Part shown: in pieces, positions 1-64,000 of the stretch
Position numbering within the stretch: position 1 is the stretch's first letter
Layout of the letters: every line of letters starts with the position of its first letter
Source: Mizuhopecten yessoensis
Taxonomy: Eukaryota
DNA: 64,000 nt
Reading direction: 5' to 3'
NCBI RefSeq assembly: GCF_002113885.1
Contig: NW_018408535.1
Span: 46,691-110,690, forward strand
Made by a program: the position numbers and the translations under genes
Notes under the pieces: generated by a model
Databases searched by the model: none
The model's input: the letters and a program-made list of their open reading frames with translations, nothing else
What the model was told of the DNA's origin: nothing

Positions 1-1406
1 ACAGTTGTGCAGTAATAATGCATAGCTAGCGGACAGTTGTACAGTAATGATGCATAGCTAGCGGACAGTTGTACAGTAGTAATGCATAGCTAGTGGACAG
101 TTGTACAGTAATAATGCATAGCTTGTGGACAGTTGTACAGTAATAATGCATAGCTTGTGGACAGTTGTGCAGTAATAAAGCATAGCTAGCGGACAGTTGT
201 ACAGTAACGATGCATAGCTAGCGGACAGTTGTACAGTAGTCATGCATAGCTAGTGGACAGTTGTACAGTAATAATGCATAGCTAGTGGACAGTTGTGCAG
301 TAATAATGGATAGCTAGCGGACAGTTGTACAGTAATGCTGCATAGCTAGCAGAAATGCATAGCTAGTGGACAGTTCTACAGTAGTAATGCATACCTAGTA
401 GACAGTTGTACAGTAGTAATGCATAGCTAGTGTACAGTTGTGCAGTAATGAGGCAGCGCTAGTGGACAGTTGTGCAGTAGTGATGCATAGCTAGTGGACA
501 GCTGTGCAGTAATAATGCATAGCTAGCGGACAGTTGTACAGTAATGCTGCATAGCTAGCAGACAGTTGTACAGTAGTAATGCATACCTAGTGGACAGTTG
601 TACAGTAATAATGCATAGCTAGTGGACAGTTGTGCAGTAATAATGAATAGCTACTGGACAGTTGTACAGTAATGCTGCATAGCTAGCAGAAATGCATAGC
701 TAGTGGACAGCTGTGCAGGAACGATGCAAAGCTAGCGGACAGAAGTTGTGCAGTAATGATGCATAGATAGTGGACAGTTGTGCAGTAACGATGCATATCT
801 AGTGGACAGTTGTGCAGTAACTATGCATAGCTTGTGGACAGTTGTGCAGTAACGATGCATATCTAGTGGACAGTTGTGCAGTATTAATGCATACCTAGTG
901 GACAGTTATACAGTAATAATGCATAGCTACTGGACAGTTGTGCAGTAATAATGAATAGCTACTGGACAGTTGTGCAGTAATAATGAATAGCTACTGGACA
1001 GTTGTACAGTAATAATGCATAGATAGTGGACAGTTGTGCAGTAGTGATGCATAGCTAGGGGACAGCTGTGCAGTAACGATGCATAGCTTGTGGACAGTTG
1101 TGCAGTAACGATGCATAGCTTGTGGACAGTTGTGCAGTAAGAATGCATAGCTAGTGGACAGCTGTGCAGTAACGATGCATAGCTTGTGGACAGTTGTGCA
1201 GTAATAATGGATAGCTAGCGGACAGTTGTACAGTAATGCTGCATAGCTAGCAGAAATGCATAGCTAGTGGACAGTTGTACATTAATAATGCATAGCTAGT
1301 GGACAGCTGTGCAGGAACGATGCAAAGCTAGCGGACAGAAGTTGTGCAGTAATGATGCATAGCTAGTGGACAGCTGTGCAGTAACGATGCATAGCTAGCG
1401 GACAGA
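1..1406. repeat. 32-bp minisatellite (ACAGTTGTRCAGTAATAATGCATAGCTAGYGG), ~43 copies, truncated by window start
   Basis: Periodicity is directly visible (units start at 1, 33, 65...). ORFs 58-243 and 927-1148 are repeat read-throughs. Confidence 0.97.
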
Positions 1407-1774
1407 AATAATGTCGTTGTAACTTGTCAGGAGGTGCGGTTCGAGAAAAAATATTACTGATAAATTAACAATAAATCCGTAATCATATACACCAGGCAAT
1501 ATGTTATGATCGAAGGATGGCGTTGATTTGTATTCATGTCGAAAATCGATTTTCTGCTAAAGGTTATTAACAGAAATTAGTCAAAAAATATATGTACATG
1601 TGTGGACCCGTGAAAGTAGAGCTCAGCAGGGTGCTTACCCTATTTACGTCCTGGTTCCCTGAAGACGGATATGGTTCGTCAAACTGGTATGCTATTTAAC
1701 TTAAAAATTGATAAAGTAAGGACTTTAGTGTGAACTCTATGTAAAGCCAACCAATGTAGTAAATAGTAAATAGA

Positions 1775-2785
1775 AACGGGTACATATATTGTAGTATGCG
1801 AGGGTCAGTTACACTACATGCTAGTGCGAGCTCTGTTTATAAATAGATACGGGTACATATATTGTAGTATGCGAGGGTCAGTTACACTACATGCTAGTGT
1901 AAGGTCTGTTTATAAATAGACACGGGTAGTATGCGAGTGTTAGTTACACTACATGCTAGTGCGAGCTCTGTTTTTAAATAGATACGGGTAGTATCCGAGG
2001 GTCAGTTACACTACATGCTAGTGTAAGGTCTGTTTATAAATAGACACGGGTAGTATGCGAGGGTTAGTTACACTACATGCTAGTGCGAGCTCTGTTTATA
2101 AATAGATACGGGTAGTATCCGAGGGTCAGTTACACTACATGCTAGTGTGGGCTCTGTTTATAATAAGATACGGGTAGTATGAGAGGGTCAGTTACACTAC
2201 ATGCTTGTGTGAGCTCTGTTTATAATTAGATACGGGTAGTATGCGAGGGTCAGTTACACTACATGCTAGTGTGGGCTCTGTTTATAATTAGATACGGGTA
2301 GTACGCGAGGGTCAGTTACACTACATGCTAGTGTAAGTTTTTTTTATAAATAGATACGGGTAGTATGCGAGGGTCAGTTACCCTACATGCTAGTGTAAGG
2401 TCTGTTTATAAATAAATACAGGTAGTATGCGAGGGTCAGTTACCCTACATTCTAGTGTAAGGTCTGTTTATAAATAGATACGGGTAGTATGCGAGGGTTA
2501 GTTCACTACATGCTAGTGTGGGCTCTGTTTATAATTAGATACTGGTAGTATGCGAGGGTCAGTTACACTACATGCTAGTGTAAGGTCTGTTTATAAATAA
2601 ATACAGGTAGTATGCGAGGGTCAGTTACACTACATGCTAGTGTAAGGTCTGTTTATAAATAGATACGGGTAGTATGCGAGGGTCAGTTACACTACATGCT
2701 AGTGTAAGGTTTTTTTATAAATAGATACGGGTAGTATGCGAGGGTCAGTTACACTACATGCTAGTGCGAGCTCTGTTTATAAATA
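1775..2785. repeat. 62-bp minisatellite, ~16 copies
   Basis: Unit AAATAGATACGGGTAGTATGCGAGGGTCAGTTACACTACATGCTAGTGTAAGGTCTGTTTAT. Confidence 0.95.
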
Positions 2786-3316
2786 TACTTACACCCGGCC
2801 TCATGTCGATAAGGGGTAATTAACTACATGTTTTAGGGGTTAACTACAAAACTTAAAATAGCGGACGTCCGACGCTTTTTTTATGAACCTAACTTGTCGT
2901 ACACATGAGTAAGTAAATGGGGAATCTTTCGCCAATAAAATGTATAATAAAAAAAAATTAACACTACATGCTAAAAGAAAATTGGTGTAATATTGATGTA
3001 GGAACGTTTGCTCTCTCAGTATATATTGGTATAATCTAGTACAAACCACCATGCGGTGTGACGGTCTGGATGTGACATCATAACACATTAAACGGAACGT
3101 TCTAGTGACGTTGCGTAAGAAGAACTTGATATATGGTCTTATCCAGACTGCATTTTCTGTCTAAACATACTGAACGTTTGTATAATAGTTAATTGATTTA
3201 TGTGACATATCCGGTTTTTGGTTTATCTTTGATCCTCCTGTAATTTGGAAGGGGGCCCAATATCCGTGGAATGCTCGACCTCTCGGCCTTTTTTATGGTA
3301 GCTATACCGATACCAA

Positions 3317-3539
3317 GGGGCCGGGGTGGTTAAGTGGATAAGGCGTCTGACATTCTGCTACCACTAGCCCTCCACTACTGGGTTGCGGGTTCGAGACCTA
3401 TATGGGACAGTCGCCAGGTACTGACTGCATGTCGGTGTTTTTTTCTCCGGGAACTCCGGCCTTCCTCCACCGCCGAAACCCATGTCCTTTAATGACCATA
3501 GCTGTTAAAAGGACGTAAAACACAAACAAACCAAACCAA
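3317..3539 (+). mobile_element. tRNA-derived SINE with V-domain-like core
   Basis: A box TGGTTAAGTGG (3327-3337), B box GGTTCGAGACC (3388-3398), core TTTTCTCCGGGAACTCCGGCCTTCCTCCAC resembling the V-SINE domain, AAAC/AACC-repeat tail, and candidate TSD TACCGATAC (3305-3313 / 3542-3550). Confidence 0.85.
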
Positions 3540-5021
3540 GCTACCGATACATGTACCATATCATCCTTTAAGAGAAAAAAACAATAACATTAAAACGCAC
3601 GTTAACTCAGCTGATATCTATTACCACAACTCCGATCCTACCTTAATACAGTGCTGGTAATAGGGTCCCCGTTTAAATTCTTCATATCAATCATCCATCT
3701 TTTTCGGGAGTCAAGGCGTATTAATTCCAGCGATCTAGCGTCAATGAAATATATTTAGATGTAGATTTAGATTTAGTACAACACGCAGAGAGCCATGCCA
3801 TCATCTCGTCAACCTCTGGTAAGTTTAATGTAAGTCTCCCCTATCGGTATCAGCCGCAGATGAACAGTACAGTTTAACACTATGGACGTTATCTTCACGC
3901 CTAATGAGTAGGTGAATATTGAATATATAAATTGTGTTCATACGTCCGAAATGGAAATGATGTTTACAGACATCACATATCAAAGCTAATGCACGTGTAG
4001 ACGCTACAATGAAATCCGACTTTGCCTCAACTTAAACGAGTTCCACAGACAAAAGCCGCTATCCTTAATCACCGCATATCAGTTAATCTACAAAAATAAC
4101 CCATCTTTACATAAAAGTGTATATTTGTATGTATCCAAGAAAGCATAGGAAGAGAGTCCTTTAGAGATGAATATATTAGAATTCAAAACCATGCTGTTTA
4201 TAATTCATCAACATATATTTAACATATAAATAAATCATTATCTACACCTTATTATTATATTAATGTAAACTTGGACATTGCTTCTTGTCATTATTACATA
4301 AAAGTAACAAGTTTGACAAGTACCTCACTGGTCAATGTAGGAGTTTAACACTAACGTTTACTTTATAGTAGATTAACAGGAAGTGTTTTGATTTAGGATA
4401 AAATGTTGATTTAAGTAAATAAGTGATCACAAACCACCGCTTATATATGTTCATAGCTGCATAAATCACCGTTATAAAAAGTAACACCGAACACTTGTCA
4501 TTGCCACATCTTCCTACCAGTAATGGTTGTCAGACCTTGGTGTTGGCGGCTGTGTGACTCAGAATGCTGTATTCGATGATAAAAAGCTCATTTCTTAAGC
4601 TGGAAGGTCTTACATACATGTAACAATCAATGCGTTCTGACTATGTTGACATACTATTAGTTTATATTCTCGTCATCAATTCATATTTTACATCGATTTG
4701 ATTGGAGTTTATTGATTTGTTTTTTAGAAGCATACGCATATATATGCCCGGGACCACCAATGTCATAATTTTCGATTTGTCGAAAGTATACTCATGATTT
4801 CCATTAACACTTAATAATGTTTCTAAATTACTAAATGCCTTTATCACAGCTCAGAACTGATCACTTCGTCTACTTCTAATTGTTTATTTATATATCGCTT
4901 TATTGAGAGGCACGGTAAACTAGCAAAACAGGACAGAGTGGAGCATGAATTATAGAATTTAGATCAGCAGCTTAAATAATAAGCTTCCAAAATGATTCGG
5001 AATATCTCGACACCATTAGCT

Positions 5022-5378
5022 AGAAACAACATCATATTGTCAACATACCATGAGAGCAATGATACATAACATTATCAACAATAAACCAGAGAAAACAACA
5101 TCATATTGTCAACATACCATGATAGCAATGATGCATAACAATATCAACAATAAACCAGAGAAATCAACATCATATTGTCAACATACCATGATAGCAATGA
5201 TACATAACAATATCAACAATAAACCAGGGAAACAACATCATATTGTCAACATACCATGATAGCAATGATACATAACAATATCAACAATAAACCAGAGAAA
5301 TCAACATCATATTGTCAACATACCATGATAGCAATGATACATAAAAATATCAACAATAAACCAGAAAAATCAACATCA
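5022..5378. repeat. 69-bp tandem repeat, ~5 copies
   Basis: Unit AAACAACATCATATTGTCAACATACCATGATAGCAATGATACATAACAATATCAACAATAAACCAGAGA. Confidence 0.93.
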
Positions 5379-5748
5379 AAGAAAAGGACTCCGTGAAGTA
5401 AACACAAAATATAATTTCCCATGGAAGATTGTACAAGTACTGGTGTAAGATTGAGAAACATAAATAAACAACAACACGTAAACGAAACAATAATTCGGAC
5501 TCTAAATCTGTAAAACGGGGACATATGAAGAAACGAAAGATTTACATCACATCATCGACGACACCTGATATGTAAATCTAGGTTAAATCCAAGTAATGTC
5601 CGTCCTCACCTCGAGAACACGTGTAGCAATGAAAAGACGACCCCAAGGGACTCTAATGAACATAGTTTAAAACAGCATCCTGCATAACACACAGAAATAA
5701 CATGACTACCTATGCAATTATGATAGGGACCATAAGTCCCTAGTCTTT

Positions 5749-5866
5749 ATCAACCTACATCACCACAGGTTGTAAGTCGGTCCCTCTGATCAACCTACAT
5801 CACTATAGGTTGTAAGTCGGTCCCTCTGATCAACCTACATCACCACAGGTTGTAAGTCGGTCCCTC
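5749..5866. repeat. 40-bp tandem repeat, 3 copies
   Basis: ATCAACCTACATCACCACAGGTTGTAAGTCGGTCCCTCTG x3. Confidence 0.9.
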
Positions 5867-6587
5867 AGCAGGCGACATTTATCACGGAAGTCATGACAAA
5901 AGGAGCGAGCTCTTGACTATCTAATCAAACGTATGTTATTGCTGGAGTATATTAATGTAACGTCTTGTATCCCATTCTGAAAGAAAGCTCTACGTTAGGA
6001 TGTAGATGTATGTTATTTATTGAAAACCATTCTCTGCAAAAGCAACTTACCTTAGCTGCGTTGTCCTTATAAAGGTGAAGTCAACTGTAGAGTCAAAAAC
6101 TGAAATCTAACACTGCTAAACCGTGTATTGGTATTAAATAGAAAGTAGATGTACCGCGCAGTCGTAGACACGCATCATACCTAGACTACTACACCCGAAC
6201 CTCAACTACTCTTAAATTGCTGTACGATTATGACCCTTTGGTAGTGTACTGATCGTAAATATTTGTTATCTACAGTCGCAAACAAATTCGTTTTTTTTTT
6301 AAATCAAATTTAAGATTTGTTATGCACCAGTACATATGAACCTAATTAGTTAAATAAGATAAATAATTTTAATAAAAATATCCCCTCCCCCGATCTACCA
6401 GGCACACTTTTCTCGCACCTAAGACAGTGATATCCCACGTCATACCCCATGCTAAATTTTTCTATCTCGTCCGAACTGTCTTGCACCTTTACATGACATT
6501 TCGCGGAATTTTACGCGGAAGCATTCAAATGTAGCTTAATTAGTGAAGAGGTCATTATCATTTGAGGCCCCAGACGGGAAACTTAAA

Positions 6588-6967
6588 NNNNNNNNNNNNN
6601 NNNNNNNNNNNNNNNNNNNNNNNNNNNNNNNNNNNNNNNNNNNNNNNNNNNNNNNNNNNNNNNNNNNNNNNNNNNNNNNNNNNNNNNNNNNNNNNNNNNN
6701 NNNNNNNNNNNNNNNNNNNNNNNNNNNNNNNNNNNNNNNNNNNNNNNNNNNNNNNNNNNNNNNNNNNNNNNNNNNNNNNNNNNNNNNNNNNNNNNNNNNN
6801 NNNNNNNNNNNNNNNNNNNNNNNNNNNNNNNNNNNNNNNNNNNNNNNNNNNNNNNNNNNNNNNNNNNNNNNNNNNNNNNNNNNNNNNNNNNNNNNNNNNN
6901 NNNNNNNNNNNNNNNNNNNNNNNNNNNNNNNNNNNNNNNNNNNNNNNNNNNNNNNNNNNNNNNNNNN
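6588..6967. other. Assembly gap (380 N)
   Basis: Run of N. Confidence 1.
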
Positions 6968-7412
6968 CCCGAACTACCAGGCACACTTATCCCCCTCCCC
7001 CGATCTACCAGGCACACTTATCCCCCCTCTCCCGATCTTCCAGGTACATTAATCCCCTCCCCCGATCTACCTGGCACACCGGCTTATCCCCCTCTCCCGA
7101 CCTACCAGGCACACTTATCCCCCTCTCCCGATCTACCAGGCACACTTACCCACCTCTCCCGATCTGCCAGGCACACTTATCCCCACTCCCACGATCTACC
7201 AGGCACTCTTATCCCCCCTCCCCCGATCTACCAGGCACACTTATCCCCATCTCCCAATATACCAGCCCCCTCTCCCAATATACCAGGTACACCGGCTTAT
7301 CCCCCTCGCCCGATCTACCAGGCACACTTATCCCCCTCTCCCGATCTACCAGACACGCTTATCCCCCTCTCCCGATCTACCAGGCACACTTATCCCCCCC
7401 TGCCCCGATCTA
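6968..7412. repeat. ~31-bp C-rich minisatellite (TTATCCCCCTCCCCCGATCTACCAGGCACAC); one further unit at 6380-6408
   Basis: Visible periodicity abutting the gap. Confidence 0.92.
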
Positions 7413-10400
7413 CTATTGTCTGGTGATGTCACAGGCCATAGTAGCTACCTTGAATTCCTAAGTTTAACAGTCTGCATTTAAAGTCCATTGAAGTCCTCAT
7501 TACCAGAGACTCGTGACTTTCTGTACGAACAGGCTTATTCAAGGTTTGAAGAGGACGTCATGACAGTATTGTTCCCCAGTTCTCTAACAGTATGAAGGAG
7601 ATATCCGAAAGTTTCTGGTCCAAAAAAATCATTCATATGTAATAGTTCTTGTTGCCATTGTTTTGAAAAAGTACATTGAGAGGCAGGTCCATCTACGGAA
7701 TAACATGACAGACATTTAAATGATTCTTTATTGAATGATGTTGCCGTGCGTTTGAATCTATCGATATTCTTCGTTTAAAATCGAACAGAGGTACTGTTCA
7801 GGAATACGTGTACAAACAAATACTTTCATAGGACTAAATAACGTCATAATGCGTACAATGTATTTAAAAACGTAAAATGAATTGTGTAATCAGAGATAGT
7901 GAAGATAAAGAAATAGGGTTTACTTTGGCCTGTTTCACATCAAAGTGACCAAAAAATGTTCTAATTCGGATGTCTTATTTTGAAAAAATACACACCACTC
8001 CCTGTAATCTGAAATAAAAATATTAATTTTCACGACCAGTAAAGTAAATTTACAAGTCGTATAAATTTGTTTAAATAGTTGGATTTTTTCAAACCTTCAT
8101 CTTGTCACGATATATAGCCGTAAAGCGTCAAATTATAGTTAATTTATAGCGGCATGTAGACATACATTTTGCGAAAAGTCGTGTTCATAAAATCAAATAA
8201 CACGACCTGAGCCTGTGTTTATGAAATTATTTTGTCTGGTATACAGAAATCGAGCAACCGAATAGCCTGTTTGCTGTCAACACTTTACATTTTTATTGTA
8301 TCACATGATTTGAGCGATTTACAAGAATGCGGTTTTTTTCAATTCTAGAATAGCTTGTGGTTTCGTTCACATGCGTTTAAGCTGTGGTAGAATATCACGT
8401 AGTTATCTTTCTTTGTGTGGAATTTAAAGATTTGCATAACGGGTCTTAATTATTGAGACGCTCATACTATCAGTTGGATTGCGAATTTTAAAACACTGAT
8501 TGACACTGAAGACGACCACGCCTGATAATTGACAAAACGTTACAATGCTGAATTGATTTCCTTTGTAGTGGGTGGACTTTGTCAGAGGTCAATTGTTCAT
8601 AAACAAATTAGCAGCTTGAAATCCAAAATGAAGTTGTTTCTGCAGTCAAAACATCTACTAACTTAAGCCTTGTCTGCAAACATGTAGAGTATTATATGTC
8701 ATACTTGAATAGCGAAGTAAGCTTGCTTGAAACCTAAGGGAAGTATATCTCTCTCCCAACTATTCCATCTTATTCTCAGACTGTGCAAGTACAGTTTGAA
8801 TCAAGAGCTCATATGGGCGGGGTTAATCAAGGCTTATCCAAATGTCATACATGCCGTTGCTTCTGTTTAACACAACACACGTTAAGATGTTTTGGAAATG
8901 ATATATATATCTTTTGATCAGACCTATAATAATAATTATTATAGATGGTTTATCAATTCTTTTCAATTTGCTCGAGTTCAACTGGAGCTATCACCTCATA
9001 ATCTGTCCGAAATAGAAAACTATTCCTCATGTTTACAGCATATTTCTGTTAATGCTCCATAATTGTTTCATACATTAGTCTGATCAACGGAAACAATTTA
9101 CTACTTTTAAAACATGTAACGTGTGATCGTCTAAATAAATATAACAGCTTGAAGCAAGATAATGTCAATTAAATCAAATGATAATTAGATGGTAATATTA
9201 GATTTATAAATTAATTGATGATAACAATTAAAGTCTGATTATACATGATTTGTAATCTTTATCGACAGAAACCAGTTTAAGTATTCCAACTGAAGTTTTT
9301 ATTTATATTTCAGTTTTTTCCATGAACTATCTCATTATTGTTATCGTACATATCAACGTTACAAAATAATGTTTCCAAAGTAGACAAAAGGGAGGGAATA
9401 TATTATACTACGGTATGGAAAGTAATGACATCACTAAAGGGATCAACGGATTGTGTAAGGTATAAAAAGGATATTAATTGATAGACCCATGACAAATATG
9501 AAATTCTGAACCACATTAGCCATATTCAAATAACCCTATATATAATACAACACATACAGTTATGTTCGTTACGACAACAGCTCCCTTCACAATTGTTACA
9601 TTATATATTTTAATTATGTATTATTATTTTAAAATCGTTACATTAGCCAAAGTCGACCAAACACAATAACACTTTTTTTTTATTAATCTGTGTAGGAGTT
9701 ACATTACAAAGTGTTGAGGCAATGTTGAACATTTCAGCTAATTAAGAAACGCTGACAAAAACAAGACAGCGACGGACGTTTTGTTCAACACATATATCCC
9801 ATTACATGAACAATGCATCAAAAACAAATTGAAAATGTAGCTTAACTTTTTTAACTAACTATGTAGGAAGCATTTGAATGAATACTTGTGGGATTGATCA
9901 TGTGAAATATACCATTGTTTAGCGGGGTTACGTGTAAAACAATATGTAAATTACACCATTACGGCTAATTAACCAGGTCAAAATGATAATACCTTTATGT
10001 TAATACATAAAATGTTACAATGTTTAGAAAACTAATTAACAAAACGCATAGACATTATCACAAATGCATCCAAAACCAGTCATTGCGTCTCTCTATGGGG
10101 ATAATATTACCACTCCCTATTACCGACCTGAGGCAACCAACTTTTTCACATATCCTTTAACAGGACAGGTTATGTTTGCACAGTAAAAAATAAATAAAAA
10201 ATAAACATGTGTATATTTATATAATAATATCTCAGCATAAACACAAACATATGTTTATATTGCTTTTCTATAGCACACTTATCAAATATGAAGCTATCAA
10301 ACACTGTTTATATTACTTAACCGGGTTTCTTTGTTTTTCTATCAAATATCAAAAATACATATTTTATATCAATGTTACACAGTCTAAAATATCTATTCAT

Positions 10401-10555
10401 AGAAACGGAATAGATAAAACATATCCTGATACGCTTTTTGATTCGTCGACTGTGAATTGTAAAACTCCATTGTAGTCAACGATAGGGATATATTTGTGCA
10501 GCCTTATATAAACAACCGACGTAAACACTGATCTTAGGATTTTTTTATATCAAGG

Positions 10556-10785
10556 TACCGTAGAAGAGGATATTTTATTTTCGCGGGTCATTCACGTGAT
10601 CACGAAAATATGATCCCCACAATAATATGACAAGCGTAAAATGAACTGCGATAATACACCTCATCATAGCGAAAATGTGCCTGTTACAATCAATTTCATC
10701 AAAGACTAACCCAACAATTTGTTTTCACTAATGTTAAGTCAAAACTGCGAAATTCAAGCCTTCGTAAATAACCCGTTGTACGGTA
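10556..10785. mobile_element. Small MITE-like element with TACCGTA...TACGGTA termini
   Basis: Imperfect ~20-bp TIR (TACCGTAGAAGAGGATATTT vs reverse complement TACCGTACAACGGGTTATTT); non-coding interior. Confidence 0.55.
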
Positions 10786-11065
10786 TTACATTTCGGTGTT
10801 TGTGACGTTTTAAATACGATGTTAGAATTACTTGCTTGTTTAAGTAAGGCATCAATAAATATCAAGAAAGGTCAAGAAGCTGAAGGATTATTTTAAAGGC
10901 GACTTTTAATGTTAATGATCATATCGAAAGTAGTTATTCTGCGGTATGAAATGTTCGTGTGCAACATTAAACTGTATCAGCGGACTGGTAACGTTTGTAC
11001 CCTTTTGATCATTCCGGGTAAATAACTGCCCGGGTTTGTAAGGCTGTAGAAACTCTTTTTGTCAA

Positions 11066-12552
11066 TTATCGTTTTTCAATTGCACTTCGGAGGATCCCAT
11101 TTTTTGGTGGGTTCTTCCTCTTTGATTTCTTAAGAACTGGAGAGCCTGATCTACCTACGTCCGACTTGGGTCTATTAGCAGGCTCGTCCTTTTCATTACT
11201 GCCGTCGGCATTTTTATCACTTCTGGTGTAGTGAGGAAGAGTTCCGGTATTTTTATCACTTCTGGTGTAGTGAGGAAGAGTTCCGGTATTTTTATCGAAC
11301 GCGTATCGACTCTGGATAGGCTTTCTTGTTTTTGCAGCCTTTTTTGCCGGATGTCTGTTTTCCTTCCTATATTGGTCTGCTGGGGTTTTGTTTGATGTCA
11401 CTGATGCGTCAGTGTTGATAGTATCATTTTGACCGACGACTCGTGGGGTCACATCTTCGTTCGTGTTTTGTTCGACTAAATGATGATCGTCATCTGATAC
11501 AGTATTTTGTTTTTGTCGGTCAATATCTCGTGCTACGGATTTCCTTGGTTCCTCTTCAATAATGTCTTTCTGTATTGATAGTTCCGATTCTTTCGATTGT
11601 TCTGTGCGATTTGTCTTTACATCTTCGTTGTTATCCTCAGACGAGACATCATTATGAGCAGGAGTTGATTTTGAAATTGATTCTTTTATAGTTTTCCTAG
11701 ACTGAGAGCCTTGTTGCTTTTCCACATATTTAGTTATTGGTGTGGTTTCATTTCCATGGAAAAACGGCCGTGCTTCTACAGACTCAGACCCTTGTTGCTT
11801 TTCCACATATTTAGTTTTTGGTGTGATTTCAGTTCCATAGAAAGGCCGTGCTTCTACAGAAGTATGATTTTGTCCATATGCTGCTCTCTCCTGTCTTATC
11901 GGTTCGTCTTTGCATTTATCGCAAATGTTGATGTCTCCTATTAAACAATCACATCCTTTCTCTGTTTTGTTCTTTGGAAACTCATGTTGACATTTACAAC
12001 AGAACAGAGAGTACGGGCATGGTCCATGTAATCCGAGGTCAGTTCCGAATCTGCCTTCAGGCGTAATCTGTCCGCAGTATAGAGGAGAGGTCCGATGTCT
12101 ATATTGGTTGGTGATACCCAGTAATGGTGTCATACAAGTTGATCTGGTCACTGTTTCTGGACGATGAACTGTAGAAGGGTGAACTTTGCCACTGTGAAAA
12201 GACACCGTGGGTGTAGATCTATCAACGAATGGGCCTTTCGACTGCACTTTAGCGCATTCACCACACATAGACATAACCGGTGTCGGACTTGCTGTACCTG
12301 CTTGTGACATGTGCTTATGTTTTTCCACTGCTTTGGTCTGAGCCTCGTTATCAAGTACAATGTGCTTGACTCTATCCTCATTCATTACTATCTTATTGTT
12401 ACGACTTTTCTCACATAAAAGCATTACCAGGAGCAATATCGCTGCTATAAGTGCTAACACCGCCGCGAGAGCAGCAAAGGCAAAGGCAAAATGAAGACAG
12501 CCATTCTCAGCGTTGATTCCGAACAAGATGACACCGGCAAGTATCAGGATAA
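11066..12552 (-). CDS. Gene A exon 3: claudin/PMP22-like tetraspan protein (end of TM3, TM4, long Cys/His-containing cytoplasmic tail)
   Basis: Acceptor ttccAG at 12554-12553, phase 1. In frame with the 486-aa ORF; stop at 11066. Hydrophobic HFAFAFAALAAVLALIAAILLLVMLLC. Confidence 0.9.
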
Positions 12553-12789
12553 CTGGAATTTAATCAATTAAACACAGTTGTCATCTATATATTATTTTCA
12601 AGCCATACTCGCATGAAAAAAAAACTGCCTATGACACATAAAAGAAGAAGAATTCAAAAGGGATGGTTTTACATATTTTGTATGAACCATTCGTTTCTCT
12701 GATGTAAATAAGCTATATAAATATTACAATTCGAACAAATTTGGTACAGTAAAGAGCATTATATTAAGAACATATATCTGCCTTTCTAA

Positions 12790-13011
12790 AAACCAGGTAT
12801 CAGTTTTAATTTATGAAAACGGCAATTATTAACAACATCACAAAGTATTTACTTACCGCATATGCACAGTTATGCGATCAAAATTATGCGAAAAACCAGG
12901 AAACCAGGTATCGGTTTTAATTTTTGAAAACGGCAATTATTAACAACATCACAAAGTATTTACTTACCGCATATGCACAGTAATGCGATCAAAATTATGC
13001 GAAAAACCAGG
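12790..13011. repeat. 111-bp tandem duplication spanning gene A exon-2 3' end and donor
   Basis: 12790-12900 matches 12901-13011, bounded by AAACCAGG microhomology; second GTAAGT donor after 12857. Confidence 0.9.
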
Positions 13012-13111
13012 TTTCGTGAAAAGCATGACAGATGAACAGTCAGAAATATTGCCACAAGGAACAGCAGAAGCATCGATGTAGTCTCCAATACCTTGACGAC
13101 GTTTATCCAAA
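12968..13111 (-). CDS. Gene A exon 2 (TM2 and start of TM3), 144 nt
   Basis: ttacAG acceptor, G|GTAAGT donor. VWINVVKVLETTSMLLLFLVAIF... aligns with exon 2 of genes B and C (same 144-nt length). Confidence 0.9.
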
Positions 13112-14506
13112 CTGTAAGTATAATAATAAAACAATTACTGCCAGTACAATACAACATCTGTAATTTGGTAATCATGAACCATAAAAACAGAGTGATTCTG
13201 GGATGTCGAGTTAGCTAATTTTCAAATTTATAGGAACATGAGTTTTACCGCCTTACTTATGAAATTAAAAAATTAACAAATGAGGAAAGATAAATTTGAT
13301 AATCAACCATCACTGATAAAGGAGACTTTTTCTCCCAAAATGTCTATATTATATCTAGCAAAACCTATTTACCTCTTGGGAATATACTGCTCCCGGCTCC
13401 GATCGGTGGAACAAATACCATGACTTTGACACCACAATAGAATAGTACGTGGCAAAACAGTTTTACTTGAAATCATTAGTAGACAATTGACCAATGGAAC
13501 AACGTCCAGTGTGCTACCCATTTATTGGTAACAAAAAAGGTTTACCAACTCCTAGCAGGTTTATCCAATGAGTTGGGAGTAAGAATATTCTGTTAGTTGA
13601 GGGGGGAAATAACACAAGTTGATATGGGAACAAGAGATAAAAGGGTACCTTGATGAGCCACGAAATAAATAATATCAATATTATTATTATTAGAGCCTGT
13701 TCAAAACTACGATATAAGTTGTCCTTCAACACCGGAAGTCGAACACATGCCCACCAGCCGACCGAGCGTCAAACACTGCAATATTCGATTGGTGCTAGAA
13801 AGTCTGATTTACAGAGTGGTCTTGATAACCAAAGTCTTAATTTACAAAACAATGCACTAAAACGTTCTGAAAGTTATTTCATTTGATATGTCATGTCATT
13901 TTGTAGTTCTGGTATATTTTAGTAAATTTGTAGTAAATATATACAGTCAGGACATTCCTACCTACAGGTATGTAGTTGTATTTTTATGTAAACAAATTGA
14001 CTCACATACTTAAGTGTCGTCTTTACAATGAAAGATATTGTTTAAATGAAGAATTAAAATGTTCGATGAAATTAAGAAACGAAATATTTCTAAAAGTCGC
14101 CAAACAAGGACACGATAAAGCAGCATCAACACACAAGAACAAAATATACTATAGCCCCAACATACATTGACAAACTGGAACCCAGCGTGAACAACAGGGA
14201 TACACATACATTATTAGCGTCAAACTTAGGGACAAAAGTTACCACAACATCATCACAATATGACAAATTATATCACAGTGGCATCAAACCGGGAGATTTA
14301 ATACCATACCGTCCACAAAAGGGAAAATACATATTCAACATTAAACACAAATCCTACCACGTTAATACATTTTGATGAAATATACCACATATTCAACATA
14401 AAGCACAATCCTACCACGTCAATACATTTTGATAAAATATAGCACAACGCATCACACGGGTTTAACTATACCACAGAGTCAACATACAAAACAAAGTATA
14501 CAACGT

Positions 14507-14724
14507 CATCAAACTGTAACAAAATATACTGCAGTGATTCACATACCAGTCATCAAACTGTAACAAAATATACCGCAGTGATTCACATACCAGTAATCAA
14601 ACTGTAACAATTATACTGCAGTGATTCACATACCAGTCATCAAACTGTAACAAATTATACTGCAGTGATCCACATACCAGTCATCAAACTGTAACAAAAT
14701 ATACTGCAGTGATTCACATACCAG
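14507..14724. repeat. 44-bp tandem repeat, 5 copies (gene A intron 1)
   Basis: CATCAAACTGTAACAAAATATACTGCAGTGATTCACATACCAGT. Confidence 0.92.
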
Positions 14725-15231
14725 ACGAAAATGTTCACAGCGTCAACATACAGTGACAAAATAATAACACAGTATTATCTTGGAGTTACATGTAAATAAC
14801 GCTCTCATATATATTTAAATATCAAAGAATTACAGTCCAAGGTTTATCATTGAACATTCAGTAACAGGCAAAATGTTCAGTATATATTTCAAATCTGGTG
14901 TTCATTTTCAAAACATGAATTGCCCCCTGGCAATTACATTGCATCGTTCTGAGCAGAAATGCAAAGCGTTGCAATACATTAAAAGCAGGATTTTAATCTG
15001 TAAATGTATACTCATGGTTTAACTGACACAGATGTATGCAAGAAGCGTTATGGGTGATATCACATACACCGTAGTAATTTTCTGTTAAATAATTTCAAAG
15101 ATACCACTAAAACACGGGATTATTATAACAGCAAGTGTTAAAACAATATTCTTGATTTGAAACAAGAGAAAACTGGTACATGTATTAACAAATGGTAAAA
15201 AATATATAAAAGCATTATGCTATTGTATTAC

Positions 15232-15457
15232 CTGTTGATTCAGATGGATGCCAGCAACTTGAATAACCATTTTCTAAATCACAGATAGTCCACAGTCCTT
15301 GCACGTAGCTGTGGGACAATTGTGTCGTATTCACGGTGATGTACTCATATACATCAATCCATTGCCAAAATGGCAGTGACACCGCAATCACCTGTATCAG
15401 CAGTGCAGTAATGGTCACAGTTAGTGCTGCCCACTCACAGAGTCTCTGCTGTTCCAT
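15232..15457 (-). CDS. Gene A exon 1: claudin/PMP22/EMP superfamily protein; join(15457-15232,13111-12968,12552-11066) = 618 aa
   Basis: ATG, TM1, then the claudin ECL1 signature W...GLW-x2-C-x8-C (PFW...QGLWTICDLENGYSSCW); CAG|GTAATA donor, phase 1. Confidence 0.9.
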
Positions 15458-16109
15458 TGTTCGGTGTTTTCTTATACTTTAGTTACAAATTTGTTATATA
15501 TTCTTTGCTACCTTATCAGTGTGTCCTATGTGGGGCTGTCAGCTCTACTGCAATGCCAGCTGAGAACTGTTCCTCCTCAAGACCTATCTGTTAACGGCTT
15601 TTAACCTTGAATTATGTTAAATGACGCATATTGATAGGTGTTTGTCTCGATATATTTAACAGCCTCTCTCAAATGGCTACACTGACAAATTATTGATGAG
15701 TTCACGATACCGCGATAATCACCGTGTATTAAATTAAAAAGATATCGATTTCAAGACACTTCATTCCAACAGTTGCATGTACTAATCTGTAAAAAGATAT
15801 TTGAGTTCTATACACAGAAAAGTGTGCGCCTGTTGTCACGAATAGGACTTTGTATTAAATTATCTTATTGGCGCCCCTTTATAGATAGATAACCCTGTTG
15901 ATCCTCACAGAAGTTATTGCCCTGCATCTTATTTAGAGAGTGGCAATATAAGGCTTTGTAATTCTATGTTCGAATTTTGGTGATACTGGACTTTTTTATT
16001 ATTCGTTTTTGTTTTCATTTTGTCAATTTTCTGTCTGCGTTTTAAATGATATATATGTATGCCGTAGGTATAGGTTAAGTAAAATGGTAAAACGCTTACC
16101 CTTTCGGAT

Positions 16110-16480
16110 CTTATGCACCCTGCAGGTCAGTGATCGAGAAAAAATACACCTGCTGTTACGTATACCCACTGCATGTATCATAAGAGGCCACTAATGTTGG
16201 AACCCCTTGCAGAATTAGGGTTTTGGTTTTGCGCCCTCAATTTGGGGACATAAAAGCGACCAAAATAAATCTGCTGCACTCTTTTAATATTTATTGTCTG
16301 TTTACTTCCTACTACCTTATTAGGTGATTTCCTAACGCCTTACTTGACAGCACCTCACTTTTGGCTTTACTGTTCAGGGTTCGCCCAGGTGGGAAAGGCA
16401 TTGGGTAGTGCCCCCATGCCGAGACATAACAAAGTCCTTGGACGTGGTGGTTGCTATTTCAAGCTTAACGTTCAGCAACG
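16110..16480. mobile_element. Degenerate SINE remnants (Deu/Nin-like domain on minus strand, Meta-like fragment on plus)
   Basis: Reverse complement TTAGTGGCCTCTTATGATACATGCA resembles the Nin/Deu core; GCCGAGACATAACAAAGTC...GCTTAACGTTCAGCA resembles the Meta domain. Recognised from memory, not searched. Confidence 0.35.
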
Positions 16481-19400
16481 CTAAACGAAAAAAACAAAAG
16501 CTAAACCTTTCGGAACATTAATGGTCTTATACACTGTATCGTCGATCTGATAAAACTTCACCATATATCAGCCCTAAGTTACAGCCACCATACAGTAGTA
16601 ACACTGTATCGTCGATCTGATAAAACCTCACCATATATCAGCCCTAAGCACACACATTTAATGCCCAAGTTAATTATAGTTTACTTTAACCATCGTCAAA
16701 TAAACTACAACATATTTTCACAAATTATTTTGTCCATATCATCCTTATTTATTACACCGATTACAATTGCACCGTAACAATCGTATATAGGTTTTTATCT
16801 AAGAAAGAAATAACAAAAATCGAAAGAATCGGAAACGAGTACCTAACATCATTCAAGAGGTCATTGGAATCACTAGAAAGCGCTATTCGTTGTTATCAAT
16901 ACTTGTTCTATATAGAATATCTCCTGCTTAGTGCGTCTTTTTTATACATATGGAAGATGTGTATAAAGCGGTACTGATAGCCTGTATTAATAGAAAAAAA
17001 ATGTAGTTTGATTTCTGATACGGGAATATCAATTTTTATTACAGCTTGGATGTCTTTTGTTTTCGCATCTTCGTTTCAGTTTTTTAATTCGAACTGGAGC
17101 TTCTGCTAGCAAGAAAAGACACACGAAGAATGAATCTTGGATCAACTATTTAGTCGACAACAAAATGAATTGGTGGAGGAATATTTCATAAGGCGTATAA
17201 GGTGTTATTATTCTCTTTCCAATCTAATTCTATTTCCTTCTAAAGACTCAAGAGCGTGACAAAAAAAAACCAAGGAAAGATCAGAAACGATGCACCAAAC
17301 ATTCTGTTTTTACGTTTTGTTATTGATATAAATCTTTGCATTTCTTTTATCCGCGATTAAAACTCACTACATTTTCTTCTTTTTCGGGTTTATAAATTGG
17401 CGTTAGCTACAGTATGATATTATGATGTTAAATCACGTTGTGTCATTAACGTACAGCATGACATCAATAGCCATATCTCGGTTATAGTCCACGTGATTTA
17501 CCTGTAGTATTACAGTGACGTTTCACGTGCTGTATTAATGAAATTATATAAAGTGGACAATTAAGTGATGAAGAGACGTCTTACAGAATATATAATTCCC
17601 GTGACCCGGTTCCTACTGGACTGACATAAATACATCGGTTGCATTTTCTTAGGTGTATTTGAGTTCAAAGTAAATAAAAAGATGAAAACATGACCCTAGG
17701 TAGCTGACGTCGGGTTTTTCTGTTGTACCCAACACCGTTATAATACACCAGTTTGTATCTACAATATTAATGGTCTCACCAGTATCTAGCTCTATGATAT
17801 TCACCTGCAGTATGACAATAACGGTCTTATTACTAAAGAAACATTTAATTTACATACCATATGACAATAATGGTCTCATCACTAGTAAACTGTGAAACAA
17901 CCCTAAATTTTAAGACCGTTGATTTTCTTTTTTCAGTAGTACTGTGTAACAGAACATTTTTCTTTCCAATAGGTTGACCATGTCAGCAATTTAAAATCAA
18001 ACGCTGTTAAACCTTTTCTGATTACTTATGGTTTTTTCTTTGTCAATCCTGTTGGGTTCTCCGAAAACCGATTGCTTTTGTCAGTAAAGATTTTGTACAT
18101 ATCAGAATCCATGCATTTTCTTTTGTAAAAAGATGCTGGCTCGTTAAAATTTCAGAAATGTCAATTAACACCTCATTTGCCTTGAATTAACCTTAGTCGC
18201 GTTATTTTCCGGTTTTTTTTCCTTCTAATTTGGTTTATTTATAAAATTCGTTTATTTTGCTGAAAGATCAATTAATCATATACTTTCTTTTTATTCAGAA
18301 CTCTTGTATATTAGCTTCCCGTTGAGTAAATTTTACAAACACTTACTATATCAAATCTTCATTTATTTTACCAATTCCTTTTCGTCTTCAATATCGTACA
18401 CCTCAATTTTTTCCGTTTTTGTTGATTATTGACGATGCTGTAGATGGCGGAATGTCCAGAATGCCAGGGCTATTACAATTCTGTTGTAATTTGTTCTAAT
18501 TTGTTTACTAAGAAAACGAAATAATTAATTCTCTTATGCATTGATTTCTCCTATAATCTTAAATACTTAACATTGATATTAGCACATGTCAGTAACAGAC
18601 TGTCGCAATACACACACGGCTACATGTGTCACGTGCATAGCTGTGTATCGCGTGACGTAAAAATAATTATTGAAACTCCCTTTCACATATTATTTCTCTG
18701 TTTTATGGCATGCAAAAGTTGTCTCACTGCACAAATATGAACATACATCAAGTTTTTCAGTTCACTACAGACAGTGTTTAACCTTACTTACCACCTACAC
18801 TACACAGTCAGGCCATTGCTGTAGTATCTGTCCTATTTCATTGGCGTTGTGGAGCATGTTTTAATTATAGTACGCCCGACCACGTAAACAATGATCCCTA
18901 ACACTAGTTACCAGTATAAATTAAACATTACGTGATCGATTGTAGTCAACACACCTCCAACGTACCGTGACATGTACGTACTGATGCTTAGATCGGCCGA
19001 CAGTAACAGTACGAACAGTGTGAGATAAGATCGCAATTATGTAATTACATGATTATCTTAATGCACTTGACGTTAACTATATGATAGCAGGTGCTACATG
19101 ACAGGTCGATCCTAACCTTCAGGAACATTGTGGTTTTATGTTCAGGTTATAATGTATTTTTCTTTTTTTCTGAAGTCTCCTATTGTCTTTTTGTGTCCCT
19201 TTTAAGTTGAATTAATTACACTGTACTTCATATTGCTGGTAAGAAACATTTTGCGATATACTCAGTAATATATCCTTAACAAGAATCTCTGTTAGTCTGA
19301 GGCCTGTTGGTTCCAACATTATGTTTAATCGTCATCTTTGGTAGACAGATTATTTTTAATCATGACCTCATTAAATAACAATCAACGTCACCATTTTTGC

Positions 19401-19516
19401 TAATTTAATAACTCTACCTTTGTTACATGCAACATAAACAAGAAAACCGAAGTTTCAAAAAACCATACCTTGAACGATTTAGGTGGAGACCCTTGCATGC
19501 AAGGAGAATAAGACCA

Positions 19517-19781
19517 GGGCCTGTATTCATGAAACCGTTCTCGTGCTCAGGCATAGATCTTGTGCTCAAGTCTTATTTCTTGTTGCGGTTATAACTTAAT
19601 AATACAATCTTATTTTGTCAATGAATCGAAAATACTTTGATAAAACTTAAAGCTGAAAACAGTTTTTAATATTTTCATTTGACTATTTGATCGTTTGACA
19701 TGATTTAAGTGAGTTACAAGAATGCTGGGGTGAGCACAAAATCCATGCGTGAGCATGAGAACGGTTTCAAGAATGCGGGCC
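19517..19781. mobile_element. MITE with ~52-bp imperfect TIRs (GGGCC termini, PIF/Harbinger-like)
   Basis: Left GGCCTGTATTCATGAAACCGTTCTCGTGCTCAGGCATAGATCTTGTGCTCA vs reverse complement of right GGCCCGCATTCTTGAAACCGTTCTCATGCTCACGCATGGATTTTGTGCTCA. Confidence 0.8.
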
Positions 19782-20074
19782 ATGTGTTCTGGACGGGTAG
19801 TCAGTCAATATTGTGAAGCAGATAAATAATGGCCTGTCCAACAGACAGGAGAGTTACGTTTTGTTACGATAGGAAATGGTATTACCTATAAAGAAATAAT
19901 TCCCCGTGGTGTTGCTTTCCGATACCGACCGACTAAAGCATTGCCTGTGTGTATGGTCAAATGACATACTCTTAACAGTTCACATTCCTGACATTACCAT
20001 TCGGTTGTCAGCGAATTTCAAACATATGCAAGAAAAAACGGATACACAAGAATGTACGCTTTAAAATTCACAAA

Positions 20075-20080
20075 TTTATT
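20075..20080 (-). promoter_or_regulatory. Candidate poly(A) signal of gene B
   Basis: AATAAA on minus strand ~440 nt after the stop codon. Confidence 0.4.
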
Positions 20081-20521
20081 TGATAAGACAGGAATACGGT
20101 ATATATACATATCACAGCTAGACGTGTATGAAATTATATAAAAACATACTTAGCTACAAAAGCATCTTTCGACATGCTATACTAAATGTATGTACAATGT
20201 ATTGGCCAGGTATAAGTACTCGGCATTTATCATATTTTGGTGATACCCGTCTTTCTATAGAGAGAAAAGCAGAAATAATTGCCCTGGTGTTACCCTGTCC
20301 CCGTCGTTCACCAAGGTCCAGCAGGCAGTCCACATGGGCCAGGAATAAGGAAGTCGACTTTCGACAGGACAACTTCATGGTTCTCCGTGTATCGTTGCTT
20401 CCACAGCAGCTGATGTAAACAGGGTTTCTGACAACACGGACAGGAAAAACAGTACAATTGTATCTACAGCTAGGATAAAACATAAATGATGGTTTCCAGG
20501 TTGTCCTCCATCAAATCCGTT

Positions 20522-20856
20522 TTACTCTAGTAGTTCCTTTGCCTGGCCGTTGTCCGCTTGTGACTGTCTGGATTCTGCCCTTTGTTGCTGACTGTCGTTG
20601 ACAGGTTCAACTTTCGACGATCTTCTAGATGTGCTGGAGTGCATTTCGGTGGCATTATACGCTCTATCATATGTCTCTGCATGTTCCTGATCTACCCAGA
20701 AGGTTTTCTCCCGTCGGCAACTACACATCACAATGAGCAGTATCGCGGGGACTGCAGTTACGATAGCGGCAATCACAGCAAAGGCATATCCGACGTGTAG
20801 ATGATCTGCGTCCGCATTGTGTCCATATACAGACACTCCAATCAGGAGGAAGAACA
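20522..20856 (-). CDS. Gene B exon 3 (end of TM3, TM4, short tail)
   Basis: cttccAG acceptor, phase 1. VFFLLIGVSVYG...HVGYAFAVIAAIVTAVPAILLIVMCSC; GYAF precedes TM4 as is typical of the claudin/PMP22 family. Confidence 0.9.
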
Positions 20857-21518
20857 CTGGAAGTAAACGAATGCTATCAAAACGAACTGGACGATGTGTA
20901 TCGTTCATGGTAGCGAAATAAAGAACATCGAAAATTATAGAGTAAAGATAAATCAAATAGGTCTGGTCCCTCCTGGTAGAAATTAACTATTGAATCTTCA
21001 TATTTTTATTGCATTTGATATCATGAATTTAGCACAAAAATCTTTTGAGAGTAAATGTGTTATTAATAAGAGCGTTTTGTAAGTCTTATTTTGTCCGTTA
21101 TAATGTATATTACAAGAATACATATATAAAAAGGTGGTATGTTGAGTATCCTAGCAAATTTGAACAGATGCGTTTCTCTTTAGTATTTGCATTTGGGTTT
21201 TTTCTGAATGAATACAGTAAACGTACATATTTTAGCGGAAGACCTATTTTATTGCTTTTCGAGTTGTAACTACAGCACTAAACTAATTTTGCGCGTATTG
21301 AAGTTCCTATATATTTTTGTTTTGTTGCAGGTTGCATGTTCTTTTGTGGGTGTGCTGATATAATAAAATCCGCCAATGCGCTGAAATTTAAATGCGCTTA
21401 AATATGTCCGTGTCCAGTATCATCATTTGTAAAACCGATTACCGTGTCTGTTGAAGTATAAACGTACTATAGAGAGGTATTCAAAAGGTAACATGTCCGC
21501 GTGATGTGTTTGACTCAC

Positions 21519-21662
21519 CAATCACGAAGAGTGTGACAATGAAGATCACGTGAACCACGACTTTCCATTGTAACAGTAGAAGGTAGAGGGTAAGCAGAAC
21601 AGCCACAATGAACAGCAACACTAATCCAAACATCTCAAACGTCCTCACCACATTCAGCCAGG
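21519..21662 (-). CDS. Gene B exon 2, 144 nt
   Basis: tttccAG acceptor, G|GTGAGT donor; AWLNVVRTFEMFGLVLLF... Confidence 0.92.
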
Positions 21663-22096
21663 CTGGAAAAGGTATACATATATACAACGATTAACCATAA
21701 ATTAACGCCAATAAATTCGGACATGCTTAGAAATGATATGCACAACAAATATCGTATCGTAACAGCTACCATTTTATTGTTAAAGTGTCGAACCGTTTAC
21801 GATCACTAGCTATCTAGCCCTTGGTCGCAGGTTTGAGGCCTACATAAGGCTTTCCTAGGACGTTAACCACAAAGAAGCCTTACCATTAAACCTTGTATCA
21901 CCATATGCTGAAGCAAAGATATATATAATGTTAACCTACTATGATCATAACGTTCATCCCGACCACATCCAGCCATGGAAGATAAACAACGATTACCTTT
22001 TCATTATTCCAACAATATCCAGCCAGGCTTAACAAAAGATATATAACGATTAATTTGTATTTGTGTTTACTACACCAAGTCATGCTGGATGATTTC

Positions 22097-22250
22097 TATT
22101 AGCACACCTATGGTCATTTAAGGACTAGCTAGGTTTTAGTGGTTGATGACAACAGGAGTACGCGTGGATAAACCACCGACCTGTGGTTAGTACCTGGTAA
22201 CTGCCACTCGAACCCGAGACCAAATGGTGGTAGGCTGTTGATCATAGATG
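22097..22250 (-). mobile_element. Degenerate copy of the tRNA/V-like SINE seen at 3317
   Basis: Reverse complement shares GGGTTCGAG, CCAGGTACT..GTCGGTG and TCCTT-AATGACCATAG with the 3317 element. Confidence 0.7.
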
Positions 22251-22648
22251 CCATATGTGTTAACAACGTGGCTACCCCCCACCCCCCACCCCCAAACCCG
22301 ACAACCGCCCACCACCGACCCCTATTGCTGGATGAACAGCGATCAGCAGTGTATCATCCGTCGCGCATTGTAATAGCATGGTCTTTTTCAATCAATACTT
22401 TGTTGAATATATCTAACTTGTAACTTTATACCTTGGGTACAGTTTGTATATCGTAACACTAAATAGAGATTTTACCACACCATCTGGTCTTAACGGATTG
22501 CTGAACTATTTATGGAGAGCACCGCATAAGTGTGAGTGAAGGTTAAGATCAGTGGTAATTATCACTGAAGACCTCTTTAGTACCAACATATAGATATACC
22601 CCAACTTACAGGTGTATTCATATATCAATACTTAGTTCCATGCCTTAC

Positions 22649-22856
22649 CTGGGATAGTGTTATGCATTCGACATATTGTGCCGCCATCGCCCATCATTGC
22701 ACACATGGAAAACAGTCCATGTAGAATGCCTCCAGGGACAGAGGGCATGTTGTCGTACCATTGCCAATGAGGTAGACACACTGCCAAGAACTGGAGCAGC
22801 AACGCGATGACGGACAGTACAATGGCTGCCCAAACAAACACACTATGTTTCTGCAT
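22649..22856 (-). CDS. Gene B exon 1: claudin/PMP22-like protein; join(22856-22649,21662-21519,20856-20522) = 228 aa
   Basis: MQKHSVFVWAAIVLSVIALLLQFLAVCLPHW...HGLFSMCAMMGDGGTIC (W..GLF..C..C); CAG|GTAAGG donor, phase 1. Confidence 0.9.
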
Positions 22857-24659
22857 TTTTTTTATCCTTTTCAGAAATGTTGTGAAGGAATGAACTAATA
22901 AATATCCGCTTAGATGTGTCCCAACCTTCTGGTGAGATGGCGTGCGTGCCTGGCGCGTTCTTTCTTGGTGTGGGTCACAAGTACCCACTTCAATGTGACA
23001 CAACCGCCTGGCGTAACAATGTTCCCGTCACGTTCTGTTGTTGTTGTTGGGTTACAATGTTGTTAGTGAGAAGAGTTGTCTCCAAAATGCTAACGTCATT
23101 ATCAATACATTATTCATTGATGTTTTGACGCTTTCGTTCTGCATGATGTGACAAAATTTCCGATAACTATATATGATTCTAATTATACTTCAGGACATGC
23201 TAGCTAAAAACTAAGAAAGTGCCGTTGTATTTGTTGAATTTTGTATTGGCGTAATTTTACCGTCTTAAATAATGTAATTTGATAACATTTGCAATCAATA
23301 TAATGAGTTACACTACAGACATATAATTTACCGTTGCATGTACCAGGCTAAACAAACGGAATATTAAATAGCAATCATTTAGAGTCTTTTCCTAATATTT
23401 TCTGATGTTTTCTTAATTCGCCATATTTCATCAAAGATGAACATGATACACACCAACACAAAGATGAGTCAACCTTTACCATATTTTTTTTATAAATAAA
23501 GGATGCCAAAAAGGAAAAACAAACATGTAACATACATGAATTTATGGAGTTGATTCAGACACCTGATAAGGAGATAATTATTTCATATTTATACATTCTA
23601 AGTAGTTAAGCAATAAAGAAGCTCGCACTAGATGCGTCAGCATTGCTAATTCCTATAAATTTATTAGGAAATATTTTGAAACTAAGCAAATTCGAAATTT
23701 GAGTAAAAACCAATCCGTCACGGCTTCTACACAGTACGTGTCAGCAGCAGTGTTTGTTGTGTTACATGTTTATAGAGATAGTGAAGTGGGACAGAACTTA
23801 GTTACGCGCTTTGTTATTACCGGTGCCTTGCTACCGTGTTAGAAACAAAACAAACCACGTTACAAAATAACCTTGAAACGTCAATTATTCAAACTCTGTA
23901 TTCTAGTTTATCGATTAACATAGACAACAATAACATGCAAGCTACGAATGATGTTATCGTACTTTACCAGATACAATTTTTTATAACTTTGAATATGAAA
24001 TTTGGGTACATTACAAACCATGCGAGGCAAAATAAATTCATGGAAGCGGCGGCTTTTGCTTTTAAAGTGTCTCAAACATCACGCAAGAAAGTTAGAGGGA
24101 GATATTTTCTCTATCGCGATAAGATCCCCCAGGGTACATCTTGGAACGTTGAAAGTCATGATACTAACGATCTCTTTATGACCAGCCACGAATGTATGAG
24201 GTTTGCAATTCGCGTATTTGACCACAAATAAAGCAAAAATGTAACCTCGAGGAGCTATCAGCCTAAACAGTGAAATAGTGAATGTAATTTATGGGTTCAT
24301 TCATAGAACAGTTTAGATGTAAGCTTCCTTAAAATAGAAATGTTGAAGTGAGGTTCCCTGAATAAGCAGTTGGGATGTAAGTTTTCCTGCTCGGTTCTTT
24401 GAAAGAACCAGTTGGTTTGTAAAGATAATTGTGTTATATCTGCAGTAGTTAACAGGTACCATCATGTGCGCTGATGAGGGAACTTAATACAAACAATATT
24501 TATATATACACACAAGTGCTCTTGCATTCAAGACACATCCCCGATACACAAGGAAATACTGGGAGATATTTACAACGGTATCCAAGGTTTGAAACAGTTT
24601 TCAACGATATTAAAAGCTGGATATCTCTATGATATTTCGTAAATCTAATTAGACATAAT

Positions 24660-25645
24660 GATATTTAAAACACCCTAGTAACGGGTAAGCAAGCATTATC
24701 GTGTAAACGCTCTAGTAACGGTTAAGTAAACAATCATTGAAATACCCTAGTAACGGGTAAGTAAATAAGCATGTAAATACCCTAGTTACGGGTAGGTAAA
24801 CAATCATTTAAACACCCTAGTAACCGGTTAGTAACAACCATTTAAACACCCTAGTAACCGGTTAGTAACAATCATTTAAACACCCTAGTAACTGGTTAGT
24901 AAACAATCATTTTAACACCCTAGTAACTGGTTAGTAAACAATCATTTAAACACCCTAGAAACCGGTTAGTAACAATCATTTAAACACCCTAGTAACGGTT
25001 AAGGAAACAATCATTGAAAGGAAACAATCATTGAAATACCTTAGTAACGGTTAAGGAAACAATCATTGAAACATCATAGTAACGGGTAAGTAAACAATCA
25101 TTGAAACATGCTAGTAACGGGTAAGTGAACAATCATTGAAACACTCTTGTAACGGGTAAGTAAACAATCATTGAAACATCCTAGTAACGGGTAAGTGAAC
25201 AATCATTGAAACACTCTAGTAACGGGTAAGTAGACAATCATTTAAATACCCTTGTAACGGGTGAGTAAATAATCATTGAAACACCCTAGTAACGGGTAAG
25301 TAAACAATCATTTAAATACCCTAGTAACGGGTAGGTAAACAATCATTTAAACACCCTAGTGACCGGTTAGTAACAATCATTTAAACACCCTAGTAACCGG
25401 TTAGTAACAATCATTGAAACACCCTAGTAACTGGTTAGTAAACAAACATTAAAATACCCTAGTAACTGGTTAGTAAACAATCATTTAAACACCCTAGTAA
25501 CCGGTTAGTAACAATCATTGAAACACCGTAGTAACGATTATGGAAACAATCATTGAAAGGAAACAATCATTGAAACACCCTAGTAACGGGTAAGTAAACA
25601 ATCATTGAAATACCCGAGTAACGGGTAAGGAAACATTATCATTTA
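24660..25645. repeat. ~35-bp minisatellite (AAACAATCATTGAAACACCCTAGTAACGGGTAAGT)
   Basis: Visible periodicity, ~28 diverged copies. Confidence 0.93.
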
Positions 25646-25846
25646 AATGCACTAGTGATGGTTGATTGGCTAATTATTAATCAACCATTGTGATTAAAAC
25701 AATTAAATTTTGTACTCCCACCCTTCTTTGACGAACAGTATTTTCTCTTATAGTTGGTTTGATTGATATTTTTTGTGAGTAACAGTCCACATGCAAGGGA
25801 TTTGATCAAGTCGTCAGATTCCATGTATCTTATGTGACCTCTGCAT

Positions 25847-27063
25847 TTAGTGTTTAGTGCGGAGCTTGGGCGGTCTCATGATTTAGTGTTTGGTGAGGAA
25901 CTTGGGCGGTCTCATGATTTAGTGTTTAGTGAGGAACTTGGGCGGTCTCATGATTTAGCGTTTAGTGAGGAACTTGGGCGGTCTCATGATTTGTGTTTAG
26001 TGAGGAACTTGGGCGGTCTCATGATTTGGTGTTTGGTGAAGAACTTGGGCGGTCTCATGATTTAGTGTTTGGTGAAGAACTTGGGCGGTCTCATGATTTG
26101 TGTTTAGTGCGGAACTTGGGCGGTCTCATGATTTAGTGGTTAGTGCGGAACTTGGGCGGTCTAATGATTTAGTGTTTAGTGAGGAACTTGTGCGGTCTCA
26201 TGATTTGTGTTTAGTGCGGAACTTGGGCGTTCTCATGTTTAAGTGTTTAGTGCGGAACTTGGGCGGTCTAATGATTTAGTGTTTAGTGAGGAACTTAGGC
26301 GGTCTCATGATTTAGTGTTTAGTTAGGAACTCGGGCGGTCTCATGATTTGTGTTTAGTGAGGAACTTGCGCGGTCATGATTTGTGTTTAGTGCGGAACTT
26401 GGGCGGTCTCATGTTTAAGTGTTTAGTGCGGAACTTGGGCGGTCTCATGATTTAGTGTTTAGTGAGGAACTTGCGCGGTCTCATGATTTAGTGTTTAGTG
26501 AGGAACTCGGGCGGTCTCATGATTTACTGTTTAGTGGGGAACTTGGGCGGTCTCATGATTTAATGTTTAGTGAGGAACTTGGGCGGTCTCATGATTTAAT
26601 GTTTAGTGAGGAACTTGGCCGGTCTCATGATTTGTGTTTAGTGAGGAACTTGTGCGGTCTCATGATTTATTGTTGAGAGAGGAACTTGTGCGGTCTCATG
26701 ATTTAGTGTTTAGTGAGGAATTTGGGCGGTCTCATGATTTGTGTTTAGTTAGGAAATTGGGCGGTCTCATGATTTAGTGTTTAGTTAGGAACTTGGGCGG
26801 TCTCATGATTTAGTGGTTAGTGCGGAACTTGGGCGGTCTCATTATCTAGTGTTTAGTGAGGCACTTGGGCGGTCTCATGATTATGTGTTTAGTGAGGAAC
26901 TTGGGCGGTCTCATTATCTAGTGTTTAGTGAGGCACGTGGGCGGTCTCATGATTTAGTGTTTAGTGAGGAACTTGGGCGGTCTCATTATCTAGTGTTTAG
27001 TGAGGCACTTGGGCGGTCTCATTATCTAGTGTTTAGTTAGGCACGTGGGCGGTCTCATGATTT
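25847..27063. repeat. 36-bp minisatellite (TTTAGTGTTTAGTGAGGAACTTGGGCGGTCTCATGA), ~34 copies
   Basis: Visible periodicity; the ELGRSHDLVFS ORFs are repeat read-through. Confidence 0.96.
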
Positions 27064-28769
27064 GCCAGTGTGTTCCTTACTCGACTGCATATAGTGATTC
27101 AATCAAGATGACAGCAGGCTGTTATCGACATAAGATCTGGATGAAATGATCTACCAAAAACGTAAAACTGCAGTGCCAAAATCACGAGTCAAGGAAGATA
27201 ACTCAAACAAACCATAAAATGAGTTTCAGATGTCTTACTACATGTAAAAAAAGGAGGCAGAGCTTTGAATGTTTTATATAATCTTTTGTTAAATCGATGA
27301 TAAAAACTATGTTTCGGTGGTATATACCCGCCAGTATTTACACTAGTGTTGTATTATTGTATATGAAAATGTTGGACATAGAAAAAGAATCCATCGTGCA
27401 GTAACATGTGATCACACAAAGTCGTGCAGTAACATGTGATCAACACACAGTCGTGCAGTAACATGTGATCACACAAAGTCGCATTTACCATTTTACATCA
27501 AGAGTAACACTGGTATTCTAATTAATAGTAACCCTTTACTAGGACTGTAGACAATCCATTTCTGTTGCAATCGCCCCGTCCCCTTCAGTGACATTCCTCA
27601 GTGTTACGCATGCAATGCCTAGAGACTAACAATTGTAACGTTTTCACTATAAACACATGACACGGTGTCTACCATGGAGCATTTTTCAAAAAGGTTATGC
27701 TTCCTTTTTGGAATGATATTAGCGTATATTAAAGCATTTTTCAAATTAAATATCTTTCATTATTTAGACTTCATTTACAAATTTCCACAGGGAATTAAAA
27801 ATTACAAAAACAAGGAAGGAAATATTCTTGTTTTATTGATAGTGCAATGACGGTTACCGTTATCAGTGAACAAGCTAACCTAATTGCTTTAAGTGTTGTC
27901 GCATATCATAAATACGGTCGTAGCGTCAGTATTTGTATGTTTGTACCTAAACGTCATATACTTACCGTGAACCTGAAATAGCGAAACATAGAAACTAAGA
28001 TATGACAAAAAATCGCTGTTCTGCAAATGTGTTAAAGACAGAATCTATTATAGGCGTATACTAAAACGCCAATAGCTAAAAACCTGAACTAATAAAAAGT
28101 AGAAAAATAAATATGCAACAAAAATCGATATTGTTCTGAAAATGTGTAAGGACATAATCCATTTACGGCACTAGACTAAGTCGACGGGTGTACGCATTGT
28201 TATATGACAGTAGCATCTCCATTAAATCACCTAGGCGTGACGTGTGACGATATGGAACCAACCGACAATCAATAACGTTATATAGCAAGAGTCTTACCTT
28301 ACAAGTTGCTGGTTTACTTGAATTGTAATCGGGAAGAAAGTTGATATTCTATACATTTTATACATTGATGTCCTTGAAATAGAACCAGGTGCGAGAGATG
28401 ATTATTGCGTTTTGCTACTGTCTATGTGAACAAATTTGCCTTACGTGTTTTTTTTATACAACAACAGTATGTTAATTGTTCCTTCCTTCTCGTCATATCT
28501 TTGCTGACTGAAGAATCTATATATAGATTTTGTACATTTATTTCAATTCCGAAATCATTTGAGCTGAAATATTCATATTGAATTAAAGTTTAATGCTAAT
28601 CGATATTGCCTCTTGGAGAAAACATCCATGTGTCGCCCTAAATAAAGTCTTCTAGCACGTTTTTTGTTTCAAGACGAATATCAATTGTTCTGCACCATCC
28701 AAATGTGATAATAGTCGACTTAGCAACATCCCAACCAATAATTTTGCAGAACAGTATAGCGAGATCTTT

Positions 28770-29797
28770 ATATACAGGTTACAAGAATTGACAGAATGTT
28801 GGCATTTAGAAATATGTATTGAAAGATTTTATTGTACATGTTTACTTGAATTGACAAAAGGTTGACATTCAGTTATTTATATAGAAATGATTTATTTTAC
28901 ATGTTAACTTGAATTGACAAAAGGTTGACATTCAGTAAATTATATTGAAATATTTTATTGTACATGTTTACTTGAATTGACACAGGTTGGCAATCAGTAA
29001 ATTATATAGAAATATATTTTATACAGGTTTACTAGAATTGACAAAAGGTTGACATTCAGTAAATTGTATAGAAATATTTTATTGTACATGTTTACTTGAA
29101 TTGACAAAAGGTTGACATTCAGTAAATGATATAGAAATATTGTATTTTACATGTTTACTTGAATTTTAAAAAGGTTGACATTCAGTAATTTATATAGAAA
29201 TATTGTATTGTACATGTTAACTTGAATTGACAAAAGGTTGACATTCAGTAAATTACAAGAAATATTTTATTGTACATGTTTACTTGAATTGACAAAAGGT
29301 TGACATTCAGTAAATTATATAGAAATATTTTATTTTACATGTTTCCTTGAATTGACAAAAGGTTGACATTCAGTAAATTATATAGAAATAGTGTATTTTA
29401 CATGTTTACTTGGATTGACAAAAGGTTGACAATCAGTGACTTATATAGAAATATTGTATTTTACATGTTTAGTTGAATTGACAAAAGGTTGACATTCAGT
29501 AAATTATATAGAAATAATTTATTGTACATGTTTACTTGAATTGACAAAAGGTTGACATTCGGTAACTTATATAGAAATATTGTATTTTACATGTTTACTT
29601 GGATTGACAAAAGGTTGACAATCAGTAACTTATATAGAAATATTGTATTTTACATGTTTACTTGGATTGACAAAAGGTTGACATTCAGTAACTTATATAG
29701 AAATATTGTATTTCACATGTTTACTTGGATTGACAAAAGGTTGACATTCAGTTATTTATATAGAAATATTGTATTGTACATGTTTACTTGAATTGAC
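28770..29797. repeat. 63-bp minisatellite, ~16 copies
   Basis: TTGACAAAAGGTTGACATTCAGTAAATTATATAGAAATATTGTATTTTACATGTTTACTTGAA. Confidence 0.95.
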
Positions 29798-30977
29798 AGC
29801 AGGATAACCTTGTTCGGTACGAATCAGAACTGTTACAGTGTATATATTAAATGCGAGATCGTATTTTACAAATGTTTCGACATGGAAACAGATTTATATA
29901 AGGTTTCTATTTTCAAATCTGAGATATCGAACGTCAACACGAATAAATTGATAAACAAGACAATTTCTATAGATGTGTGACGTGTTTTGTGACTATATAT
30001 GTTCTAATAAATACATTTGCCGTAATAGACTAGTTATTGAAGGAATGCAAACTACATGTACATGAATCGAAGGTTATCGCAGAATACAAACGCTCTGTGT
30101 TGCTTTATGTCTATCGTTATGCAAGGATAATTCAGGCACGTGTGCTAACACGCGCGTGACACTTAAAATTCCTAATGTGTATTTATTAACATATATCATA
30201 TAGATAAGTGTGTATTACCATTTAATATTCATGACAATGTTCATGTCAATATGCGGAAGCAGATAAACAAGTCGAATGACACGCTAAAAGGTTCCCAATA
30301 CGGCATTCTATCTTGCTATCTTGTATGACATTTTATGTATTTCATTCATTTAATGTTTGGATCAATATTTATTTACCTGATTAAACTTTATATTGGTGAT
30401 CTATTATAAAATTTGTGCCGAGAAAACAAATAACGTGCAAAATTTAATGTAAAATTATCTGTATTTCATACTAAACATAGGTATATAGAGTTACTGTGTT
30501 CAGCAGGTAAACACAAAAGTATTCACATATCTGTACCTAATTACATTTACCTGTATCAATTACTGTTACACAGGTATGAAATCGAACAATACTGATAGAA
30601 TGTAACAGTGTATTTAATTGAATTATAATGAACAAATTGAAACAAGTGTTAACAATAACATAACGCTGAAACCTATTTACAAAGAAATAAGAAAAGACAT
30701 CAAACAATAGAATGTAAGTGTTGAGATAGTACTAAATGATGTAAAATAAGTCATCCTCCATACACTAGATAATAGTACAACCTCCAAGTATGAATATGTT
30801 TCTATAGCTATTGCATTGGCTTAAAAAATATGTTTAAGCTCTTAACGTAAAAAATGACGTCGCCGTTTGTAACGTCGCTTTTGATTGGCTGATACAGTGG
30901 CGAAATAATTTCGAAGAGAAAAGAGTCCATCAAGAAAAGCGGATTTCCACAGGGATTGTGTTTGGTAGATTAAATTA

Positions 30978-31116
30978 TAAGGATTGACTTGAATATATTT
31001 TTCATGCTATGGAGCTATAACACAAAAAACGGAGTGTACTCTCATCATAAACCGCTTCGTGTTTATTTTTGTGTTATATCCCCATAACATGAAAAATATA
31101 TTCAAGTTAATCCTTA
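30978..31116. repeat. Inverted repeat/hairpin (~51-bp arms, 4 mismatches) just after the gene C stop codon
   Basis: 30978-31028 is the reverse complement of 31066-31116. Confidence 0.85.
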
Positions 31117-31124
31117 AATAACGC

Positions 31125-33022
31125 CTAAAACTGGCCTTTCCATTTAGGAGGTACCCATTTATGTTTTTTCTTCTTGGTCTTTTGAGTACCAGACTCATCG
31201 CCTGCATTTTGAATGCCGTTATGATTGGCGTCTGATTCCGACTTAGGTCTCTTTGAATCGTTTGTCAGTGTATTGCCAACATGATTGTCATACTGACTGA
31301 GTATCCGTGGTTTCTTTCGTGGATTATTGCTTCCATGTGGCTTGGTATCGCCATTTGTGTTCGGTTTTACAGGAGGCTTCCCACCACTAAGAGTATCTTT
31401 GTCGCTAGGGCTCGACACTGGCGTCCTGACTTGTTCCTCACCTACATATGGATGTTCAGCTCTATTTGATGGTGACTCTACTGGTGTTTCGTTTCTATTA
31501 ATGCCCGATTTTCCTGATGGTTTTGCATCATTACGAATATTGCTCTTGTAAGTCTTCCTTGGCTTTGCTTGATGCGCATTTGGGGTTTCATATTCATCTT
31601 GATGATTTTGAAGTTTTCTCTCGTCGTAAATCCCCTCATCATCAATGTTATTGTAATTGTCATCTGCAGCATTTCCAGACGTTCTGTCATCATTGTTGTC
31701 ATAGGTTGAATCATTGTCGTAATCTGGAGGTTGAAACTCAGATGAGTCATCACTACTGGACGGATGTGTTCCAAACATAACGTGTTTCCTTTGTTGTGCC
31801 TTGTCAATACTGTTCTTAGGTTTGTCTCTGTCACCAACTTGATCGTCGAGAGATGTTTTTGATTGGACTGGTGCATTAGAACGGTAGACCCGTGCATTAG
31901 GTTTAATGGCACTTGCTGGTTGTCCATGGTTTTGTTTGCGGGGAACAACATTGTTTATTTCGCGTTTTGCTAGACATTTGTCACACAACTTTATGTCACC
32001 AAGTTGGCAATCACATAAGTAATTCCCGTTTCGTCCGTTCAGTTGTTCATTTCGGTTGTGTTCCGTTGACTTGCTTTGTATGCTATGTTTACAACGACAA
32101 CAAAAGACAGAGAAGGGACAAGGTGCGTGTGGACCATGATGTACACTGAATGCGCTGGCTGGAACATTTCGACCACAAGGTATTATGGTAGATCTGTGGT
32201 GATTCCATTTCCGGTTCCGTTCTCCATTTTCATGCTGCGGTGTCATACAAGTTGATCTATTAGTACATATTGGTTGATATTTGTTATAGTTTATTCCGGT
32301 CGTAACACTGTGTGCGTTTTCAGACTTTTTACTCTGCATTTGATCTACTTTGGGCTGTTGTATTGGTTCCTGATGTAACCAGGAGGCCGATGTCGCTACA
32401 TCTCTGTGCTGTAGTGGGGTGATCGATGTTGATCTGTCAATACCAGTGAGGCGTTTGTACGAATCCCGTCCACGCGTAACACATACTGTTTCATGTAATT
32501 CCCTTCCCAACGTTGTTTGACATTGTCTATCCTTGTTTACATGACAACATTTACAACATGTAAACAAACAGCAAAACCTACAGCATTTACAATACTTGCA
32601 TTCTTTTTCATCAAGGAGTGGTTTGACCGGGGTTGACGTTTGCCGCGAGATTTGAGTTGTTGTTCTGATGTATTCCGTATGTTTCTCGTTGGCTGGTTCT
32701 ACTCTAGACGAGCGTCTCAACGAAAACTGTGAACTGTTTCTTGACAATTTCGTATTTTCCCTAGTCCATGCCGGTGTCGGTTCTCGTTCAATCACAACAG
32801 AGGAAGATGTCGTTGGATCTCGCCCCATCACTGATATGTCGTTATGCTTATCACTATGGCTGCGTGTCTGGCAACAATTGTAACATGAATACACGACAAG
32901 AAGTAAAACGGCAGCAATCAGTACGAAGACGGCAGCGACCAATGCCAGACCGAAAGACACATACAGTTGTTCCATTGGAGAATTCAGTCCATAAATGATG
33001 ATACCAACGATGATGAGTGTCG
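31125..33022 (-). CDS. Gene C exon 3 (end of TM3, TM4, ~580-aa cytoplasmic tail with Cys-rich modules)
   Basis: ttttttgtAG acceptor, phase 1, in frame with the 637-aa ORF; homologous to gene A exon 3. Confidence 0.92.
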
Positions 33023-33376
33023 CTACAAAAAAAACCACAACAATTTATCTTATGTTGGTGAAATTAAAACGAATTTAATTAAGAAATGTGAATTTTGATA
33101 ACTACGTGGCTTTTAGATATACCATCATAACACACATGACGGAATATTTTTATCAATTTTGGAACAATTGTTTCCTTTTCTTTCAGTAGATAACATTAAA
33201 CATATGTTACTGTAAAATAGCAGATGTAAATATAATTTATATTGTTTCGATAGGAAACTGAATGCCTTGTTTGTCACCAAACTTGTTTTCTTTATATGCG
33301 AAACTCTTATAGTCATGAGTAGTACTACACCAGATTGGCTAACCATGAGTAGTGTATTCATCATAAGCATTACTTT

Positions 33377-34806
33377 GGTAAATACATCAGCTGTGAGTAA
33401 TAGTAGGACAGATTTCACTACTTACCAGCCATAAGTAGTGATATGGTAAATACATCAGCTGTGAGTAATAGTAGAACAGATTTCACTACTTACCAGCCAT
33501 AAGTAGTGATATGGTAAATACATCAGCTGTGAGTAATAGTAGAACAGATTTCACTACTTACCAGCCATAAGTAGTGATATGGTAAATACATCAGCTGTGA
33601 GTAATAGTAGAACAGATTTCACTACTTACCGGCCACACAAGTAGTGATATGGTAAATACATCAGCTGTGGGGAATAGTAGGACAGATTTCACTACTTACC
33701 GGCCATAAGTAGTGATATGGTAAATGCATCAGCTGTGTGTGATAGTAGGATATATTTCACTACTTACCAGCCATAAGTAGTGATACGGTAAATACATCAG
33801 CTGTGTGTGATAGTAGGACATATTTCACTACTTACCGGCCATAAGTAGTGATATGGTAAATACATCAGCTGTGTTCAATAGTAGAACAGATTTCAGTACT
33901 TATCGGCCATAGGAAGTGATATCGTAAATATATCAACTGTGTGTGATAGTAGAACAGATTTCACTACTTACCGGCCATAAGTAGTGATACGGTACATACA
34001 TCAGCTGTGAGTAATAGTAGGACGGATTTCACTACTTACCGGCCATAAGTAGTGATATGGTAAATACATCAGCTGTGTGTAATAGTAGGACAGATTTCAC
34101 TGCTTACCGGCCATAAGTAGTGATATGGTACATACATCAGCTGTGAGTAATAGTAGGACAGATTTCACTACTTACCGGCCATAAGTAGTGATATGGTAAA
34201 TACATCAGCTGTGAGTAATAGTAGGACAGATTTCACTACTTACCGGCCATAAGTAGTGATATGGTAAATACATCAGCTGTGAGTAATAGTAGGACAGATT
34301 TCACTACTTACCGGCCATAAGTAGTGATATGGTAAATACATCAGCTGTGAGTAATAGTAGGACAGATTTCACTACTTACCGGCCATAAGTAGTGATATGG
34401 TAAATACATCAGCTGTGAGTAATAGTAGGACAGATTTCACTACTTACCGGCCATAAGTAGTGATATGGTAAATACATCAGCTGTGAGTAATAGTAGGACA
34501 GATTTCACTACTTACCGGCCATAAGTAGTGATATGGTAAATACATCAGCTGTGAGTAATAGTAGGACAGATTTCACTACTTACCGGCCATAAGTAGTGAT
34601 ATGGTAAATACATCAGCTGTGAGTAATAGTAGGACAGATTTCACTACTTACCGGCCATAAGTAGTGATATGGTAAATACATCAGCTGTGTGTAATAGTAG
34701 AACAGATTTCACTACTTACCGGCCATAAGTAGTGATATGGTAAATACATCAGCTGTGTGTAATAGTTGAACAGATTTCACTACTTACCGGCCATAAGTAG
34801 TGATAT
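33377..34806. repeat. 68-bp tandem array (~21 units) built from the gene C exon-2 end plus splice donor
   Basis: Minus-strand unit tcctactattactcacAG CTGATGTATTTACCATATCACTACTTATGGCCG GTAAGTagtgaaatctg; its last 19 exon-like nt equal the exon-2 3' end. Confidence 0.95.
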
Positions 34807-34931
34807 AACTATGACGGCGTGGAGTATTTCCTTCCAGGAGACGTCCATGAGATACACAACCATTCCCACTAGTGCCAGGAATAAAAGGAACAAGGCCATC
34901 ATTTCCAGTGTCCGTACGATATCCAGCCAGA
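34788..34931 (-). CDS. Gene C exon 2, 144 nt
   Basis: gtttcAG acceptor, G|GTAAGT donor; VWLDIVRTLEMMALFLLFLALVG... Confidence 0.92.
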
Positions 34932-35129
34932 CTGAAACACAATACGAGTAAAGATTAACCATATAATCCAGAACTTGTTTCCATTCACACAATTTCCTTC
35001 AGTCTGTGATCGTTTAGATTCGGTTCGTGATGTGTTATTGAGATCATTTCACGAGAAACATAACAATTGCTTTATATGTAAATATTTTCAACGCTAGTTG
35101 TAAATGGGTTGATGACAAACCCGCCCTGC

Positions 35130-35340
35130 GTGTCACTAATAAGATCAGGTTAGAATGGTTAAGCCCGGTTTACAACTCTTAGTGTCACTTATAAGATCAT
35201 GTTAGAATGGTTCAGCTCGATTTACAACTCTCAGTGTCACTTATAAGATCATGTTAGAATGGTTCAGCTCGGTTTACAACTCTTAGTGTCACTTATAAGA
35301 TCAGGTTAGAATGATTCAGCTCGGTTTACAACTCTCAGTG
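35130..35340. repeat. 52-bp tandem repeat, 4 copies
   Basis: GTGTCACTTATAAGATCAKGTTAGAATGGTTCAGCTCGGTTTACAACTCTYA. Confidence 0.9.
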
Positions 35341-36708
35341 CCTTAATCTTTTAATAAGCATAAAAAATAGACAAATACCGCCATTTCTAACATTGTATCA
35401 TTTTCCGTTTTTTGATTTACAACGATTTTGATACAAGGATTTAACACTTATTTAGAAGAGTTTTAAATACGTTAACATATTTTATTCCAGCAAAAAAAAA
35501 AAGCAAAAACAATTCAGATATGAATCCAACTACCAAAGTGATAAAAAAATGATCTTTCTCAAGAGAATTTAAACATATATATGTTGTTGTTACTTTCAAT
35601 TTAAAATAATCGCAAGAAATTAGTTCATTTATTGAGACATATATTGATTGTATTCTTCATATCATATTTTACAGATAGGTTGTTCTTTTAGATTTTCTTT
35701 ATTATTTTTATCCCTTTTGTTAGAGTAATTGGTATACCTTGTTATAAACAGGTAGTATTTTCTTCTTGGTCATAAACATTTAATTTTGTGTTATAATCAG
35801 GTAATACTTTGTCATCAAACATGCAAGATATTGCCATAAATAAGAGATACCTTTCCATAAATAATAACCACTCTGCCATGACCAATTAGTCACTATGACA
35901 CTAGTAGATAACCCTACGTTATTAAGAGATGATATTTTGTTCATATGCAGATTAATTACCAGTAACAGATTACACGCATGCTGATTTAGTTCATACATTG
36001 TCATTAACAGTTAATACACATGCACGTGTAATTGACAGATAAAGTATCATACACAGTGACTAACAGATACTTTAGTATAACCTCTCTACTCCGGATCCCA
36101 GTCTGTATAGGTTTTGATATTTAGTCCTGACATTTGTTTTCTCATACTTTAGGCATAGGACCAGACGTCGACATACGAAAAACAATTATCAGTATATAGG
36201 GAATATGTCCTCCGTTTTAAACCGTATTCAGATAGTGAAATACTTTATAAAGCTTGCCCTAAATTTGTTCGCGATTACTGGCATATCTTCTACTAACTAT
36301 TTAGTTTTGATGTTTGACCATTTGTAGCTGCATATACGAAGTGGGTGTATGATAGACGCTATTGGCTATTTCAAGATTGGTTCTTATTTATGCATTAAAA
36401 TCAAAGGAAACTGGTATTACCAAATTGATTTTGCAGTCCTAGTTGTAGGAATATCGATTTTAATGTCATGAATTCTAGATTAAATTGACAAAATAGTCGA
36501 GAACGTAAACACGGTAAGTAGTTCACAGTATGTTTGATTTTGTTGAAGTGCATTAACGCTGTGATATATATTTTGTGTTGGAAAATCTGTTGAAACTCAG
36601 TAAATGTAACATCGTTCCTGAATATCAGACATGATTATCCGACATAAAATTACAAAATAGAAATAATGATATTTGTTATCTTTTAAAGATCTTTACAAGT
36701 AGTAGTAC

Positions 36709-36904
36709 CTTCTGGTGTGGAGTGACTCCAACATTCTGACCAGCCGCTGTATGTAAGACATGTCGACCACAGTCCCTGTGTGACGTCACCTGTGGGGACA
36801 GTGGTTATCTGCCAGAATGGTAGTGCTACAGCTAGGATGTGGACAGAGATGGCAGCCAACGTCACACTTAGGGCGGCTATCACACAACATCTTCTGGGCT
36901 TCAT
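36709..36904 (-). CDS. Gene C exon 1: claudin/PMP22-like protein; join(36904-36709,34931-34788,33022-31125) = 745 aa (alternative donor at 36697 adds 4 aa)
   Basis: MKPRRCCVIAALSVTLAAISVHILAVALPFW...QGLWSTCLTYSGWSECW; two phase-1 GT donors 12 nt apart. Confidence 0.88.
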
Positions 36905-37349
36905 GTTAACACGCTACTGTCTTATAACCATTAGTCTGGCCTATTAACTAGGATCCAGGCTACACCAATGTTTGGTAATAAATGTCATCAGAATTGTTGT
37001 TTCATTAATACATATTTTATCTAATACATACAAAAGTTAACGTAATACATGTGGTGTGTGCTTTACTGCAAATAAAGAGCTGTGTTATTCAGAAGAAGCT
37101 TCTGTTCAATACATGTTCCCCCAAAGAATGCTGTTCTGAAACTACTACATTGTAGCTGTTAAAACACAAGTAAGATACGCGTCATTGCTATAACACCGCA
37201 TTATTCATACCCTGTGAGAAATTAAGCGGCAAAACCGGTCCCATCTTCTATAAATAATTCAGCTTGGTGATTAGGGTACAATGTTAACTGGAAAGAAAGT
37301 TGCATAAAGCTCATTAGTCCCAGCCTAATTATCCGGAATTACTACTTAC

Positions 37350-40300
37350 CAATACCATGGTGACCAATGTCCAAATACCTTGGTGATCATTGTATGGTGA
37401 ACAGTCTCTGAATACTATTGTGAACGTGGTGATCATTTTACGAAATTACCTTGATGGTCAGTGTTCGAATACTATAGTGACAATTGTCCGATAGTAATGG
37501 TTATTATTGTCCGAATACCTTGGTGATCATTGTCCAAATACCTTGGTGATCATTGCCCGAATACCTTGGTGATCATTGTCCAAATACCTTGGTGATCATT
37601 GTTCAAATACCTTGGTGATCATTGTCCCAATATCTTGGTGATCAGTGATCTTATACCTTGGTGATCATCGGCCGAATACAATGGTGATTATTTCCGAAAA
37701 CCGTGGTGATCATTGTCCAAATACCTTGGTGATCATTGTTCCAATATCTTGGTGATCAGTGACCTTATACCTTGGTGATCATTGTCCGAATACCTTTGTG
37801 ATCATTTCTTGGTGATCATTGTTCGAATACCTTGGGGATCATTGTCCGAATACCTTGGTGATCATTTCCGAATACCTTGGTGATCATTGTCCAAATACAT
37901 TGGTGATCATTTCCGAATACCTTGGTGATCATTGCCCCAATACCTTGTTGATCATTGTCCGAATACCTTGGTGATAATTGCCCCAATAACCTTGGTGATC
38001 ATTATCCAAATACCTTGGTGGTCATTTCCGAATACTTTGGTGATCACTGTCCAAATACCTTGGTGATCATTGTCCCAATATCTTGGTGATCAGTGACCTT
38101 ATACCTTCGTGATAATCGGCGAATACAATGGTGATTATTTCCGAAAACCTTGGTGCTCATTGTCCAAATCCCTTGGTGATCATTGTTCCAATATCTTGGT
38201 GATCAGTGACCTTATACCTTCGTGATAATCGGCGAATACAATGGTGATTATTTCCGAAAACCTTGGTGATCATTGTCCAAATACCTTGGTGATCATTGTT
38301 CCAATATCTTGGTGATCAGTGACCTTATACCTTGGTGATCATCGGCGAATACAATGGTGATTGTTTCCGAATACCTTGGTAATCATTGCCCCAATACCTT
38401 GGTTATCATTGTCCGAATACCTTGGTGATAATTGTCCGAATACCTTGGTGATCATTGTCCAAATACATTGGTGATCATTGCCCCAATACCTTGGTGATCA
38501 TTTCCGAATACCTTAGTGATCATTTCCGAATACCTTGGTGATCATTGCCCCAATACCTTGGTAATCATTGTCAAAATACCTTGGTGGTCATTTCCGAATA
38601 CTTTGGTGATCATTGTCCGAATACCTTGATAACCATTGTCCGAATACCTTGGTGATCATTCCCCCAATACCTTGGTGATCATTGTCCGAATACCTTGGTG
38701 ATCATTTCCGAATACCTTGGTAATCATTGCCCCAATATCTTGGTGATCATTGTCCGAATACATTGGTGATCATTGTCCGAATACCTTGGTGATGAGTGTC
38801 CAAATAAATTGGTGATCACTGTCCGAATATCTTGGTTATCATTGTCCGAATACCTTGGTGATCATTGTCCGAATATCTTGGTTATCATAGTCCAACGACC
38901 TTTGTGATCATTTCCGAATACCTTGGTAATCATTGTCCGAATACCTTGGTGATCGTTGTCCGAATACCTTGGTGATGAGTGTCCAAATACCTTGATGATG
39001 AGTGTCCGAATACCTTGGTGATGAGTGTCCGAATACCTTGGTGATGAGTGTCCAAATACCTTGGTGATGAGTGTCCAAATAAATTGGTGATCACTGTCCG
39101 AATATCTTGGTTATCATTGTCCGAATACCTTGGTGATCATTGTCCTAATACCTTGGTGATCATTGTCCGAATACCTTGGTGATCATTTCCGAATACCTTG
39201 GTAATCATTGTCCGAATACCTTGGTGATCATTGTCCGAATACCTTGGTGATCATTGCCCGAATACCTTGGTGATCGTTTCCGAATACCTTGGTAATCATT
39301 GCCCCAATATCTTGGTGATCATTGTCCGAATACCTTGGTGGTCACTTCCGAATACATTGGTGATCATTGTCCGAATACCTTGGTGATGAGTGTCCAAATA
39401 CCTTGGTGATCATTGTCCGAATACCTTGGGGATCATTGTCCGAATACCTTGGTGATGGGTGTCCAAATACCTTGGTGATGAGTGTCCAAATACCTTGGTG
39501 ATCACTGTCCGAATATCTTGGTTATCATTATCCAACTACCTTGGTGATCATTGTCCGAATACCTTGGTAAACTCCGAATACCTTGGTGATGAGTGTCCCA
39601 ATACCTTGGTGATGAGTGTCCGAATACCTTGGTGATGAGTGTCCAAATACCTTGGTGATCACTGTCCGAATATCTTGGTTATCATTGTCCAACTACCTTG
39701 GTGATCATTGTCCGAATACCTTGGTGATCATTGTTCGAATACCTTGGTGATCATTGTCAAAATACTTTGGTAATCATTTCCGAATACCTTGGTAATCATT
39801 GTCCGAATACCTTGATGATCGTTGTCCGAATACCTTGGTGATGAGTGTCCAAATACCGTGGTGATGAGTGTCCAAATACCATGAAGATCATTGTCCGAAT
39901 ATTTTGGTTATCATAGTCCAAAGACCTTGGTGATCATTTCCGAATACCTTGGTAATCATTGTCCGAATACTTTGGTGATCATTGTCCAAATATCTTGGTG
40001 ATCATTGTCCGAATACCTTGGTGATCATTGTCCGAATACCTTGGTGATCATTGTCCGAATACCTTGGTAAACATTGCCCCAATACCTTGGTAATCATTTT
40101 CCGAATACCTTGGTGATCATTGTCAAAATACTTTGGTAATCATTTCCGAATACCTTGGTAATAATTGTCCGAATACCTTGGTGATCGTTGTCCAAATACC
40201 TTGGTGATGAGTGTCCGAATACCTTGGTGATGAGTGTCCGAATACCTTGGTGATGAGTGTCCAAATACATTGGTGATCATTGTCCGAATATCTTGGTTAT

Positions 40301-40625
40301 CATAGTCCAAAGACCTTGGTGATCATTTCCGAATACCTTGGTAATCATTGTCCGAATATCTTGGTGATCATTGTCCGAATACCTTGGTGATCATTGTCCG
40401 AATACCTTGTTGATCATTGTCCGAATACCTTGGTAATCATTGCCCCAATACCTTGATAATCATTGTCCGAATACCTTGGTGATCATTGTCAAAATACTTT
40501 GGTAATCATTGTCCGAATACCTTGGTGATCAGTGTTCTTAATAACGTGATGATCAGTGTCCTAATACCTTATTGATCATATACCTTGGTGATCAGTGGGC
40601 AAATGGGCGAATACCATGTTGATTA
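37350..40625. repeat. 23-bp minisatellite (ATTGTCCGAATACCTTGGTGATC), ~140 copies
   Basis: Visible periodicity with degenerate edges. Confidence 0.97.
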
Positions 40626-41317
40626 GTGCTCATGTCTGCTTTCCATCTTTTAATTTTGTCTCCTTTGTTGTCTCCTGACAATATCGTACACCATTGTTCT
40701 TACTCTCCCGTTATCGATTCCAAACCGGACTAGATTAATTAATTAAGCTATGAGTCTCCCTGAAATATATGGGTCATGCATGAGCAATGTTTATGCTTTC
40801 AACGATTCAACCTTCCCAGTGGATACATATAAACTAGAACAAGAATAACATTTAAATAAAAATAATATGTAGAAGTAGCTGTGATCGAAACCAAACATTG
40901 TGGAAAAAATGAATACGCAATTTGCTCGTGTATCATACATTGTCAATCGATGTTTGACTACGGAAAGCCAGTGATGATAACTAACGACCGACCTTGTCGT
41001 GGATAAGTACACTGTCGAAACCGACTTATAGCTAAATGTGGCTGTATTCTATTTTCTGGATTCATGTTTGGATGGAATACATTACATATCAAGTCACCAA
41101 AACAGTCGCACATATAGAAGAGTTGTATCAACCAATTGAGGGAACACATTGTTGTGAATAAAACTGGATACATGTATTTATCGAGACTTCACAATATTTC
41201 CTTTTCTAAGATTCTCATGAATTGTGCTACTTAAAACAATCTCGGGAAAGTCACTTTTTATTTCCTTATTGTTATATGTTTGCCTTACCAATCTGCTGGA
41301 TACCATATATCAATAGT

Positions 41318-43924
41318 CAAAGGGATATAACTCATAACAATCCACTAAATAATCACAGAGGGATATAACTCATAACAATCCGCTAAATAATCACAAAGGG
41401 ATATAACTCATAACAATCCGCTTAATAATAACAAAGGGATATAACTCATCACAATCAACTAAATAATAACAAAGAGATATAACTCATAACAATCCGCTAA
41501 ATAATCACAAAGGGATATTACTCATAACAATCCGCTAAATAATCACAAAGGGATATACATGTAACTCATAACAATCCGCTTTATAATCACAAAGGGATAT
41601 AACTCATCACAGTCAACTAAATAATAACAAAGAGATATAACTCATAACAATCCGCTTAATATTCACAAAGGGATATAACTCATAACAATCCGCGAAATAA
41701 TCACAAAGGGATATTAAATCATAACAATCCGCTAAATAATCACAAAGGGATATAACTCATAACAATCCGCTAAAAAATCACAAAGGGATGAAACTCATAA
41801 CAATCCGGGAAATAATCACAAAGGGATATAACTCATTACAATCCGCTAAATAATCACAAAGGGATGAAACTCATAACAATCCGGGAAATAATCACAAAGG
41901 GATATAACTCATTACAATCCGCTAAATAATCACAAAGGGATATACATGTAAAGTTAAGCAAAATAAGAATTTGTATCACAAAGGGATATAACTCATCACA
42001 GTCAACTAAATAATAACAAAGAGATATAACTCATAACAATCCGCTAAATAATCACAAAAGGGTTAACTCATAACAATCCGCTAAATAATCACAAAAGGGT
42101 TAACTAATAACAATCCGCTAAATAATCACAAGGATATTACTCATAACAATCCGCTAAATAATCACAAAAGGGTTAACTCATAACAATCCGCTAAATAATC
42201 TCAAAAGGGTTAACTCATAACAATCCGCTAAATAATCCCATAGGGATATAACTCATAACAATCCACTAAATAATCACAAAGGGATATAAATCATAACAAT
42301 CCGCTAAATAATCACAAAAGGGTTAACTACTAACAATCCGCTAAATAATCACAAAGGGATGTAACTCATAACAAACCGTTAAATAATCACAAAGGGATAT
42401 ACATGTAACTTTTAACAATCCGCTAAATAATCACAAAGGGGTATAACTCATAACAATCCACGGAATAATCACAAAGGGATATAACTCATACCTAACAATC
42501 CACTAAATAATCACAGAGGGATATAACTCATAACAATCCGCTAAATAATCTCAAAAGGGTTAACTCATAACAATCCGCTAAATAATCTCAAAAGGGTTAA
42601 CTCATAACAATCCGCTAAATAATCCCATAGGGATATAACTCATAACAATCCACTAAATAATCACAAAGGAATATAACTCATAACCATCCGCTAAATAATC
42701 ACAAAGGGATATTACTCATAACAATCCGCTAAATAATCACAAAAGGGTTAACTAATAACAATCCGCTAAATAATCACAAAGGGAGGAAACTCAAAACAAT
42801 CCGCAATCCACTAAAAAATCACAAAAGGATATAACTATAACTCATAACAATCCGCTAAATAATAACAAAGGGATATAACTCATAACAATCCGCGAAATAA
42901 TCAAAAAGGGATATTAAATCATAACAATCCGCTAAACAATCACAAAGGGATATAACTCATAACAATCCGCTTAATAATAACAAAGGGATATAACACATAA
43001 CAATCCGCTTAATAATCACAAAGGGATATTACACATAACAATCCACTAAAAAATCACAAAAAGATATAACTCATTACAATCCAAAGGGATATAACTCATA
43101 ACAGTCCACTTAATAATCACAAAGGGATATAACTCATAACCATCCGCTTAATAATAACAAAGGGATATAACTCATAACAATCCGCTGAATCATCACAAAA
43201 GGATATAACTCATCACAATCCGCTAAATAATCACAAAGGGATGTAACTCATAACAAACCGCTAAATAATCACAAAGGGATATACATGTAACTTTTAACAA
43301 TCCGCTAAATAATCACAAAGGGGTATAACTCATAACAATCCACGGAATAATCACAAAGGGATATAACTCATAACCATCCGCTTAATAATAACAAAGGGAT
43401 ATAACACATAACAATCCGCTTAATAATCACAAAGGGATATTACACATAACAATCCACTAAAAAATCACAAAAGGATATAACTATAACTCATAACAATCCG
43501 CTAAATAATCCCATAGGGATATAACTCATAACAATCCACTAAATAATCACAAAGGAATATAACTCATAACCATCCGCTAAATAATCACAAAGGGATATAG
43601 GGATATAACTCATAACAATCCGCTAAATAATCACAAAGGGATGAAACTCATAACAATCCGGTAAATAATCACAAAGGGATATAACTCATAACAATCCGGT
43701 AAATAATCACAAAGGGATATACATGTAACTCATAACAATCCGCTTAATAATCACAAAGGGATATAACACATAACAATCCGCTTAATAATCACAAAGGGAT
43801 ATAACTCATAACAATCCACTAAATAATCACAAAAGGATATAACTCATAACAGTCCACTAAATAATCACAAAGGGATATAACTCATAACAATCCGCTAAAT
43901 AATCACAAAGGATTATAACTCATA
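41318..43924. repeat. 38-bp minisatellite (ACAAAGGGATATAACTCATAACAATCCGCTAAATAATC), ~65 copies
   Basis: Visible periodicity. Confidence 0.97.
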
Positions 43925-44907
43925 CTGTTTGGTTTACATAAATGATAAATGTATGCTATTCAAGTAAGAAAAATATCTATGATAAGCGACCTAAAGTAAA
44001 ATATATACATTTTGTTTTGAATATTTTAATGAGTTTTTACAACAAACATGTATATATGATGTTATACCTCTCTCTCTCTCTTAGATAATTAAATGAAAAT
44101 GTTTAACAGAATTCTATAGGGACAACTGCAAGTATCGTCAGGGTAACGAAATAGTTTACGTCGAGCCTCCTGATGATGCACATACAGGAGAAAATGTACC
44201 ACAAGCCTTTATGAATGATACTCTATAAAAAGCATATAGTTACTAGTTAACAAGTAGGCAGATAATTTACCTATATTTTTATTACATTAAGGCTGTTCCC
44301 AATGAATAGCGCCTTCAGTAAAAAAGAACCCGCTGTAGGTGTACAAAACGTGATTATTACAATACATGTATCGTTAGGAAAAATCTAAAGAGTGGTAATC
44401 AGGATACCATTATAAAAGGGTGTGACATTGTTTATAAGATTTTCCGTCTTTAAAACACGACAAATTATACGTTTAACAACACAAAATTATTCCACATCGT
44501 TGCCACAAGATGTATTCATGAAAATCACAGTTAATCGTTTCCCTGTTATAAGTAAAACGTAAGTGGTCGGTATGTCTAATTATTTTATTTCAACTTTCCT
44601 TTCTAGTTTACAAAGTACACGAAATGAACTGAACACAACCGCCGATACCTATATCAGTTGTCTCCTAGCATAGGTGAAAAATGCATCTAGATGCAATATA
44701 AGATGGCAAGAATATTTTCTATGAGCGGTGTAAGGGAGGTCACTCCAGAAGTGAGTGTAGAATTACTTTTTTGTCTTCTCTTGTTCTGATGATTGTGTCT
44801 CGGGAACCTGTGTACAGAGGCGTGAAAAGGGGGATTATTTACAGTGCTTCGGTTAGGGGTTGTTTTGTTTTTTGTTTGCAGGTTATAAGATAAAAGGTAA
44901 AAGCTGG

Positions 44908-45738
44908 CATATGTACTAGAGTATGATAGGGCTTCAAGGGCTACATATTTACTAGAGTATGATAGTGATTCAAGGGCTACATGTGTACTAGAGTATGATG
45001 GAGCTTCAAGGGCTACATATCTACTAGAGTATGATAGGGCTTCAAGGGCTACGTATGTACTAGAGTATGATAGGGCTTCAAGGGCTACATATGTACTAGA
45101 GTATGATGGAGCTTCAAGGGCTACATATGTATTAGAGTATGATAGGGCTTCAAGGGCTACATATGGTATGTACTAGAGTATAATAAGGCTTCAAGGGCTA
45201 CATAGGGTATTACTAGAGTATGATAGGGCTGCAAGGGCTACTTGGGGTATGTACTAGAGTATGATAGGGCTTCAAGGGCTACATAAGGTATGTACTAGAG
45301 TATGATAGGGCTTCAAGGGCTATTTAGGGTATGTACTAGAGTATGATAGGGCTTCATGGGCTACTTAGGTAATGTACTAGAGTATGATAGGGCTTCAAGG
45401 GCTACTTAGGGTATATACTAGAGTATGATAGGGCTTCATGATCTACTTAGGGTATGTACTAGAGTAAGGTAGGGCTGCAAGGGCTACTTAGGATATGTAC
45501 TAGAGTATGATAGGGCTTCAAGGGCTTCATATGTACTAGAGTATGATTGGGCTTCAAGGGCTACTTAGGGTATGTACTAGAGTTTGATAGGGCTTCAATG
45601 GCTACTTAGAGTATGTACTAGAGTATGATAGGGCTTCAAGGGTTACATAGGGTATGTACTAGAGTATGATAGGGCTTCATGGGCTACATAGGGTATGTAC
45701 TAGAGTATGATAGGGCTTCAAGGGCTACTTAGGGTATG
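44908..45738. repeat. 36/41-bp minisatellite abutting a LINE 3' fragment
   Basis: TGTACTAGAGTATGATAGGGCTTCAAGGGCTAC(ATA/TTAGGGTA). Confidence 0.94.
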
Positions 45739-45978
45739 TGCGCCTTAAAGTCCTAGAGTATTGTGCATTATACTGATGCTATGGGAAGGAGATTTCATGG
45801 TGTTATTGTGTGTGGGAAAAATGAATATTTGTAGATGTCCTTTGTAGCAGATATATGTTTGTTTGCGTATGTGTGTACATGTCTGATTCAAGGGTCTACG
45901 AGTGTGAGTATAGATGTTGGGTTTATTGCTACGAGTTGGTGTACTATTTTGTAAAAAAAACTAAATCTGTATTGTTCC
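45738..45978 (-). pseudogene. 3'-terminal ORF2 fragment of a CR1-group LINE
   Basis: Reverse complement translates FYKIVHQLVAINP...KDIYKYSFFPHTITP*NLLP...DFKAH, matching the YK.SFFPRTI..WN.LP C-terminus; contains stops. Confidence 0.8.
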
Positions 45979-46279
45979 TCTAACAACGAACACATACCAT
46001 CACCTCACATAAAATATTTGGTGAGGATTTTAAGATTCACACTGTGACATACTTTCAGATCAAACTGGTGTTAATGAGCACTTCATAATCTCTAGTAACA
46101 CATGAGGTGGTAAACATAACTTCTTACGTAAAGAAACACGTCAGCTACCCTGGCAGTGTAGACAAAACATAGCACCACTACCTGTTAATGAATGTATTTT
46201 TCACAGTGGCTGTATATGACAGAATACAAATAGTGTACTGCAAGTAAAAAGGATGACTCGTTTTCTGTTCAAAACTACA

Positions 46280-46830
46280 CTAATAGATGTATATGGTAGA
46301 GGCTGATGAGCAAATTCCGTATTGAAAACTTCCTTTATGACTACGTACTAGATATTACTAGAACTTATATTTCAAGGAATGGAGGGACTGATTGTCAGTA
46401 AATAATAGCTTGCGACATTATGCTAGCATTCATGAGTATGCAGGGTTACATCCATTATTACCTCTTGGTTTAAAATACCCAGCTTTTGTCTGAAAATTTC
46501 TTGAACTGATAGAGCTGTCTTTTACATACGAGAGCAATATTGTTAAATGTAAATTATGTGAAAAACTAACAAATAATATTGGCATCCACTTTGTAATAAA
46601 ATGCCCAAGTCTTTTGTCAAAGTAGGGACAGATTATTTGACCGTATGGTAGATATACTCGAGGTGACAGATTATATGACCGTATGGTAAATATACTCGAG
46701 GTGACAGATTACGTGCGGTTCTCATATATGGAGGACGATCAACAGTTCTGTGTTATTTTCGGTAATAGAAACTTACTACGGCTTAATGATGATCACTGGG
46801 AGCTTTATATGATTGGCATACTTCCTAGAC
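46280..46830 (+). pseudogene. Degenerate 3' fragment of the RTE-like LINE family seen at 50.9-52.9 kb
   Basis: CKLCEKLTNNIGIHFVIKCPSL..SRDRLFDRMVDILEVTDYVRFSYMEDDQQF..DDHWE aligns with CKLCRKATDKIAKHFLIQCPSLFSSRDKLLEHVVNTLKVIDYVKF..DDEWE; frameshifts and an internal duplication near 46636-46712. Confidence 0.8.
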
Positions 46831-47340
46831 GCTGATAGACGGAAATGATGGAGATAAAATTCATGTCACAATGGAAGACCATTTGTTTTTCTTTCACAGG
46901 AATTTATTATATTGGTGAACATCCCTTTCTGGTCAAATTGTTTGGTTATATCTTTCTATTTTTTAGGAAAATTATCGAGATGTAAGTGTTAAAGGAAACT
47001 AACTACTAAAATACTAGTATCTCCTAGGTTAAACATTATATTTGCATTTGTATGAATAGGTCATTTAAATGTGAATCATGTTTTTCACTTGGGTACATTG
47101 GGGAGTCATTATTCAACAGTTTATACGTCAAAATAGGCTTATTGCAACTCCTAAAAGAAAAACGTCTCTAATCTAAACTGCTAGTGTAGTTTTGAATGTG
47201 ATGTACTTCTAAGTGGCAACTTTTACACGTGCTACAAGGTTAGGCAGTTGTCTCTTGTACTTCGTATCACACATCGTCAAATCTAGCACCAATAGTTGCG
47301 ATCACTTGCAGATAAACAGGTCCCGTACGATTATTGACGT

Positions 47341-47459
47341 TTAGTCCCGGTAAAGAATGACATCCATTCCAGGAGTTGCCTCCATCGGACAATCCCTAGC
47401 CAGTAACAGTGGCTGTAGATGAGGAACTGTTGCCAAGGCACCATTCCAAAACTGACCAG
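47341..47459 (-). CDS. Gene D last coding exon
   Basis: ttttcctttctccatctAG acceptor, phase 1; (S)GQFWNGALATVPHLQPLLLARDCPMEATPGMDVILYRD*. Confidence 0.8.
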
Positions 47460-47589
47460 CTAGATGGAGAAAGGAAAACGCAAAATCGTAATGAAATGTT
47501 TGTTCGATGTATTCACATTGTAACTTATGCTCGTTGGAAAGAATTATAAGTATATTACATCATTAACACGGTACATGGTATGTTTTTAC

Positions 47590-48138
47590 TAGTATCAGTC
47601 ATTAAGACTATTTATATCTACCATTAAGTAGTATCAGTCATTAAGACTATTTATATCTACCATTAAGTAGTATCAGTCATTAAGACTATTTATATCTACC
47701 ATTAAGTAGTATCAGTCATTAAGACTATTTATATCTACCATTAAGTAGTATCAGTCATTAAGACTATTTATATCTACCATTAAGTAGTATCAGTCATTAA
47801 GACTATTTATATCTACCATTAAGTAGTATCAGTCATTAAGACTATTTATATCTACCATTAAGTAGTATCAGTCATTAAGACTATTTATATCTACCATTAA
47901 GTAGTATCAGTCATTAAGACTATTTATATCTACCATTAAGTAGTATCAGTCATTAAGACTATTTATATCTACCATTAAGTAGTATCAGTCATTAAGACTA
48001 TTTATATCTACCATTAAGTAGTATTAGTCATTAAGACTATTTATATCTACCATTAAGTAGTATCGGTCATCAAGACTTTTTATATCTACCATTAATTAGT
48101 ATCAGTCATTAAGACTATTTATATCTACCATTAAGTAG
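47590..48138. repeat. 39-bp near-perfect tandem repeat, ~14 copies
   Basis: AGTATCAGTCATTAAGACTATTTATATCTACCATTAAGT. Confidence 0.96.
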
Positions 48139-48492
48139 ATGATAACGTTCGCAACATCAATTATGAGACACCATGTTTGACTTTATTTTCTTGATCACAA
48201 TGATTCTCTCTCCTCTAGTATCATTTAATGTCACCTGACTGAACGTTTGATGACATCAGTGCTGTCTTCCTGTCCCGTTACGGTGACGTCATTAAAATCT
48301 ATAATATCTATATTGATGTTGAGAGAAATATATTAACAAGTGTTTGAATAGCGCATTGTCCTTCGTTTGTGTTTATAACACTTCGCATTAGTTTTGGAAA
48401 TAAAACTAAATCGCACACATTCTTAAACATGAATCATTTTGACATATGTGCATGCATGTTCTTTAAACAATTACTTACATTATTATGATACG

Positions 48493-48889
48493 ATTTTCTA
48501 TGTGACGTTTCGATGACTAGTACGATATGTACACTGTCACCTTCATCAGACAAATGACCAGTGAAGCGTATGCACACAAAGGTGTCGATTTTGGCTACGC
48601 TATAAACGTATGTACAATAGTTGTTATATATATACCGAAATGATTCGATTCAGCTACTCTTCGATTCCTAAATCGAGACGAGAGGGCTCAAAGACTATCG
48701 CACGTCGAGTCATTTCGGTATATATATAACAACTATTGTACATATACAGCGTAGCCGAAATCGACATCAATTTTGTGGACAACTCGTACACATTTTCCAC
48801 CATTGTGTGCATACGCTTCACTGGTCATTTTTCTGATGAAGGTGACAGTGTACATATCGTACTAGTAATCGGAACGTCACATAGAAAAT
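48493..48889. mobile_element. Long inverted repeat (~155-bp arms), probable Penelope-like pseudo-LTR remnant
   Basis: 48493-48648 matches the reverse complement of 48705-48889 (right arm has a ~30-bp insertion); arms carry the CTGATGAAG...CGAAACGTC motif typical of PLE termini. Confidence 0.7.
48498..48555 (-). ncRNA. Minimal type I hammerhead ribozyme motif
   Basis: UGU-CUGAUGA-A-GGUGAC..GUCAUC-GAAA-C-GUC|ACA: catalytic boxes, stem II, loop-less palindromic stem III (ACGU) and short stem I (UGU/ACA). Confidence 0.6.
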
Positions 48890-48964
48890 TATATTGATTG
48901 TGTAAAAAGAACTTTTCATAATCCATACTTACCAACCTGAAGAAAATGTTTAGAAATAACTTAC

Positions 48965-49059
48965 ATTGTAGAATCGTCATCAAAGGTTTGCCCGTTGGAA
49001 GCGTTGCTACAGTTACACACATGAACCCGTCCATGTTGTTCATTAATTCGACTGCAGTT
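48965..49059 (-). CDS. Gene D coding exon 6
   Basis: ttttccccctcAG acceptor, T|GTAAGT donor; phase 2 to 1; TAVELMNNMDGFMCVTVATLPTGKPLMTILQ. Confidence 0.82.
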
Positions 49060-49707
49060 CTGAGGGGGAAAAAATATTAGAACTCTGCCATTTGAAAAAA
49101 AAAAAAGATTTAACCTATTCTTATTATTGTCCGGCAAAAATGTTAACTGATCGCTTAGTCCGTTATCAAAGAAGCCCTGTCGTAAACATGTAAAGTCCTT
49201 GGGATGGTTAATTATAGAAGAAATGACAAATATAAAATATAACATATAATCATATACACATTATAGGTTGTAGTGACACGATGGAGTGTCGTACTACCAT
49301 GTACGCGTTCTGAGTTATACTCCGTTGAGATGGTATAGTTAAGTCTCCTTAAATATTTCTTTGGTCATCCGAAACACTGAAATATCTCAGGAAAACAGAA
49401 CAAAATGCTAAAAACAAGTTCAAATGGAGCAAAACTTAATACAAAATGTCAATTTTCCCAAAATAGGGACACTAATACCAAATGAAAAACATCGTCCGGA
49501 GCCCCACAAACTAAACGTTGGTGTTCCAGCGGTACATGCCAATTTGTTGCTTCCTTAATACATATATAGTTCCACATTATTTTATATTGAAATGATACGT
49601 TTTGCTTTCCAAAAATGATTTTCCCTGAGAGATCAGTGAAGCTTCTTTGGGCTGCTTAAGAACATCAGATTTGTTTAACACTGAGCATGTACATGACGTA
49701 TGCTTAC

Positions 49708-49873
49708 CTTAACAGGTACGCGCTGTGGTCTCGACACTCACACACGAGAGACAGAAAGAAACCTCCAGCAAAGACAATATCCAGTGAATTCTTCTTTATC
49801 TCCGTGTGATCGGCTCCTGATAGAGTGGAGTTCCATGTTCCCCTGTATGCTTCAGAAAAGCTACATAAACCAG
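49708..49873 (-). CDS. Gene D coding exon 5 (start of domain 2)
   Basis: tttgtAG acceptor, AG|GTAAGC donor; phase 1 to 2; GLCSFSEAYRGTW...LVCECRDHSAYLLR, paralogous to exon 2. Confidence 0.85.
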
Positions 49874-50456
49874 CTACAAACAGCCCAGTAGCATACAGAT
49901 TAAATGTATCAAAAGACATAATCATACACCACAATGTCAACAGACAGGGACAAAGCCTGAAATCAAAGTCGACACGAACAGCTTCATTAGGAACCGAGGA
50001 CCCATGTAAATACGAAAGACATCAGGTGTCAACTCAAATTCGCAGTGTCGGAAGATGTACATTGTATATATATATATATATATATCTGTTCACATTAATA
50101 AAATTAATAAAACAACATTATATTTGAATAAGTTGGAACACTTAGATTTACATGGCGGGTGCAGTCGATGAAGTAAAAGACGTTTACCCTTCCGGAACAC
50201 CTGGCCATATTCTCCTTGAAGTTTTTCAATGATCTCGTTGTTAATGTTTCCTTTACTAATGTTTTGCCTAGTTTAATCCATTTCAAGATCAAATTATGTT
50301 TTTTAACACTTCGGTACATTATTCTTCTCATTAATAGAGCTAGACATTTCTAGCAGTAGTCTGATTATAATGTTACGTAGTATTGATTAAAAGAAAATAT
50401 GTTTGATTTTATACATATTTGTATAAACGAGCAGGTAACCCTAAAGCCATACTCAC

Positions 50457-50585
50457 GTCGTTTACGCTTTATGTATGCAGTTCTAATGTACGACGGTTTC
50501 GTCTGACGGCAAACGTCGTCGATCGTCATGGTAACATCGGTAGCAATCGTCTGTGGGTCCATGATACTACCGTTCATGGGAACAG
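50457..50585 (-). CDS. Gene D coding exon 4
   Basis: tttccccttctAG acceptor, C|GTGAGT donor; phase 1 to 1; VPMNGSIMDPQTIATDVTMTIDDVCRQTKPSYIRTAYIKRKR. Confidence 0.85.
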
Positions 50586-50706
50586 CTAGAAGGGGAAATA
50601 TAATCATGTGAATACTTGGATTTTGATTTTTTCATCAAGCTGATAGGTCATGAAAGTGTATGCATTAATTGTAACCAAAATCGTGGTTCACATTAATGCG
50701 AGTTTT

Positions 50707-50892
50707 CATGATTACCAAACTACCATCTGTACAGTGAGTATGCAGAATCCGTATAGGAGGTATTACATTGGTGAACCGTTCGGCCTATGTTATGGAATTA
50801 TACAATCTTCGGGATATATTAGTCATCCTTAGCTATCAGTCATAGTTAACTCCACATTTATCAGCTCTGCAGTAGATCTGTTTTGATACATG
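50707..50892. repeat. Left copy of 186-bp direct repeat (putative long TSD); right copy 52941-53126
   Basis: About 5 substitutions between copies; both run CATG...CATG. Confidence 0.92.
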
Positions 50893-52940
50893 GACTATCC
50901 AAAGCATTTCAAAAAGGAATCGTTATCACTTTGTTTACAGGCGGGAAGAAAGACCGTCTTGACATGAATAATTACAGGGACATTACGTTGACACCAGTAT
51001 TACAAAAACTATTTGAAAAAATCATGTATCAGCGAATATCAAAACATTGTTCAAAAATTGGATTTCCACACAAGTTGCAACAGGGATTTCGACCACAATG
51101 TGGCAGCATTACAGCCGCATTTACCGTAAAAGAATCAATTTGTCACGATCTGGAGCGCAATTCAAACGTCTTTGCAGCGTTTCTTGACAACGCAAAAGCC
51201 TTTAATAGTGTTTGGATACAGGGGTTGCTATTGAAGGTGTGTCGGCTAAGCATCAACGGTAAATTCTGGCGGATTCTTCATAACTCGTTTGTTGATGTGA
51301 CGGCATGTGTTCTTTATGATGGGGAAACGAGCGATGCGTACCCTATAGGGCAAGGGGTCAAGGGGGGACTCTCTCTGCTTGGCTCTTCCTTAAATATGAT
51401 TGATGATTTGACGGTTAGGCTGGAAGAAGCAGGTCTTGGACTAGATGTCCACAACCTCCATATTCGGTGTGTTTTCCTAGCAGATGAAACTTTACTTTTG
51501 GCTGCGTCGATCAGAAATCTACAGATGAAGTTAGACATTGTCCACACATATGCAAAGCTATGAAGACTTAACTATAATTGTTCAAAATCTTCATTAATGC
51601 AATTTACAAATCGGAAACGACCGCAAAGTGAATTAAAGGCTTCGTGTTCTTTAGGAAATACACCGATTACATGGACAACATCAAAAATGTACGCTGGAAT
51701 AACATTATGATATAACCTTAAACCCGATATGCACATCGCTAGTTCTTGTGGAAAAGGACGTAGAACCGTTAACAGCCTTATCAGTGTTGGCATACACCAG
51801 AACGGAATGAATCCATTAACAAGTGTACGCATTATCAAATCGGTTGTCCTCCCAGCTATATTGTATGGATGTGAATTATGGGCAGATCCAACCAAGTCAT
51901 CCAAACGCGAGCTGGAGCGAACGCAAAGGTACGCAGCTAGGAGATGTCAGGGTTTTAAAAAACATCATCATCAGCAATAACAACAAGGGCTCTTGGACTA
52001 CCGGATGTTTGGTGTGAAGTCGAAAAACGCAAATTATTCTTTTGGAATAAGTTATGCAATGCCAGTACTGACTTCGTTTGGAAAAGCCTATTTCTTATCC
52101 GAGTATGCAACTTTGTATTTGGAAAGTACCTTTTCTGTAGTGCCAGTTTTATTAAGGATATATCAGGCACAATGTTAAAATTTGGAATACACTCGTTCTT
52201 TCTTGAATTCGTTCTTTCATCTTTAACATGCAGTTCAAGACAATGGAAGCTCTTTGTCAAAAACGTTACTGAACAGTTTCATTTCAATCAATGGTGTTGT
52301 GAATGTGAACACAATGTGCTACTAAGTCATTATAAGTGCATACATCCGTATATGGGCCCCAACCCTCTGTGGGAATTAAGCTTGAAATATCCAAAACTGA
52401 CACGGACACTTGCGGAATTAGTAAAGCTCTCATATCGGACATGGGCTGATTGTGTAATTTGTAAATTGTGCCGTAAAGCAACAGACAAGATAGCAAAGCA
52501 CTTCCTTATACAATGTCCATCTTTATTCAGCAGTAGGGATAAGCTTTTAGAGCATGTTGTAAATACGCTAAAGGTTATTGATTATGTTAAATTTGATTTG
52601 TTGGAAGAAGACGATCAGTACCTGTTTCTCTTAGGTAGTAGAATGGTGATGGAAATAGATGATGATGAATGGGAGAACTGCATCATCTGAGTTGCACGCT
52701 GTGTAGAGCACATGCTTTCTGAAGTCAACAGTTTTCCCGAGAAGTGAATCGAAATTTCTGAGAGGTCAGTTGTACTGACCAATAAAGTATGTAAATAATC
52801 TGCAGTGTTGATAACATAACAATATGACATTAATATACCATGTTTTCTATAATTGTACGAGTAAATTATTGTAACAGTTCACTCATGTAAGACATGTAAA
52901 TTCGATATGGAGGAAATAAAGAATATGTCTGTCTGTCTGT
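50893..52940 (+). mobile_element. 5'-truncated, decayed non-LTR retrotransposon (RTE/RTEX-like) in gene D intron, antisense to the gene
   Basis: RT motifs NYRDITL, QQGFR, FLDNAKAFNSV, degenerate LADE; C-terminal CxxC-x8-H-x4-C; stops and frameshifts; AATAAA (52915) plus (TGTC)n tail; flanked by 186-bp direct repeats. Clade assignment is inference. Confidence 0.9.
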
Positions 52941-53289
52941 CATGATTACCAAACTACCATCTGTACAGTGAGTATGCAGAATCCGTATAGGAGGTATTAC
53001 ATTGGTGAACCGTTCGGCCTATGCTATGGGATTATACAATCTTCAGGATATATTAGTCATCCTTGGCTATCAGTCATAGTTTACTCCACATTTATCAGCT
53101 CTGCAGTAGATCTGTTTTGATACATGTCACAACAAGAAAAATATGCAGATTCATTTTCATTTTTCAAATGGCCTAATATAAAATTATCACATATTTCAAT
53201 TATTGTACAGGCTAATGACGTAAAGTGTAATAAACAAAGCTGTTGTTGCCTTTATTTGTTTGTTTGAACGTCCTTAAAACAGGCAAGGC

Positions 53290-53512
53290 TATAAACTATA
53301 AATCTATATATTCTATATATCTATAAACTATAAATCTATATATTCTATATATCTATAAACTATAAATCTATATCTATAAACTATAAATCGATATATTTTA
53401 TATATTTATAAACTATTAATCGATATATTCTATATATTTATAAACTATAAATCTATATAATCTAGATATTTATAAACTATCAATCTATATATTCCCTATA
53501 CCTATAAACTAT
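53290..53512. repeat. AT-rich ~32-bp tandem repeat
   Basis: CTATAAACTATAAATCTATATATTCTATATAT units. Confidence 0.85.
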
Positions 53513-53667
53513 ACAGATGTATTTGCGTGCGGATATTTTTGCGATGATTTTCTTAATGCGAAAAACGTCAACATTTCCTCACTTCGATAATATTAACACT
53601 ACTTCTACCAATAACTCTATTACTACTCCACAACAACAAATATTACTACCATTACTATAGTACTCAC

Positions 53668-53750
53668 GGTTAAGTCTGTCTATAGTTACACCGGCATCGG
53701 CCATTTCTCCAAACAGGAGACAGATAACACCACACTGACCTTTCGTGTCT
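53668..53750 (-). CDS. Gene D coding exon 3
   Basis: ttcttgctgttccAG acceptor, C|GTGAGT donor; phase 2 to 1; DTKGQCGVICLLFGEMADAGVTIDRLN. Confidence 0.85.
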
Positions 53751-53906
53751 CTGGAACAGCAAGAATTCCATAACAGGGCGTCATTAATTGTATGTCGCTG
53801 AACAATTGTTCTTTTACTAGACCAAAACACCCAAACAAACTCACGTTTTAAAGCAGTGTGGATTCTGTGACTGATGTTCATCACAGTACAGTGTATGTAA
53901 ACTTAC

Positions 53907-54075
53907 GTCGTTGTCTTTAGGAGAAGTATATTTCCTTTCTTTTGTACACAGTTAAATGTTTGTCGATCTTGTCCTTCTATGACAGAGGTGACCTGTGTCC
54001 TCCCCAGTTTGAGGACAACCTCTGAACTGACCACATCCCAGCTGCCTCGGTAATAGGGGGCAATTACGCATGGTC
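53907..54075 (-). CDS. Gene D coding exon 2 (start of domain 1)
   Basis: ccctgtaacAG acceptor, AC|GTAAGT donor; phase 1 to 2; GPCVIAPYYRGSWDVV...FNCVQKKGNILLLKTT. Confidence 0.85.
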
Positions 54076-54307
54076 CTGTTACAGGGAATACTTATACATT
54101 AGGTAAAGATAATAATAATAAGCATACACAGAAAACGTTTTATAACTCTGAATCGTCTTAATGGTAAACTTATATACATTACGCAATCACGTTGTTGGTA
54201 AAGTTAGTTTACATTGAACGAGTGTTACATAAACATCTGTTACTCGTAATTACCTGTCAGTTTAAATTTTGATTTTCAATGAATATATAAAGTTATTAAT
54301 ATTTTAC

Positions 54308-54374
54308 CGTAAGCACAGATCACGATGTTTGATCCAAGTAGAAGTAAACCTTCTAAAGCCAGGAGTTGTTTCAT
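54308..54374 (-). CDS. Gene D coding exon 1 (signal peptide); uncharacterised secreted two-domain protein, join(54374-54308,54075-53907,53750-53668,50585-50457,49873-49708,49059-48965,47459-47341) = 275 aa
   Basis: MKQLLALEGLLLLGSNIVICAY-G; acceptor just 5' of the ATG (ttcttgtctgtttAG), donor G|GTAAAA; all seven exons join into one open frame of 828 nt. Confidence 0.78.
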
Positions 54375-54795
54375 CGCTTATCTAAACAGACAAGAAAACA
54401 TTTTGAGAATTAACATATCAGGAGTATGTCCATACCAATAGGAAATGACGAGACATCAACACAAATTCTGAGGAGAAAAACATCTGAAGGTTATCCTGGA
54501 CGACGCGCGGCACCAGTCATTGTGTCTGACGTCCAATGTAGCATTGAGTTACATTATATGTGGGTCCCCAACGACACAGTAAAAAACTATTTAACCATAG
54601 TAGACAGGGATTTACATGGATTATTCAGCATAGCATACGGCCTAACTAGTAGAAAACATAAGTGCTGAGTTGTTTCCTGGTAGACAGAAAGAATTTACCA
54701 AAATAAATGGAGCAATGAGAACGGAACCAACGCGATTTGACATGTAAAATGGATAACTCTACATAAACGATAATTACGTATCACTACATACATGT

Positions 54796-55364
54796 CTAAC
54801 TTACGTACATGTAGCTGTGTCTATGGCAGACCAAGTCTTCTAACTTACGTAGCTGTGTCTTAGGCGGACCAAGTCTTCCAACTTACGTAGCTGTGTCTTA
54901 GGCGGACCAAGTCTTCTAACTTACGTAGCTGTGTCAATGGCAGACCAAGTCTTCTAACTTACGTAGATGTGTCTATGGCAGACCAAGTCTTCTAACTTAC
55001 GTAGCTGTGTCAATGGCAGACCAAGTCTTCTAACTTACGTAGATGTGTCTTAGGTGGACCAAGTCGTACTTACGTAGCTGTGTCTATGGCGGACTAAGTC
55101 TTCTAACTTACGTAGATGTGTCTTAGGCGGACCAAGTCTAACTTACAATGTACGTAGCTGTGTCTATGGCGGACTAAGTCTTCTAACTTACGTAGCTGTG
55201 TCTATGGCGGACTAAGTCTTCTAACTTACGTAGCTGTGTCTTAGGCGGACCAAGTCTTCCAACCTACGTAGCTGTGTCTATGGCGGACCAAGTCTTCTAA
55301 CTTACGTAGATGTGTCTATGGCGGACCAAGTCTTCTAACTTACGTAGCTGTGTCTTAGGCAGAC
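54796..55364. repeat. 38-bp minisatellite (~15 copies) containing a minus-strand GTAAGT donor
   Basis: CTAACTTACGTAGCTGTGTCTATGGCGGACCAAGTCTT. Confidence 0.94.
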
Positions 55365-55480
55365 AACGTTTTTGACTACGTAGACACGTTATAAACACTT
55401 TCTGTTGATTCATATTGATCTTGTTACATACTTGAAATGTCATTTCTGTGGGTTGATTTATATGTGATAGTATCCTGGAG
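55344..55480 (-). other. Candidate 5'-UTR exon of gene D
   Basis: tctacatttacAG acceptor and C|GTAAGT donor (first unit of the 38-bp array); upstream of the ATG exon, which has its own acceptor. Confidence 0.4.
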
Positions 55481-56464
55481 CTGTAAATGTAGACAAGGTT
55501 GTCTGATGTCAATTAACTCTCGGTAACAGCCGATGTACCTAACTTAATCAATGAGAGCTTAAAATATCAGTGCTATAATTATAGTAGACATACATTTGTA
55601 AAAATAATCAGGGCAATTCGTCCCGAGATATAGATGGAACAGATGGTGTTATTTATGTTTGTGAACTTTGATCCTAAAATATATATTTCATAGATAACGT
55701 CTGAAATTATTGGACAGCCGTCAACTCGGTGAAATTAATATAAATACTTGCAATACGATTACCGTAATGATTATTTAATAGTTTTTACCACAATTTCCTT
55801 TTATTATCAACCCCCAAGTCATCCATTAAAAGGGTGATCACACTGATTGGTTGAAATCGTAGACTTCGGAATGTGGCGATTTGAACTTCCACTGAGGATA
55901 TTCAAACGCGATTTTGTACAAGACCATATTAGATGCGTACATTTTATAAGCGTGTGGTAAAATAATGTTATGCCATATCAAGGAGTGTTAACTAAAGTCT
56001 TTGTCACGCCAAAGTTTTAATATTACATTATTTGACAAAAATGAATTTGAAATAAAAGGAAACTGCATAATGAATTTGAATTTATCCTCGACATAACGAG
56101 TATGAAGCACGTTTTTTTTCTAACACTTTCTATATAAATGCTAAGTGAAGTCAAACGAATACATGAATTATTTTCCCATACAATTGGTCAGCAGGTTTTC
56201 TCATGTAAAATTACAAACTAATGAGAACATTTACAAAGATTTTCTAGATGCGACAACATCTGTTGTATTCAATAAAACTCCGTATGTTATCAGCATATAC
56301 CTGATCTTACGTTCAGATCTAGAGTTGCCGTTCAATAGAAATCCTAGCTACTCAATTCTGATTGTATATTTACAATTCATTCAAAGTATTAAAAATTAAA
56401 CTTTATTTAATTTACAACAATTGCGAACCAAGTTCTATCAACTTATATAAATCACTGTTGTTAA

Positions 56465-56635
56465 CCCGGATGGTAGCGCTAATGGAGACGTATGTGAGAG
56501 GAAACAGGAGTACCGGAGGAAAACCCAAGTGGTCAGACAGGTGACCCTATACCTTTTCACGTCAAATCAGATAATTAAACCCCGACTGTTTTGGTGAAAG
56601 CCGAGTGTGTTATACACTGCACCACACGACCACCC
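56465..56635 (-). mobile_element. tRNA-derived V-like SINE (second family)
   Basis: Reverse complement GGGTGGTCGTGTGGTGCAGTG (A box), degenerate B box, core GGGTTTTCCTCCGGTACTCCTGTTTCCTCTCAC. Confidence 0.75.
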
Positions 56636-56704
56636 ACAGTTCAATTATCATAATTTTTAAATTATTAACAAGCATAACCTGATAAGTATTCATAATAGCA
56701 TTTA

Positions 56705-57930
56705 AATAGCAATTATCAGGAAGTATACGATCATTCGCACTGACCTATATGATAGAATTAGAAATAGTGATTATCAGGAAATATATGATCATTTTCACTT
56801 ACCTTTATGATAGAATTAGATATAGCAATTATCAGGAAATATATGATCATTTGCACTTACCTTTATGATAGAATTAGAAATAGTAATTATCAGGAAATAT
56901 ATGATCATTTGCACTTACCTATATGATAGAATTAGAAATAATAATTATCAGGAAGTATATGATCATTTGCACATACCTTTATGTTAGAATTAGAAATAGT
57001 AATTATCAGGAAATATATGATCATTTTTCACTTACCTTTATGATAGAATTAGATATAGCAATTATCAGGAAATATATGATCATTTGGACTTACCTATATG
57101 ATAGAATTAGAAATAATAATTATCAGGAAGTATATGATCATTTGCACTTACCTTTAGGATAGAATTAGAAATAGTAATTATTAGGAAATATATGATTTTT
57201 GCACTTACCTATATGATAGAATTAGAAATAGTAATTATCAGGAAGTATATGATCATTTGCACTTACCTTTATGTTAGAATTAGAAATAGTAATTATCAGG
57301 AAGTATATGATCATTTGCACTTACATATATGATAGGATTAGAAATAGTAATTATCAGGAAGTAAATGATCATTTGCACCTACCTTTATGTTAGAATTAGA
57401 AATAGTAATTATCAGGAAGTATATGATCATTTGCACTTACCTTTAGGATAGAGTTAGAAATAGTAATTATCAGGAAATATATGATCATTTGCACTTACAT
57501 ATATGATAGAATTAGAAATAGTAATTATCAGGAAGTAAATGATCATTTGCACTTACCTTTATGTTAGAATTAGAAATAGTAATTATCAGGAAATATATGA
57601 TCATTTGCACTTACCTATATGATAGAATTAGAAACAGTAATTATCAGGAAATATATGATCATTTGCACTTACATATATGATAGAATTAGAAATAGAAATT
57701 ATCAGGAAATATATGATCATTTTCACTTACCTTTATGATAGAATTAGATATAGCAATTATCAGGAAGTATATGATCATTTGCACTTACCTTTATGATAGA
57801 ATTAGAAATAGTAATTATTAGGAAATATATGATTTTTGCACTTACCTATACGATAGAATTAGAAATAGTAATTATCAGGAAGTATATGATCATTTGCACT
57901 TACCTATATGATAGAATTAGAAATAGTAAT
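56705..57930. repeat. 58-bp minisatellite (~21 copies) containing minus-strand AG|GTAAGTG
   Basis: AATAGTAATTATCAGGAAATATATGATCATTTGCACTTACCTWTATGATAGAATTAGA. Confidence 0.95.
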
Positions 57931-58266
57931 AAGCTTTCATGTATTTCAATAACGATGAATTCGGGACATATAGCGTTTACAGGGACATGGTTAGCCATTC
58001 ATAAGTATCTAGTATTATTGTCTCAACTGTCTCATTGTGTTACTTAGATGCAGTATTTTGATATCGTTTTACAATGTGTTTGCCAACACCTGAAGTCTTT
58101 TTTCTCAGAAACATACCTTCTAAACTGCTATGTACATGTAGCTGCAGGAAGACACAGCATCCCATTAGCCCTACTCTTCTACTAATTTAAATGTATAAAA
58201 CTGATCTTTACGTTTCGAAATCCAAATGACTGTTACTTAATTTATTTGATGACACAATAGCCCCCT

Positions 58267-58298
<32 letters not shown>

Positions 58299-58726
58299 TT
58301 TTTGGTACTTGTTACTGGGTTTTATTAAAAAAAAATCGTAAGAATTTAACAGCATATCCAAATAGTTGAAATCTTTGACAATTCTTCGTTAAAGCCAACC
58401 ATTTTACATCCTCTCGTGCATGTCCACTTTTTAAAAAATCTTATCAACATACATGCACGTGTGTGTGTGTGCTAGTTTACATCTAAAATAGATAACAGAG
58501 CACGAGGTGATTCTCCAACCAAAACACTGTTACAGTAAACAAGATTGCCAGATCTATATCAACCGGCAGGCAGTATTTATTTTACAAAATTCGTTTCTCA
58601 ATCATTGACAATCTATGAAATTAGCAGAATAACTTCTAATTGAGATAGAGCGATTTTTTTGTGTGTATTATTTGGAAAGTAATCAGAATTAATACCATTG
58701 TGCTTAACTCGTGATTAATTACAGAG

Positions 58727-61410
58727 GTTAATAGCCTAGATACAACTGTATGCCTCCGTATTTACCAGTGCCATTTCTAGTTAATAGCCTAGATACAACT
58801 GTATGCCTCCGTATTTACCAGTGTCATTTCTAGTTAACAGCCTAGATACAACTGTATGCCTCCGTATTTACCAGTGCCATTTCTAGTTAATAGCCTAGAT
58901 ACAACTGTATGCCTCCGTATTTACCAGTGTCATTTCTAGTTAACAGCCTAGATACAACTGTATGCCTCCGTATTTACCAGTGCCATTTCTAGTTAATAGC
59001 CTAGATACAACTGTATGCCTCCGTATTTACCAGTGCCATTTCTAGTTAATAGCCTAGATACAACTGTATGCCTCCGTATTTACCAGTGCCATTTCTAGTT
59101 AATAGCCTAGATACAACTGTATGCCTCCGTATTTACCAGTGCCATTTCTAGTTAATAGCCTAGATACAACTGTATGCCTCCGTATTTACCAGTGCCATTT
59201 CTAGTTAATAGCCTAGATACAACTGTATGCCTCCGTATTTACCAGTGCCATTTCTAGTTAATAGCCTAGATACAACTGTATGCCTCCGTATTTACCAGTG
59301 CCATTTCTAGTTAATAGCCTAGATACAACTGTATGCCTCCGTATTTACCAGTGCCATTTCTAGTTAATAGCCTAGATACAACTGTATGCCTCCGTATTTA
59401 CCAGTGCCATTTCTAGTTAATAGCCTAGATACAACTGTATGCCTCCGTATTTACCAGTGCCATTTCTAGTTAATAGCCTAGATACAACTGTATGCCTCCG
59501 TATTTACCAGTGCCATTTCTAGTTAATAGCCTAGATACAACTGTATGCCTCCGTATTTACCAGTGCCATTTCTAGTTAATAGCCTAGATACAACTGTATG
59601 CCTCCGTATTTACCAGTGCCATTTCTAGTTAATAGCCTAGATACAACTGTATGCCTCCGTATTTACCAGTGCCATTTCTAGTTAATAGCCTAGATACAAC
59701 TGTATGCCTCCGTATTTACCAGTGCCATTTCTAGTTAATAGCCTAGATACAACTGTATGCCTCCGTATTTACCAGTGCCATTTCTAGTTAATAGCCTAGA
59801 TACAACTGTATGCCTCCGTATTTACCAGTGCCATTTCTAGTTAATAGCCTAGATACAACTGTATGCCTCCGTATTTACCAGTGCCATTTCTAGTTAATAG
59901 CCTAGATACAACTGTATGCCTCCGTATTTACCAGTGCCATTTCTAGTTAATAGCCTAGATACAACTGTATGCCTCCGTATTTACCAGTGCCATTTCTAGT
60001 TAATAGCCTAGATACAACTGTATGCCTCCGTATTTACCAGTGCCATTTCTAGTTAATAGCCTAGATACAACTGTATGCCTCCGTATTTACCAGTGCCATT
60101 TCTAGTTAATAGCCTAGATACAACTGTATGCCTCCGTATTTACCAGTGCCATTTCTAGTTAATAGCCTAGATACAACTGTATGCCTCCGTATTTACCAGT
60201 GCCATTTCTAGTTAATAGCCTAGATACAACTGTATGCCTCCGTATTTACCAGTGCCATTTCTAGTTAATAGCCTAGATACAACTGTATGCCTCCGTATTT
60301 ACCAGTGCCATTTCTAGTTAATAGCCTAGATACAACTGTATGCCTCCGTATTTACCAGTGCCATTTCTAGTTAATAGCCTAGATACAACTGTATGCCTCC
60401 GTATTTACCAGTGCCATTTCTAGTTAATAGCCTAGATACAACTGTATGCCTCCGTATTTACCAGTGCCATTTCTAGTTAATAGCCTAGATACAACTGTAT
60501 GCCTCCGTATTTACCAGTGCCATTTCTAGTTAATAGCCTAGATACAACTGTATGCCTCCGTATTTACCAGTGCCATTTCTAGTTAATAGCCTAGATACAA
60601 CTGTATGCCTCCGTATTTACCAGTGCCATTTCTAGTTAATAGCCTAGATACAACTGTATGCCTCCGTATTTACCAGTGCCATTTCTAGTTAATAGCCTAG
60701 ATACAACTGTATGCCTCCGTATTTACCAGTGCCATTTCTAGTTAATAGCCTAGATACAACTGTATGCCTCCGTATTTACCAGTGCCATTTCTAGTTAATA
60801 GCCTAGATACAACTGTATGCCTCCGTATTTACCAGTGCCATTTCTAGTTAATAGCCTAGATACAACTGTATGCCTCCGTATTTACCAGTGCCATTTCTAG
60901 TTAATAGCCTAGATACAACTGTATGCCTCCGTATTTACCAGTGCCATTTCTAGTTAATAGCCTAGATACAACTGTATGCCTCCGTATTTACCAGTGCCAT
61001 TTCTAGTTAATAGCCTAGATACAACTGTATGCCTCCGTATTTACCAGTGCCATTTCTAGTTAATAGCCTAGATACAACTGTATGCCTCCGTATTTACCAG
61101 TGCCATTTCTAGTTAATAGCCTAGATACAACTGTATGCCTCCGTATTTACCAGTGCCATTTCTAGTTAACAGCCTAGATACAACTGTATGCCTCCGTATT
61201 TACCAGTGCCATTTCTAGTTAACAGCCTAGATACAACTGTATATTTCCGTATTTACCAGTGCCATTTCTAGTTAATAGCCTAGATACAACCGTATGCCTC
61301 CGTATTTACCAGTGCCATTTCTAGTTAATAGCCTAGAAACAACTGTATGCCTCCGTATTTACCAGTGCCATTTCTAGTTAATAGCCCAGATACAACCGTA
61401 TGCCATTTCT
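58727..61410. repeat. 53-bp almost invariant tandem array, ~50 copies
   Basis: GTTAATAGCCTAGATACAACTGTATGCCTCCGTATTTACCAGTGCCATTTCTA. Confidence 0.98.
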
Positions 61411-61754
61411 ATGTACACTTTGACGACATTCATACAGCGACATGATAAAATTAAATTAAAAAAAATATATATACGAATAAATAATGAATAAATAAATAAC
61501 ACTGTTTTCAAACATTCTTTTGTATTGTTTTGTAACTCAATGAAGTACCCTTTTTCACAATTTTCAAAACTTTAAATGGCATACAGCGTGATCAGCATTT
61601 ATAATCATACGATCAAAGAGTGAAACACAATGGTGAATAATCAAAGTATGGTAAACATATGAAATATATTCTTAATCTAAGAGTATGTTTTATTAGAATA
61701 ACAATGTAGTACTTGTACATGTTAATATGATACAGGTGAGGTCGATACCCCCCA

Positions 61755-64000
61755 AACTCACATAACTTCATAGAAGGTGCATACTACAGACCACCATCAG
61801 ATAAAGGACATTCACTCACAGAACTCGAAATATCCCTGAACAGAATAGGAACACAGAACAACACAATAACATTTATTAGCGGAGACTTCAACCTCCCACA
61901 CATAGATTGGTCAAACAACACCACAACACCAGGCAAACCAGACATCATCGACGACAACTCCCTCCCCCAAACCATAGACAAACCCACAAGAGGAGAACAC
62001 ATCCTTGACCTACTACTCACAAATCGTACATCCATCATCAATAAACAAGAAATAGTCCCACCGATAGGCAAGGCAGATCACGACATTATATATACAGAAG
62101 CAGACATTAGACTACAAAAAACACGCAAACCACCTAGGAACATTAACCTATTTAACAAAGCAAACTGGGACAACATCAGAAAAGACCTGACTTATCTAAA
62201 TAATAACTTTCAGGACCTAGACCATCAAAACACAGAAGACCTTTGGGTAAGTTTCAAAACAACACTCCACACATCTACAGAAAAAAAAAACCCATTCCAA
62301 TAAAATCACTAACATACAAACACAGACTACCCAGGATGAACAACTCACAATTTGGCGCCTCCCAAACCAGTCTAAACGCCTCCACCATAAATCAAGGACA
62401 AATCACAAACTTATCCACACGTACAAAACAGTAAAAGCTGAAGCGCAAAAACAAACACGCAATGCATACCTACAATACATTGAGAAGATGATCACAGACC
62501 TACTAATAGGCGAACCTGAAGACCCCAACACAAGGAACAAATACAAGCCATATCTGGCATGGGTAGATGAGGTAATATTCCTTCGTCAGGTATTGTTGTG
62601 TTTTGTTCTGGTGTGAAGGCGTCTTGGAACTGTTCATTTGGTATGTTTGCTTTTGTTTCTGGGTCTGATGTGAGGTGGCCGTTTTTACGTAGTGCTATGA
62701 TGTCTGTGTTTTCTTTTTTGGTGGTTTTAATGAAAGAGAGGAGTTTTTATGATACACATCACATGCCAAGGAGTCGACAAACTAATAAATAACATCAACC
62801 CACACAAAGCAACAGGCCCAAACAATATACACGGCAGAATACTAAAAGAACTCAAGGATATCACAGCACCTATACTAACAAAAATATTCCAAACATCACT
62901 CAATACAGGAACATTACCCAAGGACTAGAAACACGCCAACGTAAACCCCAAATACAAAAAAGGAGAGAAATACAACCCAACAAACTACAGACCAATATCA
63001 CTCACATGCATCGCATGCAAACTCCTAGAACATATCATCGCAAGTACAACCATGAAACACTTAGAAGACAACAAAATACTGCACGACCTACAACATGGCT
63101 TCCGCACATCAAGATCTTGCGAAACACAACTCATTACATTCATACAAGACCTCGCAAAGAACCACAACAACAACAAACAAACAGACAATATCATAATGGA
63201 TTTTGCCAAAGCCTTCGAAAAAGTCCCACAAAACTCCTACAGTACAAACTAAATTATTACGGCATCACTGGAATCACATTAACATGGATAACAGACTTCC
63301 TATCACAACGCACTCAAACAGTAGTTCTTGAGGGCAAACACTCCAACAAAATCCCAGTAACATTTGGAGTGCCTCAAGGAACCTGTTTGGGACCAGTCCT
63401 CTTCCTCATATACATCAACGACTTCCCCGAATACATATCACAAAGTACACTAAGCCTTTTCGCAGATGACAGCATACTATACAAAACAATCAACAACAAA
63501 GACGACACGACAAAACTACAAGTAGATTTAGATGCAGCTAGTAAATGGGAAGAGGACTGGCTCATGAAATTCCCCCCAGACAAATGCACCATACTCACTA
63601 TATCACCAAAACGCACACAAATTAAACACCAATACACACTCCATGACCACACACTAGAATATGTTACTTCAAACAAATATCTAAGCATCACACTTTAAAA
63701 CAACTTAAAATGGGACAAACACATTAACAACATCACATCAAACGCAAATAAATCATTCGGTTTTCTGAAACGCAACCTAAAAATAAATTCACCACACATA
63801 AAAGAACATGCATACAAGGCCATTATAAGACTAAAACTCGAATACTGCTCTTCATTTTGGGACCCACATTATACAAATAACATAAACCAATTAGAAAAAG
63901 TACACGAAGAGCAGCACGGTATGTCCTAAACAAATACCATAACACAAGCTCAGTCACAGACATGATACATAACTTGCAATGGCCAACACTACACACACGC
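61755..64000 (+). mobile_element. Decayed CR1-group LINE ORF2 (APE endonuclease + RT), runs off the window end
   Basis: GAYYRPP, GDFNLPHIDW, PTRGEHILDLLLTN, ADHD; YRPISLTC, QHGFR..SCETQL, DFAKAF, GVPQGTCLGP, LFADD; stops, frameshifts and an internal inversion. Confidence 0.93.

What the first reader, a model, noticed from the sequence alone, without database searches (positions are those of the whole stretch)
31973..32258. Unnamed Cys/His module conserved between the tails of genes C and A (putative Zn-binding domain)
Seen: within otherwise low-complexity tails both proteins keep RSTCMTP...CG...G-x-H-x-PCP[YF]S[LV]FCC[KR]C-x-H...CDC-x-[IL]GDI-x2-CDKC. The gene A copy is at 11910-12145, and both share the identical DNA stretch GTGTCATACAAGTTGATCT. 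About ten conserved Cys plus His in a cytosolic region suggest two metal sites (inference). I do not recognise the domain.
Basis: partly seen in the sequence, partly recalled or inferred. Interest (0 to 1): 0.72.

Follow-up and report, generated by a model that had tools for sequence, protein, structure and literature searches.

The report
Scallop-only Cys/His module in claudin-like tails
Two neighbouring claudin-like membrane-protein genes of a scallop genome carry the same small block of ten cysteines and three histidines in their otherwise disordered cytoplasmic tails; it is real, under purifying selection and matches no known domain, so it is probably a lineage-restricted zinc-binding module, but metal binding and function are untested.

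Summary
The last exons of gene C (31125-33022, minus) and gene A (11066-12552, minus) share one significant stretch (BLASTP 38/102 identical, E 3e-19). It is a 95-aa (31974-32258) and a 78-aa (11912-12145) module. Each holds exactly 10 Cys, all aligned, plus 3 aligned His, and no Cys occurs in the ~281 aa after it.

Both genes are three-exon claudin-like 4-TM genes, so the tail should be cytosolic. The Pecten maximus orthologue of gene C keeps all 13 Cys/His. In Ylistrum balloti the N-part is intact, but the C-terminal knuckle is interrupted by a stop and frameshifts in that assembly. dN/dS is 0.24 in the module (0.03 in the knuckle) against 0.77 and 0.42 in the flanking tail.

No relative turned up in Pfam, PDB sequences, the ESM Atlas, 1.84 billion protein representatives (one true hit, a scallop), JGI metagenomes, or elsewhere in this genome.

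AlphaFold2 gave no confident model (pLDDT 34-36), so no fold comparison was possible. RNA support for gene A is thin. Zinc binding stays an inference, and 13 conserved ligands allow three sites, not only two.

Verdict: a real, orphan, scallop-restricted putative metal-binding module of moderate interest.

The parts
31974..32258 (-). Gene C Cys/His module, 95 aa, 10 Cys + 8 His (3 of them conserved)
32085..32258 (-). Gene C module, N-part: RSTCMTP ... H[RK] ... CG ... G-x-H-x-PCP-x-S-x-[FY]-CC-x-C-x-H (6 Cys, 3 His)
   Evidence: alignments; dN/dS 0.29 vs P. maximus
32016..32084 (-). Gene C module, variable linker: 23 aa here, 10 aa in gene A, 23 in P. maximus, longer in Y. balloti
31974..32015 (-). 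Gene C module, C-terminal 14-residue knuckle C-D-C-x-[LI]-G-D-x2-[LI]-C-D-K-C
   Evidence: dN/dS 0.03 over 15 codons
11912..12145 (-). Gene A Cys/His module, 78 aa, 10 Cys + 3 His. N-part 11984-12145, linker 11954-11983, knuckle 11912-11953
31125..33022 (-). Gene C last exon: TM3, TM4 and a ~580-aa tail. Acceptor AG at 33023-33024, phase 1
   Evidence: collinear with P0003/P0001
34788..34931 (-). Gene C exon 2 (144 nt, TM2)
   Evidence: matches the orthologue proteins
36709..36904 (-). Gene C exon 1: start codon, TM1, and the extracellular loop with GLW-x2-C ... C-W claudin-type motif
11066..12552 (-). Gene A last exon: TM3, TM4 and tail. Acceptor AG at 12553-12554, phase 1
12968..13111 (-). 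Gene A exon 2 (144 nt, same length and phases as gene C exon 2)
15232..15457 (-). Gene A exon 1 (start codon, TM1, GLW-x2-C ... C-W loop)
32544..32600 (-). Separate poly-Cys stretch in the gene C tail (10 Cys in 19 aa, CKCC-x-FCC-type). Kept in P. maximus and Y. balloti, absent from gene A; a likelier palmitoylation site than the module
   Evidence: dN/dS 0.28
20522..20956 (-). Gene B last exon: the third tandem claudin-like paralogue, with a short tail and no module (contrast case)

Best explanation
The module is a small, lineage-restricted (so far Pectinidae-only) metal-stabilised domain, most likely binding Zn2+. It lies in the cytosolic C-terminal tail of claudin-like four-pass membrane proteins. 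It has two units joined by a linker of free length. The N-terminal unit is a Cys/His cluster (RSTCMTP ... H ... CG ... H-x2-C-x5-CC-x-C-x-H). The C-terminal unit is a 14-residue C-x-C-x7-C-x2-C knuckle. Inferred: the thiolates and imidazoles chelate two or three Zn ions, which gives the only folded element in an otherwise disordered, charged tail. That element would serve as a docking surface for a cytoplasmic partner (scaffold, cytoskeleton or trafficking factor) of the membrane protein. Shown: conservation, selection, position and absence of known relatives. Inferred: cytosolic location (from claudin topology), metal binding and partner docking.
For: The only significant similarity between the two tails is this block (E 3e-19). 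All 10 Cys and 3 His align in both paralogues and in the P. maximus orthologue. Gene A has only three His in the module and all three are the conserved ones. Each module has exactly 10 Cys, and the ~281 aa after it have none. Indels fall only between the blocks. dN/dS against P. maximus is 0.24 for the module and 0.03 for the knuckle, versus 0.77 and 0.42 in the flanking tail and 0.29 in the TM region. DNA identity between A and C is 52.5%, so the conservation is at protein level and not from recent gene conversion. The host proteins are claudin-like: P0003 scores 24.7 bits on PMP22_Claudin (E 2.4e-5) and hits claudin-15 4p79 at E 2.6e-4. They have four hydrophobic segments and a basic N-terminus, which puts the tail in the reducing cytosol, where CxC/CxxC/His clusters usually bind Zn (established knowledge).
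Against: There is no direct evidence of metal binding. AlphaFold2 gave pLDDT 35.8 and 33.7 with no stable secondary structure, so no fold could be compared. No sequence link to any zinc-finger family was found. Atlas feature hits stayed below the 0.9 level; the nearest named ones were Zn-ribbon-like but at chance level. In Y. balloti the knuckle is interrupted by a stop and frameshifts in the assembly, so it may be dispensable there. No A-type copy was seen outside this genome. Gene A has only thin RNA-library contig cover (depth 2-5, last exon only), no splice joints, and no reads in two raw RNA runs.
Confidence: 0.55

Rival explanations
1. The cysteines are S-acylation (palmitoylation) sites that pin part of the tail back onto the membrane, not metal ligands.
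For: Claudins are palmitoylated on cytosolic Cys (established knowledge; PMC5668376 was listed but not read). The same tail has juxtamembrane Cys and a poly-Cys stretch. CC and C-x-C doublets next to Phe/Leu ([FY]-CC-x-C) resemble acylated motifs.
Against: The module starts about 90 (gene A) or about 205 (gene C) residues after TM4. The conserved His, Gly, Pro and Asp, and the fixed C-x-C-x7-C-x2-C spacing, are not needed for acylation. The poly-Cys stretch at 32544-32600 is the better acylation candidate and is missing from gene A, whereas the module is kept.
Confidence: 0.12
2. It binds another cofactor or metal: an Fe-S cluster or redox switch (CDGSH-like 3Cys-1His logic), or Cd/Cu thiolate clusters in the manner of metallothionein.
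For: C-x-C and C-x2-C motifs and a C-D-x-C ending recall CDGSH and metallothionein patterns (from memory, a lead only). Thirteen ligands exceed the eight that two simple Zn sites would need.
Against: No Pfam hit to zf-CDGSH, metallothionein or any Fe-S family even at E 10. Cys content is 10-13% with aromatic residues present, unlike metallothioneins. The knuckle lacks the terminal His of CDGSH (direct reading).
Confidence: 0.12
3. There is no autonomous fold. The block is a set of short linear motifs in a disordered tail (for example a phospho-site S-T-C-M-T-P and partner-binding peptides), and the Cys are conserved for partner contacts or disulfide or redox regulation.
For: AlphaFold2 predicts disorder throughout. 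The blocks are short and separated by variable linkers.
Against: Thirteen invariant Cys/His over about 80 residues across paralogues that are 52% identical in DNA is hard to explain by linear motifs. AF2 had only 4 sequences and cannot model metal-dependent folding well.
Confidence: 0.13

Closest known systems
Small cytosolic zinc knuckles and zinc ribbons (e.g. CCHC knuckle, CSL-type C-x-C...C-x2-C fingers)
   Same: Compact runs of Cys/His with C-x-C and C-x2-C pairs, about 14 residues per site, Gly/Pro/Asp next to the ligands, and a cytosolic location.
   Different: No sequence match to any Pfam zinc-finger model or PDB chain. The ligand order H-x2-C-x5-CC-x-C-x-H plus C-x-C-x7-C-x2-C is not one I can assign to a named family. 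No predicted structure is available to compare.
Claudin / PMP22 / EMP tetraspan family (the host protein)
   Same: Four TM segments, a GLW-x2-C...C motif in the first extracellular loop, a weak PMP22_Claudin hit and a claudin-15 hit, and a cytosolic tail after TM4.
   Different: Scores lie just under Pfam's gathering cut-off (24.7 vs 26.7 bits). The tails are about 450-580 aa instead of the 20-60 aa I recall for vertebrate claudins, and they carry this Cys/His module, which I do not know from other claudins (from memory, not tested; literature search blank).
CDGSH iron-sulfur domain (mitoNEET type)
   Same: A C-x-C ... C-D-x-x ending on a membrane-anchored cytosolic segment (resemblance recalled from memory).
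   Different: The spacing and the fourth ligand differ (Cys instead of His, no Gly). There is no Pfam hit.

Membership tests
Any Pfam-A zinc-finger or Cys-rich domain | hmmscan score at or above the family's gathering cut-off | tested here: not met
   Module of gene C, gene A and P. maximus: no family at E <= 1; best was DUF2729 at E 2.1
Any solved structure (PDB) by sequence | profile or sequence match at E <= 10 | tested here: not met
   Profiles A1 and A2 gave 0 matches
Any known fold by structure | a confident model with a Foldseek or VIA match | tested here: inconclusive
   AF2 pLDDT 35.8 and 33.7. The models were too poor to search, so fold search was not run
Claudin/PMP22 superfamily (host protein) | PF00822 at or above 26.7 bits | tested here: not met
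   P0003 scores 24.7 bits, E 2.4e-5; P0001 scores 10.5 bits. This is close to threshold but below it
Claudin/PMP22 superfamily (host protein) | Four TM helices and a W-GLW-C-C type motif in loop 1 | tested here: met
   GLWSTC...SECW (gene C) and GLWTIC...SSCW (gene A) read directly. Four hydrophobic segments are present. Claudin-15 4p79 matches at E 2.6e-4
Metallothionein | About 25-30% Cys, and few or no aromatic residues or His (from memory) | tested here: not met
   10 Cys in 78-95 aa (10-13%), with Phe/Tyr/His present
CDGSH Fe-S domain | C-x-C-x2-[ST]-x3-P-x-C-D-G-[SAT]-H signature (from memory) | tested here: not met
   The knuckle reads C-D-C-x-[LI]-G-D-x2-[LI]-C-D-K-C. No Pfam hit
Zinc-binding domain in general | Stoichiometric Zn bound by the Cys/His | not testable with these tools
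   Needs ICP-MS, Co(II) titration or NMR on recombinant protein

The most novel reading that the evidence does not exclude
The module is a previously undescribed metal-thiolate fold with three interleaved sites (13 invariant ligands), unique to scallops. It would make a claudin-like membrane protein respond to cytosolic Zn/Cd load, for example by metal-dependent folding of the tail that switches partner binding or junction assembly.
Probability: 0.1. Interest if true: 0.6.

Novelty: new variant of a known kind. Interest (0 to 1): 0.35.

Why it matters
If it binds metal, this would be an orphan zinc-module family and a new domain architecture: a claudin-like tetraspan joined to a cytosolic Cys/His domain, seen so far only in Pectinidae. 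It gives a handle on what the very long, disordered tails of these mollusc claudin-like proteins do, because the module is the one strongly constrained element in them. The practical impact is modest. It involves one small gene cluster in one animal family, no phenotype, and no link to a long-standing open question.

Tried and rejected
- **Pfam:** scans of both exon translations, both modules and the orthologues found nothing for the module.
- **PDB sequence searches:** 2- and 4-sequence profiles found nothing.
- **ESM Atlas feature search:** gene C gave no usable hit. Gene A gave a best score of 0.83, below the 0.9 lead level.
- **Word-index protein searches:** two searches on the modules found nothing, because the own-genome proteins appear to be withheld.
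- **JGI metagenome scan:** 115 pattern hits, none a relative.
- **AlphaFold2:** run on both modules with a 4-row alignment, pLDDT 34-36. I therefore did not run fold search, because matches to such models are meaningless.
- **Gene conversion:** I considered it as the source of the identical 19-mer and rejected it. The module DNA is 52.5% identical overall, and only 17 of 38 identical residues share a codon.
- **Conserved DNA/RNA element at the 19-mer:** rejected, because P. maximus and Y. balloti use other synonymous codons there.
- **More copies in this genome:** none beyond the two.
- **A and B orthologues in the 10-kb flanks of the P. maximus and Y. balloti loci:** none found. The Y. balloti flank holds a retrotransposon and then the contig ends.
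- **Literature:** nothing on these loci or on such a module.
- **Species identity:** the one literature search found nothing.
- the joined spliced protein was never built or searched, and exons were handled by reference only. The N run near 6560-7000 was left untouched.

Full report
**What is there**

The window (G000:C5208:46691-110690, from a 988-Mb genome of 82,659 contigs) holds three tandem genes on the minus strand. I built the exon models by reading splice sites and comparing with two annotated scallop proteins.

- Gene A: 15232-15457, 12968-13111, 11066-12552.
- Gene B: first exon within 22632-23003, second within 21481-21687, last 20522-20956.
- Gene C: 36709-36904, 34788-34931, 31125-33022.

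These rest.

**The host proteins are claudin-like**

- The first exons carry the loop motif GLW-x2-C ... C-W.
- The P. maximus orthologue scores 24.7 bits on PMP22_Claudin, just under the 26.7-bit cut-off.
- It also matches claudin-15 (4p79) at E 2.6e-4.
- With four hydrophobic segments and a basic N-terminus, the long tail after TM4 should be cytosolic. This is an inference from claudin topology.

**The observation**

- BLASTP of the two last-exon translations gives a single significant segment, 38/102 identical, E 3e-19. Nothing else in the roughly 450-580-aa tails aligns.
- The module runs from RSTCMTP to CDKC. It is 95 aa in gene C (31974-32258) and 78 aa in gene A (11912-12145).
- Each copy has exactly 10 Cys, all aligned. 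Gene A has only three His in the module, and all three align with His in gene C.
- Neither tail has a single Cys in the ~281 aa that follow the module.
- The shared 19-mer is real, with two exact hits and none expected, but it is just the RSTCMT(P) codons.
- Overall the module DNA is 52.5% identical, and only 17 of 38 identical residues share a codon. The duplication is therefore old and the conservation is at protein level.
- The other scallops use different synonymous codons at the 19-mer.

**Anatomy**

There are four conserved blocks, with indels only between them:

1. RSTCMTP.
2. H-[RK]-[ST] ... C-G.
3. F ... G-x-H-x-P-C-P-x-S-x-[FY]-C-C-x-C-x-H.
4. A 14-residue knuckle, C-D-C-x-[LI]-G-D-x2-[LI]-C-D-K-C.

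A linker of 10 aa (gene A) or 23 aa (gene C and P. maximus) separates blocks 3 and 4; it is longer in Y. balloti.

**Relatives**

- A profile of both copies was searched against 1.84 billion protein representatives. It found one true relative, P0001 (E 7e-25), and one spurious bacterial repeat protein.
- P0001 is XP_060069091.1 of Ylistrum balloti.
- A word search with P0001 added P0003, LOC117335365 of Pecten maximus.
- Both species are Pectinidae, and both proteins are orthologues of gene C across all three exons.
- P. maximus keeps all 10 Cys and 3 His.
- In Y. balloti the N-part is intact. The open frame reads VCDCQLG and then hits a stop. The remainder (NLCDKK) lies in another frame, next to an A7 run. 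The conserved C-terminus of the protein lies in a third frame. NCBI's model splices around this region. I cannot tell assembly indels from real decay.
- P. maximus also has its conserved C-terminus out of frame with the annotated stop, so frame problems in these tails are not unique to Y. balloti.
- No second, A-type module-bearing protein appeared anywhere outside this genome.
- Inside this genome there are only the two copies.
- JGI metagenomes gave nothing.

**Selection**

I made a codon alignment of the gene C last exon with its P. maximus counterpart and calculated dN/dS by the Nei-Gojobori method.

| Region | dN/dS | Codons | Other |
|---|---|---|---|
| Whole module | 0.24 | 96 | 67% aa identity |
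| Module N-part | 0.29 | 59 | |
| Knuckle | 0.03 | 15 | |
| Tail before the module | 0.77 | 93 | |
| Tail after the module | 0.42 | 137 | |
| TM3-TM4 region | 0.29 | 56 | |

The module is as constrained as the membrane domain and is the most constrained part of the tail. The codon counts are small and dS is near saturation, so the figures are rough.

**Known domains**

- Pfam gives nothing for any of the three modules scanned, even at a permissive E-value.
- PDB sequence profiles give nothing.
- Atlas features give nothing at or above the 0.9 lead level. The nearest named clusters were Zn-ribbon-like but at chance level.
- AlphaFold2 with the 4-row alignment gave pLDDT 35.8 and 33.7 with almost no secondary structure. 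I did not run fold searches on such models.
However, a four-sequence alignment and metal-free prediction of a small metal-dependent domain make it weak evidence.

**Expression**

- Runs of the same organism were found.
- In two RNA-type libraries kept as contigs, low-depth contigs (2-5x) cover parts of gene A's last exon, including part of the module (12017-12261, 12282-12455, 11000-11651).
- Exons 1 and 2 have no cover and no splice joint. Two raw-read RNA-seq runs showed no reads on gene A.
- All high depth sits on a repeat at 13527-13580.
- Expression of gene A is therefore unproven. Its intact ORF of about 495 codons in 36% GC DNA argues that it is maintained.
Its model rests on the orthologues' annotation.

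**Interpretation**

The best reading (about 0.55) is a Zn-stabilised mini-domain that forms the one folded docking element of a disordered cytosolic tail. The rivals are:

- palmitoylation sites, for which the separate poly-Cys stretch at 32544-32600 is the likelier candidate;
- another cofactor or metal, such as Fe-S or Cd/Cu thiolate;
- a set of linear motifs without a fold.

None can be excluded without biochemistry.

**Novelty and verdict**

This is an orphan Cys/His module with no detectable relatives outside scallops, on a host family where I know of no such module (from memory; literature search blank). I class it as a new variant of a known kind, small cytosolic Cys/His metal modules, rather than as categorically new. 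The finding is real and correctly described. Its interest is moderate, and function and metal binding remain to be tested.

Noticed in passing
window 31125-31200 (-); L003 14740-14826; L004 17700-17787: The extreme C-terminus of gene C (K-rich run, then HKWVPP[KQ]WK[GS][QH]F and the stop) is almost identical in three scallop genera. In both the P. maximus and Y. balloti assemblies it lies out of frame with the annotated protein, so the public models probably have wrong C-termini or the assemblies carry indels.
   Followed up: partly
window 32544-32600 (-): A poly-Cys stretch (10 Cys in 19 aa) lies in the gene C tail. It is conserved in P. maximus and Y. balloti (dN/dS 0.28) but absent from gene A, and is a likely multi-palmitoylation or second metal site.
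   Followed up: partly
gene B tail within 20522-20956 (-) and gene C tail about 32690-32730 (-): The tails of genes B and C share a short motif, RRSS-[KR]-VEP-[VA]-N-[DE]. Weaker versions occur in P. maximus and Y. balloti. It may be a phosphorylation or docking site, and gene A lacks it.
   Followed up: no
window 11066-11900 (-): The gene A tail holds two pairs of tandem peptide repeats: about 25 aa (EARPF..TP.TKYVEKQQGS) and 13 aa (DKNTGTLPHYTRS).
   Followed up: no
window 25850-27040 (+) and 37816-40310 (both strands): Long tandem minisatellite arrays give repetitive open frames (SEELGRSHDLVF units; HHQGIRTLITKVFG units). They lie between genes B and C and upstream of gene C.
   Followed up: no
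window 13527-13580: A short repeat in gene A's first intron draws very high depth in all four RNA runs, with many unlike flanks. It is probably a dispersed, transcribed repeat (SINE-like) and unrelated to gene A.
   Followed up: no
L003 15025-20154 (-): In Y. balloti a retrotransposon lies immediately downstream of the gene C orthologue. It has a 1142-aa ORF with endonuclease/RT-like sequence plus a 547-aa ORF, and it sits where gene B lies in this window.
   Followed up: no
   Followed up: no

What the first reader, a model, noticed from the sequence alone, without database searches (positions are those of the whole stretch)
33377..34806. Splice-donor array that creates ~20 potential in-frame 33-nt microexons inside a claudin-like gene
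Seen: the 68-bp unit is the last 19 nt of gene C exon 2 plus the first 49 nt of its intron, repeated ~21 times. On the coding strand each unit reads pyrimidine-rich ...tactcacAG / 33 nt / GTAAGT. The 33 nt are phase-1 compatible and stop-free in the consensus unit (A-DVFTISLLMA), and would insert into TM3. Neighbouring units are separated by only 35 nt, too short to splice together. Simple read-through to a downstream donor hits an in-frame TAG. Inference: this is either a nascent cassette array tuning TM3 length or a decoy/NMD rheostat whose copy number sets gene C output. It could also be a neutral coincidence.
Basis: partly seen in the sequence, partly recalled or inferred. Interest (0 to 1): 0.8.

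Follow-up and report, generated by a model that had tools for sequence, protein, structure and literature searches.

The report
Splice-donor minisatellite in scallop claudin-like gene
Intron 2 of a scallop claudin-like membrane-protein gene begins with 21 tandem copies of its own exon end plus splice donor, but the one assembled RNA junction uses only the first, authentic donor, so this is most likely a tolerated boundary-spanning ('mirage') minisatellite of a kind known from human and amphioxus genes, not a microexon cassette.

Summary
The anatomy is confirmed. A 68-bp x 21 array (33376-34806, minus strand) reiterates the last 19 nt of exon 2 plus the first 49 nt of intron 2. It gives 20 extra donor positions (18 exact GTAAGT) and 20 potential microexons (19 of 33 nt, stop-free).

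The functional readings are not supported:
- In one RNA run, one contig joins 34788 directly to 33022. No microexon or downstream-donor joint was reported.
- Array RNA in a second run is colinear with the genome, so unspliced.
- The array is absent from the Pecten maximus orthologue.
- Variant units lose the donor, the frame and the hairpin without compensation.
- The in-frame property is largely inherited from the copied exon end.

This is the known class of minisatellites whose first monomer spans an exon-intron boundary: human F7, IFI6, CBS, LMNB2 and PDGFA, and amphioxus 'mirages'. In that class the outermost authentic site is normally used. This scan has noted many similar arrays elsewhere in this genome, which I did not check.

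New here:
- The same junction is independently duplicated in paralogue gene A (111 bp x 2) and in the Ylistrum balloti orthologue (105 bp x 1.9).
- Every unit buries its donor in an 11-bp hairpin.

Depth was low and the two raw-read runs were blank, so minor isoforms are not excluded.

The parts
36709..36904 (-). Gene C exon 1. ATG at 36904. Encodes TM1 and extracellular loop 1 with a W..GLW..C..C motif. Ends in phase 1 at donor GAAG|GTACTA.
   Evidence: Sequence and ORF. RNA joint 36709->34931 in runs X1 and X2.
34788..34931 (-). Gene C exon 2, 144 nt, phase 1 to 1. Encodes TM2, a short loop and the first half of TM3.
   Evidence: RNA joints on both sides. Same 144-nt exon in paralogues A and B.
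34782..34790 (-). Authentic donor D0, CCG|GTAAGT. This is the one seen joined to exon 3.
   Evidence: Joint 34788->33022, skipping 1765 nt with GT..AG ends on the minus strand. X1 contig of 345 nt, depth 5.4, with 123 nt on the exon 2 side.
33376..34806 (-). 68-bp x 21 minisatellite. Unit 0 holds the real exon end and donor. Units 1-20 carry pseudo-donors and units 0-20 carry pseudo-acceptors. Units 2-8 are identical; units 10-17 are the most diverged.
   Evidence: TRF. Per-unit tables. All whole-assembly matches fall in this array.
34777..34803 (-). Hairpin present in every unit, shown here for the authentic copy. Exon positions -16..-6 pair with intron positions +1..+11 (11 bp). The loop is the last 5 exon nucleotides, so the donor is buried in the stem.
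   Evidence: RNA fold -14.4 kcal/mol, z -3.5. DNA fold -8.0 kcal/mol, z -4.6, 0 of 200 shuffles as good. Longest perfect stem among 53 arrays tested.
34720..34752 (-). First potential 33-nt microexon. Nineteen further ones follow at 68-nt spacing, the last at 33426-33458.
   Evidence: None was seen in RNA.
33391..33392 (-). AG of the last pseudo-acceptor, in the truncated final unit. No donor follows it.
33337..33358 (-). Decayed further copy of the exon-end motif just beyond the array. It has no donor.
   Evidence: (row 21).
31125..33022 (-). Gene C exon 3, the last exon. Encodes the second half of TM3, TM4 and a tail of about 570 aa. Includes the stop codon.
   Evidence: ORF. RNA contigs cover 31161-33022. 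46% identity to the Ylistrum balloti protein P0001.
12790..13011 (-). Paralogue gene A: 111-bp x 2.0 tandem duplication of the homologous exon 2 end plus donor (two GCG|GTAAGT).
   Evidence: TRF, sequence, exon homology.

Best explanation
This is a lineage-specific intronic minisatellite of the boundary-spanning ('mirage') kind.

Origin (inferred): a 68-bp segment straddling the exon 2 / intron 2 junction of a 4-TM claudin-like gene was duplicated in tandem. It then expanded to 21 copies by slippage or unequal exchange. A 10-11-bp palindrome inside each unit may have helped.

Effect on splicing (one junction shown): the first unit contains the true exon end. The most upstream donor is therefore the authentic one, and it is the donor joined to exon 3. 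The other 20 donor copies and 21 acceptor-like sites leave with the 1,765-nt intron.

Function (inferred): the copies have no demonstrated function. The 'in-frame microexon' shape is mostly inherited from the copied coding nucleotides.
For: Shown here:
- The array and unit composition are as described.
- An RNA contig joins 34788 to 33022 with GT..AG ends. It has 123 nt of unique exon 2 on one side, and there is no depth over the array in that run (X1).
- In run X2 the array appears as a 98-nt contig colinear with the genome, so the 35-nt spacers are unspliced. Its depth is 49.6, about 21 x 2.4, which matches the intron 1 depth of 2.1-3.4 in the same run.
- The array is absent in the Pecten maximus orthologue, which has a single donor.
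- Intron starts are unalignable between species.
- Units decay. One donor is lost, one microexon is frameshifted, and variable sites number 9 of 30 in the microexon part against 13 of 38 elsewhere.
- A decayed copy without a donor lies at the array's 3' edge.
- The window is 33% tandem repeats, 25 arrays in 64 kb.

From the literature:
- Minisatellites whose first monomer spans an exon-intron boundary occur in human F7, IFI6, CBS, LMNB2 and PDGFA. In F7, LMNB2 and PDGFA only the authentic upstream donor is used. [quoted passage not shown]
- Amphioxus 'mirages' do not disturb splicing (PMC3087553, PMC3902484).
Against: - RNA evidence is thin. There is one contig at depth 5.4, and contigs drop rare variants.
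- In X2 no listed piece covers the exon 2-3 junction. The exon 2 contig stops 2 nt past the exon end.
- The two raw-read RNA runs laid no reads, so they are no test.
- The same junction is duplicated independently in paralogue A and in the Ylistrum orthologue. Under a uniform seed-unit null this is unlikely: P about 0.06 for any junction, and 0.004 for this junction, the latter post hoc.
- GTAAGT is the commonest of 90 same-composition hexamers among array units, though three of the seven arrays were ascertained for it.
- The hairpin over the donor is statistically unusual. It could matter at the RNA level.
Confidence: 0.75

Rival explanations
1. Decoy or NMD rheostat. A fraction of transcripts use a downstream pseudo-donor, retain GGT AAG TAG, and are degraded. 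Copy number then sets gene output.
For: - Most pseudo-donors are identical to the authentic one, and read-through gives an in-frame stop.
- In human IFI6 and CBS the one or two nearest pseudo-sites are used (PMC1557585).
- The X2 exon 2 contig breaks 2 nt past the exon end, which may reflect a branch in the assembly graph.
Against: - No downstream-donor joint was reported. The X1 contig runs unbranched through D0->exon 3.
- Known cases with long units (F7 37 bp, PDGFA 81 bp, LMNB2 100 bp) use only the authentic site.
- Donor motifs in variant units show no constraint.
- The array is absent in Pecten.
Confidence: 0.1
2. Cassette microexon array. One or more 33-nt units are included between exons 2 and 3, lengthening TM3 by 11 residues per unit.
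For: - 19 of 20 units are 33 nt, phase-compatible and stop-free.
- The pseudo-acceptor has about 70% pyrimidines over -20..-4, similar to the gene's real acceptors.
Against: - No such joint was seen in RNA.
- The insert puts an Asp into a membrane helix.
- Neighbouring sites are 35 nt apart. A 33-nt exon is also below the size usually needed for exon definition (established knowledge, not tested here).
- 19 of the 33 nt are inherited coding sequence, so the open frame is expected.
- No orthologue protein carries an insert at this point.
- One unit is already frameshifted.
Confidence: 0.03
3. Regulatory RNA element. An array of 21 hairpin-masked consensus 5' splice sites acts in the pre-mRNA as a U1 snRNP platform or sink, or as a kinetic brake. 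It would modulate intron 2 removal, premature polyadenylation or nuclear retention.
For: - The hairpin is strong and unusual.
- Donor-containing arrays recur in this family and region.
Against: - The hairpin is not shared by the other duplicated junctions (z -0.6 and -1.2).
- Variant units break the hairpin without compensation.
- There is no direct evidence of any effect.
- The idea rests on general knowledge of U1 biology, not on a test here.
Confidence: 0.08
4. Assembly artefact. The array length or order is a product of short-read assembly, and the real locus has one or a few copies.
For: - The assembly is fragmented (82,659 contigs).
- The seven central units are identical.
Against: - An independent RNA run contains an array contig longer than one unit. 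Its depth is about 15-24 times that of single-copy intron sequence in the same run.
- Units carry a structured pattern of variants.
- Six runs of undetermined kind, probably DNA, hold about 80% of the region's words.
Confidence: 0.03

Closest known systems
Human F7 intron 7 VNTR (37 bp x 5-9; Borensztajn et al. 2006, PMC1557585)
   Same: - The first monomer spans the exon-intron boundary.
- The authentic donor is followed by identical pseudo-donors.
- Only the most upstream donor is used in mRNA.
   Different: - The scallop unit is 68 bp, with 19 exonic nt against 4 in F7.
- It has 21 copies and a near-consensus donor (GTAAGT against GTGGGT).
- Each unit also holds an acceptor-like site and a donor-masking hairpin.
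- Polymorphism and pseudo-site competence are not tested here.
Human IFI6 (6-16) exon 2/intron 2 minisatellite and CBS intron 13 VNTR (as summarised in PMC1557585)
   Same: A donor-reiterating minisatellite at an exon-intron border.
   Different: There the nearest one or two pseudo-donors are used constitutively; in IFI6 the short repeat (12 nt by my recollection of Turri et al. 1995, which I could not open) adds in-frame residues. Here read-through meets a stop after 2 codons, and no such use was seen.
Human LMNB2 (100 bp x 10-15) and PDGFA (81 bp x 16-18) boundary repeats (PMC1557585)
   Same: Long units that reiterate the exon/intron junction over most of an intron. Only the authentic donor is used.
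   Different: Different genes and phylum. I could not compare sequence features.
Amphioxus 'mirage' minisatellites (Adh3, TnC, globins, PGBD5; PMC3087553, PMC3902484)
   Same: - Tandem duplications of exon-intron boundaries in an invertebrate with a repeat-rich genome.
- Units carry AG/GT signals yet normal splicing is kept.
- Concerted evolution in the array core and decay at its edges.
   Different: Mollusc rather than cephalochordate. Length or somatic instability is not tested here.
Recursive splice sites / RS-exons
   Same: Intronic acceptor and donor signals that could in principle allow stepwise intron removal.
   Different: A recursive site needs an acceptor juxtaposed to a regenerated donor (AG|GT). 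Here the acceptor is followed by CTGATG, so joining exon 2 to it regenerates no donor. This defining feature is not met.
Intron gain by tandem duplication of an AGGT-containing segment (Rogers model; discussed in PMC3087553)
   Same: Tandem duplication creates paired GT and AG signals.
   Different: The GT-to-AG spacing here is 35 nt and it is unspliced in the RNA contig that covers it. No new intron is formed.

Membership tests
Boundary-spanning ('mirage') minisatellite | Head-to-tail tandem array of minisatellite-size units | tested here: met
   68 bp x 21.0, 95% matches.
Boundary-spanning ('mirage') minisatellite | The first (outermost) monomer contains the authentic exon-intron junction, so the splice site is reiterated in the intron | tested here: met
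   Unit 0 is the last 19 nt of exon 2 plus the first 49 nt of intron 2. The exon boundary is confirmed by an RNA joint.
Boundary-spanning ('mirage') minisatellite | Normal splicing uses the authentic outermost site; copies stay silent or nearly so | tested here: met
   Joint 34788->33022 in an X1 contig, with no other joint reported. Depth is low, so minor use is not excluded.
Boundary-spanning ('mirage') minisatellite | Length polymorphism between alleles (VNTR behaviour) | not testable with these tools
The X2 array contig differs from every reference unit pair at 4 positions, which shows sequence variation only.
PMP22/EMP/MP20/claudin superfamily (host gene) | Four TM segments with a W..GLW..C..C motif in the first extracellular loop, and a Pfam PF00822 match | tested here: inconclusive
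   The motif and four hydrophobic segments are read directly. The exons alone are below threshold (12.2 bits). The Pecten orthologue P0002:1-180 scores 30.0 bits against a cut-off of 26.7. Ylistrum P0001 scores 15.6 bits. The joined scallop protein was not searched.
Cassette microexon | Inclusion of the segment in some mature mRNAs | tested here: not met
   No joint to any pseudo-acceptor was reported. The array is unspliced where covered. Power is limited.
Cassette microexon | Conservation of the exon and its splice sites in related species | tested here: not met
   Absent in Pecten maximus and Ylistrum balloti.
Recursive splice site | Acceptor directly followed by a donor that is regenerated after the first splicing step | tested here: not met
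   The sequence after the AG is CTGATG in 19 of 20 units.
Poison-exon / NMD decoy | Detectable stop-containing isoform that uses the decoy site | tested here: inconclusive
   None was reported. However, NMD substrates are rare at steady state and depth was 5-7.

The most novel reading that the evidence does not exclude
Donor-anchored arrays are not random debris in scallop genomes. Tandem duplications would be seeded preferentially at 5' splice sites. In this gene family 3 of 5 homologous exon 2 donors were hit independently, and GTAAGT is the top same-composition hexamer in array units. The cause would be a splice-site-linked mutational process or selection for reiterated U1 sites. Under this reading, the present array of 21 hairpin-masked consensus donors tunes intron 2 splicing kinetics or transcript output through its copy number.
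Probability: 0.08. Interest if true: 0.6.

Novelty: new member of a known kind. Interest (0 to 1): 0.27.

Why it matters
As it stands, the case shows that a striking 'microexon ladder' is probably a by-product of an extremely repeat-rich genome. It also adds a mollusc example to a class described in humans and amphioxus.

It gives a natural test bed for the rule that the most upstream of several identical donors wins. Most of the 21 donors are identical and near-consensus, each lies in a hairpin, and they are spaced 68 nt apart.

The wider question is whether scallop tandem repeats are seeded at splice junctions more often than chance. That would matter for how introns grow and how new splice sites arise. 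It needs a genome-wide census, which I could not run.

Tried and rejected
- Raw-read RNA runs X21 and X24 laid no reads on the gene, so they are no test.
- Protein word searches:
  - The exon 3 translation found only the Ylistrum orthologue.
  - The Ylistrum 4-TM region found only itself and the Pecten orthologue.
  - The gene A tail found nothing.
  - So only five family genes could be compared.
  - No A or B orthologues lie within 10 kb of the Ylistrum or Pecten genes.
- I tried to sample about 400 kb more of this genome for a tandem-repeat census. The hexamer test therefore rests on 41 own arrays and 14 foreign ones.
- I tested whether the 49-nt intronic part of the unit is a degenerate copy of more of exon 2. 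It is not (local alignment p = 0.86).
- I tested for purifying selection on splice motifs or the microexon within the array. No signal was found, with low power.
- I tested whether hairpins are a general property of arrays here. They are not: only 2 of 53 arrays have a significant stem.
- Turri et al. 1995 and Canestro et al. 2002 are not held in the library. They are cited only through PMC1557585 and PMC3087553.
Exons were searched separately by reference, and full-length comparisons used the database orthologues P0001 and P0002.
- The costly exhaustive protein search was not needed and not run.

Full report
**The observation**

Tandem Repeats Finder reports one array at 33376-34806: period 68, 21.0 copies, 95% matches, score 2536.

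Reading the minus strand gives a three-exon gene:
- Exon 1 is 36904-36709. It has the ATG and is 196 nt.
- Exon 2 is 34931-34788, 144 nt, entering and leaving in phase 1.
- Exon 3 is 33022-31125.

The unit is the last 19 nt of exon 2 followed by the first 49 nt of intron 2.

A per-unit table shows 20 potential microexons bounded by CACAG and GTAAGT:
- 19 are 33 nt and stop-free.
- One is 35 nt.
- One has lost its donor (ATAAGT).
- One has GTAAGC.

The spacing from each donor to the next acceptor is 35 nt. Read-through of the authentic donor gives GGT AAG TAG. All ten whole-assembly matches to three units fall inside this array, though only the best candidates are scored.

**The host gene**

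The exon translations show four hydrophobic segments and a W..GLW..C..C motif after the first. The exon 2/3 junction lies in the third segment.

Exons alone are below Pfam thresholds. The Pecten maximus orthologue P0002:1-180 passes PMP22_Claudin at 30.0 bits against a cut-off of 26.7. The nearest proteins are from the scallops Ylistrum balloti (P0001) and Pecten maximus (P0002).

Exons were searched by reference one at a time.

**RNA evidence**

One run-finding call and one read-laying run were allowed.

Run X1:
- Depth is confined to the exons.
- A 345-nt contig at depth 5.4 joins 33022 to 34788 with GT..AG ends on the minus strand. It continues 123 nt into unique exon 2 sequence, so the donor used is the authentic, most upstream one.
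- The exon 1-2 joint (36709->34931) is seen in X1 and X2.
- No joint involving a pseudo-acceptor or a downstream donor was reported.

Run X2:
- It carries low intronic signal, at depth 2.1-3.4 in intron 1.
- The array appears as one 98-nt contig colinear with the genome, so a 35-nt spacer is unspliced.
- Its depth is 49.6, about 21 x 2.4. That is what pre-mRNA or trace DNA would give for a roughly 20-copy repeat.
- This also independently supports a high copy number.

Limits:
- Contigs drop rare variants.
- The unique part of intron 2 has no depth in X2, so coverage is patchy at this level.
- The X2 exon 2 contig stops 2 nt past the exon.
- Both raw-read runs laid nothing.

**Comparative evidence**

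- Pecten maximus orthologue (L012): a single exon 2 donor and no duplication there.
- Ylistrum balloti orthologue (L011): the same junction is duplicated, but differently. The array is 105 bp x 1.9, made of 62 exonic plus 43 intronic nt, with two GTAAGT.
- Paralogue gene A in the window: the homologous junction is duplicated as 111 bp x 2.0.
- Paralogue B: no duplication.
- Beyond the exon end and GTAAGT, the intron starts cannot be aligned. The pseudo-acceptor has no counterpart elsewhere.

The array is therefore young and lineage-specific. Duplication of this junction has nonetheless happened at least three times with different boundaries.

**Is the recurrence more than chance?**

The window is 33% tandem repeat, 25 arrays in 64 kb, so the base rate is high.

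I used a null in which each array's seed unit falls uniformly within its gene, leaving out the array I was sent to look at. The other ten intragenic arrays are expected to straddle a junction 0.38 times, or 0.095 times for this particular junction. Two do. That gives P about 0.06, or 0.004 for this junction, which is post hoc.

GTAAGT is the most frequent of the 90 hexamers of the same composition among array units: 5 of 41 arrays in this genome and 7 of 55 overall, against means of 1.1 and 1.4. Three of those seven arrays are the ascertained junction duplications.

Earlier notes of this scan list many other donor- or acceptor-anchored arrays in this genome, in ANAPC4, NCAPG2, NHE, PWP2, OLAH, ANAPC5 and AAMP. 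Those notes are unchecked leads. The recurrence is suggestive, not established.

**Signs of selection inside the array**

- Differences from the consensus are spread over all parts. Variable sites number 9 of 30 in the microexon part against 13 of 38 elsewhere.
- Variant units lose the donor, the frame or the hairpin without compensation.
- A decayed copy without a donor lies just past the array at 33337-33358.
- The open frame is not remarkable. 19 of the 33 nt are copied coding sequence. The single usable AG had a one-in-three chance of being in phase and about a 0.8 chance of no stop in the 14 new nucleotides.
- The 49-nt intronic part shows no similarity to the rest of exon 2 (p = 0.86).

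In every unit, exon positions -16..-6 are complementary to intron positions +1..+11. This gives an 11-bp stem with the last five exon nucleotides as loop (34777-34803 for the authentic copy).
- As RNA it folds at -14.4 kcal/mol, z -3.5.
- As single-stranded DNA it folds at -8.0 kcal/mol, z -4.6.
- It is the longest perfect stem among 53 arrays tested.
- The other four family donors have no significant structure.

I infer, but have not shown, two things. The palindrome may have favoured slippage and expansion at the DNA level. At the RNA level it masks the authentic donor and the consensus pseudo-donors alike, so it does not by itself explain the choice of the first donor.

**Comparison with what is known**

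Borensztajn et al. 2006 (PMC1557585) list human genes with minisatellites whose first monomer spans an exon-intron boundary:
- F7: 37 bp x 5-9.
- IFI6/6-16: 25 pseudo-sites.
- CBS: 15-20 repeats.
- LMNB2: 100 bp x 10-15.
- PDGFA: 81 bp x 16-18.

In F7, LMNB2 and PDGFA only the authentic upstream donor is used. In IFI6 and CBS the nearest two pseudo-sites are used as well. [quoted passage not shown]

Amphioxus 'mirages' (Adh3, TnC, globins, PGBD5) are the same anatomy in an invertebrate. They are reported not to disturb splicing (PMC3087553, PMC3902484).

The scallop array meets the three testable defining features of this class; length polymorphism could not be tested. It fails the defining feature of a recursive splice site, because no donor is regenerated after the AG. 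It also lacks the inclusion and conservation expected of a cassette microexon.

**Verdict**

The cassette and rheostat readings are unsupported. The best explanation is a tolerated boundary-spanning minisatellite with the upstream authentic donor in use (confidence 0.75).

It is a new member of a known kind. The recurrence at one junction and the donor-masking hairpin are the only unusual points. Minor-isoform use remains open until deeper RNA data are laid.

Noticed in passing
window 12790-13011 (minus strand, gene A): Paralogue gene A carries a 111-bp x 2.0 tandem duplication of its own exon 2 end plus donor. There are two GCG|GTAAGT sites, and read-through gives G-K-stop. It is homologous in position to the gene C array but has different boundaries.
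   Followed up: partly
L011:12250-12451 (Ylistrum balloti orthologue): A 105-bp x 1.9 duplication of the last 62 nt of exon 2 plus the first 43 nt of intron 2. It is the only tandem repeat of note in that 4.8-kb gene.
   Followed up: partly
L012:10432-12777 and 13846-14197 (Pecten maximus orthologue): Intron 1 holds about 90 copies of a 26-bp unit, each starting with GTAAGT on the coding strand (84 exact). A 13-bp x 27 array runs up to 3 nt before the exon 2 acceptor, and its last unit merges into the polypyrimidine tract.
   Followed up: partly
window, L013-L017, L011, L012 (55 arrays): GTAAGT is rank 1 of the 90 hexamers with the same base composition for being present in at least half the units of an array (7 of 55 arrays, mean 1.4). 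Three of the seven are the junction duplications I was already looking at. The arrays at 54811-55355 and 56704-57930 carry it on the minus strand without an obvious exon upstream.
   Followed up: partly
window 1-64000: One third of the window (20.9 kb, 25 arrays, periods 23-213) is tandem repeat. The Ylistrum and Pecten loci are 51% and 26% tandem repeat.
   Followed up: yes
window 11206-11296 and 11699-11860 (gene A exon 3): Two in-frame coding tandem duplications (39 bp x 2.3 and 81 bp x 2.0) lie inside the tail of gene A. They repeat short peptide blocks.
   Followed up: no
window 34634-34731 as seen in run X2: The array contig of another animal differs at 4 positions from the reference units it lies on. 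It matches no reference unit pair exactly, which indicates sequence variation of the array between individuals.
   Followed up: no
window 1864-2785: A 62-bp x 15 array whose unit holds an 8-bp perfect hairpin stem (0 of 200 shuffles as long). It is the only other array of 53 with a significant stem.
   Followed up: no
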